DNA from: Corallococcus sp.
Lineage (GTDB): Bacteria > Bacillota > Clostridia > Christensenellales > CAG-314
Length of the DNA stretch: 64,000 nt
Assembly: GCA_023667435.1 (NCBI GenBank)
Contig: JAMPAB010000003.1
Span: forward strand, 3,176-67,175
Direction of reading: 5' to 3'
In this document: positions 1-64,000 of the stretch, one piece after another
Position numbering within the stretch: position 1 is the stretch's first letter
Layout of the letters: each line of letters starts with the position of its first letter
Notes under the pieces: model-generated
What the model saw: the letters and a program-made list of their open reading frames with translations, nothing else
Told to the model about the DNA's origin: nothing
Databases searched by the model: none
Program-made: the position numbers and the translations under genes

Positions 1-31
1 GAAAAGCAAGACATTTTTAGCGAGCAGCAAG

Positions 32-68
32 TTTAAAAAAATCCCGAAACAAATTTGCTTCGAGATTT
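32..68 (-). terminator. Intrinsic terminator downstream of parB
   Basis: 10-bp stem (39-48 / 59-68). Its one non-Watson-Crick pair is G-U only on the minus strand. A T-run follows on that strand (A-run 35-41 on plus). Confidence 0.7.
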
Positions 69-74
69 CGTTTT

Positions 75-1001
75 CTAATCTTCTTTACGGAATTTATCGC
101 TCATCCAGTTTTCGACCATTGAGGAGATTCGGTCCAAATCGTCCGACGTAAAATAATCTATATAAATTCGTCCCTTATTGCCGTTGCCCAAAGCGGTAAC
201 CTTCGTGGCGAACGCGCGCTGCATATTTCCGACAAGACTGACAAGCTCCTTGCTTTCTTCTGCAACGGGCTTTTGCTTTTCCGGTTTCGGATTTAAAAAA
301 TCACGCGCCATTTTTTCCATTTCGCGCACGGTCATTTTATTATCGCAACCTTTAAGCGCAAGCGCGTACTGTTTATCACGCGGAATCACGACTAGGGTGC
401 GAGCGTGTCCGGCGGAAAGCCTGCCTTGTTCTATCAGCGAAATGACGTCGTCGCTTAAAGTAAGCAAGCGCAGAGTATTCGCCACCGCAGAGCGGCTTTT
501 CCCTATACGGTCGGCGGCAACTTCCTGAGTCATATTGAATTCCGTCATCAACGTCTTGATTGCACGCGCGGCTTCTATGGGAGAAAGATCCTCGCGTTGC
601 AAATTTTCAATCAAACTGATTTCTTTTATTTGCTGCGGAGTATAATTGCGTATAATGGCAGGAATTTCGGTCTTTCCTGCGATTTTACTTGCTCTAAAAC
701 GACGTTCGCCGGCAATAATCATAAAACGCTTGCCGATGGGGGTAACTACGATGGGTTGAATTACGCCGTGCAGCTTAATACTGTCTGCCAATTCCGCCAA
801 AGCATCTTCGTCGAACTTTTTGCGCGGCTGTTCGTAATTGGGGTCGATATCGAGCAAAGAAATCTGTACCACGTTGTCGCTGCCCGATGCAATCGGCGTC
901 TGCTTTTTATCGACGGCAGGCTCCGACGGTTGAGTAAGTTCTTCTATATCGTTCATTCCCATCAAAGAGGCAAAGCCTCGTCCTAATCCTTTGTTAGCCA
1001 T
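75..1001 (-). CDS. parB: Chromosome partitioning protein ParB/Spo0J
   Basis: 308-aa ORF with N-terminal GLGRG and the ParB-box region IQPIVV..IIAGERRFRASK. It lies directly downstream of parA. Confidence 0.9.
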   Translation of the reverse strand: MANKGLGRGFASLMGMNDIEELTQPSEPAVDKKQTPIASGSDNVVQISLLDIDPNYEQPRKKFDEDALAELADSIKLHGVIQPIVVTPIGKRFMIIAGERRFRASKIAGKTEIPAIIRNYTPQQIKEISLIENLQREDLSPIEAARAIKTLMTEFNMTQEVAADRIGKSRSAVANTLRLLTLSDDVISLIEQGRLSAGHARTLVVIPRDKQYALALKGCDNKMTVREMEKMARDFLNPKPEKQKPVAEESKELVSLVGNMQRAFATKVTALGNGNKGRIYIDYFTSDDLDRISSMVENWMSDKFRKED

Positions 1002-1771
1002 TAGTTTTTTTCCTCTCTCTTTAAAAATTGTCGAGCAAGCGCATCATAAGCCAAAGCGCCGTTAGAATGCGGCGCATGCAGCATAATAGGAACGCCGAAA
1101 CTGGGAGATTCCACCAATTTTATATTGCGCGGCACGGGAACAGTGTAAATTTTGTCCCCGAAATATTTATAAATTTCTTCGGTTACTTGTTTGGACATCG
1201 TGGTACGAATATCGTACATCGTCAAAATTACGCCGTTTATATATAAGCGGGGATTTAAACGCTGTTTGACAATTTTAACGGTATTCATTAGCTGGCTTAA
1301 ACCTTCCAGCGCAAAAAATTCGCTTTGAATAGGAATTATCACTCCGTCGGAAGCGACAAGCGCGTTCAACGTAATCAAACCCAAACTGGGCGGACAGTCG
1401 ATAAAAATATAGTCATACTCGTCGATTATCGGAGTAAGCGCGCGTTTCAGTGCGCTTTCCCTAAACGGAATAGAAACGAGATCGACTTCGGCAGCGGCAA
1501 GATCGATATTGCTCGGTACAATCGACAGATTGTCGATAACCGAAGCTTTAACGACCTCGCTTACGGAACACGCTTCCATAAGCATATCGTAACAGGTATA
1601 TTCCAGTTGATTTTTTTCAATACCGAATCCGCTTGTGGCGTTGCCCTGCGGATCGAAATCCACAAGCAGAACCTTTTTGCCGAACTTAGCTACGTAAGCG
1701 GACAGATTGATTGCGGTCGTCGTTTTTCCGACCCCGCCTTTTTGGTTTGAAAAAGCAAATACTTTACCCAT
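1001..1771 (-). CDS. parA: ParA/Soj partitioning ATPase
   Basis: 256-aa ORF with the deviant Walker A motif NQKGGVGKTTT. Its stop overlaps the parB start, and GGAG precedes the ATG. Confidence 0.9.
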   Translation of the reverse strand: MGKVFAFSNQKGGVGKTTTAINLSAYVAKFGKKVLLVDFDPQGNATSGFGIEKNQLEYTCYDMLMEACSVSEVVKASVIDNLSIVPSNIDLAAAEVDLVSIPFRESALKRALTPIIDEYDYIFIDCPPSLGLITLNALVASDGVIIPIQSEFFALEGLSQLMNTVKIVKQRLNPRLYINGVILTMYDIRTTMSKQVTEEIYKYFGDKIYTVPVPRNIKLVESPSFGVPIMLHAPHSNGALAYDALARQFLKREEKN

Positions 1772-1892
1772 AATCGCTCCAAGTAAACAGTAAGCAAAAT
1801 AACTTATCGCTCAAACAATATCTCGTCGCAAAATCAACTGCCGACACAAACAGCGTAACAATCCGTCGAAGATTAAAATACGTTCGTCATTT

Positions 1893-1990
1893 TATTGTAT
1901 CGTACACGAGCAATGCGGCTCGCAGAACTCGACAATCAACGTGATACGATGTAATAAACAGTAGCTAAGCGCCGTAGACGTAGTCTGTTG
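1893..1990 (-). repeat. Module C: degenerate minus-strand copy of the phased-repeat plus hairpin module, in the parAB leader
   Basis: Minus strand reads CAACAGACTACGTCTACGG..TTTATTAC, then arm ATCGTATCACG, a 31-nt loop (TTGAT...ATTGCT), and arm CGTGTACGAT plus ACAATA. The arms match module A1 and the loop ends match A2/B. Confidence 0.5.
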
Positions 1991-1994
1991 TTTT

Positions 1995-2023
1995 ATTGTA
2001 ACATAAATCGCAAACTTTTTCAA
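1995..2023 (-). promoter_or_regulatory. Sigma-70-type promoter TTGAAA-17-TACAAT facing parA
   Basis: Reverse complement of 2018-2023 is TTGAAA and of 1995-2000 is TACAAT, with an exact 17-nt spacer. It lies immediately upstream of module C. Confidence 0.6.
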
Positions 2024-2431
2024 CAATAAATACGCTGTTGCGCAAAATTTCTGCTCGGCGCCGTTTTTCGCCGATTTCAAAGACGAACGAAGTTGATTTT
2101 ACAATCCTACCGAAAAGAATTTACAAATAACAAAGCCGTACAAGAAATAAATATATAATGCGCAAGTATTTCGATTTAAATGCGTTTCTTGTGCTATTTC
2201 AAACATAACTACTACGGCAATCGACTTCGATTTATTCGCAAATAAGGCGACGCATAAATACAATAAAAAGGTTGTAATGTTTACTCTTTACGTTGCCGCA
2301 TTTATAATTTAACTTCCTCTAAGCCGCAACGCGAACAAAACTTTCGTGTCTATATCTATGCAGTTGCTTGTCGATTTTCCGATAAAGTGTTACAATTAAA
2401 CAAAGAAAAATCCCTACGTTCAGGAGACGGT

Positions 2432-3730
2432 ATGAACACAACAATCGTAGCTCGGTCAACAGCCGAAGGACGCTCCGCAATCGCCGTTATAAGAATGAGC
2501 GGCGACGACGCAATAAATATAGCTAAAAAAATTTTCGAGCCGTTCCCGCCAAAAGCTAATCTATTAAAAGTAGGCACGTTGCACACGGCGCAATTTGACG
2601 AACATGCAATGTGCGTATATTTCAACGCGCCGCATTCATATACGGGAGAAGACACTGTGGAGTTTCACTGTCACGGAGGAATCGCCGTTTGTCGAGCGGT
2701 CATAGAACAATGTATTGCAAACGGAGCAATTCCCGCGCAAAACGGCGAGTTCAGCAAACGCGCTTTCATCAACGGAAAACAAAATCTTACGAATGCCGAA
2801 GGCATAATAGAAATGATCGACGCGGAAACAGCATCGGCTGCGAAAGCAGGAGCAAACTTGTTGGAAAACAAGTTAGGGAAAAAAGTGGTCGAATTGCAAA
2901 ACTCCCTTCTCGATGCCGTCGCTTCTTGCGAAGCGGCGTTGGATTACCCCGAAGAAGATTTGGAATTACCTACCGTATCATCTTCGAAAGCCATTCTCGA
3001 CCGCATAATAACGGAAATTGACAAACTGATTTCGACGTCAACGTTAGGCAAGTTCGCAAAATACGGCATTAACGTAGCCATCGTCGGGGCGCCTAACGTA
3101 GGAAAATCCAGCATTTTAAACGCATTGCTCGGAACAGACAGAGCAATCGTATCGGAAATTCAAGGCACAACAAGAGACACTCTGACAGAATCTGTAAATT
3201 ACAAAGACATAAAGTTTAACTTTGTAGACACCGCCGGTATACGGGAAACCGACGACGTTGTAGAAAAAGAGGGGGTAAAACGCGCGCAACGCGCCGCAGA
3301 CAGCGCAGACGTAGTTCTGCACGTCACGGATAATCCTCTCGATCGTTCGGTATATCCCACAATACGTCCGCAAATAAGAATTTATAACAAAAGCGACCTT
3401 TACGACAGCTCCCCCTGCTGCGTAGACAGCCTGATAGTCTCGGCGAAGAGCGGCGACGTAGAGATAATCAAATCTGCTTTATACGAAATGTTTAGCGCGG
3501 GAGATATAGAGAATTCCGACTTGCTTATTACAAACGAAAGACACTTGTCCTGCTTAAAAAAAGCGAAAGACGAGTTGCTTTCCGCGAAACGCGCATGCGA
3601 CGGATATACTCTGGACGTCGTCGCAAGCGCAATGAAACAGGCATGGGAAACATTGGGACAAATAACGGGATCTACGGCAAACGAAGAAATCATCGACAGA
3701 ATATACAGCAAATTTTGCTTGGGCAAATAA
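2432..3730 (+). CDS. mnmE: tRNA modification GTPase MnmE (TrmE)
   Basis: ORF with IVGAPNVGKSS (G1), DTAG (G3) and the C-terminal FCLGK tail. Start moved to the ATG at 2432, which is preceded by AGGAGA. Confidence 0.9.
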   Translation: MNTTIVARSTAEGRSAIAVIRMSGDDAINIAKKIFEPFPPKANLLKVGTLHTAQFDEHAMCVYFNAPHSYTGEDTVEFHCHGGIAVCRAVIEQCIANGAIPAQNGEFSKRAFINGKQNLTNAEGIIEMIDAETASAAKAGANLLENKLGKKVVELQNSLLDAVASCEAALDYPEEDLELPTVSSSKAILDRIITEIDKLISTSTLGKFAKYGINVAIVGAPNVGKSSILNALLGTDRAIVSEIQGTTRDTLTESVNYKDIKFNFVDTAGIRETDDVVEKEGVKRAQRAADSADVVLHVTDNPLDRSVYPTIRPQIRIYNKSDLYDSSPCCVDSLIVSAKSGDVEIIKSALYEMFSAGDIENSDLLITNERHLSCLKKAKDELLSAKRACDGYTLDVVASAMKQAWETLGQITGSTANEEIIDRIYSKFCLGK

Positions 3731-3886
3731 AACAAAACGGTTTTAGGCAGAATACGTTCGAAGAATTATAATTGCGTTACAAAACGTTTCAAACGAATAA
3801 AACCGTTTATAAAAGCCTTTTTATGACGCATTATAACTGTAAATTCGAAAGCAAAACCGTTTTACCGCAAAGAGGAGTACGTAAAA

Positions 3887-5740
3887 TTGAAAAACTTCGA
3901 CGTCATCGTAATAGGCGCAGGACACGCCGGTTGCGAAGCTGCGTTAGCTTCGGCAAGATTAGGTTGTTCCACGTTGCTTTTGGCGACCAATTTAGATACG
4001 GTTGCCTTTTTGGCGTGCAATCCTAGCATAGGCGGCACGGCAAAAGGACAAATTGTAAAGGAAATCGACGCTCTCGGCGGAGAAATGGCTGTCAATGCAG
4101 ACAAAAGTCTTCTGCAAATGCGTATGTTAAATCGCGGCAAAGGACCTGCGGTTTACTCTCCGCGCGCTCAAGTAGACAAAAACGTATATCACGCAACGAT
4201 GAAGCAGACCGTAGAAAACACTCCTAATTTATATTTACGGCAGGGCGAGGCGACAAAAATCGACGTTAATTCCAACGGAACCTTTTCCGTTACAACCGCC
4301 GTAGGCTTATCCTATACGGCAAAATCCGTAGTGGTATGCTGCGGAGTATACCTCAATTCTAAGACCATTGTAGGGCAATGCGTCAAAAACAGCGGACCGA
4401 ACGGATTTTCAAATGCAAATTTTCTGTCTCAGAGCCTCGTTTCGTTAGGTTTTGCCGTACGTCGCTTTAAAACGGGTACTCCCGCGCGGGTAAGAATGAA
4501 GTCAATCGATTTAAATAAGACGACGGAGCAGCGCGGAGAAGAAGACGTTAAACCTTTTTCCTTCCTGACGGAAAGCATACCCGCAACAAAACGCAGCTGT
4601 TATCTTACTTATTCTACCGCTAAAACGAAAGAAATAATTCTGAAAAACAAACATCTTGCGCCAATATACAACGGAACGATAGACGGCACGGGACCGCGCT
4701 ACTGCCCGAGCATCGAAGACAAAGTAGTACGATTCGCCGATAAAGAACGTCATCAGATCTTCCTCGAACCCGAAGCGGAGGATACTTGCGAATTTTACGT
4801 GCAAGGCGCGTCATCGTCAATGCCTGCGGCAATTCAGGAACAGATTTATCACAGCATAGAAGGACTGGAAAACGTAGAAATCATGCGCGACGCGTACGCC
4901 ATAGAATACGACTGTATCGACGCAACGGAGCTCGATTCGGCTCTCATGTCGAAAAAAATCAAAGGTCTGTTTTTTGCGGGGCAGATAAACGGCACAAGCG
5001 GTTATGAGGAGGCAGGCGCGCAGGGTATAGTAGCAGGTATAAACGCCGAACGCTACGTTCACGATAAACCGCCCTTCACGTTACGCAGAGATAACAGTTA
5101 TATAGGCGTTCTCATCGACGATATAACTACAAAAGAAACCGTCGAACCGTACCGTATGATGACAAGCCGCGCGGAATACCGTTTGATTCTGCGTCAAGAT
5201 AATGCCGACTTACGTCTAACGGAGCTGGGAAAAGAAATCGGTCTCGTGTCCGACGAACGGTATCGAAAATTTCTTCACAAAAAAGCGCAGATTTCCAACG
5301 CGCAAAAGGAGTTGGCAAAGATTGTATCTCCCAAAATTTACGCTCCGCTTTTCAATGAAAAGAACGAGGTTGTAACAAACGCGGGAATGACGGTTGAGGA
5401 AATACTGAGACGCCCCAACATAACCGCAAAAGATATGCAGACGTTGGGATTTTTCAAAGACGTTGACGACGACGCGCTATACGAAATAGAAGTGGAATGT
5501 AAATATCGCGGATATATCGAAAAGGAAAACGAAGCAATCGCTCAGGCAAATAAGCTGGAAAGTAAACCTCTTCCGAAAGATATAGATTATGCGGCAATCG
5601 AAGGGCTGCGAATAGAGGCACGTCAAAAACTGAACAAAATACGTCCGCAAAATTTGGGACAGGCAGGGAGAATATCGGGAGTGTCGCCTGCCGACATACA
5701 AATTCTAATCGTTCACCTTTCACAAAAAAGATTAAAATAA
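3887..5740 (+). CDS. mnmG: tRNA uridine 5-carboxymethylaminomethyl modification enzyme MnmG (GidA)
   Basis: 617-aa ORF with the FAD-binding motif DVIVIGAGHAGCEAA. TTG start preceded by AGAGGAG. Confidence 0.9.
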   Translation: MKNFDVIVIGAGHAGCEAALASARLGCSTLLLATNLDTVAFLACNPSIGGTAKGQIVKEIDALGGEMAVNADKSLLQMRMLNRGKGPAVYSPRAQVDKNVYHATMKQTVENTPNLYLRQGEATKIDVNSNGTFSVTTAVGLSYTAKSVVVCCGVYLNSKTIVGQCVKNSGPNGFSNANFLSQSLVSLGFAVRRFKTGTPARVRMKSIDLNKTTEQRGEEDVKPFSFLTESIPATKRSCYLTYSTAKTKEIILKNKHLAPIYNGTIDGTGPRYCPSIEDKVVRFADKERHQIFLEPEAEDTCEFYVQGASSSMPAAIQEQIYHSIEGLENVEIMRDAYAIEYDCIDATELDSALMSKKIKGLFFAGQINGTSGYEEAGAQGIVAGINAERYVHDKPPFTLRRDNSYIGVLIDDITTKETVEPYRMMTSRAEYRLILRQDNADLRLTELGKEIGLVSDERYRKFLHKKAQISNAQKELAKIVSPKIYAPLFNEKNEVVTNAGMTVEEILRRPNITAKDMQTLGFFKDVDDDALYEIEVECKYRGYIEKENEAIAQANKLESKPLPKDIDYAAIEGLRIEARQKLNKIRPQNLGQAGRISGVSPADIQILIVHLSQKRLK

Positions 5741-5741
5741 T

Positions 5742-5778
5742 TGTACAGGTAACGCGGTTTAACCTCATTACTTGCGCA
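5742..5778. repeat. 35-nt palindromic intergenic element, copy 1 (degenerate)
   Basis: TGTACAGGTAACGCGGTTTAACCTCATTACTTGCGCA, 2 nt after the mnmG stop. Related to the copies at 13616 and 28233. Confidence 0.55.
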
Positions 5779-5794
5779 TTTTAATAAACTCAAA

Positions 5795-6475
5795 ATGATA
5801 AAAGACTACATACTGCAACAAACAAATATCGAATTGACAGACGCTATGCAAGACAAGTTTGCAACGTACTTCGACTTTTTGATTGAGGAAAACGGAAAAT
5901 ACAATCTTACCGCAATCACCGAACGCGAAAACGTTTACGTCAAACACTTTGCAGACAGCATTTTAGGAAGCGTAGCGATACCCCTCAACGCCAATCTGGT
6001 AGATATAGGGAGCGGCGCGGGATTTCCGTCTCTGCCTTTAAAAATCGTACGCCACGACATATACGTTACACTTGTAGACAGCCTCGAAAAACGTATAAAC
6101 TTTACAAAATCGCTGTGCGGCAAACTTGACATAAGCGCAGAGTTTCATCACGCGAGGGCAGAAGATTTCTCCAAAACATATTCCGAACGTTTTGACGTTG
6201 CAACGGCGCGAGCGGTAGCGCCGTTACAGACGCTGCTGGAATACGTCGCGCAAGCGGTAAAAATAAACGGCATAGTCCTGGCGTACAAAACCGACGAGAG
6301 CGAGCTTTCCGCTGCGACAAACGCGTGCAAAACGCTGGGATTACGGCACGAACATTCGTACAAATTTGTCTTGCCCGACGGCAGTAACCGCTGTCTGCTT
6401 ACGTTCCGCAAAACGTCTCATACCCCCGCAAAATATCCGCGCGGACAAAATAAACCGCGCAAACAGCCGTTGTAA
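5795..6475 (+). CDS. rsmG: 16S rRNA (guanine527-N7)-methyltransferase RsmG (GidB)
   Basis: 226-aa ORF with the SAM motif DIGSGAGFP, in conserved synteny after mnmG. Confidence 0.85.
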   Translation: MIKDYILQQTNIELTDAMQDKFATYFDFLIEENGKYNLTAITERENVYVKHFADSILGSVAIPLNANLVDIGSGAGFPSLPLKIVRHDIYVTLVDSLEKRINFTKSLCGKLDISAEFHHARAEDFSKTYSERFDVATARAVAPLQTLLEYVAQAVKINGIVLAYKTDESELSAATNACKTLGLRHEHSYKFVLPDGSNRCLLTFRKTSHTPAKYPRGQNKPRKQPL

Positions 6476-6482
6476 AAAAATC

Positions 6483-6997
6483 ATGGAAGAATATTGAGAT
6501 ATTTACGATAAAGACAGAGTATTTCAAAACAGAACAATACGGCGCGACGATCCGTTTAAAGACGGCGTTACTACGTTTGCTGCGAAGCGTGGATTGTCAA
6601 TTTCAAAGGCGAACTGCTTGTAACCAAACGTCATCCAAACAAAAAAGCGGGCGGACTTTGGGAGTTTGTCGGCGGAGGCGTACTCGCCGGCGAAACCACA
6701 GAGCGCGCGACCGTACGGGAGATAAAGGAAGAAATCGGCATCTGCGTTGCGGAAACCGACTTACATTTTCTTTACGAATACAGAAGCAAAAATTACTTTA
6801 TGGATATTTATCTTGTTAACAAGGATCCGTTAACCAGCAATTTAGTTTTAAACAAAACCGAAACAACCGACGCCAAATGGGTGACCGAACAAGAACTGCG
6901 AAAAATGATCGACAGGCGGCAAGTCGTCCGTTCCGTTGCTATTCGTTACAATTTACTTAAAGATAAGCTTTTGCGCCTCATTAAACAAACGTTTTAA
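6483..6997 (+). pseudogene. NUDIX hydrolase pseudogene (in-frame TGA plus 1-nt frameshift)
   Basis: Reads MEEY-TGA-DIYDKDRV..PFKDGV, then a -1 frame change near 6566-6572 into YYVCCEAWIVNFKGELLVTKR..GGGVLAGETTERATVREIKEEIGI (Nudix box). The TGA at 6495-6497 sits where family members have Trp. Confidence 0.6.
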
Positions 6998-7273
6998 TGA
7001 AACGTTATTCATTTGAAGTTAAAAATTCTGTCTAAACGCCCGTATCAACCATTATAAAAGGATTTTGCCGCATAAAAAATAACTGTCATTTCAACAGCAT
7101 AAAATCAAAAGCTATACGTAAAAATAATCCGACGACTCCGTAAATACGTTGAAATCCACAATAAACTCGGTTAAGCTTTTTTTATAGAATTCATTCTCGT
7201 AATAAGACACGGGGCAATAGCACGTAAAAAACTACTACCGCCCCTTTGTTTAGCTTTAAATCTTCTGTTTGCG

Positions 7274-8980
7274 TTAAGGATTGTAGTTATTTATATTGTC
7301 CGTAAGCGTCTTCAATTTAGTCTGCATATACGTGGCGTAAGCGACGTTGCCCGTGTTGGTAGCGTCAAACGCCAAATTATTAGTCTTTATCGCCGACGAC
7401 GTATATTGAGCATACTTAGATTTAAAATTGTTCTTGTAATTGTCAAACGTCAACGCCGTCAACGCTTGCGAAGAATTTAACGTCAGCAAATTCTGACGGT
7501 ACAGACTAAGCGCAGATCCGCTGCCTGTGGGAGCGCCTTTATCTATAAGATTTATATACAGCGGGTTCGTTTGTCCGCCGCCCGTTGCCGCAACGGTACG
7601 GGTATACGGCGTAACGTTCATATTTGCGCTTCCTGTAGGATTCCAATCCTTCGTAATTCCCAAACATCTGTCGTAATCGTACGGAATAATTATCGCCCTG
7701 CCGTCGGCGCGGAAATACAAATAATAGTTGTTGTAATTGTTGCGTATACAGTCGGGGTTGCCTAATATGTAATTTACCGCTTCGAATTTTGCAAAATATT
7801 CTACGTCTATAAGTTTGGAATAATCGGCGTTCGACTTATTGAGAGCGGTGATAAAATTTTTAACGGAAGACAAATCGCGCAATCCCGTCGTTGCGTTTTT
7901 CTTTTTATTCGTCTTTTTATCGTAGCTGTAAAACTCTCCTTTCAACTCGTCCTCGACGCCTACGCGTTTGTCTAATTCGTTTGTCGTCAAATCGGCAGGT
8001 CCCGTTGTCGTATACGTACATTTCCACAAATCTCCGACTTTCGCCTCTCCGATGTTTCTGGTAACGAATACCTCGTCTATCGGTTCGTATATTCTGTATA
8101 CGCCTAAGTTTTTCTTCGTTTTATTTTTTTCCAGCGCCGTTAACGAACAAAGCGTAACGTTCGGCGCGTATATGCCGTTGTCGCGAAAAAGCTTCATAGC
8201 ATAAAGCTCGCGTACGTAAGTTTCGTCGGCGGTAGAATTATACTTGATATCTATTTTTTCCATTCCGCCGAGCGTTCTGTTTTTGCGCGCGGCGCGTTCG
8301 GACGCGTTAGACCAAACTTTTAACTCATCTTGCGTATAACCGTCGCTTACATCGTCAAACGTCTGCTTGAAAGACAGTTTCATATGTATATTGTTTGTAA
8401 ATCCGCCGTTCGAATAAAATGCGTGACGCGAAGTATTGCCTTTCATACGAACGCCGACTTCTTCGTAATAATAATTCAACCAACCGTTACCGTCGTCTAT
8501 TCCTATAATAACGCTGTTCGCCATTCGGTATATGGGAGATTTGCCGCCTTTGCTTAAAAAATCGATATAGTCCTGATTCAGTTTTTTCCACTCGGCGTCG
8601 GACATATCTATATCTATCGCAACCGTAGAATTTTCACTGAACAGCGCTTCGTAAACTTTATTTTCGCTTCCGGAAACGTACCTTGCGGTAAACGTTTTAT
8701 TTTGCGCGTAACTTTTCGAAGAATCGAATTTTTCGTCGCCGTAAAACCAACCGCTAAACGCATATCCGTCTCGATGAGGTTCTTCGCTCACCTGTACTTT
8801 TCCGTTTTCCTCGTAAGGATGCGCCGTCAACGTTGTCCCTCCGTCGGAAAAAACTCCTTCTCCCGACAAAAAAGTTATTACGACGTTCTCGTTCACGGGA
8901 GGATTCGCTTCGATCAGTCCGCAAGCCGCAAGCGATACGAGCATTATTGCTAGCAAGATGATTATCGCCGTTTTTTTCAT
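7274..8980 (-). CDS. CotH-family (spore-coat kinase-like) lipoprotein
   Basis: 568-aa ORF with a signal peptide and lipobox (LSLAAC), a GYAFSGWFYGDEKF repeat, and the CotH-like NNYYLYF..IIPYDYDRCLG motif. Confidence 0.7.
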   Translation of the reverse strand: MKKTAIIILLAIMLVSLAACGLIEANPPVNENVVITFLSGEGVFSDGGTTLTAHPYEENGKVQVSEEPHRDGYAFSGWFYGDEKFDSSKSYAQNKTFTARYVSGSENKVYEALFSENSTVAIDIDMSDAEWKKLNQDYIDFLSKGGKSPIYRMANSVIIGIDDGNGWLNYYYEEVGVRMKGNTSRHAFYSNGGFTNNIHMKLSFKQTFDDVSDGYTQDELKVWSNASERAARKNRTLGGMEKIDIKYNSTADETYVRELYAMKLFRDNGIYAPNVTLCSLTALEKNKTKKNLGVYRIYEPIDEVFVTRNIGEAKVGDLWKCTYTTTGPADLTTNELDKRVGVEDELKGEFYSYDKKTNKKKNATTGLRDLSSVKNFITALNKSNADYSKLIDVEYFAKFEAVNYILGNPDCIRNNYNNYYLYFRADGRAIIIPYDYDRCLGITKDWNPTGSANMNVTPYTRTVAATGGGQTNPLYINLIDKGAPTGSGSALSLYRQNLLTLNSSQALTALTFDNYKNNFKSKYAQYTSSAIKTNNLAFDATNTGNVAYATYMQTKLKTLTDNINNYNP

Positions 8981-9181
8981 TTCAAAACTCCTTTATTGCT
9001 ATTTAGCGATTAAACACACGCCGAAAGCGTTACTGTTGCGAATAAACGCTTTCAAACGTTTTTCTCCGTAGGTAACCGACGTTTTTTTGTAAAACATTGA
9101 AGAAACGTTCATAAAAGTATAGCCTGCTAAACTCAACTTGTGAGCATAGCGGGCTAATCTCGGCGTTTATTTTTGTATTGT

Positions 9182-9793
9182 TTATCTTCTTCTTTTCTTT
9201 TCGCTGCGATAGACGAAATTCAACGTTTTTCTCGGCGCATTTGGCGCGTTAAGAATATCGCTTTGCTGCAAAGGAAGTACGACCACGTGTCGGGACAATC
9301 CTTCGCCCTCGCTTTGAGTAGTAACATATTTGCTTCCCTGCAAAGAAGTGTGTATTATACGTCTTTCGTAAGGATTCATCGGTTCGAGCTTTACGGAACG
9401 TCCCGTACGTTTTACTTTTTGTTCGAGATTGCTTGCCAAACGTTGCAAGCTCTTTTCGCGTTTGCTGCGGTAACCTTCCGCATCTAACGTCACCCGTTTG
9501 TAATTGCCGCGCGTTCCGCTCAAGATAAGATTGCATAAATATTGCAACGCATCCAACGTTTCTCCGCGATACCCTATTGCGTGAGAGGCATTGTCGCCTA
9601 TAACGTTCAACTTAACGGTGTCTCCGTCCGTTTTCATTTCCACAGCGCAGCCGTCAAGCTCCATTTTGCTCAATATGTTTTCCAAAAACTCTTTTACTTT
9701 GTTTGCTTCGTCGCTTGCCGTTTCAGTCTGTTCTTCGGCAACGCTTTCCGCGACTTCCGAAATTTCGTCGTTTTTCTTTGACTTTCTCATCAT
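9182..9793 (-). CDS. jag: Jag/KhpB RNA-binding protein (Jag_N, KH, R3H)
   Basis: 203-aa ORF with the R3H signature LEPMNPYERRIIHTSL. It lies downstream of yidC, as in other Firmicutes. Confidence 0.85.
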   Translation of the reverse strand: MMRKSKKNDEISEVAESVAEEQTETASDEANKVKEFLENILSKMELDGCAVEMKTDGDTVKLNVIGDNASHAIGYRGETLDALQYLCNLILSGTRGNYKRVTLDAEGYRSKREKSLQRLASNLEQKVKRTGRSVKLEPMNPYERRIIHTSLQGSKYVTTQSEGEGLSRHVVVLPLQQSDILNAPNAPRKTLNFVYRSEKKRRR

Positions 9794-9794
9794 A

Positions 9795-11138
9795 CTACCT
9801 CATATAGCTTGCCTTAGACGACTTGCCGTCTTTGTCGCCTTTGGCAATATTTTTCTCTACTAATTTCTCTACCGGCCAACGCAATGCAACTGTGGAAAGA
9901 ATACTGATCAGATAGTTTACCACCATGTAAATTGCAAACGCGCCCGTATAAATAAATCCGAAATACGCCATCATCAACGGCATAAGTATCATCATTGTTT
10001 TGTTCGTCGCTTGCTGTTGTTGATTCTGCTGTATCGCTTCGCCGTTTTTGTTCTTTTTTTCCATAAGCTGCGAAATAAACATAGACAAGAAAGATAAACC
10101 TATCGAAAGAATGGGCAGAATCATCAGTCCGTTCCATTTGCCCGCGTCTCCGCGCACGCCCGATTCGAGAATAGCTTGTCTTATCGTATTATACGTACTC
10201 TTTCCCATATCCGCAGGGTATCCCGACATATCGATAGAGGCGGTAAAGCTGTTTGCTCCGCTGTCGTACTCCGGCATAATCGAATCCCACGTGTCGGGTT
10301 GCCAAACGTTTTGTATCCACAGCCAGCTTTCGCGGATACCTTCTATTTGCGTACCGTCCTCGTTTACTCCGCCCGTATAGGCGATTTTTATTGCGTTAAA
10401 CGCAACGCTTTCCGCCTGTTCGCAAGCGGCGGTATCGGCGTTAATCGCCGCGCTTATTCCGCTGATTTTTGCATAAAGGTCGCAGTAATCTTTATCCTTG
10501 TCGCTTACAACCGCGTCGCCTTCGAGCTTCACTTCATATTCTCCGTACTTCGCCTGATACGCTTCGTCGTACTTAACTTTATAAGCCGACCACACGTCGC
10601 CGCCCTGCTTTTGAAGTTCCGCAGCGTAAGTGTCGTAATATTCGTTAGACAAAACTTGGAAAGTAGTAATCGTGCTGTACGTAGAATAATTACGAAGACC
10701 TGCAAACATTACGAAGAAAACGACCATAGAAATTATCATCGGCAAGCAAGTAGAAACCATCGAATAACCTTGCTTTTTGTATAATTTTTGTTTTTCTTCG
10801 TTAGCGCGCTGCGTATTAGCTCCGTAGCGCTTGTCTATGCTCTCGATAAGCGGTTGGATTTTTTGCATTTTTACGCTGCTTTTCTTCGTCGAATAACGTT
10901 GCCAAAAATCCAACGGCAGCATTATCAACTTAAGAAAAACGGTAAAAACAACAACCGTCCAGCCGTAATTCTTTATCCATCCCTGATGCATCAATTTAAC
11001 GAGTTTTCCGATAAGACCCAGATTGTCGTCGGAGTAATCGAAAAAATTGATCTTGTTGTTGGCGCAACTTACGAATAACGCAAGACAGAACGCAAACACA
11101 ATTATCATTATAAGGATAGAGCGCGTTTTTTTGTTCAT
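9795..11138 (-). CDS. yidC: Membrane protein insertase YidC/SpoIIIJ (long form)
   Basis: Multi-TM ORF in yidD-yidC-jag synteny. Start placed at MNKKTRS..LFVSC (lipoprotein-like signal), preceded by AGGAGA. Confidence 0.8.
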   Translation of the reverse strand: MNKKTRSILIMIIVFAFCLALFVSCANNKINFFDYSDDNLGLIGKLVKLMHQGWIKNYGWTVVVFTVFLKLIMLPLDFWQRYSTKKSSVKMQKIQPLIESIDKRYGANTQRANEEKQKLYKKQGYSMVSTCLPMIISMVVFFVMFAGLRNYSTYSTITTFQVLSNEYYDTYAAELQKQGGDVWSAYKVKYDEAYQAKYGEYEVKLEGDAVVSDKDKDYCDLYAKISGISAAINADTAACEQAESVAFNAIKIAYTGGVNEDGTQIEGIRESWLWIQNVWQPDTWDSIMPEYDSGANSFTASIDMSGYPADMGKSTYNTIRQAILESGVRGDAGKWNGLMILPILSIGLSFLSMFISQLMEKKNKNGEAIQQNQQQQATNKTMMILMPLMMAYFGFIYTGAFAIYMVVNYLISILSTVALRWPVEKLVEKNIAKGDKDGKSSKASYMR

Positions 11139-11161
11139 TGTTTCTCCTACTAAACCATCTT

Positions 11162-11407
11162 TTATACGTGCCACTTCATCGTCCCTTTAAGGTTGATCGG
11201 CGTCGGATCGAAACCGCCTTTTCCCCACGGCGCGCAACGGGCAAGTCTTTTTAGCGTAAGCCAACTGCCCTTTACGAAACCGAACTTATAATACGCTTCC
11301 ATCGAGTAAACCGAGCAACTGGGAGTATAAATACATCTTTTTCCGCCCTTCCACTTAGACAGCGTAGCTTTGTAGAGTTTAAGCAAAGCGATTGCAAGAT
11401 ATTTCAT
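11162..11407 (-). CDS. yidD: Membrane protein insertion efficiency factor YidD
   Basis: 81-aa ORF with the CIYTPSCSVY and RCAPW..GGFDP motifs. Confidence 0.85.
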   Translation of the reverse strand: MKYLAIALLKLYKATLSKWKGGKRCIYTPSCSVYSMEAYYKFGFVKGSWLTLKRLARCAPWGKGGFDPTPINLKGTMKWHV

Positions 11408-11736
11408 TTAAGTAATCCCGACCGCGTCAGCAACGCGTTTACGCTTTGAATAATATCGGAAAACAAATAATCCTCGTTTTTTCTCGGAATAAAAATCATA
11501 TTATATCCGATCGATACGTCGGGCATAAATTGCGATACGGCAGCTTTCATTTGCCTGCGTATTCTGTTGCGACGAACGGCATTTCCGAACTTCTTATTTA
11601 CGGAAAATCCGACCTTAGACTGTTTATTGTTACTTTTACAGTACAGTAAAACAAGATTTCTGTCGGCAACGCTCTGAGCGTGCTTGTACACGTAATTGTA
11701 TTGATAGTTCTTTTTAAGTCTGTATATAGACTTCAA
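11404..11736 (-). CDS. rnpA: RNase P protein component
   Basis: 110-aa basic ORF (NAVRRNRIRRQMK), downstream of rpmH and overlapping the yidD start. Confidence 0.85.
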   Translation of the reverse strand: MKSIYRLKKNYQYNYVYKHAQSVADRNLVLLYCKSNNKQSKVGFSVNKKFGNAVRRNRIRRQMKAAVSQFMPDVSIGYNMIFIPRKNEDYLFSDIIQSVNALLTRSGLLK

Positions 11737-11752
11737 AGCGATTCACTCCGAA

Positions 11753-11887
11753 TTATGCGGAAAGAGAATGACGGCCCTTGTTTCTTCTTCTGGCAAGCGT
11801 TCTGCGGCCGCCCGTCGTCTTCATTCTTGCTCTGAATCCGTGCACTTTGCTTCTTTGTCTTTTTTTGGGTTGGTAAGTTCTTTTCAT
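11753..11887 (-). CDS. rpmH: 50S ribosomal protein L34
   Basis: [22 protein letters not shown].. (44 aa), with AAGGAG upstream. The longer 81-aa ORF in the track is an upstream extension. Confidence 0.95.
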
Positions 11888-12270
11888 TGTTGATTTTCTC
11901 CTTATGCTAACGCGCAACAGCGCGTTTATTTTGTTGATTTCGGCGCATCGAACGAACAATATTTGCCGACACGACCGCATACTACAATATTTTATCAAAA
12001 GAACGCCGCAAAGTCAAGTGTTTACAATTATACCCCCTATGTTTAAATATATCTTAAAATGAGTTTCCTTGTCGGAGAATACGCGCAATTAAAACGGTTT
12101 TTTAATTTGACTTCGCCGTAACGTAAAATCCGACAAAACCGATTATCCGTTATTTAATTAAATACTGCCCTGTTAAAAGTATATCTTAGATACAAATCGC
12201 GTTTGAACGCCTAACTGTGCATCAACGCAGCCGGCAAAATTTTGACGGCGTTACGCGCGCGATTTGGATA

Positions 12271-12299
12271 TTGACAATTTAAAAGTTTGATTATATAAT
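12271..12299 (+). promoter_or_regulatory. Consensus sigma-70 promoter TTGACA-17-TATAAT
   Basis: TTGACA at 12271-12276, exact 17-nt spacer, TATAAT at 12294-12299. It points toward the modules and deoD, about 460 nt upstream of the deoD ATG. Confidence 0.65.
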
Positions 12300-12403
12300 T
12301 GATTCGGATACAGACTGCTCTCGACAGACTTAAATATTTCGGACAAGTAAATTTTATCGCCGTTTGCAGTATCTGTCATTCGATAATAGCATAAAAACAA
12401 TAA

Positions 12404-12509
12404 TTAACGACGTTTAATTACCATTAACTGCCGTTAACTACTTGCTATTACATCGTACACGCAATAGAGCAATTGTTATTGAAATATTCCGTTCGTGTAC
12501 GATATAATA
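12404..12509 (+). repeat. Module A1: four 10-bp-phased TTAAC/TTAAT hexamers plus hairpin
   Basis: Hexamers start at 12404, 12414, 12424 and 12434. Arms ATCGTACACG (12452-61) and CGTGTACGAT (12494-503), 32-nt loop, tail ATAATA. Confidence 0.7.
12479..12508 (+). promoter_or_regulatory. Promoter-like TTGAAA-18-TATAAT embedded in the A1 hairpin
   Basis: TTGAAA at 12479-84 and TATAAT at 12503-08. A predicted start would lie just upstream of the A2 TAACGACGT. Confidence 0.45.
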
Positions 12510-12523
12510 CAATACAACGACTA

Positions 12524-12629
12524 TTAACGACGTCTAACTACGTCTATCTGCTGCTAACTACTATTATACAACACATCACGTTGATAATAATATTTTGCAA
12601 TAAATGTTGCTCGTGTGTGTTATATAATA
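12524..12629 (+). repeat. Module A2: five 10-bp-phased YTAAC-like hexamers plus hairpin
   Basis: Hexamers at 12524, 12534, 12544, 12554 and 12564. Arms TATTATACAACACATCACG (12562-80) and CGTGTGTGTTATATAATA (12612-29), with a 31-nt loop. Offset from A1 is exactly 120 bp. Confidence 0.7.
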
Positions 12630-12735
12630 TAAACAAAAAACATTCGATTTACAATCAACAGAAATATCCATCGAATGGGAGTTATTATAAGTCAAAGTCA
12701 AAGTCAAATAAATATCATTCGATGATATAATATAA
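12620..12735. repeat. IR-bounded cassette, orientation 1 (upstream of deoD)
   Basis: Bounded by TTATATAATAT (12620-30) and ATATAATATAA (12725-35). Contains CATTCGAT(G) sites at 12641(+), 12669(-) and 12716(+), plus (GTCAAA)x3 at 12691-12708. Confidence 0.55.
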
Positions 12736-12761
12736 TTAAATTCAATAAAGGAGAAATTTTT

Positions 12762-13466
12762 ATGCCGATTCCTACTCCGCACATTTCTGCAAAAAAAGGC
12801 GACTTCGCCGAAACCGTTCTTATGCCGGGAGATCCTCTCCGCGCAAAATACATAGCGGAACATTACCTTACAAACCCCGTGCTGGTCAACAACGTACGCG
12901 GAGTACACGGGTACACGGGTACGTACAAAGGCAAGCGCGTTTCCGTTATGGCGAGCGGAATGGGTATTCCTTCCATAGGTATTTACAGTTACGAATTGTA
13001 TAACTTCTACGACGTAGAAAATATAATTAGAATAGGTTCGGCAGGCGCTATGCAGCCGTACGTAAAACTCAGAAGTCTTGTTTTCGGACAAGGTGCCTGC
13101 ACTAACAGCAACTACGCAGACCAGTTCGGAATGCCGGGAACGTTGGCTCCCATTGCCAGTTACGAATTGCTGGAAAAAGCGGTTGCGGTTGCCAAACAAA
13201 AAGGATTGGATTATACCGTAGGCAACATTCTGTCTTCCGATACTTTTTACGACGACGGAGCAGGTTCGGCGGTATGGAACAAAATGGGCGTACTTGCGGT
13301 AGAAATGGAGAGCGCGGCGCTCTATCTCAACGCGTCGCGAGTCGGCAAAAAGGCGCTGTGCATTTGCACGATTTCCGACCACCTTCTAACGGGCGAAGAA
13401 CTCTCTTCGGAGGAACGCCAAAACTCTTTCCACGAAATGATGGAACTCGCGTTGGAAATTGCGTAA
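12762..13466 (+). CDS. deoD: Purine nucleoside phosphorylase DeoD type
   Basis: 234-aa ORF: MPIPTPHISAKKGDFAETVLMPGDPLRAKYIAE.., ..AVEMESAALY... AAGGAG is upstream. Confidence 0.9.
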   Translation: MPIPTPHISAKKGDFAETVLMPGDPLRAKYIAEHYLTNPVLVNNVRGVHGYTGTYKGKRVSVMASGMGIPSIGIYSYELYNFYDVENIIRIGSAGAMQPYVKLRSLVFGQGACTNSNYADQFGMPGTLAPIASYELLEKAVAVAKQKGLDYTVGNILSSDTFYDDGAGSAVWNKMGVLAVEMESAALYLNASRVGKKALCICTISDHLLTGEELSSEERQNSFHEMMELALEIA

Positions 13467-13548
13467 ACTCCAAAGTTTGCAATCGAACGTTTAGTCGCGA
13501 CAAAACCCGTTCCGTAATAAGTTAATTTAAACTTCCGTTATACAGAAT

Positions 13549-13585
13549 ACAACAACAGACCGCCGTTTCTCGGCGGTCTGTTGTT
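13549..13585 (+). terminator. Long perfect hairpin after deoD (terminator-like)
   Basis: 16-bp perfect stem CAACAACAGACCGCCG / CGGCGGTCTGTTGTTG with a 5-nt loop. The T-tract is weak (TTGTAAAA). Confidence 0.55.
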
Positions 13586-13615
13586 GTTGTAAAATAATAC
13601 TTGTTGTTTTCAATC

Positions 13616-13650
13616 GTACAAGTAACGCGTTTTAACGCGGTTACCTGTAC
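13616..13650. repeat. 35-nt palindromic intergenic element, copy 2
   Basis: GTACAAGTAACGCGTTTTAACGCGGTTACCTGTAC, between convergent deoD and pepV. Confidence 0.65.
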
Positions 13651-13655
13651 GTTAA

Positions 13656-14987
13656 CTATTTTGCGAGCCGATAGATTGCTTCCATATATAATTCCGTCAT
13701 GAGTTTAAGATTGTTTAAATCGATACACTCGTTCGGCATATGAATGGTCTGCTCCTCATTCGGAAAAAGGGGGCCGAACGCGACGCAGTTGGACAGACAC
13801 CTGCTGTAAGTGCCTCCGCCTATAGCGATAGGTTCGACGTTGACGTTCATCAGCGAATTGTAAACTTGCATAAGGGTCGTTACAAGCTCGCTGTCGGCAG
13901 GTACGTATAAAGGATTGCTTATGTGCCAAGAATTAAAACTGAATTCGGCAGGGATATGCTCGCGTAAAAGCTTCGTCATGTAATCGCAATCGTACGAAAC
14001 GGGGAATCGTATATCCACCGTCGCAGTAAGCGTTCCGTCGTCGGCAGTGCGTAATACGCCCAAATTGCAGGTAAGATTTCCGCTTTGTTCGTCACTGAGC
14101 GCAATGCCCCAGCTTTTGCCTGTGGAATCGCACAGACACTCCGCCAAAAACCGCAGCGCTTTGCACTCGGGATAAATATCCGCAAGCAAACGTAATACGG
14201 GGTAAGTAGCGTTAATTCCTTCGTCGGGCGTGCTTGCGTGAGCGGCCTTGCCCGTCGCCGTTATTTCCGTTTGTCCGTTTGCAGTAGTCGCAGTCACGTC
14301 TTTTGCGGAAATTTCGACGTTTTTCGCTATAATCGCCTTGCATAACGACGGAACTACGTTAGCTCTGTCGCCTGCCGTAACTGATACGCCTTTTGGCAGC
14401 TTTCCTAAATTTATATCGAAATGATATATTCCCTTTTCTCTGTTTATAACGGGGAAGTCTCCGTCGGGCGAAAACGACACGTCGGGACGGGGCATTGTTT
14501 TAAAGTAATGCTTCACGCAACCCATATCCGTTTCTTCGTCGCAGCCGAATATAAGACGTACCGTTTTCGAGGGAGCAAACCCCGCGTCTTTAAGACACTT
14601 GACGGCAAATAAACAAGCTATCATAGGTCCCTTATCGTCCATCGTTCCGCGTCCGTACATTTTGCCGCAATGAATTTCTCCTCCGTAAGGCGGATACTGC
14701 CATTCGGCAGGATTTGCGGGTACCACGTCGAGGTGTCCAAGTATTCCGACCGTCTCCTTTCCCGTTCCGACAAAGTCAACGTGCCCTGCGTAACCTTCGT
14801 CGTTATATGTAGTCAAACCGAAACTTTCTGCAACGGAAAGTACGTAGTCCAAGCACGCTCTAACCTCTTTGCCGAAAGGAGCGCCTTTTGACGCCTCGCC
14901 TTTTTCCGTTTTGTAAGTTATTACCTTTTGCAGCGTTTCTACAAGGTTATCGAATTGTTCGTTCAATATTATTTTCGCATCTTTCAT
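13656..14987 (-). CDS. pepV: M20-family dipeptidase (PepV/Sapep-like)
   Basis: ORF with GILGHLDVVPA and MDDKGP motifs. Start placed at MKDAKII.., preceded by GTGAGG. Confidence 0.75.
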   Translation of the reverse strand: MKDAKIILNEQFDNLVETLQKVITYKTEKGEASKGAPFGKEVRACLDYVLSVAESFGLTTYNDEGYAGHVDFVGTGKETVGILGHLDVVPANPAEWQYPPYGGEIHCGKMYGRGTMDDKGPMIACLFAVKCLKDAGFAPSKTVRLIFGCDEETDMGCVKHYFKTMPRPDVSFSPDGDFPVINREKGIYHFDINLGKLPKGVSVTAGDRANVVPSLCKAIIAKNVEISAKDVTATTANGQTEITATGKAAHASTPDEGINATYPVLRLLADIYPECKALRFLAECLCDSTGKSWGIALSDEQSGNLTCNLGVLRTADDGTLTATVDIRFPVSYDCDYMTKLLREHIPAEFSFNSWHISNPLYVPADSELVTTLMQVYNSLMNVNVEPIAIGGGTYSRCLSNCVAFGPLFPNEEQTIHMPNECIDLNNLKLMTELYMEAIYRLAK

Positions 14988-15076
14988 AATAAACCTCACT
15001 TTTTGTACTAATAGTATACACAAATTTCGTTTATTGTGCTATTATATTTGTACTAAATTACTAAAAAAGGTTATTT

Positions 15077-15787
15077 ATGGCTGGCGTCAACGACGGACAT
15101 CGAAACAGACTTCGCGAACGAATGATAAACGAAGGTTTAAGCGGATTTCAAGATCACGAGATTTTGGAACTTCTGCTATTTCAATATTTACCCAGACAGG
15201 ATACGAACAAGTTGGCGCATCGGCTTATCGAACGGTTCGGCAGTTTCGGCAACGTTCTCAACGCTTCGCCCGAACAGCTAATGTCGGTACAAGGCGTATC
15301 GAAAGTAACCGCGTGCAACCTTGCCATGCTTAAAGAAGTTTGGCGTCGTTACAAAGCGGAGGAAACGAACAGAATAACGTTAGATAAGCTTACGTCCATA
15401 CTGCAATACTCCCGCGCCTTAGTTGCGGAAAGTTACGTCGAACGTATGGTAGTTGTTTACGTTGACGGAGGTACGAATTTTCTTTTCCGCGAGGAGTTCG
15501 ATTCGTCTGACGCGCAAACGGTCGTTATCGACCCGAAGAAAATCGTATTTTCCGCAGTGCGCGTAAACGCAAGCGGAATAATTTTATTTCACTGTCACAC
15601 GCAAGGAAATTGCAAACCCAGCGCGCAAGACGTATCGTTTACCGAAAGGTTAATCTTTTCGCTTGCGGGATTGGACGTGGTAGTTATGGAACACATTATA
15701 TTCAACGCTCGGGGAGAATATTTCAGTTTTTATCGCGAAGGTTTGATAGACGAAATCGCTTCCAAATTCAAAAAGACTATAAACTAA
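15077..15787 (+). CDS. radC: RadC-family JAB-domain protein
   Basis: 236-aa ORF: HRNRLRERM..., ..ELLLFQYLPRQDTNKLAHRLIERFGS, and a C-terminal HCHTQG (JAMM-like) region. Confidence 0.8.
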   Translation: MAGVNDGHRNRLRERMINEGLSGFQDHEILELLLFQYLPRQDTNKLAHRLIERFGSFGNVLNASPEQLMSVQGVSKVTACNLAMLKEVWRRYKAEETNRITLDKLTSILQYSRALVAESYVERMVVVYVDGGTNFLFREEFDSSDAQTVVIDPKKIVFSAVRVNASGIILFHCHTQGNCKPSAQDVSFTERLIFSLAGLDVVVMEHIIFNARGEYFSFYREGLIDEIASKFKKTIN

Positions 15788-15806
15788 TTGCAAGAGGTCA
15801 ATACAT

Positions 15807-17240
15807 ATGTCTCAATTACGAACAAGATTTGCTCCCAGTCCCACAGGATATTTACACATAGGCGGTTTAAGAACCGCTTTATATTCCTTCTTATACGCAA
15901 GAAAAAACAACGGTAAATTTATTCTGCGTATCGAAGACACCGATCAGGGCAGATACGTTGACGGCGCGGTGGAATTGATTTACCGCACGCTGCGCGATAC
16001 CGGCATAATGTACGACGAAGGTCCCGACGTCGGCGGCGACTACGGCCCGTACATACAAAGCGAACGCAAAAACGAATACTTATATTATGCGCAAAAATTG
16101 GTGGAAAGCGGACATGCGTATTACTGTTTTTGCTCGGAAGAACGTTTAGCGTCTCTCCCCGACATAAACGGCGCAAGACGTTACGACAAACACTGCCTGC
16201 ATTTAGATAAGGAAGAAGTTAAACGGCGCATAGCTAACGGAGAAAAATACGTAATTCGTCAAAATATGCCCACTTCGGGCAACAGCACATATCACGACGT
16301 CGTTTACGGAGACATAACGATAGAAAACAGCGAACTCGAAGATCAAATTCTGATCAAATCGGACGGTATGCCTACGTATAATTTCGCCAACGTAATCGAC
16401 GACCATTTGATGGGAATCAACTGCGTTATGCGCGGAATAGAGTATCTTTCCAGCACGCCCAAGTATAATCTGCTGTACGATGCGTTCGGGTGGGAACGTC
16501 CTACGTATATTCATATGCCCCCGATAATGAAAGACGCGCAGCACAAACTTTCCAAACGAAACGGAGACGCCAGTTACGAAGATTTAATCGGCAAAGGTTA
16601 TCTTAAAGAAGCCATAATAAATTACATTGCTTTGCTCGGTTGGTCTCCGAAAGACGACAGCGAAAAAATGAGTTTCGAAGAACTGCAACAAAAATTCGAC
16701 GTTTCGGGCATCAATAAAAGTCCGTCTATATTCGACCCGATGAAGCTCGCCTGGCTCAATTCGCTGTACATAAAAGAAATGTCTCCCGAAGCGTTTGCCG
16801 ACTACGCGGCTAAATGGCTGGATAAATGCTACTTGAAAAATTTCAACAAACAACTCGTGTGCAAGCTTATTCAAAGCCGTATCGAAACCTTCGCGGAAAT
16901 CGAGGACAAACTGCGCTTCCTTGCGGAATTCGGACCGTTCGATTCGGAACTGTACGTCAATCAAAAGCAGAAAGCGGACGCCGAGTTGGCGCGCAATACG
17001 TTGCCGCTGATAAGCAAGAAGTTTGACGAATTAAAGACGTGGGACAATCAAAGTCTGTTTGACGCGCTTGTAAAACTGTCGGAAGAAAGCGGTTGCAAAA
17101 AAGGCGCGATTTTGTGGATTGCGCGTATCGCATTGACTGGGCTTGCGGTAACTCCGGGAGGAGCAAGCGAGATCGCGGAAATTCTCGGCAAACAAGAGAC
17201 CTTGCGCAGATTACGGTTTTCCGCCGAACAACTTGGTTGA
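15807..17240 (+). CDS. gltX: Glutamate--tRNA ligase
   Basis: 477-aa ORF: RTRFAPSPTGYLHIGGLRTAL (HIGH region) and KLSKRNG (KMSKS). Confidence 0.9.
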   Translation: MSQLRTRFAPSPTGYLHIGGLRTALYSFLYARKNNGKFILRIEDTDQGRYVDGAVELIYRTLRDTGIMYDEGPDVGGDYGPYIQSERKNEYLYYAQKLVESGHAYYCFCSEERLASLPDINGARRYDKHCLHLDKEEVKRRIANGEKYVIRQNMPTSGNSTYHDVVYGDITIENSELEDQILIKSDGMPTYNFANVIDDHLMGINCVMRGIEYLSSTPKYNLLYDAFGWERPTYIHMPPIMKDAQHKLSKRNGDASYEDLIGKGYLKEAIINYIALLGWSPKDDSEKMSFEELQQKFDVSGINKSPSIFDPMKLAWLNSLYIKEMSPEAFADYAAKWLDKCYLKNFNKQLVCKLIQSRIETFAEIEDKLRFLAEFGPFDSELYVNQKQKADAELARNTLPLISKKFDELKTWDNQSLFDALVKLSEESGCKKGAILWIARIALTGLAVTPGGASEIAEILGKQETLRRLRFSAEQLG

Positions 17241-17470
17241 AATATACGTTCAGACAGAATAATCGCCTTCAAACGAACGACTGTTCGTCAAAACCGCCTC
17301 GCACGTACCGCAAATACTATGATTGAGCGATACCGACAGTGAGCGTAAACCACCGTACGTATCAGCGGCTAAACGCAATATAAGTATAGCGCGCTATACC
17401 TTGCAAGCAGGCAAGTGCGCTTTTGCCTTACTTTCCGGTTTCGTTTCTATATAATAAAATACAACAGCTA

Positions 17471-17576
17471 CTAACGACGTTTAACTGATATTAACTACTG
17501 CCAACTGCTATTATACAACACATCACGTTGAATATAGTGTATTGCAGAAAATGTTGCACGTGTGCGTTATATAATA
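17471..17576 (+). repeat. Module B: five 10-bp-phased YTAAC hexamers plus hairpin, upstream of the TIR gene
   Basis: Hexamers at 17471, 17481, 17491, 17501 and 17511. Arms at 17509-27 and 17559-76 are near-identical to A2, with a 31-nt loop. Preceded by TATAATAAAATACAAC, as at the A1/A2 junction. Confidence 0.7.
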
Positions 17577-17676
17577 TCATCGAATGTTAAATTATCAATT
17601 CAAAGTACGAATAACTCACATTCGATGGATATTTCTATTAATTGCAAGTTGATTGTTTTTCGATTATATTATATAG
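17567..17676. repeat. IR-bounded cassette, orientation 2 (inverted relative to 12620-12735)
   Basis: Bounded by TTATATAATAT (17567-77) and ATATTATATAG (17666-76). The reverse complement of 17611-17656 matches 12651-12685 (blocks of 9/9, 18/18 and 7/7 nt) apart from an 11-nt insert. Confidence 0.55.
17642..17670 (+). promoter_or_regulatory. Promoter-like TTGCAA-17-TATATT facing the TIR gene
   Basis: The -35 hexamer (17642-47) lies in the 11-nt insert inside the cassette. The -10 hexamer (17665-70) lies at the right inverted repeat. Confidence 0.45.
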
Positions 17677-17711
17677 CAGAATGGTAAACAGTAATTTCAC
17701 GGAGGATAATT

Positions 17712-18572
17712 ATGAAGGCTTATAATGGCTTGTACCCTTACGCATTTATGTCGTATTCACATAAAGATGAAGATCGAATCGCGCCTCTAATAGACAAATT
17801 ACAAAGTGTCGGTTGTAATATTTGGTATGATGAAGGAATTTTACCCGCAGACGAATGGGCAGAGACTGTTGCAAAAAAACTCTCCGGCGCAACGCTTTTC
17901 TTTTTGATATTATCCGCTAATTCTATTGCTTCACAAAATGTCAAAAGAGAAATATATTATGCTGTTTCAAACAATATTCCGATATTAACTTTTTATTTGG
18001 AGAATGTTGAGCTATCTCAGGGGTTAAACATGCAACTTGGAATTTCTCAATCAATTCATACAAAAAACGACGTGGACATCGATTATGATAAAATAAAAAA
18101 TATTTTTCCAAAAGATATAATAACCGACGATGTTTTTGACATTATTCACAGCACGCCGAAGTTCGTATATGCCTTTTCACAAAAACAAGCATTAAACGAA
18201 TATTCCATTATTCAAATCGATAGAGAAACAAGACAACGTAAAATTTTATTTTTACATAAAGATAGCGCGGCATTCATCGCCGACTACAGATGTGAATCTT
18301 TGCATATATCTCCGAGTAATGAATTTAATTCCAATCAGGAGACAACGTTATTTTTCTCTATATATAGTGATTTAGATCACGATGCGGGAGTGCCGGCATC
18401 CGACCTTTATGTTCAGTCTGATTTTGCTATTACAAACCCAAACTCAAATGAGGCAATTTTACATATTCTCGGCGGTAGAATGAAGCAAAAAAATGATTCG
18501 TATGTAAATACTGAAGTTTTTTCGAATTCAGAATCAGTTTACTGGTTGAAAAATTATGTTGACGATGAGTGA
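17712..18572 (+). CDS. TIR-domain protein with an uncharacterised C-terminal domain
   Basis: 286-aa ORF: YAFMSYSHKDE..IWYDEG..LFFLILSANSIASQNVKREIYYA (TIR_2-like) over roughly the first 120 aa. The rest is not recognisable. GGAGG is upstream and the region is visibly AT-rich. Confidence 0.75.
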   Translation: MKAYNGLYPYAFMSYSHKDEDRIAPLIDKLQSVGCNIWYDEGILPADEWAETVAKKLSGATLFFLILSANSIASQNVKREIYYAVSNNIPILTFYLENVELSQGLNMQLGISQSIHTKNDVDIDYDKIKNIFPKDIITDDVFDIIHSTPKFVYAFSQKQALNEYSIIQIDRETRQRKILFLHKDSAAFIADYRCESLHISPSNEFNSNQETTLFFSIYSDLDHDAGVPASDLYVQSDFAITNPNSNEAILHILGGRMKQKNDSYVNTEVFSNSESVYWLKNYVDDE

Positions 18573-18860
18573 TATATAGATTATCTTTCGCCAAAAACAG
18601 ATACTGATATAGATAAACTGCAATTTATTGCGCAACTGTAAAAAAGCGGAGAATTAGGAATTTTTCGCTTTTTTTATATTTCCTATGGGAAGCGCGCTTT
18701 TAACTAATTTCTTTTTCATTCTCCCGAAGCGTACGGAGTTGCTGCCTTTAGCAATTCAATTTGTTTTTTTGCTCGCATGCTTCGGTATGCCGTCCATGCT
18801 CGGTTTAGCGAAACGCTGAAACTCATCTAAAAAGAAATTTGCGCTTGCCGTGTTCAGTAT

Positions 18861-18889
18861 TTGACACGACCGATAAGTAGTTGTATAAT
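18861..18889 (+). promoter_or_regulatory. Consensus promoter TTGACA-17-TATAAT upstream of the GtrA-like gene
   Basis: TTGACA at 18861-66, 17-nt spacer, TATAAT at 18884-89. Confidence 0.6.
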
Positions 18890-18930
18890 TTCGTTAATTT
18901 ATATTTCTAAAACGAACGGAGTTTGACGCT

Positions 18931-19533
18931 ATGGAGAATACCTCTCAAAAAAAGAAAATAAGCAAGAAAGAAATAATACGGGCTGTCAAATTTACGCTGT
19001 TTTCGATATCGGCAGGCGCGATACAAATGATTTCGTCTCTGCTGTTGCGTCTTGTTATACTTGAAAAATTCATTCCTGCCGACGCAACGATATTTTACAT
19101 TACGGAACTAAACGAAAATACGTTTATCGCCGACACGATAGGTTTGGCCCTTTCTATACTTTGGAACTTTACGTTCAACCGCAAGTTTACGTTTAAAGCG
19201 GCAAACAACGTACCCGTTGCGATGCTGCTGGCTTTCGTATTCTATATACCTTTCTACCATTTTCAGATATGGTACGTAGACGCCGTCGAAAAGAGTCTTG
19301 CAAGCATAGGCGACTGGGGATTCGTAATCGCTTTGGGAACCTGCATGATAATAAACTTCGTTTTGGAATTCCTTTGGCAAAACTTCGTTGTATTTCGCGG
19401 AGCAGTCGACACGAATAAACTTGCAAAAAAGGAACGGGAACGCGAAGCGGCAGTTTCGTCAAACGACGTTTCGGATACGCAGGAAATAACGGACGGTAAC
19501 GTTACTGATATAGAAAATTCGGCGAAAAAATAA
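18931..19533 (+). CDS. GtrA-family membrane protein
   Basis: 200-aa ORF with four predicted TM segments, the LSILWNFTFNRKFTFK motif and an acidic C-terminal tail. Confidence 0.7.
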   Translation: MENTSQKKKISKKEIIRAVKFTLFSISAGAIQMISSLLLRLVILEKFIPADATIFYITELNENTFIADTIGLALSILWNFTFNRKFTFKAANNVPVAMLLAFVFYIPFYHFQIWYVDAVEKSLASIGDWGFVIALGTCMIINFVLEFLWQNFVVFRGAVDTNKLAKKEREREAAVSSNDVSDTQEITDGNVTDIENSAKK

Positions 19534-19748
19534 TTACAATCGGGATTAGTTATGATGTAATTTGCAAACCGAAACGTCATTGAGGCGGTTTAGTAATGCG
19601 GATGCGGCAATCAAAATATTTTGCGGCCTGCGCGGCAAATGTGTGTTTTCTCATAGTTTGACAGTTCGCTACGTTCTCGCGCATATGCGGCATCGCGCGG
19701 CTAAACTTTCGCCATACGTTTCGAGGTTTTACTTTCTTTGACATGAAG

Positions 19749-19783
19749 AAGCGTCCCAAAAGTCAAGAGCTTTCGGGACGCTT
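19749..19783. terminator. Hairpin between convergent gtrA-like and mscL genes (possibly a bidirectional terminator)
   Basis: 9-bp stem AAGCGTCCC / GGGACGCTT with T-rich flanks on both strands. Confidence 0.5.
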
Positions 19784-19829
19784 TTGCATAAATACGCAAA
19801 CGATTGTTTAGCCGCCGCGTAATTACTTA

Positions 19830-20420
19830 TTATTTTCCTTGTTTTGCCTTCAACAATTCGGCGATTTCTTCAAGCAGCTGCGCTTCCGTTTTGGGAGCGT
19901 TCTTTGCCGCTTCTTCTTCGGCAATGCGAGCTTCTTCTGCAAGACGGGCTTCTTTTTCTTTCGCAAGAGCAAGTATTTCGGCATTCTTTTTGCCTTCCTT
20001 GCGGTAAGCGGCTATTTCTTCTTTTGTCAAGGGATCGTATTTGTGTATGCCCTTCCTTACTCCTTCGTTTGCGGCGTTGATTGCTTTAACAATGCAGAAC
20101 AACACGATAGCGATAAGAATGAAATTGATAATTGCGCTTATAAACGCGCCCCAGTCAATATAAATAGAGTTTGTAAGATCCAAAACTCTGTTTGCACCTT
20201 CTCCGGTGTATGCAGGCACCAACACGGTGTAAACTTTTTCCAACGCGTCGTTACCGCCTAATATTAACGCCAACAAAGCATTGATTAACGGCCTTAGTAT
20301 GTTGTTACTGAGCGCGTTGACGATTGCGGTAAACGCTCCGCCGACGATTACGCCGACAGCCATATCGAGAACGTTTCCGCGCATAATAAACGTTTTGAAT
20401 TCGCTGAAAAATTTCTTCAT
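19830..20420 (-). CDS. mscL: Large-conductance mechanosensitive channel MscL with a long charged C-terminal extension
   Basis: 196-aa ORF: FKTFIMRGNVLDMAVGVIVGGAFTAIVNAL... The last ~70 aa form a K/E/A-rich helix-like extension. Confidence 0.85.
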   Translation of the reverse strand: MKKFFSEFKTFIMRGNVLDMAVGVIVGGAFTAIVNALSNNILRPLINALLALILGGNDALEKVYTVLVPAYTGEGANRVLDLTNSIYIDWGAFISAIINFILIAIVLFCIVKAINAANEGVRKGIHKYDPLTKEEIAAYRKEGKKNAEILALAKEKEARLAEEARIAEEEAAKNAPKTEAQLLEEIAELLKAKQGK

Positions 20421-20894
20421 ATGTTTTCTCCTTATTGTTTTATTTTACCGAAAAAAATTATACTTTACATTATTTTCTTTTGCAAGCGATTTGACTATTT
20501 ATTTAAAACGCAATTTTACGTAGTCGCTCTATTCGCCGCGCGGCAATCGTTATGCGCGCGTTATACTTCGTCAAACCGCACTCACAGTACGTCCGGTACA
20601 GTCTCGTCCGGTTTTCCTCGTCTGACGACGTATTACATCCGCCCTCGCATCTATGCCTTCGGCGGTTTTCGCCGAAAAACTACTGCGTACCTACGGGGTT
20701 GCGGTATTGACACCATTGCGGAGCGTAAGCGTACTTGCGGTACGTGTTAGCTACGGAATATGGCAAGAACGCGCAAGATGCGCGTCGTAGGCTTGCAGAG
20801 TTCGAGCACTGTATGGCTAACCGCAAACCGTTGAATTATTACGGAAATTTTTTGCTTGCAAATAGCATTGGAAAAATTACATTTCGCAAAATTG

Positions 20895-20923
20895 TTGCAT
20901 ATTTGCAAAAAGTTTAGTATAAT
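20895..20923 (+). promoter_or_regulatory. Promoter TTGCAT-17-TATAAT upstream of tRNA-Pro
   Basis: TTGCAT at 20895-900, 17-nt spacer, TATAAT at 20918-23. Confidence 0.55.
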
Positions 20924-21068
20924 ATCAAAGCAAATAATATCGGACAATCGTTGCAGATACCGCGCTCGGTTGAAATTCTGCGTTTAACAGAGTTATCTGC
21001 AGTAGGGTAAAACAATTTCCGCGCTTATAAATACGCACAAGCAATGCGGCAACGACTTAATATAGTAT

Positions 21069-21144
21069 CGAGGTGTAGCGCAGTTGGTAGCGCGCTTGGT
21101 TCGGGACCAAGAGGCCATGGGTTCGAATCCCGTCACTTCGACCA
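21069..21144 (+). tRNA. tRNA-Pro (anticodon CGG), CCA encoded
   Basis: Manual cloverleaf: acceptor CGAGGTG/CACTTCG, D arm GCGC..GCGC, anticodon stem CTTGG/CCAAG with loop TTCGGGA, T arm ATGGG-TTCGAAT-CCCGT, then A-CCA. Confidence 0.9.
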
Positions 21145-21240
21145 ACACAGCCAAAACTACGGCTTTTTAAGGGTATTTTCGTAGTTTGGGCAATGTTTCC
21201 GCCCCTTTTGGGGCGGTTTTTCTTGCCTTTTTGCAAAAAA

Positions 21241-21630
21241 TTAGTCGGCGTGAGTGTCAAATTGAGTGTCAATTTTGGCAACCTCTTTTGCCTCAAAGTC
21301 GGCGTTAACGTGCGTGTAAACGTTCAACGTCATTTCAAGCGTAGAATGTCCGAGCCATTTTTGCACAACCTTTACGGCAATACCCTGTTCCGAACAGCGC
21401 GTTGCAAACGTATGTCGCAGCGAGTGTATGTTGATTCCGTCAAAGTTTAACCGCTTGCATATTTTCAACATACTGTTTTGATAAACTTTACGAGGATATG
21501 TAAAGACGTTACCGCTTTTGCCTTGTTCGAATAGTTCCGCCGTCCTGCTAAACATCGGCAGCGTTCGTATTGACGTTGCCGTTTTAGGCGTTGTTACGTT
21601 ACCCAAACTGTCAAATGTCCGCGATACCAC
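21241..21630 (-). pseudogene. Truncated tyrosine recombinase/integrase (C-terminal catalytic part only)
   Basis: 129-aa ORF with HSLRHTFAT and LGHSTLEMTLNVYTH (the H-x-x-R and Y regions). No N-terminal SAM-like or core-binding region. It lies 96 nt from the tRNA-Pro 3-prime end. Confidence 0.7.
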
Positions 21631-21669
21631 GTTGAATGTACAAGCACATATAACAATATACAGTTAATA

Positions 21670-21903
21670 ATGCAGAAGCGCGGAGAATGGTCGCCGCGTC
21701 AGAAAAAAATTGCCGAAACTATTCCTACGGTTAAAGGGTTGCCGTGCGGATCGCATAAGTTGATTTTCCAAGTTTACTATCTGGAAAAAGGCGACTGCGC
21801 CAAGCCATTCAATGACGCTATGAAAGAACATATCGACGGTAAGTTAAACGAATTCGTAAAAAAATTGAGAGAAACGTTAATCGAAATCAATAATTTACAA
21901 TGA
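21670..21903 (+). CDS. Hypothetical small protein in the island
   Basis: 77-aa ORF with no recognisable motif and a weak RBS. It abuts the next ORF. Confidence 0.3.
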   Translation: MQKRGEWSPRQKKIAETIPTVKGLPCGSHKLIFQVYYLEKGDCAKPFNDAMKEHIDGKLNEFVKKLRETLIEINNLQ

Positions 21904-21968
21904 TAGTTAACTATGCATCGGAAAAAAACAACAATGAAATAAATAATATTTATCAAACAGGAGACTGT

Positions 21969-23145
21969 ATGAACAAACAAGAACAACTGAATTACTTAAA
22001 AAACTCGTTAATGTATCAAATGTCGCTGGGTTCGAAGGAGTTGTACCATTCCAACGTTTGGGCGTGGCTTTTGGAAAAAGACCGCGAATACATAAAGGCA
22101 TTTTTCAATATCGATTTAACCGAGTTTGACAATAAATTCGAAGTCCGTCGCGAGCTTGCCCATCGAGATATTACGATATGGCTGCACAAGAAGGGATATC
22201 CCGATAATCAAGGGAAATGCTATCTAGTAATAGAAAACAAAATCAAGTCTTTGCCGACGAAAGAGCAATTGCAAGATTATACCGAAGATCTTGGGAATAA
22301 CGAATTGTTTGCTGCGACATATACGGGAATACGAAGCGTATTGAATTCCGAAGATAGAATTTGCAAAAACAAACGAGGTCATTACGTGGAATTTCCGTTC
22401 TTACAAAGATATTGCGGAAAGTATTGTAAAAATTACAAATGACAGTGACATTTCTGCAATAAAAGAACACAAGTCTCAAATTTTGGAGTATTGCCATATT
22501 GTTCAAGCGCTTAACGATTTGTTGGAATCGTCGTTGGATGATACAAAAAATATTTTGTCTTACAAAACGATGGAGAATTTAGAAGATGAGCGTATTCGTA
22601 TAGGTGACGTGTTTAAAAAATTAAAAGGCGCAGACTTTTTGGCGTATGTGCGAAAACGGAAAAATGAGTTGGATCAACTATGTCCTAAGTCTGAAGGATA
22701 TCGTCTGGCTATATGGCAAAGTTACAATAATAAACATGCGACTTTGGATATAAAGTTCTCTAATTGGACCGAAAATTGTTCGTCGTATTTTGACATAGGC
22801 ATACAGATTGAAGAATCGCAATATAGGCGTATGGCGTTGATTGACGGACAAACCGCGCGCAATCTTAATTCCGACAAGCCTGCCGAAACCTTTTTTGATT
22901 CGCTTGCCGACATTTGGTTTGACAAAAATTTCGAACCCAAACTAAAAGACCGCGTAATTTGGGACAAATCCACTAAATTAAAAAAGAAATTCGATTCGTA
23001 TACCACAGGACAATATTGTTTTATTTATCAGTATTGCAACATAGAAGAACAAAATAACAACATGCGTTACGAAGATTTATTCAATTGCCTTAAGGAAGAC
23101 CTAAAGAAAGCGAAAGAAATAATTGAAAAACGTGCTTTTAATTAA
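21969..23145 (+). pseudogene. PD-(D/E)xK nuclease-like gene split by a frameshift
   Basis: N-terminal part reads MNKQEQ..YHSNVWAWLLEK..HRDITIW..YLVIENKIKS (D..E-x-K). The reading frame switches near the A-runs at 22345-22385, and the continuation ..WNFRSYKDIAESIV.. is open from 22345 to 23145. AGGAGA precedes the ATG at 21969. Confidence 0.55.
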
Positions 23146-23243
23146 ATCAACTCGACAACATCATTGACTCGAAACCCTATCCCAAATATGGGATAAGTTT
23201 TATGCTAAACTATCAGTAAATAAACAAAAGGAGAAATAGCGCA

Positions 23244-23564
23244 ATGAAAAACATTTACTTAAACGTCGAATTTAAAGATCTCGAAAGCGAGTTGAAATCT
23301 CAATTGCAGCGTAGCGGAGCGCGCAATATCGACGTTCGAAGAAACTACAACGGCGAACTCGAAGTACGTTACACGGTCAAAGCCGCCAATCCGCAAAAGG
23401 ATATAGAAAATATGCTGACGCAAGCAGGCGGAAAAAACGTGCGTTCGTCATCGAGCTACGGCGGCGCAAGATACGATTTTAGAGTAGACGATATAGTTGA
23501 CGAAAGAAATTTTAAACAAAAGATTGTCGAAACGCTACGCAGAGCAGGTTTCAGGGCAAATTGA
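23244..23564 (+). CDS. Hypothetical protein
   Basis: 106-aa ORF with AAGGAG upstream. It contains a thrice-repeated L-x-(R/Q)-(S/A)-G-x-(R/K) unit. No family recognised. Confidence 0.55.
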   Translation: MKNIYLNVEFKDLESELKSQLQRSGARNIDVRRNYNGELEVRYTVKAANPQKDIENMLTQAGGKNVRSSSSYGGARYDFRVDDIVDERNFKQKIVETLRRAGFRAN

Positions 23565-24345
23565 CTTTCTTTTCGGTAGCCGCGCGGCAATCGAACTCTT
23601 CTTTTTCTACGCGGCGATACTCGCGCGCTCTTGTCGCGCTCCGTTGCTCTAACGTACATACAACAACGAGCGCGATTGACGCAGTATATCGCGCGCATAA
23701 TGCTTCTATTGCAAGTGCGATTACCGTCTTGCTAAACCGACGGGTTACCGTATTATCGCGATGACCCGTCTTTATTTTTAATTTGTTTCGCTTACTTGCC
23801 TACAATGCTTTGCCCGCTCCTTTACGTTCCGCAGGTAAAAGTTCTTTTTATTTTCACTGTTGCCGTCTGCCGTTACTTCGTCTTTTGCAAGCGTTGCAAC
23901 ACTGACGAAGTTTAAATCGTAATACGCGTTAAGCGAAACTAAAATAATACAAAAATTATTACATCCGTTTAGTATTCGCGTCAATTTAGTCGTAAATCTT
24001 TAAAAGCGGCAAAAAATCAGTACAATAATACCTCCGTGTTTTTACAGTCAAAAAATTACTTTTTTTGTATTAAACGGCGTTTTTTTACAGAGGCTGCTTG
24101 GCCGTATAGTGTTCAAACCTGGTTAATACGGCCGTTTTAACAGAATTTGGATATTTCAATGATATTTGCATCATATTAAACGGTGAATTCCGCGCTAATT
24201 TCCGTCGCGTCGGTCAAAATTGTCTTGATTATTATTTTAAAAGAATGTATAATAATACAGATATGTTTTTCTTCTGCTTCAACGGCAAGCAATGCCGTCG
24301 ACAATGCGAAAACAACGCAAAATATTTTAAAAGGTGCCGCAACAA

Positions 24346-25875
24346 ATGAAAATTGCTTTAACGGGCGTAACGGGAAATATGGGAATTCAAGCATTAAACG
24401 AATGTCTTAAAATTCCCGATACCGAATATAAACTTCTGGTTTTACCTAACGACAAGCGCGTAAGAAAAATACGTAAACAGCACAAAAAAGACTTAAAGCG
24501 TATCAAATTCGTATTCGGAAATATGTCCGACGAAGAAACCTGCAAAAAACTTGTCGAAGGCGTTTCGTACGTAATAGGAATGGCTGCGGTCATTCCGCCT
24601 CACTCCGACCAACATCCCGAACAAGCTATAGACTGCAACGAAAAGGGCGTCAAACAACTCGTTGCCGCTATCGAACAATGCAATCCTCAACCGAAGTTCG
24701 TACATATCTCCACAATGGCGCTGTACGGCAACCGCAACGAAAAGCATTTGTGGGGCAGGGTCGGCGATCCGCTGCTTATAAGTCCTTTCGATATCTATTC
24801 GTTGACAAAAATGCGCGGCGAACTTGCGGTGTTGGAAAGCGACATAACATACAAAACCGTCATACGTCAAACGGCAATGCTGCACGAAAATATGCTCAGC
24901 GACAATATGAGCGACGGACTTATGTTCCATACCTGTTTCAATGCTCCGCTCGAATGGGCGACTGCGGAAGATTCGGGACTGCTTATAGCAAATATAATAA
25001 GGCAAGATTCCGAAAACGATCTCGAAGAAAAGTTCTGGGGAAAAGTGTTTAACTTGGGCGGCGGTCTGTATAACTGCGTAACCGGCTACGACACATTAAA
25101 CGACGGTTTCGAAATTATCGGCGGGTCCGTGCAGAACTTTTTCGAACCGCGTTTCAATGCAACGCGCAACTTTCACGGATTGTGGTTTTACGACAGTCGC
25201 GCTCTCGACGATATGTTCCACTATCAACGCCAAAGCACGGCGGATTTCTGGAATAAATTCAAAAAAACTCACGGAATTCTCAAAGCGGGAAAAATCGTTC
25301 CGAAAAGCTGGATTAAACGTCTTGCAATAATGGGACTGTTTAAAAGTCCCAACAGCGCGTCTTATTGGTACAAACACAACGATGAAGCTAAGATGCTTGC
25401 ATACTTCTGCGGAAAAGACAAGTATGAGCAGTTGGGCAAAAAATGGGATGGCTTCCCTCTGCTTAAATTCGGAAAAGACTCGCTCGGCAACGCTGTCGAT
25501 TACGACGCGCTGCGTAATACCGAAAACGCCGTTCTTCCAAACATAGGTTACGATCCCGAAAAACCCGTAACGTTCGACGATCTTAAACGCATAGCTCTGC
25601 TGCACGGCGGCAAGCTCGTTACAGAGCGGGGAAACATAACCGACAGACTGGAATGGGAAAACAGCGACGGCGAACGTTTCAACTGGCGCGGAACTACCGT
25701 ACTTGCAGGTCATTGGTTAAATCCCTCTTACAAACAATACTGTTGGGATTTCGACCGCCTTGCAAAGACAGATAAAATCTACGCGGACGTATGGTACGAC
25801 AGTCACGAACAAGATGAGGACAACTTCTACTTCTACAACGACTTATTCGAGGCAAAATACACTAAGATAAAATAA
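24346..25875 (+). CDS. NAD(P)-binding Rossmann (epimerase/dehydratase-like) protein with a long C-terminal extension
   Basis: MKIALTGVTGNMG.. glycine-rich loop and a YSLTK (Y-x-x-x-K) motif. The last ~200 aa are not recognised. Confidence 0.65.
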   Translation: MKIALTGVTGNMGIQALNECLKIPDTEYKLLVLPNDKRVRKIRKQHKKDLKRIKFVFGNMSDEETCKKLVEGVSYVIGMAAVIPPHSDQHPEQAIDCNEKGVKQLVAAIEQCNPQPKFVHISTMALYGNRNEKHLWGRVGDPLLISPFDIYSLTKMRGELAVLESDITYKTVIRQTAMLHENMLSDNMSDGLMFHTCFNAPLEWATAEDSGLLIANIIRQDSENDLEEKFWGKVFNLGGGLYNCVTGYDTLNDGFEIIGGSVQNFFEPRFNATRNFHGLWFYDSRALDDMFHYQRQSTADFWNKFKKTHGILKAGKIVPKSWIKRLAIMGLFKSPNSASYWYKHNDEAKMLAYFCGKDKYEQLGKKWDGFPLLKFGKDSLGNAVDYDALRNTENAVLPNIGYDPEKPVTFDDLKRIALLHGGKLVTERGNITDRLEWENSDGERFNWRGTTVLAGHWLNPSYKQYCWDFDRLAKTDKIYADVWYDSHEQDEDNFYFYNDLFEAKYTKIK

Positions 25876-25879
25876 TTAT

Positions 25880-26857
25880 ATGAAAATACTTATCTGCTAT
25901 TTTTCAGGCACGGGAAATACGAAAAAAGTCATCGACTGCTTTTCGGAGTGCTTCACAAAAGAATATAACGACGAAGTGACGTTAGTCCGTATGGAAGACG
26001 AATTTAATCTCGACGTCAACGAGTTCGATCTTGTCGGAATCGGCTATCCCGTTCACGCTTTCAACGCGCCCTCGATAGTTTTAAACTTTTGTAAAAAACT
26101 GCCTAAATTGAAAAACGGCAAAAAAGCTTTTATAGTCAACACTTCGGGCGAACCGCTCAAATTAAACAACATTTCGTCCATAAAGACCGTTCAAATTCTC
26201 AAAAAGCGCAATATAGAGGTTACCAACGAATATCATTACTGTATGCCGTACAACATTATTTTCCGTCACGGCGACGAAATGGCGTACCGTATGTGGCGGG
26301 TAGTGCAGTTGGTCGCGCCGCTTGACGCTCGGCAGCTCCGTTCGGGCGAAGGTTCGAAATTGAAACCCGTGTTTATGGGCGGTTTTATCGCCTGGATTAT
26401 GCGCTGCGAACACTGGGGCGGCAGACTTAACGGCAAACAGTACAAAGTCAACGAAAACTGCGTAAACTGTAATAAATGCATCAATATATGTCCCACGCGC
26501 AATATTACAATCAAAAACGGTAAAATACGCTTCGGAAACAATTGCCTTATGTGTATGCGCTGCGCGCATCTTTGCAGTAAGGACGCGATAAAAATAGGTT
26601 GGTTTAACAAGTGGAAGGTTAACGGCGCCTACTCTTTCAAAAAACCCAAATCGCCCGATACGAAAAGCTACAACAGAATGCTTACGCGCGCATACAAGAA
26701 GTATTTCGACGAAAACAATATGCGCATAGCAATGAATTATCCGTCCGTGATTTTAAAAAATTACGACGATAAAAACGCCGCGCGCGAATACGATTTAAAC
26801 GAATCGGAAGCGGCCGCCGCAAATGCCGAAGAAGATTACGCGTTTAACAATAACTGA
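25880..26857 (+). CDS. EFR1-type flavodoxin-like / 4Fe-4S ferredoxin fusion protein
   Basis: MKILICYFSGTGNTKKV (flavodoxin-like) plus CVNCNKCINICP and CLMCMRCAHLC cluster motifs. Confidence 0.7.
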   Translation: MKILICYFSGTGNTKKVIDCFSECFTKEYNDEVTLVRMEDEFNLDVNEFDLVGIGYPVHAFNAPSIVLNFCKKLPKLKNGKKAFIVNTSGEPLKLNNISSIKTVQILKKRNIEVTNEYHYCMPYNIIFRHGDEMAYRMWRVVQLVAPLDARQLRSGEGSKLKPVFMGGFIAWIMRCEHWGGRLNGKQYKVNENCVNCNKCINICPTRNITIKNGKIRFGNNCLMCMRCAHLCSKDAIKIGWFNKWKVNGAYSFKKPKSPDTKSYNRMLTRAYKKYFDENNMRIAMNYPSVILKNYDDKNAAREYDLNESEAAAANAEEDYAFNNN

Positions 26858-26920
26858 TTTTTTAACGTTCGACCTTTGTACGGCAAACGATTTTTGTCGA
26901 TTTTCAATACTTTTTCGCAT

Positions 26921-26953
26921 AAAAAATGTACCTCCGACTTCGAGGTACATTTT
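26921..26953. terminator. Bidirectional intrinsic terminator
   Basis: Stem AATGTACCTC / GAGGTACATT flanked by an A-run (26921-26) and a T-run (26950-53), between convergent genes. Confidence 0.8.
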
Positions 26954-26970
26954 GATTAGCTTAAACTATT

Positions 26971-27903
26971 TTATATCTTATTTGCTCTTTTAATATCTCT
27001 TACCGTTTTGACTATTTCGAATACGCAACCCAAAACGCAGAACAATACTGTAAGCGCCAAATCGGCGTAGAACAATCTCGAAAATTCCTCGTCTTTCATC
27101 AATACGGAGAACGCTTCGAATGCGTTCAAACCGTATTCTGCGCCTGCCGCTCCCGCCGCATACAGATAAATACCCAAAACCGAAGCAATCATACAGACGA
27201 AAGTCGTCGCCGTTACGATTACTATCATCATCTTGTTGGGCTTGCCGCCGAATTTTCTATATAAAAGAATACCGACAAAGAAAGCTACAAACGACGATAT
27301 CGCAGACACAAATCCTACTACGTACAGCAAAACCGCAACTAACGCGCCTGCCAGTCCGCCTATTAACGCGCCCGCAAAACCTTTCAGATAGTTGTTGGGC
27401 GCCGCTTCGAACTCGAGGTTTTCCTGCTCGATAATCTCGTTTAATTTATTGATGCAATCGTCGTCGAGCGTAAACGTCATTCCTTCTACCTGACGCTTCG
27501 CCGCTCCTTCGGGTAACGTCATTCCGCAAATGGGACAATGTCCGCTTCCCGAAGCGTTGTTGTTCGTCAGGATCTCGCATACTTTATTGACTATTTCTTC
27601 TATTTTCAAAGCAATCTTGCTCGCCGTCCAGTCGGTTATTACAAACTTAACGCCGAACTTATCGAAAGAATAGCGCACGAACTTTGTCGAAAGAATTTTG
27701 ATTTCGCTTTCGATTGCGCCCCTGTACTGTTCCGTTGCGTAAAACGCAATATGAAGCGTGACGCCTCCGTTACCTCCGTTCATATCGGCATACGGTATAG
27801 CGCCTAAAAAATTCACCTCGTAACCGTTTATTACGCCGTACGCTTTTTCGCCGTTTACAACCGCTCCGCGCTGTTCGAAATATTCTTTATACTTCCTATG
27901 CAT
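26971..27903 (-). CDS. Hypothetical membrane protein (cytoplasmic N-domain with CPICG motif, about 4 TM)
   Basis: 310-aa ORF with a hydrophobic C-terminal half. No family recognised. Confidence 0.6.
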   Translation of the reverse strand: MHRKYKEYFEQRGAVVNGEKAYGVINGYEVNFLGAIPYADMNGGNGGVTLHIAFYATEQYRGAIESEIKILSTKFVRYSFDKFGVKFVITDWTASKIALKIEEIVNKVCEILTNNNASGSGHCPICGMTLPEGAAKRQVEGMTFTLDDDCINKLNEIIEQENLEFEAAPNNYLKGFAGALIGGLAGALVAVLLYVVGFVSAISSFVAFFVGILLYRKFGGKPNKMMIVIVTATTFVCMIASVLGIYLYAAGAAGAEYGLNAFEAFSVLMKDEEFSRLFYADLALTVLFCVLGCVFEIVKTVRDIKRANKI

Positions 27904-28232
27904 AACGTTACCTCCTTATTCTTTTCCTATACTAGTATATCATTATACCCCCCCCCGTTGTCAAGAGCGTATTTTACAAAATTCGACATTTTATGCGCTC
28001 CGCCGTAAAAACAGCCTACCTGCTTTGTTTCGTCGTTATCCGTAAATCGGAAAGCCGTCGTATCTGCAAATAACGCAGAGATTTTTAACTGCACGCACAA
28101 CATTCGTGCGGCGGCAACGGCGCGCCGCATAAATCTTACAAAGCGAACTTGCAGCGCGATTGTTTTACGTATGGAACTACTCGCGCGCAGTCAACTTTTA
28201 ATTTCGAAAACGTAATGTTTGCAATAAAAAAC

Positions 28233-28267
28233 GTACAAGTAACGCATTTAAAACGTATTACCTGTAC
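28233..28267. repeat. 35-nt palindromic intergenic element, copy 3
   Basis: GTACAAGTAACGCATTTAAAACGTATTACCTGTAC. The outer 10 bp of each arm are identical to copy 2. Confidence 0.6.
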
Positions 28268-28394
28268 ATAAATATTTAAGCTGATAGGCAATGAAGATAA
28301 GAGATCGATATGTTTCGAATTTACGACACATTCGCTTCGATGTGTAGAAACAACTATTTTATGTCGCGCGCTTACTAAACGAAGTCTGCAATAT

Positions 28395-28424
28395 AAAAAA
28401 AGTCCGCCGTATCTAATACGGCAG
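28395..28424 (-). terminator. Intrinsic terminator on the minus strand
   Basis: Minus strand reads CTGCCGTAT-TAG-ATACGGCGG (9 bp, with a U-G pair valid only on minus), then AC and TTTTTTT. Confidence 0.75.
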
Positions 28425-28430
28425 AACGAA

Positions 28431-28963
28431 TTTTTAAATACCGAAAGTCTTTCGTTGTTCTAATCGGAACAATGACGCGACGCGTTAAGACAACAGCACA
28501 GTGCGCTGTTGTTAGCCAAAGCGGTCAACGGGGTCCCCGTAAAATTGTAAATTTTATGGGGTACACTGTGCTATGCTTGCAGACCGGTGTTCGACAGAAA
28601 AAGAACAATAACCTTCGTGTTTGAGCGAACTCGGTTATTGTCGGCGTTCGACGTATTTCATTCGTCTCGGCTGTATCTGCAACGAGCTACTACTTATCTC
28701 AACAGACTAGTCAATTAAAGTTAACCTTGTTCTAAGCAGAGTGAGGGGTATCTAATTGTGTCCCATTGAGAGTGAAGCGTAGCGTAACGCCACATTTGCA
28801 GAGGGGCGAAACCGAGAAATATTCCTGCAACCTACTAGTCCATTAACGTCCACCGCTTGACAATCGGAGCGAGGGTGTTCCGTTTGCGAACATTTGGACT
28901 GAGCGCAGCGAGGGAAACCGAGAGCAAACGGAATACCCGACGCGACACCCCGATGCGACTAAC
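28431..28963. ncRNA. Candidate large structured noncoding RNA or structured dnaA 3-prime region (class unknown)
   Basis: About 530 nt with no ORF of 60 aa or more in any frame. Helices: 15 bp (28873-87/28924-38), 12 bp (28535-46/28550-61), 9+4 bp (28605-13/28633-41), and a long-range 9 bp (28497-505/28565-573). Strand cues conflict. Confidence 0.45.
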
Positions 28964-30328
28964 TTAACGATTATAAATCTTATCCCTTATATCCTTAACC
29001 TGAGACGCAGTCCTGTCGTTATTTTTACACTCTTCGCTTATTTTATCGCGCGCGTGCATAACGGTGGTGTGATCGCGACCGCCGAAATATTCGCCGATAG
29101 ATACGAGAGGAATGCTTTGCCCTAAAATGTCGCAAATAAGATATATACATATCTGACGCGGAACTACGATTTCCTTATTCTTTTTCTTGCCTATAATATC
29201 CTCGCGCTTTACGTTAAAATATTCGCAAGTCGATTTTACTATACGGTCTATCGTAATTATATCGTTAGTTGCGTCGGCATAATCGCGCAAAGCGTCGCAA
29301 ACTATATCCATATTGTTGGGATCTCCGCCGACGAGAGTGGAATAGCTTATTATTCTGTTAAGCATTCCTTCCATTTCTCTTATGTTGTTGGTTATCTTTT
29401 CGGCGATAAGACTCAAAACGTCGATTGTCAAATTATATCCTTTTGCGCCGCATTTTTTCTGAAGAATAGCTATCCTCGTTTCCAAATCGGGCGGTTGAAT
29501 ATCCGCAATAACGCCTGTTGCGAAACGCGTTTTTAACCTTTCCTCTATTTTAATTTCTTTGGGAGGGCGGTCGCTGCTGAGAATAATTTGTTTGTCCGCA
29601 AGATACAGTTCGTTAAAAGTATGGAACATTTCTTCCTGCGTTCCTTCCTTGTTTGCAAGAAACTGCACGTCGTCCATCATAAGTACGTCTACTTTGCGAT
29701 ACTTACTGCGGAAATTTTTCATCGCGTTCGGATTTGTAGTATCGTGAAGCGATTCTATAAATTCGTTTACAAACTGGTCGCAAGTGACGTACATAATTTT
29801 CTTATTGGGAAAATTGCGTTGGAGAGAATTGCCTATCGCGTGCATCAGGTGCGTTTTCCCCAGTCCTACGCCTCCCCACAAAAATACGGGATTGTATTTA
29901 GTAGCGGAGTTTTCCGCAACGGTCCTGGCTACGGCCTCTGCGTATTCGTTGCTTTTGCCTACGACGAACGTGTCGAACGTATACTGCGATACAAATACCG
30001 CCTTGTCCTCCACGATAGAAACATAATTGCTGCTTACGGGCAAATCTACTTCTTTTTGAACGTTGCCTACGTTTTCCAAATCGTCTTCCGTTATTATTTC
30101 TATATCTATAATCGACGGAAATACAAGGTTGGCGCACTTCTTTATCGTATCTTTGTAGTTGTTGTCTACGATATTCTTCAAGGCGCGCGTTTCGGCGAGC
30201 AGAATAAGTCTGTCGCGGTAAATGCCTACCGGTTGCAGTTGGTTTATGTATAGGTCGTACTGCAACGTCGAAACTTTAGCTTCCGTTTCCAATAAGATAT
30301 TGTTCCATATTTGATTTATTTTAAGCAT
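28964..30328 (-). CDS. dnaA: Chromosomal replication initiator DnaA
   Basis: Walker A LWGGVGLGKTHL, box VII/sensor regions, and C-terminal ..GGRDHTTVMHA. Start set at MLKINQIW (Trp at residue 8, as is usual). The track ORF begins 6 codons earlier at a GTG. Confidence 0.9.
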   Translation of the reverse strand: MLKINQIWNNILLETEAKVSTLQYDLYINQLQPVGIYRDRLILLAETRALKNIVDNNYKDTIKKCANLVFPSIIDIEIITEDDLENVGNVQKEVDLPVSSNYVSIVEDKAVFVSQYTFDTFVVGKSNEYAEAVARTVAENSATKYNPVFLWGGVGLGKTHLMHAIGNSLQRNFPNKKIMYVTCDQFVNEFIESLHDTTNPNAMKNFRSKYRKVDVLMMDDVQFLANKEGTQEEMFHTFNELYLADKQIILSSDRPPKEIKIEERLKTRFATGVIADIQPPDLETRIAILQKKCGAKGYNLTIDVLSLIAEKITNNIREMEGMLNRIISYSTLVGGDPNNMDIVCDALRDYADATNDIITIDRIVKSTCEYFNVKREDIIGKKKNKEIVVPRQICIYLICDILGQSIPLVSIGEYFGGRDHTTVMHARDKISEECKNNDRTASQVKDIRDKIYNR

Positions 30329-30656
30329 AGTGATAACATTATACACTTTTTAAGTTTATTTTGCAACAATACGGCAACGCAACTTTACTTTCGAAGCAAA
30401 TAATTTGCGCAAAAAACGCAATGAAATTTTTACGAATTATATTAAAAACTGTTTATAAATTTTACTTTGAGGCAACACTTAGCCATATAGCATCCGAACA
30501 TACAAATTCGCCTGCGGAATAGAATTCGCGTCATTGCGTTTCAACGGCGTATTTGACGGTTTAAGCAACGGAATGTAACGGGAACGCCGAATATATCGCG
30601 TTGCGGAAAAAGCGGCGTTCGAACGCTATAGTTAACTCAAAAAGGAGACAATGTAT

Positions 30657-31307
30657 ATGGAACTTATCGAAAGTCAAACTTATATCAATCTTGCAAAAGC
30701 GTACTCGGGCGAAACTCAGGCTCGGACGCGTTACGAATTTGTAGAATACGGTATGCGCAACGAAGGTTACGTGACAATGGCGGAAATAGTAGATACCGTC
30801 GCATACCAGGAATTCAATCACGCGCGTATGTTCTACACGTATCTGCAAAAGGCGTCGGATAAACCTATTAAAAATATCGAATACAGCGCAGGTTTTCCTT
30901 TCAAAGAAAAATGGAACGTTACCGATAACGTAAAGTTTGCCGCAGAAGACGAGCATAACGAAGCGAAAATTTACCTGTCGTTCGCAAAGACCGCGCGCAA
31001 GGAAGGCTTCGAAGATATCGCCATTTTGTTCGAGCAAACGGCGGAGGTGGAAAAAATTCACGAAAGCATATTCGTAGAATTGCACGAGCAGCTTAAAGAT
31101 GGCACTCTTTACAAACGCGACGAACCGACAACGTGGGTGTGTTCCGCTTGCGGCTATCAGGCAACAAGTAAAGAAGGATGGAAGGAATGTCCTTTATGCA
31201 AGGCAAAGCAGGGCGCTATTTTGCTTAAATTAAAAAGCATGCAGGCAATTTCGGATACGTCCTCTCTGCTTTCGCTAAAAGATACGCGTTCTTCTCAAAG
31301 AGTTTAA
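30657..31307 (+). CDS. rbr: Rubrerythrin
   Basis: Ferritin-like E-x-x-H motifs (QEFNHARMF, EKIHESIF) plus a C-terminal rubredoxin-like C-x-x-C...C-x-x-C (CSACG..CPLCK). AGGAGA is upstream. Confidence 0.8.
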   Translation: MELIESQTYINLAKAYSGETQARTRYEFVEYGMRNEGYVTMAEIVDTVAYQEFNHARMFYTYLQKASDKPIKNIEYSAGFPFKEKWNVTDNVKFAAEDEHNEAKIYLSFAKTARKEGFEDIAILFEQTAEVEKIHESIFVELHEQLKDGTLYKRDEPTTWVCSACGYQATSKEGWKECPLCKAKQGAILLKLKSMQAISDTSSLLSLKDTRSSQRV

Positions 31308-31461
31308 TTGAGAAAAATAAAATCGCCTATACAAACGGTACGTCCTAAAGTCAAACGCTTCGGGGCGTACGTTTCACAAATACAAAAAGGTTGCGTACTG
31401 TTTTCCGCAACCTTTTTCGGTTATTCGTATTTATGAACGGTAATACGCCCGTTGCAATTCG

Positions 31462-32568
31462 TCAGACTATTTGCTTTACGGGCAAAATAAAGTAGAGCAC
31501 TTCGTCGCTGTCGTAAATAGTTATAACGCAGCTGTTGTGTTGCGCAAATTCCATTTTGATGGTTTCGGCGCTTATAACCTTTAAGCAATCGTTAATATAG
31601 CGAGAGTTATACGCGCATCTGACGTCCTTACCGGAAAGAGATATCGTAACGTTTTCCTTCGCCGTTCCGTATTGACTTGTGGAAGAGATATTCATATTGT
31701 ATTCTTCTATATTCAACACTACAAGATTATTCTTTTCGCTGCGCGACATTATAGACGCCGTGTTAAGCGCTTTTTCGAACGTCTCCTTGTTTACCACCAA
31801 CGTGGATAAGAAATCTTTCGGAACTATATTGTCGTACTTAATATACTGTCCGCCCAGCAATCTGGTGTATAATTTAGTATTTTCCATAGCAACCGTAAGA
31901 TAGTTGTTTTCGATGAATACTTTAAGTACGTTGTCGCTATCCGTAAGCAATTTCGACAATTCCGACAGACTTCTGGACGGAATTGTGGCGGAAATATAAT
32001 CAACCTTTTCTTCGAGAGCCTTTTTGCTCATTGCAAAACGGTAACCGTCGGTAGCTACGGCAGACAATGTGTATTCCCTCGCCTCGAAGTGTACGCCTTT
32101 AAGCATAGGTCTGCTGTCGTCGGTAGCTACGGCGAATATTACGTTGGTAATTATATCTTTAAGGTTGATTTCCTGAACGGCGAAGTAATTGGCGCCGTTT
32201 ATATTTTCCGTTTCGGGATAATCGGAAACGTCCAAAGTGCTTATGGTACACTCGCTGTTTGCCGAGCTGATAAACAGTCTGTTGTCGTCCGTTATTTCTA
32301 ACGAGATATCGCTTCCGTTATCGGCAATATTTCGGATATATTCTCCGAATATTCTTCCCGGCACAAGCATCGCTCCGCCGACGATAACGTTTGCGTCGAT
32401 CGTTTTTTCTATTGCAAGGTCTTTATCCGTAGCGTAAAGCGTCAATCTGTCATTCTCTGCGGACATCTTGATACATTCCAAAACGGGCGCCACGTCGCGG
32501 CTGGGCAACGCTTTCGAGACTTTTGCTATGGCATCGTTTAAATCGAGACTGTTTACAATGATTTTCAT
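31462..32568 (-). CDS. dnaN: DNA polymerase III beta sliding clamp
   Basis: 368-aa ORF with the typical MKIIVNSLDLNDAIAKVSKALPSR.. N-terminus and a three-domain length. AAGGAG is upstream. Confidence 0.9.
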   Translation of the reverse strand: MKIIVNSLDLNDAIAKVSKALPSRDVAPVLECIKMSAENDRLTLYATDKDLAIEKTIDANVIVGGAMLVPGRIFGEYIRNIADNGSDISLEITDDNRLFISSANSECTISTLDVSDYPETENINGANYFAVQEINLKDIITNVIFAVATDDSRPMLKGVHFEAREYTLSAVATDGYRFAMSKKALEEKVDYISATIPSRSLSELSKLLTDSDNVLKVFIENNYLTVAMENTKLYTRLLGGQYIKYDNIVPKDFLSTLVVNKETFEKALNTASIMSRSEKNNLVVLNIEEYNMNISSTSQYGTAKENVTISLSGKDVRCAYNSRYINDCLKVISAETIKMEFAQHNSCVITIYDSDEVLYFILPVKQIV

Positions 32569-32660
32569 AAGCAACTCCTTCTATAAGCTTTTCGTGTTTG
32601 ATTTTTTCTTTTGCGTTTACAAGTAATACTCTTTCTTTTGGTAGTAGTGTTATTAGACGT

Positions 32661-32812
32661 TGTGAATATGTGGACAACCTCTTTTTAAAACCGCCGAAAT
32701 CTATATATTGTCCTAATCGAGGCGAATTTTTTCAAGATATTGTGTTATGCCACAAATAGCTTACGTGGATAACTTCCGATATTTTTCCACAGCGATTTCG
32801 TATTTATTCACA
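32661..32812. promoter_or_regulatory. Cluster of DnaA-box-like 9-mers (candidate oriC)
   Basis: TGTGAATAT 32661, TGTGGACAA 32669, CGTGGATAA 32764, TTTTCCACA 32783, TTATTCACA 32804. Each has 1-2 mismatches to TTATCCACA. An AT-rich tract follows at 32871-32895. Confidence 0.55.
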
Positions 32813-33179
32813 TTCGGATTTTGCTTTACATTCAGTCGCGCTTCGGTTGCAGTCGTTAACGACGCGCGCTGTATATATATACAATTATTTTATCACAAAC
32901 GGGCGTAAAAAGCAATGCCTGCGCCAAATAAAAACGGGAGCAATTTGCAAATAAAATGAGAAAAACAAATTTCCGTCGCAATCGGCTGCGAATGCGGGTT
33001 TATATTTTCAAAAGCGCGCCGAAAAGTTGTTGTCGGAGGGGAATATTTGTAAATGCTTGCATTATAACAGGTAAGTGTGATAAAATAAAACGACAGAGGA
33101 AAAAGCTACGCGCCCTTTAAGAGTCTGAATACTCGGGCGACAAGCTTGCTAGAACGTTTTGTTTTTAAGGAGGAATATA

Positions 33180-34058
33180 ATGAGCGTATTGATTATCGAT
33201 GCGGACGGTGAACTGTGGTATACCCGTCAGGAAGAACTTGGAGTAGATTATATAAAAATGCCTTTTTCGTACAGCGGAGAAGAGTATTATTACGATTTAG
33301 GTAAAAATACCGATTTTAAGAAATTTTACGGCGCTGTTCGCGGAGGAGAGGTTCCCAAAACGATGGCGCTTAATCCCGAAGAATATATAGATATTTTAGA
33401 ACCGTATTTTAAAAAGGGAGAAGACGTGTTGTACGTAAGCTTTTCTCACGCAATGAGCGGAACGTTCGACCATCTCGAAACGGCGCTTTGTACTCTTAAA
33501 GAAAAATATCCCGAGCGTCAATGTACCGTTTTCGATACCAAGTCCATAAGCTTGGGCGCCGGAATTCAAATGGAATATGCCGCCGAACTTAAAAATAAAG
33601 GCGCTTCCGACGAGCAGATTATAGAAGCGTTGAAAGAATTTACCGATCGGGTTGCGGTATATTTCGTAGTTGACGACCTTATGCACTTAAAGCGCGGCGG
33701 ACGCCTTTCGGGGGTTGCGGCGTTTGCAGGCACGCTGCTTTCGTTAAAGCCCGTTTTAACCATTGACGAAAAAGGCAGTCTGAAAGTATACGAAAAAATC
33801 ACAGGCAAACGCAAAGCGCTGCGAAAAATTGCCGATAAGGTTATTGCCGAACTTACAGGAACGGAATACTCGGTATATATAGTAGACGCCGACTGTCCCG
33901 ACGAAGGAGACGCTCTTGCCGAGATGATTAAGGAAAAACGTCCCGAAGCAAAAATTGTCCGTCAAATCGTAGGTCCCGTTATCGGAGCGCATTGCGGTCC
34001 GGGAACCATAGGCGTAATATTCGTAGCGGACAAGAGACCAGTCGAGCTGGAGAAATAA
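33180..34058 (+). CDS. DegV-family fatty-acid-binding protein
   Basis: 292-aa ORF with family-typical ..VSFSHAMSGTF.., ..MHLKRGGRLSG.., ..LSLKPVL... GGAGG is upstream. Confidence 0.8.
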   Translation: MSVLIIDADGELWYTRQEELGVDYIKMPFSYSGEEYYYDLGKNTDFKKFYGAVRGGEVPKTMALNPEEYIDILEPYFKKGEDVLYVSFSHAMSGTFDHLETALCTLKEKYPERQCTVFDTKSISLGAGIQMEYAAELKNKGASDEQIIEALKEFTDRVAVYFVVDDLMHLKRGGRLSGVAAFAGTLLSLKPVLTIDEKGSLKVYEKITGKRKALRKIADKVIAELTGTEYSVYIVDADCPDEGDALAEMIKEKRPEAKIVRQIVGPVIGAHCGPGTIGVIFVADKRPVELEK

Positions 34059-34062
34059 TGCT

Positions 34063-35235
34063 ATGTCAATCTCGGTAAAAGAGATATCGATTAACTCGAA
34101 AAAAGATAAGAAAAAGTTTTTTAAATTTCTTATAGATTTGTATAAAGGCAACAAGTATGCCGCTCCGAATTTATATTCGGACGAAACGGGAGAGTTCGAC
34201 CCCGAAGTGAACGACGCGTTCCGATTTTGCGAATGTCGTATGTTTTTGGCATACAGCGGAAGAAAAATCGTCGGACGTATAGCCGGCATATGGCACAAAG
34301 GCGTCAACGAAAAGAACAATTCCAAACAACTGCGGTTTACCAGATTTGACGTTATAAACGACATAGAGGTAACGAAAAGTCTGTTCCGTCCTCTTGTAGA
34401 GTGGGCAAAGCAAATCGGTATGGAAGAAATAATAGGTCCGATGAGTTTTTCCGATCTCAACGAAGAAGGAATGTTGATAGAGGGGTTCGACAGAAACAGC
34501 ACCTATCAGGAAATATACAACTATCCTTACTACGTAGAGCATATGGAACTTTTGGGCGCGCGCAAGGTGGTGGATTGGAATTGCTATCTCATCAAAGTAC
34601 CCGAACAGCGCGACGAAAGACTTGCCCGCATTGCCGATTATGTAGTAAAACGCAACGGTTACGAGGTTGCCGACGTCTATGCTCTTGCAAAACAACGGGA
34701 TAAAAAACCTCTGCGCAATTTGATGATGAAGTGCCTTAACGAAGTCATGAACGAAGCGTTCGAGGATTTGTACGGCACCAGTCCGTTAAGCGAGAAACAG
34801 CAAAAGCGCGAAGTGGATATGCTTATGCAGGTTTTCGTTCCCGAGCTTGCCTGCGCCGTATTGAAAGACGGCAAAGTAATATGTTACGGGTTGTGCATGC
34901 CGTCTATGCTTAAAGTATTGCAAAAGGGCAAGGGGCATATAGTTCCGTTCGGAATTGTTCCGTATATCCAAACAATGTCCCATCCCGAAGTTGCCGATAT
35001 GATGTCGATAGGCATTGCCAACGATCACAAAAATCTCGGCGCCGTTTCCGTAATTTTAAATCACGTGCTGGACGGTTGCATAAAACTCGGAGTGAAATAT
35101 CTGGAAACCGGTCCCGAATTGGAAGATAACCGCAACGTTCAGAATCTGTGGAAAAACTACGACCGCGCCCTCGTAAAACGTCACAGATGCTATGGCATGA
35201 ACGTAGAGGAACTCGACAAACTGCTTAACGGTTGA
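34063..35235 (+). CDS. Hypothetical protein, possibly a GNAT-like acyltransferase
   Basis: 390-aa ORF. The function call rests only on loose resemblance (..IVGRIAGIW.. and overall layout). Confidence 0.5.
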   Translation: MSISVKEISINSKKDKKKFFKFLIDLYKGNKYAAPNLYSDETGEFDPEVNDAFRFCECRMFLAYSGRKIVGRIAGIWHKGVNEKNNSKQLRFTRFDVINDIEVTKSLFRPLVEWAKQIGMEEIIGPMSFSDLNEEGMLIEGFDRNSTYQEIYNYPYYVEHMELLGARKVVDWNCYLIKVPEQRDERLARIADYVVKRNGYEVADVYALAKQRDKKPLRNLMMKCLNEVMNEAFEDLYGTSPLSEKQQKREVDMLMQVFVPELACAVLKDGKVICYGLCMPSMLKVLQKGKGHIVPFGIVPYIQTMSHPEVADMMSIGIANDHKNLGAVSVILNHVLDGCIKLGVKYLETGPELEDNRNVQNLWKNYDRALVKRHRCYGMNVEELDKLLNG

Positions 35236-35313
35236 CTTTAAGTCCGTACATACGCGGTAATTACGGTTATACGCAATCGAATAGCCTTGACGAACGAATA
35301 ACGATAAACAACA

Positions 35314-35347
35314 AACGGACCGCCTCATTGCGAGGCAGTCCGTTTTT
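35314..35347 (+). terminator. Intrinsic terminator
   Basis: Stem ACGGAC(C)GCCTC / GAGGC(A)GTCCGT followed by TTTTT. Confidence 0.8.
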
Positions 35348-35363
35348 ATGTGGTCGGTTCGAT

Positions 35364-37157
35364 TTAATCGAAGGTTTTCAACAACGTTTCGAATTCCGTC
35401 TGAGCGGCGCCCTCTACAAAGGGGTTGCATACCGCAACGTGTTCTCCGCGAGAATTAATGTAAACGTGCGTTTGCTTTCCCGTAGTAAAGTTGACGCGGG
35501 TTTCCAAACCGATATGCTCGGATTTGTTCAGCGCGCCTACGTCGTCTTGCTGCGAAGAACCGCGACGTCCGCAGATAAATCCGTTGAATTCGTAATCGGT
35601 CAGGAATCCGCTGTACGTTGCAACTGTCCCGTCCTTGTTTGTTTTGAATTGCGTGTTGTAGACGAGCTTACCTTCTTCGTTGTATTTATTGGCTTTGCCG
35701 TCGTACTTTGTCTCCTGTCCGTCAAGGAAGGGGTACAGGTCGTGTTGATGTCCGTATACGCACAGGTCGGGTTTGATTTCGTTTAAAATCTCCGTCCATT
35801 CCGCTTTTATTCCTATATTGTTTTTACGCGAATTTACAAACTGAATGGGAATGTGGCAGCACACGACGGTATATTCGCTGTTAAGATATTTGTCTTTCTT
35901 ATTTTCCGCTATATCGCGCAAAAATTCCGTTTGGTCGTTACGGTATTGCGAATAAACGTCCGTTCCGTAATATTCCCACCAACCGTCGTCGTCGTTTGCG
36001 CCTTCGGTATGATCTTCGCCCAAATCCAGCGTAATTCCGTAAACTTTACCGCCCGCAAGTTCGAAATCGTAGTAGTAATTACCGTTCTTGGATCCGACGT
36101 ATTTGTACAAATCTTCGGCATACTCTCCCTTTATTTCGTGATTTCCTCTTGCGTAGATAACGGGGAATTCTCCCTTTGTGACGTCGTTTGCAAGAAGATT
36201 TGTAAATTGCGCGTCGTATTCGCTGTCAATCATCGAGTAGGAATCGCCCAGTATTATTAAGAAGTCCATATCTTTCACGCTCGAAGCGGCGTTGACCGCT
36301 CCCTTTCTTGCTCCGTGAACGTCAGTCATAGTGTAGTATACCAGTCCGTCGTCCAAGTTTACGGGGCGGAAGTCGTATTCCTTACTGAGCACCTTTGCGC
36401 CTTTGTATCCGCCGAACGGTCCGCGATAAATCATAGTTTGCGCGCATATTTTGTAATGTTTGGCTTCGTCCAACTCTTTTTGAGGAACGGTTATTTTGTG
36501 AACGAGGTCTTTAGATTTCATACTGCCTGCATACAGGTCGTAGTATTTTTCACCGTCGATTTCCACCCACGCGATACTGTGGTCGTTGGTGGAAAATACT
36601 ATTTGGTAATCGTCTTCGACTGCGTATACTACCGCGTCGTAAGTAAAGTAGTTTGCTTTTACGTCAAACGCTACAAGCACGGTTCCCAGTACGGCGACGC
36701 TAAGCGTAACGCATTTAAGCGCAGTGCAAAGTTTGCTTTTGCCAGTTATAGGGAAAAACAGAAGGAGCGCGAACGCTACAAGACACAGAGTTATAAGCAC
36801 CGATACTCCGAACGTAGGCAGGATAAACGGCATATAGTCTATCGCGCCCAGAGCTACGACGACGATTATTCCGATTGTAAATACTCCGCTTACGGCCAGC
36901 GACGTAATAAACGGCCATTTCTTTTTGCCGCTCCACAAAAACATTGCTACTATTGCGAAAATTGCGGCAAGCCACAAAAAGATACAAATGAGCAAAGGCG
37001 TTTCCATGATGAAAAACGAACGGTTTTTATCCGCGCCGAAGGTTTTGGAAATGCCGCTCCAATTTACGCGCAGAGCCAGCCAAAACAGCGCTACGAGCAA
37101 ACTGTAAGCTACGGCAACTATTGCCAGCCAGTGTTTTTTGATTTTTTCAATAAGCAT
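35364..37157 (-). CDS. Membrane-anchored metallophosphoesterase
   Basis: 597-aa ORF with about 6 N-terminal TM segments, then ILGDSYS, ARGNHE, CCHIP and YGHQHD calcineurin-like motifs. Confidence 0.75.
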   Translation of the reverse strand: MLIEKIKKHWLAIVAVAYSLLVALFWLALRVNWSGISKTFGADKNRSFFIMETPLLICIFLWLAAIFAIVAMFLWSGKKKWPFITSLAVSGVFTIGIIVVVALGAIDYMPFILPTFGVSVLITLCLVAFALLLFFPITGKSKLCTALKCVTLSVAVLGTVLVAFDVKANYFTYDAVVYAVEDDYQIVFSTNDHSIAWVEIDGEKYYDLYAGSMKSKDLVHKITVPQKELDEAKHYKICAQTMIYRGPFGGYKGAKVLSKEYDFRPVNLDDGLVYYTMTDVHGARKGAVNAASSVKDMDFLIILGDSYSMIDSEYDAQFTNLLANDVTKGEFPVIYARGNHEIKGEYAEDLYKYVGSKNGNYYYDFELAGGKVYGITLDLGEDHTEGANDDDGWWEYYGTDVYSQYRNDQTEFLRDIAENKKDKYLNSEYTVVCCHIPIQFVNSRKNNIGIKAEWTEILNEIKPDLCVYGHQHDLYPFLDGQETKYDGKANKYNEEGKLVYNTQFKTNKDGTVATYSGFLTDYEFNGFICGRRGSSQQDDVGALNKSEHIGLETRVNFTTGKQTHVYINSRGEHVAVCNPFVEGAAQTEFETLLKTFD

Positions 37158-37551
37158 AACGTGCCTCCTATCATAGTAACCCTAATACGTAACGATTGTA
37201 TTTGCCGAATATCTTAGGATTATATAACTATTGTAACACATTCGAATATTTAAAACAATACGCAAATCAATAAAAATAAAACGTATTTATTTTTTTAGTT
37301 CTGAACGGATTGTTTACGACAAGTACGGTTGCATATTCTTTACTTATATCCCGTCTCGCAGTACGTACCCCCTGCTTTTTCCGCAATGCGCATTTTCGGT
37401 ATTCTTGTCTTATTCCGTTGCGCAAACGTACGGCAAATAACGCGGCGCATAACATCGCCGAAACCTTGCAGGTTTGTCTGCCGTACGGGTAAAGAATAAA
37501 GCGTTTGATTGATTGCGTAAAATTAAAACTAACCGACGCAGAATTCGAGTA

Positions 37552-37580
37552 TTGAAATTGCGTTAAAATTAGGATATAAT
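37552..37580 (+). promoter_or_regulatory. Promoter TTGAAA-17-TATAAT immediately upstream of module D
   Basis: TTGAAA at 37552-57, 17-nt spacer, TATAAT at 37575-80. TAACGACGT begins 7 nt later. Confidence 0.6.
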
Positions 37581-37585
37581 AAAAT

Positions 37586-37673
37586 ATAACGACGTATAAC
37601 TGCCGTTGTACAACGCGTCACGGCGACAAACTGTATGCGAACGCAGCGGCCGGCTTTCCTGCGCGTAGTATAA
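37586..37673 (+). repeat. Module D: shortened copy (two phased repeats plus hairpin) in the leader of the SDR gene
   Basis: ATAACG 37586, ATAACT 37596, TTGTAC 37606 (10-bp phase). Arms TTGTACAACGCG (37606-17) and CGCGTAGTATAA (37662-73) give 12 pairs with one G-T and one mismatch. Confidence 0.5.
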
Positions 37674-37741
37674 GAACATTTGGATCGAACGTCCGAATAT
37701 CGGATAAACAAAAAACAAATACTGATTACGGAGGAGATATT

Positions 37742-38515
37742 ATGAAAATTGCATTAGTAACGGGCGCGTCAAGCGGAATGGGCAAAGAATTCGCGTTAAA
37801 GCTGGACGAATTCGGTCTGGACGAAATTTGGGGAGTTGCGTTAGATCAAAGCGGTCTTGACGAAACGGGCAAGCTTATGAAAACGCCGTTCCGTACTTTT
37901 GCCGTCGATCTTACCAAAGACGGCGTTGACGTTGTCAGACAGACGGTAGAAGCGGAAAAACCCGACATACGGTGGCTGGTAAACGCGAGCGGTTTCGGAA
38001 AATTCGGAAGATACGACGAAATACCCGTAGAACAAAGTACGAATATGGTGCGTCTCAACTGCGAAGTTTTGGTCGCTATTACGGAATATTGTTTGCCGTA
38101 TATGACTTCGGGCGCAAAAATCGCCCAGTTCAGTTCTGTTGCCGCTTTTCAACCGACACCGTTCCAAAACGTGTACGCCGCGACGAAAGCGTTTGTTCAC
38201 AGCTACGCAAGGGCGCTTAACGTAGAACTGCGTCCGCGAAAAATCAAAGTATGCGCTGTCTGCCCGTTCTGGACAAAGACGGATTTTTTCGACAGAGCGG
38301 AAACGACGGACCACAAAGTAGTCATCAACTATGCGGCGATGTACGATCCGAAAGACGTTGTCAAGCGCGCGTACAAAGATATAATGAAAGGCAAAGATAT
38401 TTCCATATGCGGTTTCATCGCGCGCAGTCAGGTGCGAATGGTGAGGATCGTTCCTACTACCGCCGTTATGAATACGTGGGTTAAACAACAGAAATTCGAC
38501 AAACGCTACAAATAA
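37742..38515 (+). CDS. SDR-family oxidoreductase
   Basis: MKIALVTGASSGMGKEF (TGxxxGxG) and YAATKAF (YxxxK). GGAGGAG is upstream. Confidence 0.85.
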   Translation: MKIALVTGASSGMGKEFALKLDEFGLDEIWGVALDQSGLDETGKLMKTPFRTFAVDLTKDGVDVVRQTVEAEKPDIRWLVNASGFGKFGRYDEIPVEQSTNMVRLNCEVLVAITEYCLPYMTSGAKIAQFSSVAAFQPTPFQNVYAATKAFVHSYARALNVELRPRKIKVCAVCPFWTKTDFFDRAETTDHKVVINYAAMYDPKDVVKRAYKDIMKGKDISICGFIARSQVRMVRIVPTTAVMNTWVKQQKFDKRYK

Positions 38516-38612
38516 AAACTCAATTTAACCGAAACCGATAACCTTCGGTCGCAAACGGAACAAGCAAAAAAAGAACCGCGCCCTAAAATAAAAATGGGGC
38601 GCGGTTTACGGT

Positions 38613-39392
38613 TTATAAAATTATGAGCGATACGGTTAACGGAATAATCAGATAGACAGCAAACCATATCCAGCTTTTCGTTTTTACGGCGCGCATAACC
38701 ATATAAACGGAAACAAGTCCCGAAACAAATGCGGCAAGTATTCCTATTGCAATGCAGTACCAGGATACCGTAACCGTTGTCGTAAACGCTTCGTACCCTT
38801 CTACCAAAGCGCTTGCAACGATAATCGGCACGGACAGCAGAAAGGAAAATTCCGCCGCGTCGCTTGCGTTTACGCCGAACAGTTTCATAACGGAAATGGT
38901 GCTTCCGCTTCGGGATAAGCCGGGAAAAACGGCGACGCCCTGCGTTATGCCTGTAATTACTGCGGGAAGCCACCCTGTTTCGTTCAGTCTCAAACGGGGA
39001 CGTGCCAGTCTGTCGGAGAGGACGATCAGTACGATAGTCAGCGCAAAACCGACGGGAAGAATTTTCTGCATAAAGCTTTCGGGGACGAACAGTTTTACAA
39101 GCAGCGCCAAAACAAACGTAGGAATACTTGCAATGACAAGATAAAGAAAACGCTTATCCCGTACGGGATGACGGATTGCCGACAGTAAGCTTTTTCTCAT
39201 AGATATTATTACCGCAAGCAGCGTCCCGATATGAAGCATTACGTCGAAGAATAGCCCTGCATGTATATCGAACAATTTTTCGGCAAGCAAAAGGTGTCCG
39301 CTGCTCGATACGGGCAGAAACTCGGTAAATCCTTGCAATAATCCCAAAAAGATGCTTTCCAATACCGTCATAAAACCTCTTAAAGCAGACAA
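38613..39392 (-). CDS. uppP: Undecaprenyl-diphosphate phosphatase
   Basis: 259-aa multi-TM ORF with GLLQGFTEFLPVSSSGHL and PGLSRSG motifs. Confidence 0.85.
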   Translation of the reverse strand: MSALRGFMTVLESIFLGLLQGFTEFLPVSSSGHLLLAEKLFDIHAGLFFDVMLHIGTLLAVIISMRKSLLSAIRHPVRDKRFLYLVIASIPTFVLALLVKLFVPESFMQKILPVGFALTIVLIVLSDRLARPRLRLNETGWLPAVITGITQGVAVFPGLSRSGSTISVMKLFGVNASDAAEFSFLLSVPIIVASALVEGYEAFTTTVTVSWYCIAIGILAAFVSGLVSVYMVMRAVKTKSWIWFAVYLIIPLTVSLIIL

Positions 39393-39657
39393 AGAAAGCG
39401 CGCTAACGCGCGAGACAACCGCAGTAAATAAATGTACTATTGCCGCATTTGTCGGAAAAGGTTTTCAAAAAACTTCAACTTTACAGGTCACGTTGCGGTA
39501 GGACTATCCTGATAAGGCAAGAACTTACGTACGGAACGAACATGTAGAAGCAAATTTTGAGTAGCCTTCTGCCGACGAAACGTTGCCGTTTCGAACTCTT
39601 GCGTACGGTTTCCGTTACGGCAAAACCTCAGCTTGCTTTCAAAAACGGGCAAAGTTA

Positions 39658-39686
39658 TTTACAATCGGCGAATTATATAGTACAAT
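39658..39686 (+). promoter_or_regulatory. Promoter-like TTTACA-17-TACAAT upstream of ychF
   Basis: Hexamers at 39658-63 and 39681-86. Followed by a GC-rich nested hairpin (AGTACGCG...CGCGTACT). Confidence 0.45.
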
Positions 39687-39790
39687 TATAATGCGATAAA
39701 GTACGCGGCGCTCTAAACGGGCGCGGACGGACAATGCGCGTACTATACAAGTTTACGCAATTTTTGAAAGTTTTAGACCTGAGGTGTATA

Positions 39791-40882
39791 ATGAAGCTGG
39801 GAGTAGTCGGTTTACCCAATGTAGGAAAAAGCACTTTATTTAACGCGATAACGCAAGCGGGCGCAGAAATAGCAAATTACCCGTTCTGCACAATCGAACC
39901 CAACGTAGGCGTTGTTGCCGTACCCGACGAGCGGTTGGATAAACTTGCGGCGTTGTACGACAGTAAGAAAATTACGCCTACGTATCTCAAATTCGTAGAT
40001 ATAGCGGGACTTGTAAAGGGCGCTTCGCGCGGCGAAGGTTTGGGCAACAAGTTTCTTTCGCACATACGCGAAGTAGACGCGATAGTCCACGTAGTACGTT
40101 GCTTTGCCGACAGCAACGTCACACACGTTTCCGACAAAATCGACCCCGTCGAGGATATGTCTACAATCAATCTCGAGCTTATTCTTGCGGATATCGAAAC
40201 GGTCAACGCGCGTATGGCGAAAGCGGTCAATATGCAGAAAACGGGCGACAAGAAATACAAAACGGAGGCGGAGCTGCTCAAACGTATTCTTGCGCATTTG
40301 GAAAGCGAAAAACCCGTTCGCACAATGGAATTCGACGAGGACGAAAAGCAGGCGGTCGAGGAAATGTTCCTGCTTACCTTTAAGCCCGTAATTTACGCGG
40401 CGAATATCGCCGAAGAAGATTTGGGTAAGACGGACAACAGGTTCGTATCTATGGTGGAAGAAAAAGCTTCCGAAGAGAACGCGGAAACGCTTGTTATATG
40501 CGCTAAGGTAGAGGAGGAATTATCCCGACTTGACGCAGAAGAAAAAGCTATGTTTTTGGAAAGCTACGGAATCGAGGAGAGCGGACTGAACCGACTTGTC
40601 AAAAAGTGTTACAAGCTGCTGCATTTGGTAAGCTATTTAACCGCAGGCGAAAAAGAAACACGCGCCTGGACGGTGAACGAAGGAACGAAAGCGCCGCAGG
40701 CGGCGGGTAAAATTCACAGCGATTTCGAAAAGGGATTTATCCGCGCCGAAATCGTTCCGTACGACGTCATGTTGGAATCGGGCGGTTACAATCAGGCAAA
40801 AGAACGCGGTAAGGTACGCAGCGAGGGCAAGGACTACGTAATTAAAGACGGCGACGTCGTTTTGTTCCGATTCAACGTTTAG
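39791..40882 (+). CDS. ychF: Ribosome-binding ATPase YchF
   Basis: MKLGVVGLPNVGKSTLFNAIT.., and a C-terminal ..IHSDFEKGFIRAEIV..DGDVVLFRFNV. Confidence 0.9.
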   Translation: MKLGVVGLPNVGKSTLFNAITQAGAEIANYPFCTIEPNVGVVAVPDERLDKLAALYDSKKITPTYLKFVDIAGLVKGASRGEGLGNKFLSHIREVDAIVHVVRCFADSNVTHVSDKIDPVEDMSTINLELILADIETVNARMAKAVNMQKTGDKKYKTEAELLKRILAHLESEKPVRTMEFDEDEKQAVEEMFLLTFKPVIYAANIAEEDLGKTDNRFVSMVEEKASEENAETLVICAKVEEELSRLDAEEKAMFLESYGIEESGLNRLVKKCYKLLHLVSYLTAGEKETRAWTVNEGTKAPQAAGKIHSDFEKGFIRAEIVPYDVMLESGGYNQAKERGKVRSEGKDYVIKDGDVVLFRFNV

Positions 40883-40999
40883 TTTTAATTGCGGAAAACT
40901 TTTGTAACAGGATATTAAAATAACGGTATAAACGAAGACCGCGTAATATAACGGCAAAACGGTAGGTCGCAACGCGGAAAGAACAGTCGAGGATCATGA

Positions 41000-42658
41000 A
41001 TGAACGAAACAAAAACGCCCGATACGAATAACCGAAAAATCAGTTTGGGTAACAAACTTGCGTTTGCTTGCGGAGATATTTTCGGCGGAGGAAGCTTCAA
41101 TATAATCAACTTTCTGTTTACGCCGTTTTTAACGCTGGTCGTGGGTATTCCTATGATATACCTTACGCCCATTTTGCTGCTTACAAAGTTGTGGGACGGT
41201 ATAATCGATCCGTTTATCGGAAAAATAACCGACGGAAAACAACCGGGAAAATACGGCAAACGCAGATATTTTATGTTGATTTGCGCGCCTCTCGTGCTTG
41301 TCGGATTCGTGCTGTTGTTTTTCCCCTGGAATCTGGTGACGGACAGCGTTGCGTTGAAATGCGTTTTCGTCGTGTTGGTGTATATGCTTTACGCAACGGC
41401 GCAAAGCTTCGTGCTTATTCCGTACTATTCTCACGCGAGCGAGATGACGGACGATTTCAACGAACGTAACAACGTAAATGCCGTTCGTTTGGCGTTCAGC
41501 ATTGCATCGAGTATAATATGCGTAGCCGTTCCCGGATTGATAGCTTCGCCTACGAAGAAAGACAACGGTGTATGTTATTTGATTATGGCGGGCGTGTTCG
41601 GCGCGGTATTTGCAGCGTCCGTTCTGATTACGGCATTGTTCAGTAAAGAAAAAATAGTAACGCCTTCGGTAAAATCCAAAATAAGCTTGAAGGAATTCGT
41701 GCGTCCGTTAAAAGTTAAAACGTACAGGCAGTATCTGGGGATGCAAATGTGTACGTCTATGGCGATGGCGGTAATGTCCAGCTTTTTCTTCACTTTTTGC
41801 GATTTTTATCTGAGGCGTATGACGTATCGCGAGGTCACTTTGTTGGGAGACGACGGAACGCGTTTTCCCATCGCCACCGTTGCCGCCGCAATGATGTTCG
41901 TCGCGCAGATATTCGCGTTGCCGTTTTATCTCAAACTAATCAAAGTTAAATCGAAACGGTTTGCGTATCTTACGGGCGCGTTTATATGGATCGGCGTCGT
42001 CGCGCTTATGTTGATATTGCCTGCGGAAACGGAAATAGGCTCGAAACTTACGGACAGCGGCAAGACGAGCGTGTTTACGGTAAGCGGAACGCCCGACTGG
42101 GCGGTAATAATATTCGGACTTTTGACAGGGTTCGGAATAGGCGGAACGGTATTCGTGCCGCACAGTAGCTTCGGCGACGTGTGCGACGTGGGAGAACTGT
42201 ATTTCGGAGAGCGTACCGAAGGCGCGTTTTCGGGACTTACCAACTTCCTCAATACCGCCGCGCAGGCAATAGGACTTGCCATTCCTCCTGCAATTATAGG
42301 TTTGGCGGGATACGTCGAAACCCGTTACGTTACGGAAGACGTTTATCAAACCTTATTGAGTTCGTCCGTTGCCGAACAGGAAAATTATTTGGGAATGGCT
42401 TTGTCGCAATTCAGAGCGAACGTAGGCAACGGTTCCGTTCAGTTGCTGCCCATTTCTCAGTCGGAATCGGCGCAGCTTGCGCTAAGACTTACTTTTACGC
42501 TGCTTCCCATTGTTATTATGATAATAGGAGCAATCATAGCTTTCAGATACAAATTGACCAAAGATTTGCAAAAACAGATTGTGGAAGCGAATTTACGTCA
42601 GGATAAAACGAGCGAAGAGTTTAAGCAGTTGAGAGAAGAGTTGCTTAAACAGTTATAA
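41000..42658 (+). CDS. GPH-family (glycoside-pentoside-hexuronide) cation symporter
   Basis: 552-aa ORF with 12 or more TM segments. N-terminus KLAFACGDIFGGGSFNIINF and the KLWDGIIDPFIGKITD motif. Confidence 0.7.
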   Translation: MNETKTPDTNNRKISLGNKLAFACGDIFGGGSFNIINFLFTPFLTLVVGIPMIYLTPILLLTKLWDGIIDPFIGKITDGKQPGKYGKRRYFMLICAPLVLVGFVLLFFPWNLVTDSVALKCVFVVLVYMLYATAQSFVLIPYYSHASEMTDDFNERNNVNAVRLAFSIASSIICVAVPGLIASPTKKDNGVCYLIMAGVFGAVFAASVLITALFSKEKIVTPSVKSKISLKEFVRPLKVKTYRQYLGMQMCTSMAMAVMSSFFFTFCDFYLRRMTYREVTLLGDDGTRFPIATVAAAMMFVAQIFALPFYLKLIKVKSKRFAYLTGAFIWIGVVALMLILPAETEIGSKLTDSGKTSVFTVSGTPDWAVIIFGLLTGFGIGGTVFVPHSSFGDVCDVGELYFGERTEGAFSGLTNFLNTAAQAIGLAIPPAIIGLAGYVETRYVTEDVYQTLLSSSVAEQENYLGMALSQFRANVGNGSVQLLPISQSESAQLALRLTFTLLPIVIMIIGAIIAFRYKLTKDLQKQIVEANLRQDKTSEEFKQLREELLKQL

Positions 42659-42669
42659 GACGGAAAAAA

Positions 42670-43443
42670 ATGATAAAAATTACGCCGCTGTTTTCCGGAA
42701 GCAAAGGAAACAGTACATTGATACAAACGGATAAAGTCAGTATTTTGTTGGATATGGGATACTGTTATAAGCAGATAACGGCGAGGCTTGCCGAGTCGGG
42801 TCTTGACGCGAAGGATATCGACGGCATCGTTATAACCCACGAGCACAGCGATCACATATCCGCGCTTCCCTTATGGACGCGCAGTTTCGATACGCAAATC
42901 TACGCTCCCGAACTTATCGCCGATTACATACGTCAACGGACTTACGGCAATAACGTGGAAGAGATAACGGGCAGTTTCGTTATAGGAGACGTAAAAATAG
43001 ACTGCTACGAGTGTTCGCACGATTCACGCGTATGTTACGGTTACCGTTTCAGCGTCGGAGAAGACAGCGTTGCAAGCGTAACGGATACGGGTTGTTTCAA
43101 CGACGGGCTTATCGGATTTCTTGCGCCGTGCTCAACCGTGCAGTTAGAGAGCAATCACGACGAAGATATGTTAAAGCACGGCAGCTATCATTACTTGCTC
43201 AAAAAGCGTATTCTGTCCGATTCGGGACATTTGTCCAACGCGCAGACCGCCGAAATTCTGGCGCGTCTTGCAAGCGGAAAACTGAAGAACGTAATTTTGG
43301 CGCATTTGTCCGAAGAAAACAACACAAAGGAACTCGCCTTCAATTCCGCATTTGAAGCTCTTAAAAAATCGGGACGGGTAGAAGGACGGGACGTTCGGAT
43401 ATATATAGCGGATCAATATACCAACAGGTTTACGATATGTTAA
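42670..43443 (+). CDS. MBL-fold metallo-hydrolase
   Basis: 257-aa ORF with ITHEHSDH (H-x-H-x-D-H). Confidence 0.8.
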   Translation: MIKITPLFSGSKGNSTLIQTDKVSILLDMGYCYKQITARLAESGLDAKDIDGIVITHEHSDHISALPLWTRSFDTQIYAPELIADYIRQRTYGNNVEEITGSFVIGDVKIDCYECSHDSRVCYGYRFSVGEDSVASVTDTGCFNDGLIGFLAPCSTVQLESNHDEDMLKHGSYHYLLKKRILSDSGHLSNAQTAEILARLASGKLKNVILAHLSEENNTKELAFNSAFEALKKSGRVEGRDVRIYIADQYTNRFTIC

Positions 43444-44339
43444 AAAACAAATTTAACAAAAACGATATAGGCGCGCTTTTCGCATCGGCGGTGTTCGCAA
43501 CGTTTACCGTTGCGTTGATCGCATCCTTTGTCTCGCAGATATTTTCCGTTCCGCAGGACAACAACGTATTAAGGATAGTTCAAACCGCAGTAAACACAAT
43601 CGCTATCGGTTCCGTCGCGTTTATCTACGCCAAAGCAAGCAGAACAAACGTCGTTACCGCAAGCAAAATGAACGCAAAACCTCCTCTTGCTCATATAGGA
43701 TGGGGGTGTTTGGCGACGGTATGCTTAATCGCTTTTATGTTGCCGTTGAATATGTGGATAAGCAAATTGATCGTTTCGCTGGGATTGCCCGATCCTTCGG
43801 TAGACATCGATTTCGACATAGCGTCGCTGATTATTTTAGCGGCGGTTCTTCCCGCCTTTTTCGAGGAAATAGTTTTTCGCGGAGCGATAGCGGGCGCGTT
43901 GGAGGGAAACAAAAATAAGCTTGCAAGTCTGGCGATAGCGGGCGCGCTGTTTTCGCTGTTTCATATGAATCCCGCTCAAACGGTTCATCAATTTGCGTTG
44001 GGAGCGTTGCTTGCGCTGATATTTTACCGTAGCGGAAGTTTATGGACGACGGTAATAATACACTTTTTCAACAATATTTTCGTAATAGCGCTTTCGGCGA
44101 TTTTCGGCGACGAAGCAATAGACTCGTTTATAAACAATAACGCGATATGGTTGTTTTTTGTCGGACTGGTATGTTTTGCGGGGTGCATTGTCGGCTATAT
44201 GTTTACCACAAAGAGCAAGTGGCAGTCGAATAACGACGAAGAACCCAAATACAACCGCAACTGTTTGATACTGCTGATTGCGGCGGTAGCCGTATGCGCA
44301 GCCGTATGGCTAACGGCGTTGATTGTGAGTACGGAATGA
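43437..44339 (+). CDS. CPBP-family intramembrane glutamic endopeptidase
   Basis: FFEEIVFRG, FSLFHM and HFFNN motifs in a multi-TM ORF. Confidence 0.8.
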   Translation: MLKNKFNKNDIGALFASAVFATFTVALIASFVSQIFSVPQDNNVLRIVQTAVNTIAIGSVAFIYAKASRTNVVTASKMNAKPPLAHIGWGCLATVCLIAFMLPLNMWISKLIVSLGLPDPSVDIDFDIASLIILAAVLPAFFEEIVFRGAIAGALEGNKNKLASLAIAGALFSLFHMNPAQTVHQFALGALLALIFYRSGSLWTTVIIHFFNNIFVIALSAIFGDEAIDSFINNNAIWLFFVGLVCFAGCIVGYMFTTKSKWQSNNDEEPKYNRNCLILLIAAVAVCAAVWLTALIVSTE

Positions 44340-44806
44340 AATTCAAAATTATAGCGGTAGGCAAAATCAAAGAAAATTATTATAGGGAAGCGGTAGCGGA
44401 ATACGTCAAGCGCTTATCGAGGTTTGCTTCCGTAGAAATTACGGAAGTGCCCGAATGTTACTTCAACGGCGAACCGAACGGAAAAGAAATCGAAAAAATA
44501 ATATCCGTCGAGGGACAGGGTATTTTGCAAAAGGCGGAAGGATTTACCGTCGCTATGGATATTGCAGGCCGTGAAACGTCCAGCGAAGAACTGTCGCAGC
44601 TTATAGTTAGCAACAAAATGACGAACTCCGTTTTTTCCTTTATTATAGGCGGAAGTTACGGACTGTCCGACGAGGTAAAGAAAAAAGCGCATGCGCGCTG
44701 CTCTTTCGGTAAAATTACGCTGCCGCATCAACTGTTCAGAGTTGTACTTTGCGAACAGATTTATCGCGCCTGCTGCATAGAAAACAACGTCGCGTATCAC
44801 AAGTAA
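44336..44806 (+). CDS. rlmH: 23S rRNA (pseudouridine1915-N3)-methyltransferase RlmH
   Basis: MKFKIIAVGKIKENYYREAV.., IIGGSYGL, and ..LPHQLFRVVLCEQIYRA. ATGA overlap with the upstream stop. Confidence 0.85.
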   Translation: MKFKIIAVGKIKENYYREAVAEYVKRLSRFASVEITEVPECYFNGEPNGKEIEKIISVEGQGILQKAEGFTVAMDIAGRETSSEELSQLIVSNKMTNSVFSFIIGGSYGLSDEVKKKAHARCSFGKITLPHQLFRVVLCEQIYRACCIENNVAYHK

Positions 44807-44908
44807 ATACGTTGAAAAAAACGTGCAAAGAAAAAGCTGTTTAAAAGTTATATGGTCAAAACGATTATAATGTGCTAAAATAGTAGTAACAGAAAAAGGC
44901 GAATTATT

Positions 44909-46546
44909 ATGGAAATATTAACATCGCAAGCGTTGTGGGAGAATTATTCTCCTACCGAAGAACAACTGGATGTAAACGTTTTTAAATCTACCGAAAAGGA
45001 CGGACTTGTCACCAAACAGCTGTACTTTACGGGAAGAACCGTTGACGCAAACGCGAAAACGCGCGTTTTCGCAACCGTTTGCTACAAAAACACGCGCTCG
45101 GTCAAACAGGCGGTTTTGCTGATAGGAGACTACAAAAAACCCGTCAACGTCAAGGACGTCGAGGAACTTGCAAAACAGGGTTTTGTCGCTATGGCGATAG
45201 ATTTTGCAGGCAGATGCGGCAAAGGAATGTACACGGTATATACCGACGCGTTGGATTACTGCAACGCAGACGTTGCGCCCGATATGTTTTATTTTACGAC
45301 CTCCGCTCGCGAAACGAAGCTTTTCGAATATGCGTTAAACTGCCGCCGCGCCATAACGTACTTGTTTACGGAAGAAAAAATAAAGGGCGTATCGGTAGTG
45401 ACGGTAGGCAAGGGCGCATACGTAGGGATAATAGTAATGGGCGTAGACAAGCGTCTTACAAACGGCGCGGTACTGTTCGGCAGTCTTACGCGTAAGTTCC
45501 CCGAATCGGAAGAACAGGAGGAAGTAGATACGTCGGATGCGGAAATGCTTAACCGTCATCTGGAATACGACATATGGCGTCAGGCTTGGACGATGGGGCT
45601 TGCTCCCCAAACGTACGCTATGCAGGCGGAAATCCCCATATACGTAATCAACTCTGCCAACAGCGCGCGCGTCGATGCGGTCAAAGCGGACAAAATGGTA
45701 GGCAGACTGAACAACCGCTGCAGATTTTTATTGCTGCCAAACACGTTCGATTACATTTCCGACAAGTATTTCGACGGTCTTGTGCGTTGGATCAAGGGCG
45801 CGCAAGTACCCGCGCAAAAAGCGCTTACCGCAAGTTTGGACGAGAACGGCGAATATTATATCAAAGTGCAAACGTCCAGTTCCATCAATAAGGTGTCGGT
45901 GTGGTATTGCACCAATGTTAAAAAGCGCGCCAAATTCTGGCGGCAGGCAAAGGTGTATCGAGACGGGGAGTATTACGCCGCAAAACTCGATTTGTACGAC
46001 AAAGAAAACGAAATTATGGCGTTTGCGCTTTTCGATAGAGAAGTGGCGGTTTCAACGCCGCTGTTTACCGATACTGTAACGGTAGCCCGGCCGAAAATTG
46101 CAAATAAAAATATTTTCAGCGGAACAACGCAACAACGACTTATTCGTTTGGATAGCGGCGGCGCGCACCTTAATTTGCCGTTGGAGCAGCAGCTTACGGA
46201 AGGATATTTGGGAATTGTCGGCGCGCAGGGCAAAGCAATGGGAACGTTCGCCATAAGCGACGAGAGTATTTGCCGCAACTCTTCGCTTACTTTGGGATTC
46301 GACGTTTGTTGCAACGTAAAACAGCAGTTGACCGTTACCGCTTTGTGCGATTTCGGAGGAGGAAACGTAGAGTTTAAACAATCCGTCGATCTTGTCGGAG
46401 ACGGAAAGTGGCAGCGCGTAACCGTAGAAAGAGACTATTTTCGCAGAGCCGAAGACGGCAAACAAATATCCGAAGGCGACGTTATCGATATGATTATTAT
46501 CTCCGCCGACAGCGATATTATCGTAAACAACGTATTTTTGGTATGA
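44909..46546 (+). CDS. Hypothetical protein (545 aa)
   Basis: Long ORF with AAAGGCG upstream. The N-terminal third loosely resembles an alpha/beta-hydrolase fold, but no GxSxG was seen. Confidence 0.6.
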   Translation: MEILTSQALWENYSPTEEQLDVNVFKSTEKDGLVTKQLYFTGRTVDANAKTRVFATVCYKNTRSVKQAVLLIGDYKKPVNVKDVEELAKQGFVAMAIDFAGRCGKGMYTVYTDALDYCNADVAPDMFYFTTSARETKLFEYALNCRRAITYLFTEEKIKGVSVVTVGKGAYVGIIVMGVDKRLTNGAVLFGSLTRKFPESEEQEEVDTSDAEMLNRHLEYDIWRQAWTMGLAPQTYAMQAEIPIYVINSANSARVDAVKADKMVGRLNNRCRFLLLPNTFDYISDKYFDGLVRWIKGAQVPAQKALTASLDENGEYYIKVQTSSSINKVSVWYCTNVKKRAKFWRQAKVYRDGEYYAAKLDLYDKENEIMAFALFDREVAVSTPLFTDTVTVARPKIANKNIFSGTTQQRLIRLDSGGAHLNLPLEQQLTEGYLGIVGAQGKAMGTFAISDESICRNSSLTLGFDVCCNVKQQLTVTALCDFGGGNVEFKQSVDLVGDGKWQRVTVERDYFRRAEDGKQISEGDVIDMIIISADSDIIVNNVFLV

Positions 46547-46725
46547 TTTCTTATTCGGTTGGAGACAATGTAATAACGCGGAAGCCTCACGCGTGCGGTA
46601 ACGACAAATGGGAAGTCGTCCGCGTAGGAGCCGACTACAAAATAAAATGCTTGAAGTGCGGACGCGTTGTAATGCTTGACGGCGAAAAATTCCGTAAGGC
46701 GGTTAAAAACAGTGGAAACAGATAA
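46543..46725 (+). CDS. DUF951-family small protein
   Basis: MISYSVGDNVITRKPHACGNDKWEVVRVGADYKIKCLKCGRVVML (60 aa). ATGA overlap with the upstream stop. Confidence 0.7.
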   Translation: MISYSVGDNVITRKPHACGNDKWEVVRVGADYKIKCLKCGRVVMLDGEKFRKAVKNSGNR

Positions 46726-47434
46726 AGAAGAACAACTTAATCCCGATAAGGACGATTCGGTATTCGTAACGGAAGCAGAAGAAACGGTTATCGAAAGCGA
46801 CGTAACTACGAACGGTGCCGCCGCAAAAAAGAAAAGCAAAGCGGACAAAGCGATAAACATAGCGTTGTGGATTGCCATAGCGTTGCTTGTCGTTATGATT
46901 GTTTTGCGGTTGTTTGTTTTTTCGAGTATTCGCGTCATAGGAGATTCTATGACGGAAACGTATCATAGCAACGACGTGGTGACGATAAGCAAAGTTTCCA
47001 AACCGAAGCGCGGTGACGTAATAGTATTTTATAAGTACGAAATAGACAGCAAGTTTAAGGCGATGTTTGCATCGAAAGAGCAAAACGGACGCAATCAACC
47101 GTACGAAAGGCTTATCAAACGCGTAATTGCCTTAGAGGGCGACAGAGTGTGGGTTCAGCAGATTTCGCCCGATACCTATCAGGTAGTAATCGACACCGAC
47201 AGCGGCAGACTTTTCGAAGATTACTATGTAAAAAAAGGCGCGCAGCTCGACGAGTTTACGGTAAGTTACGACAAACTGGGACGTCTCGAGGGAACGACGG
47301 AGAGCAATCCTCTTGTAATAGAAAAAGGGTGTATCTTCGTAATGGGCGACAACCGCGAGGAAAGCGCCGACTCGCGCGGCGAACTGGGACAGGTGCCTCT
47401 CGACAGACTTTACGGGGTGGTCTTGGATAAATAA
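46676..47434 (+). CDS. lepB: Signal peptidase I
   Basis: GDSMTETY, LIKRVIALEGDRV and VMGDNREESADSRG motifs. The start is uncertain: the ORF start overlaps the DUF951 gene, and a GTG at 46712 is possible. Confidence 0.8.
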   Translation: MTAKNSVRRLKTVETDKEEQLNPDKDDSVFVTEAEETVIESDVTTNGAAAKKKSKADKAINIALWIAIALLVVMIVLRLFVFSSIRVIGDSMTETYHSNDVVTISKVSKPKRGDVIVFYKYEIDSKFKAMFASKEQNGRNQPYERLIKRVIALEGDRVWVQQISPDTYQVVIDTDSGRLFEDYYVKKGAQLDEFTVSYDKLGRLEGTTESNPLVIEKGCIFVMGDNREESADSRGELGQVPLDRLYGVVLDK

Positions 47435-47528
47435 CGTCGTATCGGATACAAAATTTAAAGTTCGATTCCGTTTTTGCGTCTACCCGAAAAAGTCAGACAA
47501 AAAGTTGAATAATATTTAGGTTATCTGC

Positions 47529-47563
47529 GACCGAGTTCGGTATTATGCCGAACTCGGTCTTTT
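47529..47563 (+). terminator. Intrinsic terminator after lepB
   Basis: 12-bp stem GACCGAGTTCGG / CCGAACTCGGTC followed by TTTT. Confidence 0.85.
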
Positions 47564-47788
47564 CAGTTTAGCCGTTTCTTTTAATTTTAGGTATAAATAT
47601 TCCGCGTTTTCACACTTCTATCCGCAATACGTCTCCGCTTTCATTTTGCCGAAAAAATTCTCCGTTGCGGCGTTATTCAAACGGCCGCTTTTTTTCGGGT
47701 TATCGATATAATTTTCCGATAAACCGACTTTTCGACGCATTTGCGCGGACAGGTATAATTTTTGCGCGTTTACGGAAAAATCAAACAT

Positions 47789-49201
47789 ATGAAAGAAAAT
47801 ATACTCACAAAATTTTTGCAGGTATTCCGCGACGACGAAGACGTTCGCGTAAGATATATGAACTGCGGAACGAAGTTAACCGTTATCAGTATGGATACAA
47901 TGTGCGACGACGTAAAGGTAAGCAGTTTTGTGTTGCAGCCGTTAGCGTATATTCACGACGCGCAGTCGGCTGAGGACGTAGAATCGCGCCTTGCGGTAAG
48001 CGCAACGGTGCGCAAAATCGTCAGTATACAAACGGCGGCGGAGGACTACGCAAACGGTTACACTCTTATATTCGACGGGGACGGGCAGGGCGTTTCGGTA
48101 GACACGCGTACGTCGCTGGGACGAAGCATTATCGAACCGCCGACGTCAATGGTTTTAAGAGGTCCGCGCGAAGGATTTGTAGAAGATATAAAGGTCAATC
48201 TCACTCTTTTGCGCAAAAGACTGAAAACGCCTAACTTTAAATACGTAAGTTTGAGCGTGGGGCAGTATACGAATACGGCGGTGAACGTCTGTTATATCGA
48301 TACGATTGCGGACAAGGCGATAGTAGACAAAATAATTCAACAAATACAGGCGATAAAAACGGACGGCATAATAGACAGCAGTTATGTCGCGCGTTATCTC
48401 GACACTAACAAAACGTTACTTTTCAGACGGGTCGGCTTGACGGAAAAACCCGACATTGCCGTTGCAAAAATGTTGGAAGGGCGCGTCGCGATAATTGTAG
48501 ACGGATCGCCGATGGTGCTGACGTTGCCGTATCTGTTTGTGGAAGATATGCAAAGTCCCGGCGACTATTACGAAAATTCCACAATGACTGTGTTCAGTAG
48601 AATTCTGCGTTTTATCAGCGTAATCGCTTCGGTGCTGCTTCCCTCGCTGTACGTATGTTTGCAGGCGTATAATTACCAGATAATTCCGTTGCAGTTTCTG
48701 ATATCCGTACTCAATGCTTCGGAAGCGATACCGTTTTCTCCTATGGCGGAGATGATAATAGTGCTTGTCATCTTCGATATTCTGCGCGAAGCTAATTTGC
48801 GTATGCCTTCGGCGGTAGGAATATCGCTGTCTTTGGTAGGCGCGATAGTGTTGGGCGACGCGGCGGTAAAGGCGGGGCTGTTAGGCGCGCCCGCAGTCAT
48901 GATAGGAGCGTTGTCGGGCATAGGTTTGTTTACGATGCCCGACAATACTCTCGTGCTGTCGCTTATGAGGTTGGCAATCACGTATATAGGCGGCACAACG
49001 GGATTGTTCGGAGTTACCCTTGCAATGATAGCGGTTTTGCTGTATCTGGCGTCTTTGCAGAACAACAAAACGCCCTTCCTTGCTCCGTTTGCTCCTAATA
49101 TACCTCAAGACAGACAGGACGCGCTGGGACAAAACCCCGTACCCGAAATGACTAACCGTCCCGAATCTATTCCAAACAAAAACAAGCGGAGGAGAGGTTG
49201 A
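47789..49201 (+). CDS. Spore germination protein, GerA-family A subunit
   Basis: 470-aa ORF with ..VLRGPREGFVEDI.., ..VDGSPMVLTLPYLF.. and a C-terminal TM bundle. Confidence 0.85.
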   Translation: MKENILTKFLQVFRDDEDVRVRYMNCGTKLTVISMDTMCDDVKVSSFVLQPLAYIHDAQSAEDVESRLAVSATVRKIVSIQTAAEDYANGYTLIFDGDGQGVSVDTRTSLGRSIIEPPTSMVLRGPREGFVEDIKVNLTLLRKRLKTPNFKYVSLSVGQYTNTAVNVCYIDTIADKAIVDKIIQQIQAIKTDGIIDSSYVARYLDTNKTLLFRRVGLTEKPDIAVAKMLEGRVAIIVDGSPMVLTLPYLFVEDMQSPGDYYENSTMTVFSRILRFISVIASVLLPSLYVCLQAYNYQIIPLQFLISVLNASEAIPFSPMAEMIIVLVIFDILREANLRMPSAVGISLSLVGAIVLGDAAVKAGLLGAPAVMIGALSGIGLFTMPDNTLVLSLMRLAITYIGGTTGLFGVTLAMIAVLLYLASLQNNKTPFLAPFAPNIPQDRQDALGQNPVPEMTNRPESIPNKNKRRRG

Positions 49202-50367
49202 TGGAAAATAACAGAGTAGGAATAAATCAGTTGGCGCTACTGTATCTGCTTGCGATCGCGGGAGGAAAATTTCTGACGTTGCCGTCCATTCTCGCAAACG
49301 ACGTCGGACACGACAGTTGGTTGGTGCTGGCGTTCGGTTTTTTGTGGGACGCAATCTGTCTTACGTTTTTGCTGTGGGCAATAAAGCTTAACAAGGACAG
49401 CAAGTTCGACTTGTCGGCGGTTTTAAACAAAACGGTAACTAAGGCCGTCTGCAAGATAGTTATGGCGCTGTTTTTCGTAATATTCATTATTCGCGCAAAC
49501 ATACTTATTGCTTCGTGCTATAAAATGTTTGCGGTAACTTTCGACGTAAGCACAAATCTGATAGTTTTCGTTGCGCCCGTCGCGGCGTTGAGCTTTTTTG
49601 CGGTGAAGTTGGGTTTCAATGCCGTTGCTCGAACGGGGCAGCTGCTGTTCGGGATAGTGTTTATATCGGTTCTGTTTTTGATACTGTCCCCCGTATCGCA
49701 AATAAGTCTTACTTCGTTGCTTCCCGCAGGCGAAGCAGGGTGGGGAAATATCGTAAAAACCTCGTTCGAACGCAGTTTTTGGTTCTCCGATTATCTGTTT
49801 TTTTACTTCGTAATGGATAGCATAGAGGTAAAAAAAGGCAAGGTTTTTTCTCCCGTACTGGTAGCGTTTTTTGTGGGCGCGTTGGTATCGATAGGTATGA
49901 ACGCCGTTTTCGTGGCTTTATACGGAAGTATGGCAAAGGACGTCGATTTGGCAATGAGCAAGATAGGCGTTTATTTCGTGTCGAACTCCTCCAACGGAAG
50001 ATGGGACTGGCTTACGCTGTCGATTTGGTTAATGTCGGTGTTTTTAAAAATCATCGTATTTATTTACTGCGCCTATAAAAGTTTGGAAAAACTGTTTGAA
50101 TTCAAGTCCTCCAAATTGAACGCGTATGCCGTAATTTTTATTACGTTGACGCTTATGCTGCCGATGCTGATTTCTACCGATGTCGTTCTTTCGACGGTGG
50201 TTGCGTGGGGACTTATCCCGTTTGCGCTGTTGCAGTACGTGTTGCCGATAGCAATGCCGTTTTTAGTAAAAGCCGCGCAGGTAAAGTCGGGAATGACGGA
50301 TTTGCGACGCGCAATAAAAAATACCGCGCGCCGCAGCGAAAAACTTAAGGAGGCGACGAATGAGTGA
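49198..50367 (+). CDS. Spore germination protein, GerA-family B subunit (APC-like permease)
   Basis: 389-aa ORF with about 10 TM segments. Its start overlaps the stop of the A subunit. Confidence 0.8.
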   Translation: MMENNRVGINQLALLYLLAIAGGKFLTLPSILANDVGHDSWLVLAFGFLWDAICLTFLLWAIKLNKDSKFDLSAVLNKTVTKAVCKIVMALFFVIFIIRANILIASCYKMFAVTFDVSTNLIVFVAPVAALSFFAVKLGFNAVARTGQLLFGIVFISVLFLILSPVSQISLTSLLPAGEAGWGNIVKTSFERSFWFSDYLFFYFVMDSIEVKKGKVFSPVLVAFFVGALVSIGMNAVFVALYGSMAKDVDLAMSKIGVYFVSNSSNGRWDWLTLSIWLMSVFLKIIVFIYCAYKSLEKLFEFKSSKLNAYAVIFITLTLMLPMLISTDVVLSTVVAWGLIPFALLQYVLPIAMPFLVKAAQVKSGMTDLRRAIKNTARRSEKLKEATNE

Positions 50368-51481
50368 TATAAAGCGGATAGCGATATTCATTGCAGTCAT
50401 CTTAGCGGTGTTGCTGTTGGCAAACAGTTTTGTCGGAAGCAATATAATGGACAGAGCGATAATTATAGGAATCGGCGTCGACGGCGATGAGGACGGCATA
50501 CGGTTGACCGCCGAAATAGTGAATCCCGGCAACGGATCGGAGCAGGTAGGCACTTACAGCAAGACGGTATCCGCTAACGGTAAAAGCGTAGGTCAGGCCA
50601 TTCAGAGAATAGCGGAATTAACGGGCAAAGAAGCGTCTTTGGGAAGGTGTTTGTTAATAGTTTTGGGACAGGAACTGTACGAGAACGTGGACTTCTCCGA
50701 CGTAATAGATTACTTTATAAATTCCGACAGCTTTAAGGAAAGCTCCGCTATCTGCTGCGCTACGGGCAAAGCGGAACAGTTGTTAAACAGAGGATTCGCT
50801 TTGTCGCAGAGCGTTTCGCTGGCATTGTCTACAATGTTGCAGGATCAGGCAAAGAAAGTCGCCGTTTCCACAAATACGTTGCTCGACTACGCTTTGAGCC
50901 AGCGCGATTTGCTTAAAACCGGATTTTTAAACAACGTTTCTTTTATACCGTCGGAAAACGCCGATACGGAAAATCCCGAAGAAAAACAGGGTTATTTTGC
51001 AATGGACAGCATTGCGATATTCCGCGAAAACACGTACCTGTGCGCGTTATCGCGCGACGAGGTCAAAGGGTTCGCCTTGTTGGACGACAGCGTTTTGGGA
51101 GACACTTTTACGTCGGACGCTTCGGGCAAACTGCTTACGCTCAACGTCAACAGTAAAAAGGTGGATAAAAAAATTCAAGGCAACGCAATATCCGTTACGG
51201 TAACGCTCTACACCAAGCTCGCCCGAACCGACAGCGCCGACGTAGAGGGAGTGTTCGTGTCGCAAGACAAGAAGGAAATTCCGCAGGAGACGATAGACGA
51301 CGTTACGAGACAAGCAATATCGCTTGCCGAAAAAATGTTGAAAAAACAGGTTGAGTACAATTTCGACTTGTTGGAAATTCACGAAAAATTCCGTCAGAAA
51401 ACGGGCAGCAGCGAAGAACTGAGCAATCGGGCGATGAGCGAAATACCGATAACTCTGGAACTGAAAATAATCGAAAAATAA
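50360..51481 (+). CDS. Spore germination protein, Ger(x)C-family C subunit (no lipobox Cys)
   Basis: 373-aa ORF with ..DRAIIIGIGVDGD.. typical of the Ger(x)C N-domain. The signal-like segment lacks a cysteine. Confidence 0.75.
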   Translation: MSDIKRIAIFIAVILAVLLLANSFVGSNIMDRAIIIGIGVDGDEDGIRLTAEIVNPGNGSEQVGTYSKTVSANGKSVGQAIQRIAELTGKEASLGRCLLIVLGQELYENVDFSDVIDYFINSDSFKESSAICCATGKAEQLLNRGFALSQSVSLALSTMLQDQAKKVAVSTNTLLDYALSQRDLLKTGFLNNVSFIPSENADTENPEEKQGYFAMDSIAIFRENTYLCALSRDEVKGFALLDDSVLGDTFTSDASGKLLTLNVNSKKVDKKIQGNAISVTVTLYTKLARTDSADVEGVFVSQDKKEIPQETIDDVTRQAISLAEKMLKKQVEYNFDLLEIHEKFRQKTGSSEELSNRAMSEIPITLELKIIEK

Positions 51482-51636
51482 CGGTTCGCCGCAAATCTCC
51501 GTCGAAAGACGAATCGGACGGCGCGCAAACAGTCCGACTGCCGCACAACGTTTCAACGTATATATCCGATTGCAGGGATTCAAATTTTATTGCTTTGTTT
51601 GACTACGTTTTGCATTTGTGCTATCATTTTAATTGT

Positions 51637-52509
51637 ATGAAAGGCGTAATTATTACTAACCCGTTCGACCGCAGCGAAACGCAACTGTACAAAGTCAAAC
51701 GTATGTTGCGGGAGTTCTCTTATTTGGGAGTCGACGTCGAAACCGCATCTAACGACCGTTTTGCCGCGTACGTCGAGGACGGCAAATCGGTTTGCCGTTT
51801 AAAGGCGGATTTTGCGTTGTATTTCGACAAAGATAAATATACCGCCCGTCTGCTGGAAAAGAGCGGCGTAAGAGTTTTCAACAGCGCGTCGGCGACTGAA
51901 ATTTGCGACGACAAAATGCTTACGCATATAGTTTTATCGGACGGCGGCATTGCAATGCCTACTACGCTTTCGGGCGCGTTGTGTTACGACAAAAACGGAG
52001 TTGTGTCCGACGAATATCTCAACGGAGCGGTTGAAAAGCTCGGTTTGCCTCTTGTCGTCAAGGAATGTCACGGCAGCTACGGCGAACAGGTGTATCTCGC
52101 GGAAACGCACGCTCGGTTGCGCGAAATCGTAGAAAGTATAAAAAACAAGTCGTATCTGTTTCAGCAATACGTTTCTCAAAGTTGTGGCGAAGATATGCGC
52201 GTCATCGTCATAGGCGGAAAAGCCGTATGCGGAATGTTGCGCAAATCGACGACCGATTTCCGTTCGAACGTGCATCGGGGAGGAACGGCGGTTGCCGCCG
52301 ATATTTCGGAAGACATCGCTAAACTCTGTGAAAAAGCAGCAAAAATCATCGGATTGGATTATTGCGGAATCGACGTTCTGCTTAAACCGTTTCCGCAGAT
52401 ATGCGAGGTAAACAGTAACGCGATGTTTCAGGCAATGGAAGACGCAACGTCGGTAAACGTAGCGCGACGTTACGCGCAGCATATCGTAGACTGCGTTAAG
52501 CGCAACTGA
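51637..52509 (+). CDS. RimK-family ATP-grasp ligase
   Basis: 290-aa ORF: ..LPLVVKECHGSYGEQVYL.., ..MRVIVIGGK.., ..CEVNSNA... Confidence 0.7.
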   Translation: MKGVIITNPFDRSETQLYKVKRMLREFSYLGVDVETASNDRFAAYVEDGKSVCRLKADFALYFDKDKYTARLLEKSGVRVFNSASATEICDDKMLTHIVLSDGGIAMPTTLSGALCYDKNGVVSDEYLNGAVEKLGLPLVVKECHGSYGEQVYLAETHARLREIVESIKNKSYLFQQYVSQSCGEDMRVIVIGGKAVCGMLRKSTTDFRSNVHRGGTAVAADISEDIAKLCEKAAKIIGLDYCGIDVLLKPFPQICEVNSNAMFQAMEDATSVNVARRYAQHIVDCVKRN

Positions 52510-52534
52510 TAAAGCAAGCTTTACGGAGGAAAAA

Positions 52535-53773
52535 ATGGAATTAAAGCAATTTTTAAATACAAGTCTCACCGCTTATCACACAACGAAGAACGTATGCGAT
52601 TTTTTGCAGTCGCGCGGTTTTGTCCGTCTCGAGCCGAACAAACAATGGAACGTAAAACGCGGAGGAAAATATTTCGTTACCCGTAACGGAAGTTCCGTAA
52701 TTGCGTTCAATATCGGTAAGGAAAACGCATTCAATATCTGCGAGTGTCATACGGACAGTCCGTCGTTTAAGATTAAAGGGAACAAGCTTGTAGAAGGCAA
52801 CGAACTGCGTCTTAATACGGAAAAGTACGGCGGGGGACTTCTTTATACTTTTTTTGACAGGCCGTTGAAAATAGCCGGACGGATTATGGTCGAAAAGGAC
52901 GGCGGAATAGAAATCCGTCTTGCGGAAAGCGATTACAACGTGGTCATACCCAGTTTGGCAATTCATCATAATCCGAGCGCGAACGACGGTTTTTCCGTCA
53001 ATCCGCAATCGGACACGCTGCCGTTATTCGCCGAGAGCGGTCAAGATCTGTATTCTACGCTTGCAAAAGAAAACGTTCTGGATGCAGACTTATACGTCGT
53101 TCCTGCGGCGAACGCATTTACAAGCGGCGTCAACGGAGAGTTTTTGTGTTCGGCAAGACTGGATAATCTTACGAGCGCTTACGCGTGCATGTTGGCGATA
53201 TCTTCGTCAACGCCGCCGAATATTGCGGTTGCGGCGTTTTTGGACAACGAAGAAACGGGCAGCGGAACGCGTCAAGGATCGCCGTCGTTTTTAGAACAAA
53301 CGCTGTCTTCGCTGTGCTTTGATATGGGATTGAACGGGGAAGAAAAGAGAATAGCGATTGAAAACGGCATGGCGCTGTCGGTAGATAACGGACACGCTTA
53401 TCATCCTGCGCATCCCGAAAAGGCGGATCCCGTCAACAAAACCGTTTTGAACGGCGGAGTGGTAATTAAGCATAACGTAAACTATGCAACCGACGGACTT
53501 ACAAGCGCTGTTGTCAAAAAACTGCTTAAAGATAACGGGATAAAATATCAGGACTACTACAACCGCAGCGATTTGCGGTGCGGTTCTACGCTGGGACTTG
53601 CTACTTCGAGCGCATTGGGAATAAAAGTATGCGATATAGGCATTGCTCAGTTGGCAATGCATTCCGCTTGCGAAACGTGCGGAACGTACGATATCGACGC
53701 TATAAATCGGTGTCTTGCAACGTTCCTATCGTCAAGTATTGTCGAAACGGAAAAAGAAATTTCGGTAAAGTAA
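52535..53773 (+). CDS. M18-family aminopeptidase
   Basis: 412-aa ORF: ..TAYHTTKN.., ..ECHTDSPSFKIK.., ..LDNEETGS.., ..AMHSACE... Confidence 0.8.
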   Translation: MELKQFLNTSLTAYHTTKNVCDFLQSRGFVRLEPNKQWNVKRGGKYFVTRNGSSVIAFNIGKENAFNICECHTDSPSFKIKGNKLVEGNELRLNTEKYGGGLLYTFFDRPLKIAGRIMVEKDGGIEIRLAESDYNVVIPSLAIHHNPSANDGFSVNPQSDTLPLFAESGQDLYSTLAKENVLDADLYVVPAANAFTSGVNGEFLCSARLDNLTSAYACMLAISSSTPPNIAVAAFLDNEETGSGTRQGSPSFLEQTLSSLCFDMGLNGEEKRIAIENGMALSVDNGHAYHPAHPEKADPVNKTVLNGGVVIKHNVNYATDGLTSAVVKKLLKDNGIKYQDYYNRSDLRCGSTLGLATSSALGIKVCDIGIAQLAMHSACETCGTYDIDAINRCLATFLSSSIVETEKEISVK

Positions 53774-53786
53774 CAGAGGATATAGG

Positions 53787-55445
53787 ATGGCGGATTACAG
53801 ACAGACTTATAATATTTGGTTAAAACGCGCAAAAGACGAAGCGGTTTTGAAAAGTCTTAAATCTATGACCGACGGCGAAAAGCGCGACGCGTTCGGTAAA
53901 GATTTGGAGTTCGGCACTGCCGGACTGCGCGGAATTATGTCGGCAGGTACCGACCGAATGAACGTTTATACGGTGTATCGCGCAACGGAAGGACTTGCAA
54001 GATATATGGCGGATCGAGGTATGTCGACTTGCGCCGTAACGTACGATTCGCGTTTAAACAGTAAATTGTTCGGCGAGCTTGCCGCAGGCGTTTTGGCGCG
54101 GCGCGGAATTACGACGTACATAACTAAGGAATGTATGCCCACGCCGTTTATATCGTATATGATTCGTCAATTAGACTGCGACGTCGGTATTAATGTAACG
54201 GCAAGTCACAATCCGTCCGATTACAACGGGTACAAGGTTTACGACGGCAGCGGTTGTCAGCTTCTCGACGAAGCCGCAAAAGAAGTAACCTCGTATATAA
54301 ACGACGTAGATATGTTCGAAAAGGATCTTCCTGTTTTCGGGGAATATCTGGGCAAAAACGTTTTTTACGTCGACGACGAATTAGAACAAAGATATATAGA
54401 CAGAGTTTTGCAGGAAAGCATGGGCTGCGCGGAAGGATTGTCCGTAGTATATACGCCGTTAAACGGCGCTGGTTACCGTATCGTACCAGAGGCTCTTAAA
54501 CGGCTAGGCGTTGCCGAAATCAACGTTGTCGCGGAACAGTCTATGCCCGACGGGCATTTTGCAACGTGTCCTTATCCTAATCCCGAAAAGCGCGAAGCGC
54601 TTAATCTTGCCGTAAAGCTTGCCGAAGAAAAAAACGCCGATATTGTCATCGCAAACGATCCAGACAGCGACCGTTTGGGGGTTGCGGTTAAGGCAGGCGG
54701 ACAATACGTACAGCTTACGGGAAACGAAGTCGGCGTACTTTTGTGCGATTACGTGTTGGCAAAGCTGTCCGCGCAGGGTAAACTTCCCGAAAAACCCGTT
54801 ATAGTCAAGACAATCGTCACTACCATTATGGTTGACGACGTCGCAAATAAGTACGGCGCGGAAGTCATAAACGTCCTTACGGGCTTTAAGTATATAGGCG
54901 ACGCCGTCAACAAGTTGGAAAAGCATGGCGAGGCGGACCGTTTCGTGTTCGGATTCGAAGAAAGCTGCGGATATCTTAAAGGATCGTACGTTCGCGATAA
55001 GGACGGCGTTGTCGGCGCTGTTCTGATTGCCGAGTGCGCGGCGTTTTACAAGAAACAGGGAAAAACTCTTTTCGACCGTTTGTCCGAGTTGTACGACGAA
55101 ACGGGGCATTATTATCTCGATACGGTGAGTTACCGTTTCGACGGAGCAAAAGGCGAAAAGATCAAAAACGAACTGCTTTCGGAACTCCGTCGCAAACCGT
55201 TTGCGCAATTGGGCGGAAGCGAGGTAGTAAACGTTTGCGATTATCTTACTCAAACGGAGACGGACTTGCCCAAATCAAACGTACTCCGCTTTAACAGCAA
55301 GGACGGAAGTCAGCTTATCGTTCGTCCCAGCGGCACCGAGCCGCTTATTAAGTGTTACGTAGCAATCAAGGGCGAAGAAGACGGCAATGCGCGTAGCGAA
55401 GCAATCAGACGTCAGATAGACGACTGTTTTTTACGCAAAGGATAA
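53787..55445 (+). CDS. Phospho-sugar mutase (alpha-D-phosphohexomutase family)
   Basis: 552-aa ORF with active-site TASHNPSDYNGYKVY, ANDPDSDR, and GFEESCG. Confidence 0.85.
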   Translation: MADYRQTYNIWLKRAKDEAVLKSLKSMTDGEKRDAFGKDLEFGTAGLRGIMSAGTDRMNVYTVYRATEGLARYMADRGMSTCAVTYDSRLNSKLFGELAAGVLARRGITTYITKECMPTPFISYMIRQLDCDVGINVTASHNPSDYNGYKVYDGSGCQLLDEAAKEVTSYINDVDMFEKDLPVFGEYLGKNVFYVDDELEQRYIDRVLQESMGCAEGLSVVYTPLNGAGYRIVPEALKRLGVAEINVVAEQSMPDGHFATCPYPNPEKREALNLAVKLAEEKNADIVIANDPDSDRLGVAVKAGGQYVQLTGNEVGVLLCDYVLAKLSAQGKLPEKPVIVKTIVTTIMVDDVANKYGAEVINVLTGFKYIGDAVNKLEKHGEADRFVFGFEESCGYLKGSYVRDKDGVVGAVLIAECAAFYKKQGKTLFDRLSELYDETGHYYLDTVSYRFDGAKGEKIKNELLSELRRKPFAQLGGSEVVNVCDYLTQTETDLPKSNVLRFNSKDGSQLIVRPSGTEPLIKCYVAIKGEEDGNARSEAIRRQIDDCFLRKG

Positions 55446-55450
55446 GCGTT

Positions 55451-56101
55451 ATGAAGAATAAGACGTTTACCACTTTAAATATCGTAACAAGCGCAATGCT
55501 CAGCGCGTTTGCGGTGATATTAGGTACTACTTTCCACGCGCTTACGCAGTCTCCGATTTCTTCGCTGTTTTCGCCTATGCACTTTCCCGTACTGCTTGCG
55601 GGGATTCTGTGCGGACAGTGGTTGGGACTGATTTGCGGAGCGTTGACGCCGTTAATATCTTTTATGTCCAGCGGAGGAGTACGTCCGCCTTTTCCGACGG
55701 GACTTATTCCTATGATATTCGAGCTTGCCGTATATGGATTTTTATCGGGACTTCTACGCAGAATTTTTCTTAAAAATCCCAAAACGAACAAGGTTTATTC
55801 CGTGCTTGCGCTTGCAATCTCGATGATAGCGGGCAGACTGATCAACGCGTTCGTCGCCGCAGTAATCTTAGCTTTAAGCGGCGGAAATTTTTTCGTAAGC
55901 TTAGGGGAAAGACTGTTAAGCAATTTTACTTCTACGTGGGCGGGTATTATAGTCCAACTGGTATTCATTCCGCTTATTCTGTTTGCATTGCAAAAAAGCG
56001 GAGTGCTTATAAAATACATACCCGACGATATACAGTATGCCGTATCGGAACGTAACGAAACGGAAGAAGAAGCGAAAAACGGCGAACAGAGCGAAAAGTA
56101 G
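55451..56101 (+). CDS. ECF-transporter S-component-like membrane protein
   Basis: 216-aa ORF with about 6 TM segments. Substrate unknown; the call is by general resemblance only. Confidence 0.5.
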   Translation: MKNKTFTTLNIVTSAMLSAFAVILGTTFHALTQSPISSLFSPMHFPVLLAGILCGQWLGLICGALTPLISFMSSGGVRPPFPTGLIPMIFELAVYGFLSGLLRRIFLKNPKTNKVYSVLALAISMIAGRLINAFVAAVILALSGGNFFVSLGERLLSNFTSTWAGIIVQLVFIPLILFALQKSGVLIKYIPDDIQYAVSERNETEEEAKNGEQSEK

Positions 56102-56248
56102 AAATATTTTACAATCCGTCTTAACAGGGCGCGGTATACGCCGTCGAAAAATATAAATTTCAATAACAGATAAAACGGACCGACGCGTTTTATAACGCGA
56201 CAGTCCGTTTTCTGTTTCCGATCGTAATAGGTCGACTTATGCAATCGG

Positions 56249-57061
56249 TTATTTCAAATCCGCTTTTTCAAACGTAAAGTAACCGCTCGCGACGAATATT
56301 GCGGAAAAGACGCCGTAATACAGAATAATTTTTAATATGAGTCCGCCGTCGATTGCGTTGGGTTGGAATAAATTTGCGTTGACGAAAGGAATCCAACTCT
56401 TGACCGCGTACGACAGCTCTACTCCGTTAAACGCCATCGCAAGTTCGCGAATGGCGACAATAGTTTCGAATATTGCGGGACCGAACGCGCATACGAGCAA
56501 GGGAAGCAGCCATGCCGCCCATTGTTTGCGCACTCCGAACAGGAACATACATACGCACGACTGAGTAAACAGCACGGCAAATAAACCCAACGCAAACGAA
56601 CATAAACAGGACGTTACGACTTCTCCTGCCGACATTGCGCCTATACCGCATACGGGAGCGATAATAAGCGCTACGGGGATAAATTGCGCAAGCAAATAAG
56701 TTATTCCTACAAACAACGCTATAATATAATACGAAAAATACAACTGCGCGCGCGATTTGTTTGCGAGTATAACGTTGCGTACTGTGCCGTCGGCAAATTC
56801 TTTACTGAGAAATATGCTTACCGTAATCAAAGAGAATAGCGACGCATTGCTTAAAATATCTGTAAGAGAACTGAGATACGACTCCGTAACGGCGGCGTTT
56901 TTCAGTATGTCGATTACCGTTACGCCTTCGCCGACGTTTCCTATAAAAGCTATCGTAGACAAAAACCCGAGCAGAGGAAACGCAAAACACAGACCCAGCA
57001 TCGTCCAAAACAATCCGCTCTTTTTCAAACGGAAAAGTTCTACGCGTAAAATACTTATCAT
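56249..57061 (-). CDS. ABC-2-type transporter permease
   Basis: 270-aa ORF with 6 TM segments, translationally coupled to the upstream ATPase. Confidence 0.7.
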   Translation of the reverse strand: MISILRVELFRLKKSGLFWTMLGLCFAFPLLGFLSTIAFIGNVGEGVTVIDILKNAAVTESYLSSLTDILSNASLFSLITVSIFLSKEFADGTVRNVILANKSRAQLYFSYYIIALFVGITYLLAQFIPVALIIAPVCGIGAMSAGEVVTSCLCSFALGLFAVLFTQSCVCMFLFGVRKQWAAWLLPLLVCAFGPAIFETIVAIRELAMAFNGVELSYAVKSWIPFVNANLFQPNAIDGGLILKIILYYGVFSAIFVASGYFTFEKADLK

Positions 57062-57987
57062 AATGCGCCTCCGTTAGTGATATCGATATGCGAAGCGCCC
57101 TGTCGGTTGATTATATCGAGATAGTAGTCCTCCAAAGAGTCGCCCTTTTGAGCGATATTGAATACCGTAATTTCTTTCTGCGCAAGCGTAAGCATAATTT
57201 GGGTCATAGGCGCATCGGATACGAGTTCCACTTCTTCGGCGGAAACGGCGCGTACGTCTCCGTATTCTCTCAGCGCTGTTAACGCCGCGTCAGTTTTATC
57301 TACCTTTAAGACTATACGTTTGCCGCCTATGCCTTTGATTTCGTCAAGCGTTACGCGTTTTATCATATTGCCTTTATCCATTATGTAGAATACCGTTGCA
57401 AACTTGCTTAATTCCGAAAGAATATGACTGGATACCAACAAAGTAGTGCCTAATTCTTTGTTGATTCTTACGAATATTTCGCGCATGTCGAATATCCCCT
57501 GAGGGTCAAGTCCGTTTGTGGGTTCGTCGAGAATCAACAGCTGCGGTCTGCCTACCATAGTCATCGCTATTGCGAGACGCTGTTTCATGCCCAATGAAAA
57601 ATTCTTTGCAAGTTTTTTGGAATTCGGGTCCAATCCCACAAGTCTGACTGTGGTTTCGAGATACGTTAAATCCGTAGGCAAATCCAACAATTTGCTTTGC
57701 GCAATCAGATTATCCAAAGCCGTCATATTCGAATATATCGACGGTCTTTCGACGATTGCGGCAACGTCGGTGTCTTTACGCGTTTGTCCCGGCATCAATT
57801 CGAAGCTGCCCGAAGTCGGCTTTACCAGTCCCGTCAACATTCTTATAAGAGTTGTCTTGCCTGCCCCGTTTTGTCCGACAAGTCCGACAATTTCACCGCG
57901 TTCTATCGAAATACCGACGTTGTTTACTACCGTTTTGTTGTTGTAAACTTTGGTCAATCCTGTGGTGGAAATCATCACGTCAGCCAT
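57058..57987 (-). CDS. ABC transporter ATP-binding protein
   Basis: Walker A GQNGAGKTT, signature FSLGMKQR, Walker B LLILDEP. Start at MADVMIS.., preceded by AAGGAGG. Confidence 0.85.
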   Translation of the reverse strand: MADVMISTTGLTKVYNNKTVVNNVGISIERGEIVGLVGQNGAGKTTLIRMLTGLVKPTSGSFELMPGQTRKDTDVAAIVERPSIYSNMTALDNLIAQSKLLDLPTDLTYLETTVRLVGLDPNSKKLAKNFSLGMKQRLAIAMTMVGRPQLLILDEPTNGLDPQGIFDMREIFVRINKELGTTLLVSSHILSELSKFATVFYIMDKGNMIKRVTLDEIKGIGGKRIVLKVDKTDAALTALREYGDVRAVSAEEVELVSDAPMTQIMLTLAQKEITVFNIAQKGDSLEDYYLDIINRQGASHIDITNGGAL

Positions 57988-58061
57988 ACAGTTAACCTCC
58001 TTGTTTTGACGTTGAATACAGTATACACCATTAAAAACGAGTTGACAAGCATAAATGTTTG

Positions 58062-58090
58062 TTGACCGCATTATGTAATTATGTTAGAAT
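58062..58090 (+). promoter_or_regulatory. Promoter TTGACC-17-TAGAAT upstream of nagA
   Basis: Hexamers at 58062-67 and 58085-90. An 11-bp hairpin (58100-10/58119-29) abuts the SD. Confidence 0.5.
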
Positions 58091-58142
58091 AAGTTTCGCA
58101 GCAATACGGCGTTCGATTGCCGTATTGCTAAGGAGAGCTAAT

Positions 58143-59228
58143 ATGATACTTTACAAAAACGGCTCCGCATTGATAAACGGCAAGCTTGTGCGTACGGATA
58201 TTGCGGCGAATCACGGACGGATAATTGCGATCGATTCGGATATCGTTCCCGACGAACAGACGGAAGTGGTGGATTGTTCGGGACGTTTCATTTTGCCCGC
58301 GTTGGTGGATATTCATACGCACGGCGCAAACGGGTACGATTTCAATTCCGCAGATTTTGACGGAATGAAAAAGATAATGGAATTTTATGTGTCTCACGGC
58401 GTCGGAACGGTATTTCCTACTGTTATGACCGACAGCGACGAAACGATTTTGAAACAGGTTTCGCTCATTGCAAAGCTTGCAAAGGAATATCCCGAAGTAA
58501 AGGGGATTCATTTGGAAGGTCCGTTTTTGTCCGAGCAGTATTGCGGAGCAATGCCGAAACAGTATTTGCAAAAGCCGTCGTTCGACAAATTTCTGCAATA
58601 CCAGAAAGCTGCCGAAGGATTGATAAAGTTAGTAACGGTAGCTCCCGAATTGCCCGATGCGATTGCCTTTATCGAAGAAGCCGTCGCGGCGCGAGTAAAA
58701 GTGTCCGTCGGTCACAGCGCCGCCGATGCGGAAACGGTAAAAAAAGCGTTGACAGCAGGGGCAACGTCTTTTACGCACTGGGGAAATGCAATGTCGCAGC
58801 TTGACAGACACAATTTAAACGTTTCGGGCAGCGCGCTTGCAAGCGACGCGTACTGCGAAGTTATCTGCGACGGAAAGCACGTGAACGGAGACGTGTTGAA
58901 ACTTCTTGTAAAAGTTAAAGGAATAGACAAGGTAATAGGCGTAACCGACAGTATTATGGCTACGGGACTTGCCGACGGCAACTACAAACTCGGCGTCAAC
59001 GACGTAACGGTGTCTAACGGCGACGCAATGCTTACGGGAACGGACGTTCGCGCGGGCAGTACGTTGGATGCGTATACGGGACTTGCCAACGTCGTAAGTT
59101 ATACGGGACTTCCCCTTGCCGAAGCTATCAAACTGTGGACGGTTAACCCCGCGCGTATGGTAGGATTGTCGCGCCGCATAGGAACAATCGAAGTGGGAAA
59201 AGACGCCGACTTTATTCTGTTCGGTTGA
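58143..59228 (+). CDS. nagA: N-acetylglucosamine-6-phosphate deacetylase
   Basis: 361-aa ORF: ..PALVDIHTHGANGYDF.., ..HLEGPFLS.., ..GHSAA.., ..VGKDADFILF. AAGGAG is upstream. Confidence 0.85.
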   Translation: MILYKNGSALINGKLVRTDIAANHGRIIAIDSDIVPDEQTEVVDCSGRFILPALVDIHTHGANGYDFNSADFDGMKKIMEFYVSHGVGTVFPTVMTDSDETILKQVSLIAKLAKEYPEVKGIHLEGPFLSEQYCGAMPKQYLQKPSFDKFLQYQKAAEGLIKLVTVAPELPDAIAFIEEAVAARVKVSVGHSAADAETVKKALTAGATSFTHWGNAMSQLDRHNLNVSGSALASDAYCEVICDGKHVNGDVLKLLVKVKGIDKVIGVTDSIMATGLADGNYKLGVNDVTVSNGDAMLTGTDVRAGSTLDAYTGLANVVSYTGLPLAEAIKLWTVNPARMVGLSRRIGTIEVGKDADFILFG

Positions 59229-59231
59229 TAA

Positions 59232-59263
59232 GCGCCACAAGCACATACAACAGTCGCTTCGTG
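59232..59263 (+). repeat. 32-nt perfect direct copy of an internal rpmE coding segment
   Basis: GCGCCACAAGCACATACAACAGTCGCTTCGTG is identical to 59522-59553 (rpmE codons 10-20). It starts 4 nt after the nagA stop. Confidence 0.9.
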
Positions 59264-59332
59264 CCGCACTCGAAGCGTTAGAAAATAATATTAGCGGCGC
59301 AACCGAATGCGACGTGTAAAAAAGAACAAAAC

Positions 59333-59362
59333 AAGTAAAACGGGCAATCGTTTGATTGCCCG
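59333..59362 (-). terminator. Intrinsic terminator after rpmE
   Basis: Minus strand reads CGGGCAATC-AAAC-GATTGCCCG followed by TTTTACTTGTTTT. Confidence 0.8.
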
Positions 59363-59373
59363 TAAGAATTATC

Positions 59374-59580
59374 TTATTGAAGACCGTATTTTTTCTTGAA
59401 CTTGTCAACGCGTCCGCCTGCGTCTACCAACTTTTGCTTTCCTGTAAAATAAGGATGGCATTTGTTGCAGATTTCTACCTTAATAGTATCGGTATCTTTA
59501 GTCGTACCGGTCTTAAAGGTTGCGCCACAAGCACATACAACAGTCGCTTCGTGATAATTCGGATGTATACCTTGTTTCAT
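59374..59580 (-). CDS. rpmE: 50S ribosomal protein L31 (Zn-ribbon type A)
   Basis: [32 protein letters not shown] (68 aa). Confidence 0.95.
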
Positions 59581-59687
59581 TTCGCTTTACCTCGCTTTAA
59601 AATTTTAGGTCGCCCTAATCGTGCCAGTCTATTATAACTTGCAGCAAGCAAAGTGTCAAGCGTTTTTCGGGTCGAACGCAAAACGCA

Positions 59688-60173
59688 TTACATCGGTTGG
59701 GGAGAAATTATTTCACCGTCGTAATACTGCATTATCAGTTCCAGCGCTTTATCGTCGTATGCAAACGTAATTCTTTTTTTGTTTGTGTTTTCCCAAACGC
59801 GTACGCGCCGAAACGAGAAACTCGGCTTGTCTTTCGTCATTGCGTTAAACACCCAAAATTTTGCTCCGCCGAAAATCAATTCTATCCGTTTGACGTCCGT
59901 CCATTTCATTTTATTCAGTTTTATTTTTCCGAAGTAAAGCGCGATCCCCGTTTCGTCGATTACGACGTCGGAAAATCCCCAAATAACCGTAAGCACCGAA
60001 AGAGGCAACATTAAAAGCGCTATTACAACTATTGCGGCAATAATTATCGCTCCGTCCCGTCGCGCGCCGTCGACGAACAAAATAGAAGCAATCGCTAAGG
60101 TTATGACAAGCGGTATCGATGCAATTACGGCGTACGTCGTTTTTTGAGACTTTTTGAATACGGGGAATTTCAT
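59688..60173 (-). CDS. Hypothetical two-TM membrane protein
   Basis: 161-aa ORF with AGGAGG 7 nt upstream of MKFPVFKK. It lies downstream of the SPFH gene, probably in the same operon. Confidence 0.6.
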   Translation of the reverse strand: MKFPVFKKSQKTTYAVIASIPLVITLAIASILFVDGARRDGAIIIAAIVVIALLMLPLSVLTVIWGFSDVVIDETGIALYFGKIKLNKMKWTDVKRIELIFGGAKFWVFNAMTKDKPSFSFRRVRVWENTNKKRITFAYDDKALELIMQYYDGEIISPQPM

Positions 60174-60205
60174 TTGGCTTTCCTCCTGCAAATTTGCGAG
60201 ACTTT

Positions 60206-61264
60206 TTACGATTGGGGATTTACGGGTACGTAAACGTTGGCGGAGTCGCCGCCGATAACGTTAGGCAGTTTGCCGTCCCACACTTCCAAATACTCGACGT
60301 ATTTGAGATAATCGGATATAACCTTGATTTCCGCGTCCGTCTTACCCGTAAAGTCTATCACGTAGTTTGTAACTTCTTCCGTCGAAGTTTCTTCGTCTGC
60401 AATTACTGTAAATCCCAGCATACGCGCAACTTCTAGCGATTTAAGTTTAATGGCGTTTGCTTCCGCAAGAGCTTTTACTCTGACCGCTTCGGCGTCGCCT
60501 TCCGCTTTTGCGATGTTCGCCTGAGCGGCAAGCTTTGCAACTTCCAGTTCCTTTTCCGCTTCGATTATCGCCTTTTCCTTTTCGTATTTTGCTTTTAACT
60601 GTTGCTGTTCGGCAATCATTTTGTCTTCGACGGTTGCTTCGAACGCGTCGGAGAAATCGATATTTGTTATTACCACCGTTACTATATCCACGTAGTAATC
60701 GCCCTGTACGGTTTGCTTGATTGCCGCTTCGATATCGGGGCTTACCGAAGCGCGCGTTTCGATAATGTTCATTGCCGATTTTTTCGAAAGAACGGTCTTA
60801 GCTTTGTCGATTGATACCGACTGTATACGCTGCGACAGTCTTTCCAAACCGCCGTAATTGTTGGCGATTTGAATGGCTTTTTCCGACTGAATCTGATATT
60901 GAACGACTATGTTTACGTCCATTGTCTGCGCGTCGGACGAATAGCACATTGTAGATATGTCTTCCTGTTGAACGGTAGTGTCGTAAATTGCGTACTCGTT
61001 GCTGATCCAAAAGTCGAAGTACGTACCGGGACTGCGGACGTATTTTGCATCGCCCCACACTTTTACTACGGCTACTTGTCCGGGTTCGACGGTGTGAATA
61101 CTGAAAGGTACCGTTAAAAACAGCGCACAGCACGCCGCCGCGACCGAAACGCACGCTACGAAAAATTTGTTATTGTAACGTTTTTTCGAGCGGAACAGAA
61201 CTGCTCCGACAACGCTGCCGACGATTGCTAAAATCAATACGATTGCTAAAATTGTTCCCAACAT
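60206..61264 (-). CDS. SPFH/Band-7 (prohibitin-like) domain protein
   Basis: 352-aa ORF with an N-terminal TM segment, a PHB-like core and an A/E/K-rich coiled region. AAGGAG is upstream. Confidence 0.75.
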   Translation of the reverse strand: MLGTILAIVLILAIVGSVVGAVLFRSKKRYNNKFFVACVSVAAACCALFLTVPFSIHTVEPGQVAVVKVWGDAKYVRSPGTYFDFWISNEYAIYDTTVQQEDISTMCYSSDAQTMDVNIVVQYQIQSEKAIQIANNYGGLERLSQRIQSVSIDKAKTVLSKKSAMNIIETRASVSPDIEAAIKQTVQGDYYVDIVTVVITNIDFSDAFEATVEDKMIAEQQQLKAKYEKEKAIIEAEKELEVAKLAAQANIAKAEGDAEAVRVKALAEANAIKLKSLEVARMLGFTVIADEETSTEEVTNYVIDFTGKTDAEIKVISDYLKYVEYLEVWDGKLPNVIGGDSANVYVPVNPQS

Positions 61265-61345
61265 AATAAACTCCTTCGCGGCAAGTTTTACCGCCTTATA
61301 TTTTTATTACAAAGCGAACGTTTTTTCGCAATTTCCGTAATAGTT

Positions 61346-61388
61346 TTTAAAAAAACAAAAAAACTCATACGAAAACTTTCGTATGAGT
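61346..61388 (-). terminator. Intrinsic terminator inside the SPFH 5-prime leader
   Basis: Minus strand reads ACTCATACGAAA-GT-TTTCGTATGAGT followed by TTTTTTTGTTTTTTT. It lies about 85 nt upstream of the SPFH ATG. Confidence 0.8.
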
Positions 61389-61506
61389 CTCATCTTTTAA
61401 TCTCTGCCGAACGTATTTATTTACGTTGTGATGACGGCAACGAGCAACACGCGCGTGTCAGTTACTCCCTCATATATGCGGAACGATTTATCCGCTTTGC
61501 ATAATT

Positions 61507-61535
61507 ATTGTAGCAAATCTTCAAAAGAAAGTCAA
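61507..61535 (-). promoter_or_regulatory. Promoter TTGACT-17-TACAAT driving the SPFH leader
   Basis: Reverse complement of 61530-35 is TTGACT and of 61507-12 is TACAAT, with a 17-nt spacer. Confidence 0.6.
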
Positions 61536-61679
61536 TATTTTCTCGATCGATTTTACTATAAATTCGGTTTTAGGCAAGCATAAAGCGCAATTTATAATTC
61601 GGTTTCGCCGCAATATAAAAATGCAAACGTTGTCGTATTCGCCGAATTTTTAAAGGTTTGCAATCTGGCGGCGCAAGCT

Positions 61680-62402
61680 TTATTTTATTACTTTTTTTAT
61701 TTGACGGTACGCGTCTATATTGTCTCTCTTTGCGGACAGAGGAGTAATCGAAACGTAACCGTTCATGGTTGCGTCGGTATCGAGTTCCAAATTGTCCCCT
61801 ATATTGTAAACGGAATATCCCTGTTGGTCGAAAAGACAGTCGTCCACTTTTACGAATTCGTCGGAAAAATATGCTCCGCCCTGTTTTGTGATTGCGACCG
61901 ATTTTGCCTGAGGAGGAATATTGACGTTGTATATACCGTTGTATGCAAACAGGTTATTTTTGATTATAAAGCCGTATGCCGTATCCAAATACTGCTCGGC
62001 GTATTCTACTCCGTCGTAATCGGCGGAAAAAGCGATGCCTTTTGTTCCGCGCAAGGCGGTTTCGAATATTGCGCCGACGGTTCCGCTGTACAAAATATCT
62101 TCGCCCAAGTTGTAACCTTTGTTTATTCCCGATAAAATGAGGTCGTATTCTCTGCCGAGTCCGATTGTTGCAAACCGCACGCAGTCTACGGGAGTGGAAT
62201 CGACGGCGTAAGCCTCTGCGCAATAGGGAAAGTCTGCTTTTTCTATCGCTATGGGAGAGTGGACGCAGATTGCGTGGCTTTTCGCGCTCTGCTGCGTTTT
62301 GGGTGCGCATACCGTAACTTCGCCCAGTTTTTGCGTCCACTTTGCAAGAATCCGTATTCCTTCCGATTCTATTCCGTCGTCGTTGGTAACAAGTATTTTC
62401 AT
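61680..62402 (-). CDS. surE: 5-prime/3-prime-nucleotidase SurE
   Basis: MKILVTNDDGIESEGI.. and ..SGINKGYNLGEDILYSGTVGA... The ATG overlaps the upstream stop (ATGA). Confidence 0.9.
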   Translation of the reverse strand: MKILVTNDDGIESEGIRILAKWTQKLGEVTVCAPKTQQSAKSHAICVHSPIAIEKADFPYCAEAYAVDSTPVDCVRFATIGLGREYDLILSGINKGYNLGEDILYSGTVGAIFETALRGTKGIAFSADYDGVEYAEQYLDTAYGFIIKNNLFAYNGIYNVNIPPQAKSVAITKQGGAYFSDEFVKVDDCLFDQQGYSVYNIGDNLELDTDATMNGYVSITPLSAKRDNIDAYRQIKKVIK

Positions 62403-63388
62403 AGCCAACCCTCGTGAGTCGCTTTGTATTCTTCTACCATTTTATCGGCGTCGTTTAACATAAGTCGAATTTCGTCTTCGCTTTGCAGCGTCGCTCCGCA
62501 AGTGCATTGATGACCGCCGCCGCCGTATTTTTCGGCAAGCTCGTTTATCGTCATAAATCTGCTGCGTAAACGGACGCGTATCGAGCCGTCTGGCATCGAT
62601 ATAAACGCAAGCCAGGCGATGCTGCCTTTTATGCTTTTAAGAAAAGATACCGCTTCGCTTGCCTGTTCGATAGTTAGGCGGAACTTCTTTTGCATAGCTT
62701 TGTCTACGTACAAATAGGCGACGCCGTGCTGCGTAATTTGCATCTTTTTAAAAACGTACGCCTGAAATTTGAGGTAATCGAAATCTTCTAAATAAAGATG
62801 CGCGTACAGCGTTTCGGTGTCTATTCCCATATCCAGCAGAGCGCTTGCAAGCCTAAGCGTTTCTCCCGTAGTGGATTCGTAACGGAACCGTCCGCTGTCC
62901 GTTACCATTCCCGTAAATATGTAGGTTGCGGCAAGCTTGTCTATTTTCAATTCGTCCTTGAACGTTTGATAGAAGTAAGCTACCATTTCGCAGGCAGACG
63001 ACCGCCAATCTTCTATCCAGCACAAGTCTCCGTACGGATGAATGTCGATATGGTGGTCGATTTTTATAATCTCTTTTGCAAGCTTTACGTTGTCGTTGGA
63101 AATTCTGTCCTCCGTTGCGGTATCCAATACGATGAGCAGCGAGTCGGCATACGCTTTAAGATCAATCGGATCGTCGTCTTTGCCGAGAAAAGCCAAATAG
63201 TCCGAACCGTCTTTTGTTTGCAGTGAAATTTCTTTGTCGGGATAGGTCAGTTTCAATATTCTGCAAAGTCCCTTAGACGAGCCTATCGCGTCGCCGTCGG
63301 GGCGGATATGACGGGTGATTATTATTTTGTCGTATTCCTTTATCTTATCTAATATTTTGCGCATTGTTGCAAGCTGTTCGGTCATCAT
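62399..63388 (-). CDS. nrnA: DHH-family phosphoesterase (NrnA-like)
   Basis: 329-aa ORF: ..TRHIRPDGDAIGS.., ..KIDHH.., ..GMVTDSGRFRY.., ..GGGGH... Confidence 0.75.
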   Translation of the reverse strand: MMTEQLATMRKILDKIKEYDKIIITRHIRPDGDAIGSSKGLCRILKLTYPDKEISLQTKDGSDYLAFLGKDDDPIDLKAYADSLLIVLDTATEDRISNDNVKLAKEIIKIDHHIDIHPYGDLCWIEDWRSSACEMVAYFYQTFKDELKIDKLAATYIFTGMVTDSGRFRYESTTGETLRLASALLDMGIDTETLYAHLYLEDFDYLKFQAYVFKKMQITQHGVAYLYVDKAMQKKFRLTIEQASEAVSFLKSIKGSIAWLAFISMPDGSIRVRLRSRFMTINELAEKYGGGGHQCTCGATLQSEDEIRLMLNDADKMVEEYKATHEGWL

Positions 63389-63399
63389 ACGTCGGCTCC

Positions 63400-64000
63400 T
63401 TATCTCAATTCGTTCAGCTCGTTTAGCATTTTGTAAGCAACGTCCAGGTTTTCCACCGTCGCGCCGCTGGCTTTGGAGTGTCCGCCGCCGCCGTACTTTA
63501 CGGCTACGGGATTTATATTATACTTTTTAGAACGCAATTCGCACAAAACGCCGTTGTCCGTCTCGGTAAAGTTGACCCAAATATCTACGCCTTTTATATC
63601 TGACATTACACCTACCATACCGCGCGAAACGGTAAAAGCGTCAACGTTCGACTTTGCAAGTTCTTCCTTTGTCGTCACTATGTAGGCGACGTTGTTTTCC
63701 GTAAATTTAACTTTAAGCGTATAGCTTGCGCGCAACTTTATCGTTTCGAAGTCGTCTGCGTAAAGGTCTGCGTAAAGTTTGTTTGTATCGAAATCGTATT
63801 CTCTGAGTTTCGAAGCTAACAGAAAGGTTCTTGCATTGACGGAGTCGTAACGGAAACGTCCACTGTCCGTTACCATTCCCGTAAACAAAGCTTTCGCCGC
63901 AGCGTCGTTGAAATCGAGCTTGCATCGAATTGCGAAATCCGTAATAAGTCCGCAGCAACTTTCGTAATCGGAATTTACGATATCCACGTCCGCGATAGTT
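63400..64000 (-). CDS. Second DHH/DHHA1 phosphoesterase paralog (5-prime end beyond the window)
   Basis: Reading frame is open to the window edge. ..FTGMVTDSGRFRYDS.. and ..YGGGGHSKASGA.. parallel the neighbouring paralog. Confidence 0.7.
   Translation of the reverse strand, partial: TIADVDIVNSDYESCCGLITDFAIRCKLDFNDAAAKALFTGMVTDSGRFRYDSVNARTFLLASKLREYDFDTNKLYADLYADDFETIKLRASYTLKVKFTENNVAYIVTTKEELAKSNVDAFTVSRGMVGVMSDIKGVDIWVNFTETDNGVLCELRSKKYNINPVAVKYGGGGHSKASGATVENLDVAYKMLNELNELR

Follow-up and report, generated by a model that had tools for sequence, protein, structure and literature searches.

The interval between the promoter and the start codon of deoD in this genome carries two adjacent copies of an arrangement in which short phased direct repeats precede a long imperfect hairpin. 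The question raised by the locus is what kind of element this is, and whether it belongs to deoD at all. In the first-pass annotation of the window (the whole 64,000-nucleotide stretch of DNA that was analyzed), it was described as a composite module of a previously uncatalogued kind, and this description holds, as all of the elements listed lie where they had been placed and neither Rfam nor known insertion sequences provide a match. In Rfam 15, there was no match to any unit at either gathering or permissive thresholds; the only match at gathering score was a tRNA elsewhere, and the best E-value in the region was 0.34, for a plant miRNA model. Searches with blastn against plasmids and phages returned no unit, and two pattern scans of viral contigs produced chance matches only. 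Inspection of the sequence gave no fit to the motifs of sigma-54 promoters (-24/-12), DnaA boxes, parS, IHF sites, dif, or the attC R-box.

Anatomy of the tandem units upstream of deoD

The two units, designated A1 and A2, are arranged head-to-tail in 12382-12629 and are 128 and 127 nt long, respectively (Table 1). The TATAATA heptamer at 12503-12509 is common to both, and A2 closes with a second heptamer at 12623-12629. The offset between the two is 120 bp, as originally reported, but the extent originally given to each unit was too small, and the true unit spans ~121 bp, from one TATAATA to the following TATAATA. Each unit consists, in order, of the heptamer, a leader of ~15 nt with the consensus AGCATACGAACAATAA or AACATACATAAC, a series of 10-nt repeats containing (Y)TAAC, and an imperfect hairpin, the 3' foot of which is the next heptamer. 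The units contain no ORFs and have a G+C content of 27-34%. Their left 80 nt are strikingly poor in G on this strand (4-14% G vs ~20% C) and are predicted by RNAalifold to be unstructured. A separate repeat, module X (12630..12735), adjoins A2 outside the unit and is an inverted copy of 17577-17683.

Table 1. Positions of the units, their component parts, and the associated promoters within the window
Feature	Position	Strand	Description
Unit A1 (type 1)	12382..12509	+	In order: GATAATA, leader, phased repeats, hairpin, TATAATA
A1 phased repeats	12404..12443	+	Four 10-nt repeats, TTAAC/TTAAT, exact 10-nt spacing
A1 hairpin	12446..12509	+	Arms 12446-12461 / 12494-12509; loop 12462-12493 (32 nt); C.A at 12451/12504
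Unit A2 (type 2)	12503..12629	+	Covariance model score 131 bits
A2 phased repeats	12524..12573	+	Five 10-nt repeats, starting at 12524/34/44/54/64
A2 hairpin	12562..12629	+	Arms 12562-12580 / 12612-12629; loop 12581-12611 (31 nt)
Unit B (type 2)	17450..17576	+	Ahead of a TIR-domain gene; model match 17450-17578, 128 bits
Unit C (type 1)	1893..2000	-	parAB leader; model match 1889-2005, 85 bits
Unit D, decayed copy	37575..37673	+	Weak model match 37565-37677, 26 bits
Ancestral deoD promoter	12271..12299	+	TTGACA-17-TATAAT, 12/12 match
Ancestral parA promoter	2023-1995	-	TTGAAA-17-TACAAT; unit C directly behind
Ancestral SDR promoter	37552-37580	+	TTGAAA-17-TATAAT; unit D directly behind

The phased repeats of A1, starting at 12404/14/24/34, read TTAACGACGT, TTAATTACCA, TTAACTGCCG, and TTAACTACTT, while two of those in A2, at 12544 (CTATC) and 12564 (TTATA), are degenerate. 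The exact 10-bp phasing first recognized in A1 and A2 is a property of the family as a whole, as 19 units together have 109 AAC-AAC spacings of 10, 20, or 30 nt within their first 80 nt, against 3.5 ± 2.1 in shuffled sequences. The TAAC core is kept across units while the spacers vary, and the repeat half is the part of the unit best conserved between genomes. Cooperative binding of a protein to these repeats is plausible, judging from their spacing. The phase persists for ~7 turns and runs into the 5' arm of the hairpin, and the initial description of the repeats as feeding the hairpin is not supported by this, as the 10-nt phase merely carries on into that arm.

Read from the loop downward, the hairpin is composed of 4 bp of CACG/CGTG, a bulged T, six variable base pairs, a C.A mismatch, and then 5-7 A.T pairs that form the foot, TATTA(TA)/(TA)TAATA; in both A1 and A2 it terminates in TATAATA. 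In A2 the bulged T is at 12576 and the C.A mismatch at 12569/12622, and the bulge is missing from A1 and from a distant variant, L082. Hairpins are 64-69 nt long with loops of 31-32 nt, and the loop is loosely conserved, with TATTGCG followed by TAAA ~16 bp ahead of TATAAT. The variable pairs define arm type 1 (ATCGTA/TACGAT; A1, C, and most copies from metagenome-assembled genomes [MAGs]) and arm type 2 (AACACA/TGTGTT; A2 and B). The arms of copy D are AACGCG/CGCGT, and in L082 the upper helix is recast to AAAC/GTTT.

Complementarity is retained in all four of these arm variants, in agreement with the original claim that the arms change in concert. Among 16 aligned units, 97.5% of hairpin cells are paired and five pairs are doubly changed; with D and L082 included (18 hairpins), 95.4% of cells are paired, and the observed values were reached in none of 500 shuffles. 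The same helix was recovered independently by RNAalifold. The hairpin thus stays complementary through sequence change, and the covariation is real but shallow, because the changes trace to a few lineage splits (four arm types) rather than to many independent events. The C.A mismatch is itself constant, occurring in 16 of 16 aligned units and likewise in L051, L056, L068, and L082u1, and the sole copy with C-G at this position is the decayed copy D.

Both strands fold, whether as DNA or RNA, with z-scores of -3 to -5 overall. As DNA the two strands are similar, while as RNA the opposite strand scores -4.2 to -4.6 and the transcribed-sense strand -1.0 to -3.8. The first five copies had suggested that the opposite strand is the functional fold, as all of their stem mismatches were C.A or A.C, equivalent to G.U on the opposite strand, and RNAalifold applied to these early copies gave -14.9 kcal/mol for the opposite strand against -9.5 kcal/mol. 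This assignment was dropped, as the sporadic defects beyond the invariant C.A comprise four C.A and three G.U. The A.C defect of unit B in the window is a strain SNP.

Distribution of the units and their placement behind promoters

A covariance model (R1) built from 16 units returns five units at four loci in the 64-kb window and nothing more. These include the three related copies noted initially near 17471, 1893 (minus strand), and 37586, the last of which is recovered weakly. The initial view of A1 and A2 as founding copies of a five-member family proved too narrow, as the search for further copies in other genomes, recommended in the first-pass annotation, uncovered at least 17 further units, distributed over one sister strain and five additional sources, these being MAGs or metagenome contigs of Christensenellaceae/Clostridia. 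The tally across the window, the sister strain, and these five other sources is 21 full units plus decayed copies. Members occur in the sister strain GCA_023664405.1 (L045, L080), on at least five contigs of the Christensenellaceae MAG MGBC160019, in the MAG MGBC153675, on a 73-kb JGI metagenome contig (L051, L056), and on contig L068, with diverged members in the Clostridia MAG GCA_949060735.1 (L082-84). The evidence for the family is comparative and drawn from fragmentary MAGs, and diverged members such as L082 are under-sampled because the scans of sequence collections demanded exact patterns; the first pattern applied to JGI metagenomes gave no matches, and a looser one gave 30 loci, of which three were genuine. 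Units occur singly or in arrays of two to three with a period of 120-121 bp, and the order within arrays is often type 1 and then type 2, as A1-A2 illustrates. In ~140 kb from the nearest relatives, found via DeoD and SDR homologues, R1 detected no unit.

The relation of the units to promoters is best appreciated at the deoD locus, where the ancestral promoter is also present in L001, L006, and L076. The distance from this promoter to the ATG is ~35 nt in relatives vs 462 nt in the window, and the 462-nt interval is made up of an 82-nt stretch, A1, A2, and module X. The -35/-10 pairs at loci C and D are likewise kept in relatives without units, and it follows that the units lie directly behind pre-existing promoters. 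Promoter adjacency and co-orientation with the next gene, both proposed initially for the copies in the window, extend to several genomes. In 10 of 10 arrays with readable flanks, the array starts at the -10 box of a sigma-A-type promoter, as defined by a good -35, a TRTG motif, or both, with the L011 array starting at TTGACA-17-TATAAT and extended -10 boxes of the TRTGnTATAAT type present at L018, L020, L027, L051, L056, and L068. All 10 of these arrays are also followed by a co-oriented gene (P ~0.001 under random orientation), at a distance of 8 to ~480 nt. The products of the downstream genes are unrelated and include a purine nucleoside phosphorylase, ParA, a TIR protein, an SDR, a nucleosidase, NUDIX and HAD proteins, membrane proteins, and a 1433-aa surface-type protein; a regulon of phosphate or nucleoside genes was considered and dropped once these were listed.

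Some units also carry promoter-like sequence of their own. Within A1, a TTGAAA-18-TATAAT site (11/12 match), with TTGAAA in the loop and TATAAT at 12503-12508, could feed into A2, and a distal TTGAAA-16/18-TATAAT is found in A1 and L051b, that is, in some type 1 units only. A -35 element in the loop of every unit was rejected, as the TTGC(G/A)N sequence sits 20-22 bp from TATAAT, which is too far.

The window includes dnaA (28964-30346), dnaN, parAB, and rpmH-rnpA-yidC, with the GC-skew minimum at 28-30 kb, and the resemblance of tandem 10-bp direct repeats to iterons or ParR-type centromeres, together with the presence of one copy ahead of parA in what is an oriC/parAB region, might suggest a replication or partition element. 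This reading is very improbable and is largely refuted by the dispersed distribution of the units, which are found on at least five contigs of MGBC160019 beside housekeeping genes and at four loci in the window, in contrast to the single rep or par locus of iterons and ParR centromeres; moreover, their orientation tracks that of the gene rather than the direction of replication (A, B, and D on the plus strand, C on the minus strand), they contain no DnaA boxes or parS, and relatives with the same oriC gene set have no units. Equally hard to credit is the proposal that local segmental duplication left the units behind as neutral remnants, palindromic by chance and under no selection for structure or activity. 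Tandem units can indeed arise by slippage, and D and several others are decaying, but several genomes have the family in common, at loci that are not homologous and between flanks that are unrelated; the four arm variants stay complementary, the bulge and the C.A mismatch are kept, and copies on different contigs are 95-97% identical.

Copy-number change, dispersal, and the nature of the unit

Comparison with the sister strain indicates how arrays change in size. At locus A, L045 (GCA_023664405.1) is 99.9% identical to the window, while locus B contains two diverged units in L045 and one in the window, a 121-bp indel. Unit B of the window is a chimera of the left half of B1 and the right half of B2, and this, along with the 121-bp difference, is the signature of unequal crossover. 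As judged from this alignment, it is clear that arrays gain or lose whole units through unequal crossover of neighboring units. There is also a clear case for dispersal. In MGBC160019, the type 2 units on three contigs are 95-97% identical, while the neighboring type 1 units are only 69-84% identical, and the high identity ends within a few bases outside the heptamers. Identity bounded in this manner, next to diverged neighbors, implies that single units spread recently, and these contigs provide the demonstration, at the level of sequence, that single units have newly arrived at unrelated promoters inside one genome.

The parA, SDR, and deoD promoters are conserved in relatives without any unit. 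No exact filled-versus-empty pair was recovered at any one site: the exact-protein look-up for an insertion polymorphism at locus C returned no record for ParA, and that for locus D found the SDR only in the sister MAG, with identical spacing. TATAATA (7-10 bp) flanks every unit on both sides, and the right-hand heptamer doubles as hairpin foot and array junction. At locus C, the variant TACAATAAAA stands on both sides, which fits a target duplication or a crossover core but could equally mark where C once joined a second unit, now decayed, on its downstream side.

Taken together, the patchy distribution, empty orthologous sites, copy polymorphism, near-identical copies, and unrelated downstream genes argue that the units are an interspersed and probably mobile repeat. 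The best explanation, to which we assign about an even chance of being correct, is that they constitute a lineage-restricted, ORF-less repeat of ~121 bp interspersed behind the -10 boxes of host sigma-A promoters, and that this repeat is a small non-autonomous mobile element. Its behavior is that of a small mobile "promoter/leader cassette" rather than of a switch devoted to a single gene, and the unit, whether mobile or only recombining, is probably non-autonomous and transcribed together with the gene as a leader. A dedicated regulatory leader is not what the evidence indicates, given the promoters that are empty in relatives, the copy-number change between strains, the near-identical dispersed copies, and the unrelated genes that follow.

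For the preferred explanation, a working model would begin with a trans-acting protein, encoded elsewhere, that moves the unit. This protein would recognize the irregular hairpin, probably as folded single-stranded DNA, along with the TAAC repeats phased by one turn, and would integrate the unit at, or recombine it through, -10-like TATAATA heptamers. As the heptamer is asymmetric, the unit would be oriented with the gene automatically, and both the promoter adjacency and the fixed orientation would be explained. Once inserted, the unit would be read through as a G-poor, unstructured leader followed by one hairpin, and would restore a -10 box at its distal end or, in some units, a full -35/-10 promoter. 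With the distal -10 restored, the host gene would stay expressed and the insertion would be tolerated, and regeneration of the heptamer at the distal end would account for the growth of arrays.

Several observations count against a mobile element. No transposase, integrase, recombinase, or HUH gene was found in the annotated part of the window, and of the 75 Pfam families detected in 56 flanking proteins, the 25 commonest include no transposase, integrase, recombinase, or HUH family. Y1 transposase and TnpB were likewise absent from the annotated part of the window and from the 25 listed flank families, no RAYT gene was found in the DNA examined, and Rfam detected no IS605-type RNA. Beyond TATAATA/TATTATA, there are no terminal inverted repeats above the level of shuffles in 17 units (left end vs reverse-complemented right end). 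The ~20 other TATAATA heptamers in the window that carry no unit, as well as the lack of a clean filled/empty pair, weigh in the same direction, and the presence of the heptamer at each end could stem from a junction that array members share, not from duplication of a target.

That the units adhere so strictly to promoters and to the orientation of the gene could instead be the result of selection for a function, and a binding site for a host regulator would also account for the high conservation seen between genomes in the repeat half. It is possible, if unlikely, that the unit is a portable cis-regulatory cassette in which the phased TAAC/GTTAR repeats form an operator for an OmpR/PhoB-type winged-helix or ribbon-helix-helix protein bound head-to-tail on one face of the helix. 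With its site just past the transcription start, such a protein would block the upstream promoter; viewed from the opposite strand, it would serve as activator of a TGnTATTAT promoter that has no -35. The inverted repeat would provide either a second site for protein or a cruciform, sensitive to supercoiling, that covers the distal -10. OmpR/PhoB-type regulators bind direct repeats at 10-11-bp spacing overlapping the -35 region, and direct repeats of this periodicity are present in the units. The exactness of the 10.0-bp phasing for up to 7 turns, with TAAC conserved and the spacers variable, speaks for an operator, as do the conserved repeat half and, in 12 of the 19 units, GTTAR repeats on the opposite strand that lie ahead of TGnTATTAT at about -28 to -75. 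However, an overlap of the repeats with a -35 region is seen on the opposite strand only, in a direction often without a gene, and in at least five arrays transcription from the opposite-strand promoter would head into tRNAs or into the upstream gene at its terminator or 3' end. The downstream genes are also without common function, the entire 121-bp unit is tandemly repeated, which is more than a binding site, no regulator gene is linked to any unit locus, and the same promoters are found in relatives without units.

A functional RNA leader, in which the hairpin with its bulge and mismatch and the G-poor UAAC repeats act in the mRNA, is rather improbable. The leader might be bound by an RNA-binding protein or by RNase III/Y, serve as a 5' stabilizer or processing signal, or bring about pausing or antitermination in concert with the -10-like sequence of the non-template strand. 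In its favor, the unit starts a few nucleotides past the -10, where the 5' end of the transcript is expected, and is invariably co-oriented in the 10 readable arrays; no structure is predicted for the G-poor left 80 nt, the arms covary, and RNAs that proteins recognize typically have irregular hairpins of this kind, with fixed defects. Yet the sense-strand hairpin is less stable than that of the opposite strand because of the invariant C.A, the exact 10.0-nt phasing makes no evident sense at the RNA level, Rfam contains no relative, and the distance to the start codon varies from 8 to ~480 nt ahead of unrelated genes. The copy number also differs between strains with no sign of compensation. 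The operator and the leader both deserve to be taken seriously as rivals, but neither is incompatible with mobility, and these explanations are not mutually exclusive.

A more specific version of the preferred mobile repeat, which we regard as doubtful, is that the units represent a class of ORF-less integrative cassettes that target the -10 of active promoters by means of an attC-like or IS200/IS605-like hairpin, with its constant bulged T and C.A mismatch, and single-stranded integration, with a recombinase bound to the TAAC repeats. The TATTA foot encoded by the element would pair with TAATA of the target heptamer, and integration would occur on single-stranded promoter DNA in a fixed orientation, regenerating the target each time and allowing arrays to lengthen downstream of the promoter. 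In this scheme, the recombinase would use the 10-bp-phased TAAC repeats as arm-type binding sites. If true, this would provide a dedicated molecular mechanism for "mobile promoters/operators".

Relation to known repeats and implications

The BOX elements of Streptococcus pneumoniae are ORF-less Firmicute repeats in which the number of tandem modules varies between strains and for which stem-loops are predicted when transcribed (PMC3049150). They can sit upstream of genes and affect expression, the mechanism by which they are mobilized is unclear, and pneumococcal repeats are over-represented between convergent genes (PMC3049150). The units resemble BOX in having tandem modules that vary between strains, as at locus B with one unit in the window and two in L045. 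In contrast, BOX consists of boxA and boxC ends around boxB(n), while the arrays described here contain complete units only, joined by a -10-like heptamer and bordered on both sides by unrelated host sequence. There is also no apparent sequence similarity, and all 10 readable arrays lie upstream of a co-oriented gene, at the -10. Correia elements (CREE) of Neisseria are 100-150-bp non-coding repeats near genes that can form RNA hairpins and whose ends can create promoter elements (PMC2649163). In these respects the units are similar and, as with CREE and other MITEs, they occupy many dispersed loci with insertion differences between strains. However, CREE are defined by long terminal inverted repeats, and the units have none beyond the A/T heptamer, their inverted repeat being internal and sub-terminal on one side only, while the head-to-tail arrays and 10-bp phased direct repeats of the units are both lacking from CREE.

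The likeness to REP/BIME lies in extragenic palindromic units, tandem clusters of different "types", and a maintained hairpin, and the last of these, shared by both, suggests a single-stranded intermediate. REP sequences are short (20-40 bp), G+C-rich, imperfect palindromes marked by a conserved 5' tetranucleotide; most are located downstream of genes, and their orientation often alternates, whereas the units are 121 bp, A+T-rich, head-to-tail, and upstream of genes. In integron attC sites, structure is conserved over sequence: the feet stay constant, the inner arms vary yet remain complementary, and certain extrahelical or mismatched bases are fixed. The units share the constant feet and fixed defects, as well as head-to-tail arrays behind a promoter with the same junction core, but their feet are TATTAYA/TAYAATA rather than the RYYYAAC/GTTRRRY of attC, and attC-like GTTTAAC/GTCTAAC is found only inside their direct repeats. 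They also have no cassette ORFs, intI, or attI and are spread over many loci instead of one platform. The ends of IS200/IS605 elements or PATEs have hairpins at both ends, and the units one hairpin at one end; riboswitches are associated with one gene class, in contrast to the unrelated genes behind the units. The units fail the defining features of BOX, Correia, REP, and attC and belong with small interspersed repeats, and their own mechanism is possibly novel. There is precedent for an enzyme acting from a distance, as REPINs are mobilized in trans by a single-copy enzyme located elsewhere (PMC8049555, PMC3575422).

Putative mobile promoters, as described by Nijveen, Matus-Garcia, and van Passel, are homologous promoter regions before non-homologous genes, both within a genome and from one genome to another, with the mechanism unknown (PMC3575422). 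The units are 70-97% identical before deoD, parA, TIR, SDR, nucleosidase, NUDIX, HAD, and membrane-protein genes and fall within this operational definition. The class itself is operational and without anatomy, while the units have a defined junction, phased repeats, and a hairpin.

Small interspersed repeats are usually located where they are least harmful, downstream of genes. The niche of the units is the opposite, between the -10 and the gene, in sense orientation, and with a -10 rebuilt behind them. For annotators, this implies that the arrays should not be taken for gene-specific riboswitches or origins. If the units are mobile, they would represent a sequence-defined example of promoter-proximal sequence copied between unrelated genes. 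If they are instead a host operator or leader, they would reveal a sizeable new regulon or RNA-protein system in uncultured, abundant gut Clostridia.

Module X and the sequence flanking the arrays

At both locus A and locus B, which lie upstream of deoD and a TIR-domain gene, respectively, a second repeat, module X, is positioned between the gene and the array of ~121-bp promoter-embedded units. Module X is delimited by inverted TATATAATAT(C/A)ATCGAA ends, contains repeated CATTCGATG motifs, and carries a promoter-like site (TTGCAA/TTGTAA-17-TATATT) that is directed toward the TIR gene at locus B and back into the array at locus A. Its orientation in the sister strain (GCA_023664405.1) is the same as in the window. 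Module X may be a MITE or, alternatively, an invertible promoter segment. The copy upstream of deoD also harbors a perfect microsatellite, (AAGTCA)x3.3, at 12689-12708 (TRF score 40). For the 82-nt stretch ahead of unit A1, the first unit of locus A, no counterpart is present in the relatives, and no repeat was matched.

Repeats and genes within the window and at L082, with their positions
Feature	Position	Strand	Description
Module X	12630-12735 (locus A); 17577-17683 (locus B)		~106 bp; opposite orientations; copies 86% identical
82-nt stretch	12300-12381		separates ancestral deoD -10 from unit A1
TIR-domain gene	17712-18572
tRNA	21069-21141
PD-(D/E)XK nuclease-family gene	21900-22442
dnaA	28964-30346	-
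dnaN	31462-32574	-
REP-like palindrome family	2154-2199; 5739-5783; 13612-13655; 28228-28272		also in L006 and L007
32-nt direct repeat	59232-59263; 59522-59553		copies 100% identical, 290 bp apart; family D14 of the repeat scan
Two diverged tandem units	L082 3380-3600 (GCA_949060735.1)		behind TGTTATAAT promoter

Genomic setting of the window

The coincidence of dnaA and dnaN (28964-32574) with the cumulative GC-skew minimum indicates that the chromosomal origin lies within the window. Both genes are on one strand, where dnaN precedes dnaA. Compared with L001 and L006, two relatives with the ancestral deoD promoter, the window has the gltX-radC-M20 block in inverted orientation. Adjoining gltX, the TIR-domain gene, the tRNA, and the PD-(D/E)XK nuclease-family gene constitute a stretch (17712-22442), and because its place is taken by other genes in relatives, this stretch may represent a variable or defence island. 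The REP-like palindromes (GTACAAGTAACGCG ... CGCGTTACCTGTAC) sit directly past gene ends, are shared with relatives that have no 121-bp units, and are probably terminator-type repeats.

Arrays outside the window

At L020 (735-760), a NUDIX gene has its start codon 7 nt past the terminal TATAAT of the array, with no Shine-Dalgarno sequence before it. This arrangement appears to be leaderless and would rely on the distal -10 of the unit. The NUDIX ORF contains a frameshift. At L021 (~7300-7560, minus strand), the array is followed by ~110 nt and then by an intrinsic-terminator-like hairpin with a T-run, which falls well ahead of the next gene, and the promoter, array, and terminator could together define a small stand-alone transcript. 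The gene downstream of the tandem units at L082, a locus from a Clostridia MAG, encodes a metallophosphoesterase. With regard to the two fixed defects of the unit hairpin, the first L082 hairpin keeps the C.A mismatch and lacks the bulge, and its upper helix is different. The diverged units at L082 therefore imply that the unit family is wider than exact-pattern scans reveal.

Follow-up and report, generated by a model that had tools for sequence, protein, structure and literature searches.

The question raised by this locus is whether two short, repeat-bounded cassettes that lie in opposite orientations in front of different genes record an inversion of DNA and, if so, whether inversion is historical or still under way. 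Both cassettes occur in the window, by which we mean the whole 64-kb stretch of DNA that was analysed. The window is a replication-origin neighbourhood with parB-parA, mnmE, mnmG, rsmG, jag-yidC-yidD-rnpA-rpmH, dnaA, dnaN and gerA-type germination genes, and its cumulative GC-skew minimum is at ~28-30 kb. Locus A corresponds to the intergenic DNA between rpmH and deoD, where cassette A (12620-12735) is followed by a deoD-like purine nucleoside phosphorylase gene (12762-13466, +; Pfam PNP_UDP_1, E 2.3e-36). Locus B is flanked by a terminator-like hairpin that follows gltX and by a gene for a TIR-domain protein (17712-18572, +; Pfam TIR_2, E 4.3e-15), which is 3' of cassette B (17567-17676). Gene order at the origin was unusual in that dnaN (31462-32574, -) was found upstream of dnaA (28964-30346, -) with an opposite-strand rubrerythrin gene between them and in that rpmH-rnpA was ~17 kb from dnaA; no parS sites were found within 2 mismatches. 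Other features noted in the window included a hairpin with a perfect 17-bp stem and a 5-nt loop (13549-13587), probably a bidirectional terminator, where the deoD and M20 peptidase genes converge, and a tRNA-Pro(CGG) gene (21069-21144) with a gene of the PD-(D/E)XK nuclease family and ORFs without a Pfam match after it (21900-22442), a region that may be a small integrated element.

Alignment of the two cassettes revealed reverse-complement homology over their full length (79%, 87/110 ungapped columns), with a global alignment score of 114 for the reverse complement of cassette A against cassette B as opposed to 43 for the direct alignment. In a repeat search, this homology appeared as an ungapped 69-nt inverted arm pair (12618-12686 / 17610-17678, 86%) and a second inverted pair (12713-12735 / 17567-17589, 91%), which jointly span the entire cassette. 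The reverse-complement relation claimed in a preliminary description of this DNA was thereby confirmed over a greater length than had been claimed, while the 11-nt insert that the description placed in B proved needless because the 69-nt pair aligns without a gap. The strings quoted in that description were all found where it had placed them, including the common left repeat TTATATAATAT, which is exact at 12620-30 and 17567-77. The 18-mer CATTCGATGGATATTTCT was present in one copy per strand, and CATTCGATG occurred four times, at 12669 (-), 12716 (+), 17578 (-) and 17619 (+), compared with 0.58 occurrences expected; a further site previously listed at 12641 reads CATTCGATT and matches CATTCGATG at merely 8/9 positions. 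In contrast with the cassettes, the upstream modules form a direct repeat (12502-12637 vs 17449-17584, 81%), in agreement with the earlier statement that the flanking modules are co-oriented and that the cassette alone is flipped. Both cassettes begin at an identical position in the module, after ...GTTATATAATA, and homology between the loci stops exactly at the right box, beyond which the DNA is unrelated. An inverted-repeat-bounded segment of ~115 bp is flipped between two paralogous loci with the orientation of the adjacent module unchanged, and the cassette pair is a real footprint of DNA inversion.

Differences in the order of parts within each cassette were consistent with this footprint. 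Thus, cassette A is arranged as box-S-H-box, with left box TTATATAATAT (12620-30), a segment S of ~38 nt (12631-68), a hairpin H (12669-12724, stems 12669-86 / 12707-24) and right box ATATAATATAA (12725-35), whereas cassette B, which is inverted with respect to A, is arranged as box-H-S'-box, with left box at 17567-77, H at 17578-17627, S' at ~17628-17663 and right box at 17664-76. Segment S therefore precedes the hairpin at A, whereas at B it follows the hairpin and is reverse-complemented. The stems of H are 9-18 bp long (CATCGAATG...CATTCGATG), and the stem arm GAGTTATT tracks the inversion (17/18). Against a simple inversion, the loop motif TCAAAGT of H does not change strand between the loci (p ~0.02 for direct and 0.14 for reverse-complement alignment), unlike the prediction of a single inversion, and direct alignment of H by itself (47) scored slightly above alignment of its reverse complement (38). 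The directly oriented loop could be due to chance or to a further inversion, nested within the first, that flipped the loop between the stems of the hairpin, an event type made by template switching at hairpins.

It is scarcely credible that no true inversion is involved and that the match is an artefact of AT-rich low complexity or of a palindromic hairpin that reads alike on both strands. The boxes are indeed AT-only near-palindromes and H aligns in both senses, as such an artefact would have it, but when the boxes were taken out the reverse-complement alignment of the cassette interiors still scored 67, compared with a mean of 17 (sd 2.9, max 35) for 1000 dinucleotide shuffles (z = 17.5). 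This alignment contains a 51-nt block of ~84% identity, and low complexity was excluded on account of its z value. The preliminary description had named a realignment of this kind as the check on low-complexity AT sequence, and the match survived it. The artefact reading was also refuted by the change of side and strand of S and by the whole-cassette scores given above. The cassette was likewise rejected as a structured RNA: its folds were not above those of shuffled sequences (z -0.7 and -1.7), the 16-aa ORF in cassette A has no conserved counterpart in B, and Rfam covariance models gave no match at the gathering threshold and, in E-value mode, returned chance-level miRNA/sRNA hits with E above 0.4.

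The bounding box, TTATAT(A/T)ATATAA, is a near-palindrome, and the left box of the cassette doubles as the 3' arm of the module hairpin. The terminal inverted repeat at B (17568-84 / 17659-75) matches at 16/17 positions with the arms 74 nt apart, whereas that at A (12620-30 / 12725-35) matches at just 10/11 positions, or ~14/18 if bases past the box are counted, and is AT-only and without a 7-nt exact seed. The boxes at A are equally an 11/11 direct repeat of ATATAATATAA (12622-32 and 12725-35, read from the sequence), while those at B match as a direct repeat at 10/11 positions. Compared with a strict inverted pair, the boxes at A differ at the central base, and the result of this difference is a TATAAT that faces deoD.

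The modules next to the cassettes belong to a family of ~120 bp in which four 10-bp-phased YTAAC units are followed by a hairpin with a 3' arm that runs into a ATATAATA (-10-like) box. All copies were co-oriented with the next gene, and each started just past a -10-like box. Locus A contains module A1 of type 1 (12393-12511, +; nhmmer module profile, E 1.6e-19), in which four 10-bp-phased TTAAC units precede a hairpin (12446-61 / 12494-509) that ends in the ATATAATA box and in which a promoter scan indicated TTGAAA-18-TATAAT at 12479-12508. This is followed by module A2 of type 2 (12510-12631, +; nhmmer E 3.6e-32; hairpin 12562-75 / 12616-29), which is the direct match (81%) to module B, also of type 2 (17458-17578, +; nhmmer E 2.1e-33). 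Further nhmmer matches in the window were a copy on the minus strand (1891-1995, E 3e-8), upstream of parA, and an incomplete copy at 37576-37629. A scan of the genome collection with a module 20-mer identified two true loci, both in one related MAG, which hold three more modules (L002, 2226-2454; L003, 283-404, -), and the type-2 modules at these loci occur without a cassette; a match at L001 was rejected as a module locus, as this was a chance coding match. Evidence for the module hairpin as an RNA was suggestive but weak (just -4 kcal/mol by RNAalifold, with 4/10 pairs covarying and some of this covariation separating the module subtypes), and no Rfam match to the modules was found. The view of the cassette as a third, diverged module was rejected, as comparisons with the modules in either orientation gave z values of 1-4 and no orientation-specific homology. 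A sequence just before A1 (TCATTCGATAATAGCATAAAA, 12376-12396) resembles the hairpin end and box of the cassette (12715-12735, 81%) and could represent what is left, in degenerate form, of a further unit boundary.

Each end of the cassette carries one outward-facing promoter-like site, P1 at the H end and P2 at the S end, and the partner gene of these promoter-like sites changes with cassette orientation. At A, P1 (12723-12731, +) is a perfect extended -10, TGaTATAAT, that was read from the sequence as a consensus match only; it faces deoD, 31 nt before the ATG (12762), with a GGAGA ribosome-binding site at 12750-54. At the same locus, P2 (12626-12654, -; TTGTAA-17-TATATT, 9/12 in the promoter scan) is directed leftward, antisense into module A2. 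The opposite arrangement was found at B, where P1 (17571-17598, -; TTGATA-16-TATTAT with an upstream TG, 10/12 with TG in the scan) is directed leftward, antisense into module B, and P2 (17642-17670, +; TTGCAA-17-TATATT, 9/12 in the scan) faces the TIR-domain gene (ATG 17712). The region contained 16 promoter-like sites, a total not above expectation from shuffled sequences (12.6 ± 3.9). A perfect sigma-70 consensus, TTGACA-17-TATAAT, was also noted at 12271-12299, ~460 nt upstream of deoD, while relatives have a similar consensus promoter at a distance of just ~90 nt from the start of deoD (L050). In view of the greater distance in the window, the modules and cassette appear to have been added between an older promoter and the ribosome-binding site.

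One other assembly of the species, L046 (GCA_023664405.1; 98.5-99.3% identical), was found by means of an exact GltX match, whereas similar look-ups of other strains with exact DeoD, ParB, ParA and right-end ORF proteins gave no record. The homologues of GltX were labelled as from 'Clostridia bacterium' or, wrongly, 'Corallococcus sp.' MAGs, and the TIR protein of the sister strain as from 'Firmicutes bacterium'. Locus A of L046 was 100% identical to that of the window over 386 nt. At locus B, one SNP was noted and the orientation of the cassette was the same, but L046 contained two tandem type-2 modules (7654-7895) as opposed to one in the window; identity between module A2 and the second of these modules was 85%. 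Thus, in this comparison of two consensus assemblies, module copy number varied between strains while cassette orientation, which was the same at both loci, did not, so that the strain comparison suggested in the preliminary description showed no difference in orientation.

More distant relatives with GltX 82-87% identical (L047-L055) contained no modules or cassette around gltX, nor was a module or cassette present at deoD in L047-L053, where that gene was also captured. The array is accordingly a lineage-specific addition; what the relatives display is absence of the whole array and not a precise empty site. In the relatives L047-L053, the slot 3' of gltX that holds the TIR-domain gene in the window is variable and contains unrelated 164-aa or 215-aa ORFs without a Pfam match. 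Homologues of the TIR protein (73-79% identity) were found elsewhere in unrelated contexts, one of them adjoining an MmeI-type restriction-modification gene (L062), and no cassette or module was present at these loci. Relative to the order in L047-L053, the block M20 peptidase-radC-gltX-(variable gene)-gtrA-like (~13,500-19,700) is inverted in the window, with breakpoints at deoD/M20 and gtrA-like/mscL. No inverted repeat was found at these breakpoints, and the idea of a ~6-kb gene-order inversion bounded by the two cassettes was rejected, as the breakpoints map to ~13.5 kb and ~19.7 kb and not to the cassettes. No further copy of the cassette was detected in the 64 kb of the window or in ~130 kb of related loci. 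A metagenome scan with the cassette 18-mer returned 42 matches, all due to chance and with no homology past the seed, and exact-core scans of viral contigs likewise gave chance matches only.

The best explanation of these results, although we hold it with slightly less than even confidence, is a historical or fixed inversion in which a unit consisting of module plus cassette was duplicated and the cassette of one copy was later inverted between its terminal repeats. In this reading, the cassette is a ~115-bp element bounded by inverted repeats, with two back-to-back, outward promoter-like sites (P1 next to the hairpin and P2 at the opposite end), and it occupies the end nearest the gene in an array of the ~120-bp modules that this species has in 5' leader and promoter regions. 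In the order of events that we infer, a unit of type-2 module and cassette was copied to the second locus, after which the cassette of one copy would have been inverted between terminal repeats that were ancestrally TATATAATAT[C/A]ATCGAA. Co-duplication is suggested by the similar divergence of module (85%) and cassette (79-86%), by the common junction and by the end of homology at the right box. The unchanged orientation in L046 and the lack of the array in more distant relatives likewise speak for the proposed history. Inversion may have been carried out by a site-specific recombinase or by template switching between the repeats, and if the promoter-like sites function as such, then orientation would set the gene-facing promoter, P1 (TGaTATAAT) for deoD at A and P2 for the TIR gene at B, where P1 would fire back into the module. 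Locus A seems by now to be locked in its role as the promoter of deoD, because its repeats have decayed and the change at the central base of the box provides a perfect -10 for deoD, while locus B, which has kept a 16/17 repeat, could still be a substrate for inversion.

As the cassette is known from two copies and the species from two assemblies, an inversion in the past is not distinguishable from switching that continues, and the footprint is explained about as well by a fixed ancient inversion as by an active inverton; two insertions of a small mobile element are not much worse. That the cassettes belong to an active inverton family, in which a recombinase encoded elsewhere in the genome flips one or both of them, seems unlikely. 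Occurrence of the same repeat at two loci in opposite states is what one invertase acting on several switches would give, the repeat pair at B (16/17, arms separated by 74 nt) is of a size similar to that of switches known from Clostridia, the consensus matches to promoters within the cassette are orientation-dependent and cassette B precedes a TIR gene of the defence type that occupies a variable slot. The outcome under this reading would be phase-variable promoter choice, such as strong as opposed to weak or antisense expression of the TIR-domain gene. Orientation was identical in both strains at both loci, no serine or tyrosine recombinase domain was present among the 50 ORFs of the 64-kb window, and locus A combines a housekeeping gene with degenerate repeats. 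In C. difficile, the flagellar switch is a 154-bp segment with imperfect flanking repeats that is inverted by RecV (PMC7446863), and the repeats of such switches contain the RecV binding pattern AWAGTWNCCNTTW-N6-WAANGGNWACTWT (PMC12282940). A search of the window for this pattern gave zero matches with up to 3 mismatches. Since a single-nucleotide change in each repeat of the flagellar switch largely prevents inversion (PMC12282940), locus A is unlikely to be a live switch. The cassettes resemble the RecV switches of this Clostridial species (flgB, cwpV, cmrRST) in that a short segment of ~100-200 bp with imperfect inverted repeats lies upstream of a gene start, contains what may be orientation-dependent regulatory signals (consensus matches here) and occurs at several loci with one repeat type. 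They differ from RecV switches in the single orientation seen per locus, in the lack of a recombinase or RecV motif in the window, in the ~80% identity of the two loci across the whole interior and not only the repeats, and in the nature of the repeat, an AT-only, -10-like box that also delimits the neighbouring modules. The preliminary description had spoken of an inversion either ancient or still active; the footprint is real and the wording fair, but the results for L046 and for the ORFs of the window lend no support to phase-variable switching. More improbable still is the composite reading of a live bidirectional-promoter switch inside a previously undescribed, box-delimited family of ~120-bp leader/promoter modules, in which a trans-acting invertase would cause the TIR defence gene to alternate between a facing promoter and antisense while tandem amplification and contraction of modules would make copy number a second tuning layer.

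Two independent insertions, in opposite orientations, of a MITE-like non-autonomous element that has outward promoters and terminal inverted repeats of ~17 bp into the AT box that ends type-2 modules would also account for the cassette pair, and we consider this a minority possibility. The cassettes share with bacterial MITEs such as Neisseria Correia elements and MITEAba12 a small size (~100-150 bp), terminal inverted repeats, intergenic location in either orientation, promoter-like ends and AT-rich junctions. Outward-facing promoters have been discussed in the literature on bacterial MITEs, the Correia element being one that carries them. In addition, the boxes on either side of each copy form a near-identical direct repeat (11/11, ATATAATATAA, at A and 10/11 at B) that is a possible target-site duplication, a reading to which the near-palindromic box could equally lend itself, and the type-2 modules without a cassette in L002 and L003 resemble unoccupied sites. 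However, no duplication is unambiguous: if the box is taken as the duplication, the termini of the element shrink to ~6-7 nt, and if the box is taken as the terminal repeat, there is no duplication. Also unlike MITEs, there are two copies only, both at exactly the same position of the host module; additional copies were lacking from the window and the related loci, with chance matches only in metagenome and viral scans; and no IS with matching ends (TATATAATATCATCGAA) was seen. Small inversions between short inverted repeats, formed through hairpins and template switching, are well known from plastid non-coding DNA and from quasi-palindrome mutagenesis. The present inversion resembles such events in that it lies exactly between short inverted repeats and would need no dedicated recombinase, and a second, nested event might also account for the odd orientation of the hairpin loop. 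It differs in scale, as the loops of small inversions are usually a few to tens of bases as opposed to the 74-94 nt found here between repeats of 11-17 nt, and we know of no documented bacterial small inversion with promoter swapping.

Both loci would be flagged by single-genome inverton predictors that rely on inverted repeats and promoters, and the cassette pair is thus a case for caution in the use of such predictions. Even as a fossil, under the favoured reading of a fixed inversion, it would represent a repeat-bounded promoter cassette that was copied, inverted and locked as the promoter of a housekeeping gene. If, on the other hand, locus B still flips, then a TIR-domain (defence-type) gene would be phase-variable in an uncultured gut-type Clostridia lineage, and the architecture of the switch, in which the AT-box repeat is common to tandem leader modules, would be unlike the RecV and Mpi paradigms.

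Follow-up and report, generated by a model that had tools for sequence, protein, structure and literature searches.

Organisation of the tract downstream of dnaA

Does the ORF-free, helix-dense sequence lying between dnaA and a terminator encode a large structured RNA? The initial annotation of the window (the whole 64 kb stretch of DNA analysed here) proposed that about 530 nt at 28431–28963 form one large ornate RNA of unknown class. Our analysis indicates that this tract is probably the downstream spacer of dnaA plus one copy of a dispersed, non-autonomous, MITE-like structured repeat. The repeat copy (28473–28589, minus strand) is the only conserved part, and about four-fifths of the tract is unconserved spacer.

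The ORF at 28964–30346 (minus strand) encodes DnaA (Pfam Bac_DnaA, 4.7e-66; Bac_DnaA_C, 9.3e-25; DnaA_N), and the same strand carries the tract on the 3' side of this gene. The protein shares 77–91% identity with DnaA of 39 related species, whose records carry the labels Christensenellaceae, Clostridia or Oscillospiraceae; the window comes from an uncultured gut lineage of Clostridia. A terminator scan placed an intrinsic terminator at 28394–28425 (minus strand; 10-bp stem at 28425–28403 with five G-C pairs, then a T-run), agreeing, as did Pfam, with the earlier assignment of dnaA and a clean terminator to the minus strand. Read along that strand, the order is dnaN, rubrerythrin (on the opposite strand), dnaA, the tract with its terminator, and a gene for a 310-aa hypothetical protein. 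The arrangement of dnaN, rubrerythrin and dnaA across 28964–32574 is unusual. The longest ORFs overlapping 28431–28963 encode 50 aa (28472–28624, plus strand) and 43 aa, in line with the initial report of no ORF of 60 aa or more.

It has to be asked whether the tract is part of the replication origin, as a DnaA-box cluster or an unwinding element, and neither an RNA nor a repeat. It adjoins dnaA, and the cumulative GC skew reaches its minimum near 28–32 kb of the window. Such an identity is nevertheless scarcely credible: 28431–28963 contains no DnaA box with up to one mismatch, the composition profile of the tract (44–50% GC) has no AT-rich character, and the tract is not conserved at the same position in relatives. 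Four near-consensus DnaA boxes (up to one mismatch) cluster instead at 32669–32812, upstream of dnaN, and this cluster together with the skew minimum suggests that oriC probably lies there. We therefore rejected oriC on the DnaA-box search and the composition profile.

Helices of the tract compared with chance

An inverted-repeat search recovered the helices on which the large-RNA proposal was based. They comprise a 15-nt inverted repeat (28873–87 with 28924–38, 93% complementary), a 12-bp hairpin (28535–46 with 28550–61, inverted repeat I2), a 9-bp stem (28605–13 with 28633–41) and a 9-bp long-range pair (28495–503 with 28564–72); a 6-bp helix, TTGCAG/CTGCAA, is visible in the sequence and is too short for assessment. 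Three Watson-Crick helices of at least 9 bp were observed where dinucleotide shuffles gave 0.48, and three or more were reached in 4 of 300 shuffles (~1%). The 15-bp helix, which includes one G-T pair, was equalled in 4% of shuffles. The helices thus exceed the shuffle expectation, but the excess is modest. The minimum free energy of the tract gave z-scores of −2.15 (minus strand) and −3.37 (plus strand). The conflict between strand cues noted at the outset persists, as the long helices favour the plus strand and the conserved module and terminator are on the minus strand.

The only helix of the tract with comparative support is one that the initial annotation omitted, a hairpin at 28490–28512 (inverted repeat I5; P5 below). 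The 9-bp long-range pair competes with the conserved fold because it uses the apex and the 3' strand of this hairpin. The 15-bp helix, the 9+4-bp hairpin and the 6-bp helix all lie within ~370 nt that have no detectable homolog.

The tract as a whole is not conserved

At the gathering score, Rfam 15 returned nothing but one tRNA in the window, and at E values up to 10 nothing relevant was found in 28100–29100. The covariance models of OLE, ROOL, GOLLD, raiA and HEARO, several of which had been named as candidate classes, were not matched by the tract. We compared 80 dnaA loci from related species (39 of them at 77–91% DnaA identity), and none carried the tract downstream of dnaA. The spacer from dnaA to the next conserved gene ranged in these relatives from ~70 nt to ~4.8 kb, with unrelated contents, and this site is a variable hot spot (window 26971–28963 against loci L001–L039). 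The spacer measures ~70 nt in L017, 134–550 nt in L001, L003 and L004, and 2.4–4.8 kb in others, and a 688–693-aa ORF occupies it on the opposite strand in L002, L006 and L039.

The part without homologs is 28590–28963 (~370 of the 533 nt), a lineage-specific spacer to which no strand is assigned and which holds the 15-bp helix, the 9-bp stem at 28605–41 and direct repeats. This segment had no similarity in the 80 related dnaA loci or in 204 loci in all, and BLAST against phage and plasmid collections returned nothing; exact-pattern scans of viral contigs with pieces of it gave chance matches only. The homolog search envisaged in the initial annotation yielded a single other genome with this stretch, a 98.8%-identical strain of the same species, in which the tract is unchanged but for one T-run indel. 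That second assembly is uninformative on covariation since the tract is identical there. DnaA and the neighbouring 310-aa protein are both singletons at 90% clustering, so that the collections contain no relatives at intermediate distance, and 28590–28963 is unconserved as judged on the available genomes. Within 28737–28923 we observed direct repeats, GAAACCGAGA occurring twice (28808, 28914) and a CGGAGCGAGGG-like, or CGSAGCGAGGG, repeat three times (28737, 28865, 28904).

We also considered a decayed protein-coding gene, which had been listed as a possible refutation of the RNA proposal. Six-frame peptides of at least 18 aa from the tract were searched by tblastn against 203 loci, and matches occurred in the module only. 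These fell in several frames and on both strands, indicating nucleotide conservation and not a coding signal, and a decayed gene was rejected given the lack of translated similarity outside the module.

A single large RNA of the OLE, ROOL or GOLLD kind spanning all ~530 nt beside dnaA would account for a tract that is ORF-free, has more long helices than its shuffles, reaches a z-score of −3.37 on the plus strand, embeds a conserved structured module and is followed by a terminator. It is contradicted, however, by the empty Rfam, locus, phage, plasmid and viral-contig searches and by the opposite strands of the long helices and of the terminator and only conserved element. A scan of 27800–29200 found no promoter-like site on either strand, and elsewhere the module exists as free-standing units of ~105–170 nt. 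The claim fails because the whole tract lacks both homologs and covariation; we regard it as already largely refuted and the chance that it is right as very small.

A conserved structured module in the minus strand

Segment 28524–28473 is the only part of the tract that recurs, at unrelated positions in related genomes, and the hairpin in the recurring copies carries compensatory changes. Using the two invariant strands of the module as a search pattern, we found it in at least 120 contigs of gut and rumen metagenomes and in three phage contigs. Across the family it measures ~80–120 nt. A covariance model (R1) and an RNAalifold consensus were built from 49 diverse copies, with the window copy left out.

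The core of the module is formed by a 3-bp helix, P3 (CGC with GCG), and by the loop strand UUUGGCUA, the 10-bp hairpin P5 and the loop strand CUUAACGCGUC, in this order; a 2-bp GC/GC contact joins the two loop strands. Upstream of the core is the P4 hairpin, typically GG-UC-GCAAU / AUUGC-UC-CC with a CAUAG loop (family consensus CAGGUCGCAAKCAUAGMUUGCUCCCCGC). R1 gathered 111 copies from 100 sources, 94 of them distinct. In the 111 copies, 98.1% of paired cells form standard pairs, and double (compensatory) changes were seen in 12 of 15 pairs, including all ten pairs of P5. None of 500 shuffles reached the observed covariation score, and slid controls came nowhere near it; when P4 was added, 18 of 22 pairs covaried. 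Across the 94 distinct copies P5 changed on both sides in 10 of 10 pairs and was 97% paired, and the outermost pair of P3 covaries as well (CG 76, GC 12, UA 2, AU 1). Loop strand UUUGGCUA is invariant in alignments A3 and A4, an invariance partly imposed by the search pattern. On the module strand, G-U pairs are more frequent than A-C pairs (26 versus 10 cells; 9 versus 4 stem classes), a weak preference for the minus strand of the window. This excess hints at selection on one strand and fits RNA and single-stranded DNA alike.

Rfam searches of the window and 20 other loci, at gathering and permissive thresholds, gave no family for the module, a Gut-1 RNA in L140 being the one incidental match, and sequence and keyword searches of the literature found no description of the motif. 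We conclude that the module is a new structured repeat, absent from the Rfam catalogue. The proposal of a structured element of unknown class was therefore correct as to its presence, its structure and its novelty, but the element measures ~80–117 nt and not 530, and it is a multi-copy dispersed repeat and not a single-copy gene. As an intrinsic terminator P5 does not qualify, the hairpin being followed by CUUAACGCG and not by U's, and terminator asymmetry showed no signal.

The copy in the window

R1 matched the window copy at 28554–28473 (minus strand) with 67 bits (E 2.7e-14), the only true match in the 64 kb. A 5' remnant, GGTCTGCAAGCATAGC, read from the sequence, extends the copy to ~28589. 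All core parts are present on the minus strand: the 5' strand of P3 (CGC, 28521–28523) pairs with 28476–28478; the loop strand UUUGGCUA (28513–28520) pairs through its GC with the GC of the opposite loop strand; P5, 10 bp with a CACUG apex, occupies 28490–28512; and the loop strand CUUAACGCGUC with the 3' strand of P3 (GCG) occupies 28476–28489. The latter forms the 3' boundary of the module, and in other copies the flank changes directly after GCG or GCC.

P4 is disrupted. By comparison with the family consensus, its 5' half with the loop motif GGUCUGCAAGCAUAGC lies at 28571–28586 (minus strand) and its 3' half has been replaced by the AT-rich 12-bp hairpin I2 (28535–28561, minus strand). This hairpin is missing from every other family member and is thus a lineage-specific insertion. 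Between the module and the terminator, a linker (28440–28472, minus strand) contains two small hairpins read from the sequence (28472–28455, UUGUUC..GAACAA, and 28454–28442), for which no comparative support was found; its positions 28462–71 can alternatively pair with 28876–85 (inverted repeat I8). The best direct repeat flanking the copy is 9 nt, and there is neither a flanking duplication nor a tRNA fragment. Given the disrupted P4 and the absent duplication, the window copy may be an old, decaying insertion.

Dispersal of the module in Clostridia and phages

About 8–9 copies were found in 937 kb of related genomes, roughly one per 60–120 kb. Related sites differ in the presence of the module: a ~165-nt insertion with the module in L024 corresponds to an empty orthologous site in the sister species L023, and the second element in L184, a paralogous but otherwise similar copy, lacks ~85 nt that L149 has. 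Orientation varies too: at a single syntenic locus, L085 and L108 have the module in one direction, and L184, L109, L194 and L149 have it in the reverse direction. Tandem arrays occur in L011 (three units), L095, L161, L116 and L130. ORF clustering within 3 kb of 110 copies revealed no recurring protein except unrelated ABC ATPases, and no recurring transposase, integrase, TnpB, IscB or RAYT-like ORF. The orientation of the module to flanking ORFs was mixed, with no consistent signal in our crude ORF calls.

Besides the three contigs from the pattern scan, BLAST matched the module in one unannotated phage record. In the phage contigs it is sense-oriented between genes, 30–50 nt upstream of start codons, and its 3'-terminal hairpin sometimes overlaps the ribosome-binding site. 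A riboswitch or cis-regulatory leader was considered, and no constant position upstream of one gene class was found. In phage contig L082 (1267–4352, minus strand), two direct module copies bracket an nrdD-nrdG cassette, nrdD being the anaerobic ribonucleotide reductase, and a dUTPase gene is next to it.

Three further observations were made at individual loci. L024 has a ~150-nt direct repeat beyond its dnaA (7427–7790) and, after this repeat, a second and diverged module copy at a distance of ~285 nt from dnaA. A 61-nt insert takes the place of P5 in that copy, and the CCCTACGGTGTTG flank is found again; given the density of copies and the size of the variable spacer we regard this position as a coincidence. 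A second uncatalogued multi-copy, ORF-free family of ~350–420 nt, with no Rfam match, is found in L085 (5840–6250), L097, L100, L103, L105, L117, L123, L136, L154, L184 and others. Its elements start with CCCCCTTCCTCAC after a −10-like box, end with GCCGCCTTGCGGCTCGTGTTCCGTCTTCGAA and host the module near their 5' end, except for one copy in L184 that is without it. Just downstream of such a ~400-nt element, L085 (6240–6450) differs from L108 by a 105-nt tandem duplication, the two being metagenome contigs of 99% identity.

Junctions with tRNA and tmRNA ends

About 20 copies have a sequence duplicated from a tRNA or tmRNA directly after the 3' end of the module (GCG or GCC). The junctions are of two kinds. 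In one, the duplicate is direct and runs from just after the T-loop through the CCA into the terminator; in the other, it is the reverse complement of tRNA nt 1 to ~20, ending at the D-loop GG, together with the upstream flank. Such duplications, tRNA end and flank together, are 12–52 nt long. In tRNA-linked copies an inverted, degenerate version of the same fragment is found in the 5' part of the unit, so that the inverted and junction copies could pair in a long closing stem.

Upstream of the gene for tRNA-Pro(cgg) there are one to three units in L004, L011 (three), L013 and L017, flanked by a duplicate of tRNA nt 1–19/20, and the same site is empty in L003, L006 and the window (21069–21144). 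In L191 (2757–3330), one module unit lies downstream of the tmRNA gene, and beyond this unit the final 15 nt of the tmRNA occur again, together with a terminator. In L140, a Gut-1 RNA (RF01706, 51.8 bits; 1024–1095, minus strand) lies just after tRNA-Leu, and two small cassettes (1149–1500) follow this tRNA, each finishing with the duplicated 3' end of the tRNA and a terminator of its own; only the second cassette contains the module.

Several other identities were tried and rejected. An omega-RNA or guide RNA, whose 5' arm would be complementary to the flank, fits the tRNA-linked copies and fails for simple insertions. A tRNA-like gene on the opposite strand was dismissed because the acceptor and T-arm mimics are too degenerate, ARAGORN reporting one dubious case, and on inspection an integron attC was represented by a single RYYYAAC match without a partner site.

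What the repeat may be

The tract is probably best read as a long, fast-evolving spacer, possibly a 3' UTR, between dnaA and the terminator at 28425–28403, which would have picked up one partly degraded copy (~28589–28473, minus strand) of a widespread structured repeat and would presumably be transcribed, repeat included, as part of the dnaA transcript. The repeat itself is most likely a non-autonomous, MITE-like mobile element of gut Clostridia and their phages, and its mobility would then be the cause of its dispersal. Movement would take place at the DNA level, with the fold (P4, the 3-bp helix, the invariant loop strands and the 10-bp P5) recognised by an unlinked mobilising activity. Several observations do not sit easily with such an element: neither a transposase nor an integrase nor another mobilising enzyme was found near the copies, no terminal inverted repeats are conserved at their ends, and the duplications that flank them vary in length and are long, the window copy having none. 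The G-U excess hints at selection on one strand, and near-invariant loops, their invariance partly imposed by the pattern, are seen more often in functional RNAs or protein-binding sites than in selfish repeats that are decaying.

In the main rival to a mobile repeat, the module would above all be a structured RNA domain with a function, read from the minus strand of the window, and its dispersal would be secondary. It could be a new motif for self-cleavage or processing, or an element that binds proteins or stabilises its host transcript, here the 3' UTR of dnaA. This is a serious if rather unlikely alternative. The strong covariation with near-invariant internal-loop strands argues for it, as do the G-U excess on the module strand and the lack of an Rfam family accounting for the module, and the window copy shares the orientation of dnaA, with the terminator following after 50 nt. 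The sense orientation of the phage copies shortly before start codons, at times over the ribosome-binding site, is also what such a domain might display. Against this, orientation to flanking ORFs is inconsistent and no neighbour gene recurs, the strand signal is weak (9 versus 4 stem classes), and P4 is not intact in the window copy. Upstream of tRNA-Pro, moreover, the module points away from the tRNA, so that transcription from the tRNA promoter copy would read the opposite strand. For a putative self-cleaving ribozyme of a new class, the sole suggestive feature is the architecture, with variable stems and invariant loops.

The junctions with tRNA ends raise the question of whether a module copy is the scar of a site-specific integrative element, such as the end of a prophage or island, with the module beside attP and the tract its decayed rest. 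The ~20 copies elsewhere that are joined to a directly repeated tRNA or tmRNA end, with the junction exactly after the T-loop or after the D-loop GG as in tRNA-targeting attachment sites, point in this direction, as do the occurrence of the module in phage contigs and the variability of the post-dnaA site in relatives. Yet no integrase lies near any copy, the units between repeats are only ~80–500 nt and stand in tandem arrays, and the phage modules are located between structural or nucleotide-metabolism genes and not at an attachment site. In the window, a test for attL/attR found no tRNA-end direct repeat on both sides (best 9 nt) and no recurring integrase family, and the copy has no tRNA fragment. 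We consider a scar improbable. A more speculative reading, which we hold to be unlikely, takes the same junctions as the mark of small, structured mobile elements of a new class, or of a mobile RNA domain, with genes for structured RNAs as targets. Such an element would join tRNA or tmRNA exactly at the D- or T-loop, carry an inverted copy of the displaced tRNA end as a long closing stem and spread with no protein linked to it. The invariant loops might then serve in catalysis, or in recognition by a tRNA-processing or recombination enzyme of the host.

These results have a corrective side, in that a helix-dense, ORF-free tract beside dnaA is mostly spacer and does not belong in a catalogue of large RNAs. 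What emerged alongside is perhaps more useful: a well-supported motif, represented by 111 aligned copies in which almost all pairs show compensatory changes, which is common in the Clostridia of gut and rumen and in their phages and is tied to duplications of tRNA and tmRNA ends. If mobile, the motif points to an undescribed mobilisation system in a gut clade that has been little studied, and it would complicate genome annotation around tRNA genes; if a functional RNA, it represents a new, widespread class.

Comparison with known systems

Like ROOL (RF03087) and GOLLD (RF01998), the module is found in Firmicutes and their phages, often beside tRNA genes. It matches neither covariance model, however, and is a multi-copy element of ~80–120 nt, whereas ROOL and GOLLD are single genes of 500–800 nt. 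The tRNA-targeting attachment-site scars known from tyrosine integrases resemble the tRNA-linked copies in that the direct repeats equal the part of the tRNA between a loop and the end of the gene, a copy borne by the element makes the tRNA whole again, and successive cassettes accumulate at one tRNA (L140, L170). In contrast to those scars, the units are ~80–500 nt without an integrase, the same module stands at the junction whatever the tRNA, and insertion also occurs at non-tRNA sites.

REP/BIME sequences and IS200/IS605-derived palindrome-associated elements are hairpin-based substrates of HUH enzymes. With these the module shares stems whose sequence varies while pairing is kept, conserved single-stranded flanks at the hairpin, the lack of terminal inverted repeats, and a high intergenic copy number, near terminators. 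It appears to differ in that no RAYT, TnpA or TnpB gene was found within 3 kb of the copies. GTAG occurs solely on the opposite strand, overlapping the 3' foot of P5, which would not be the REP position, and unlike IS200/IS605-derived elements the module has variable left flanks (TTTTAATG, GTTTGG, TATTTC) with no constant 4–5-nt target. Flanking duplications are present in the module family, whereas those elements make none.

Correia, RUP, BOX and bcr1 are MITEs or other non-autonomous dispersed bacterial repeats, and the likeness to these is broad. The module, too, is small, non-coding, multi-copy and intergenic, occurs in both orientations, shows presence/absence polymorphism between related genomes, forms stable hairpins and would, if mobilised at all, be mobilised in trans. 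It departs from MITEs in lacking conserved terminal inverted repeats, its 5' ends differing between subfamilies, and in lacking a short target duplication of fixed length, its flanking repeats varying from 12 to 52 nt. What is conserved in the module is instead an internal core with covarying stems and invariant loops, and many of its copies are joined to 12–52-nt duplicates of tRNA ends.
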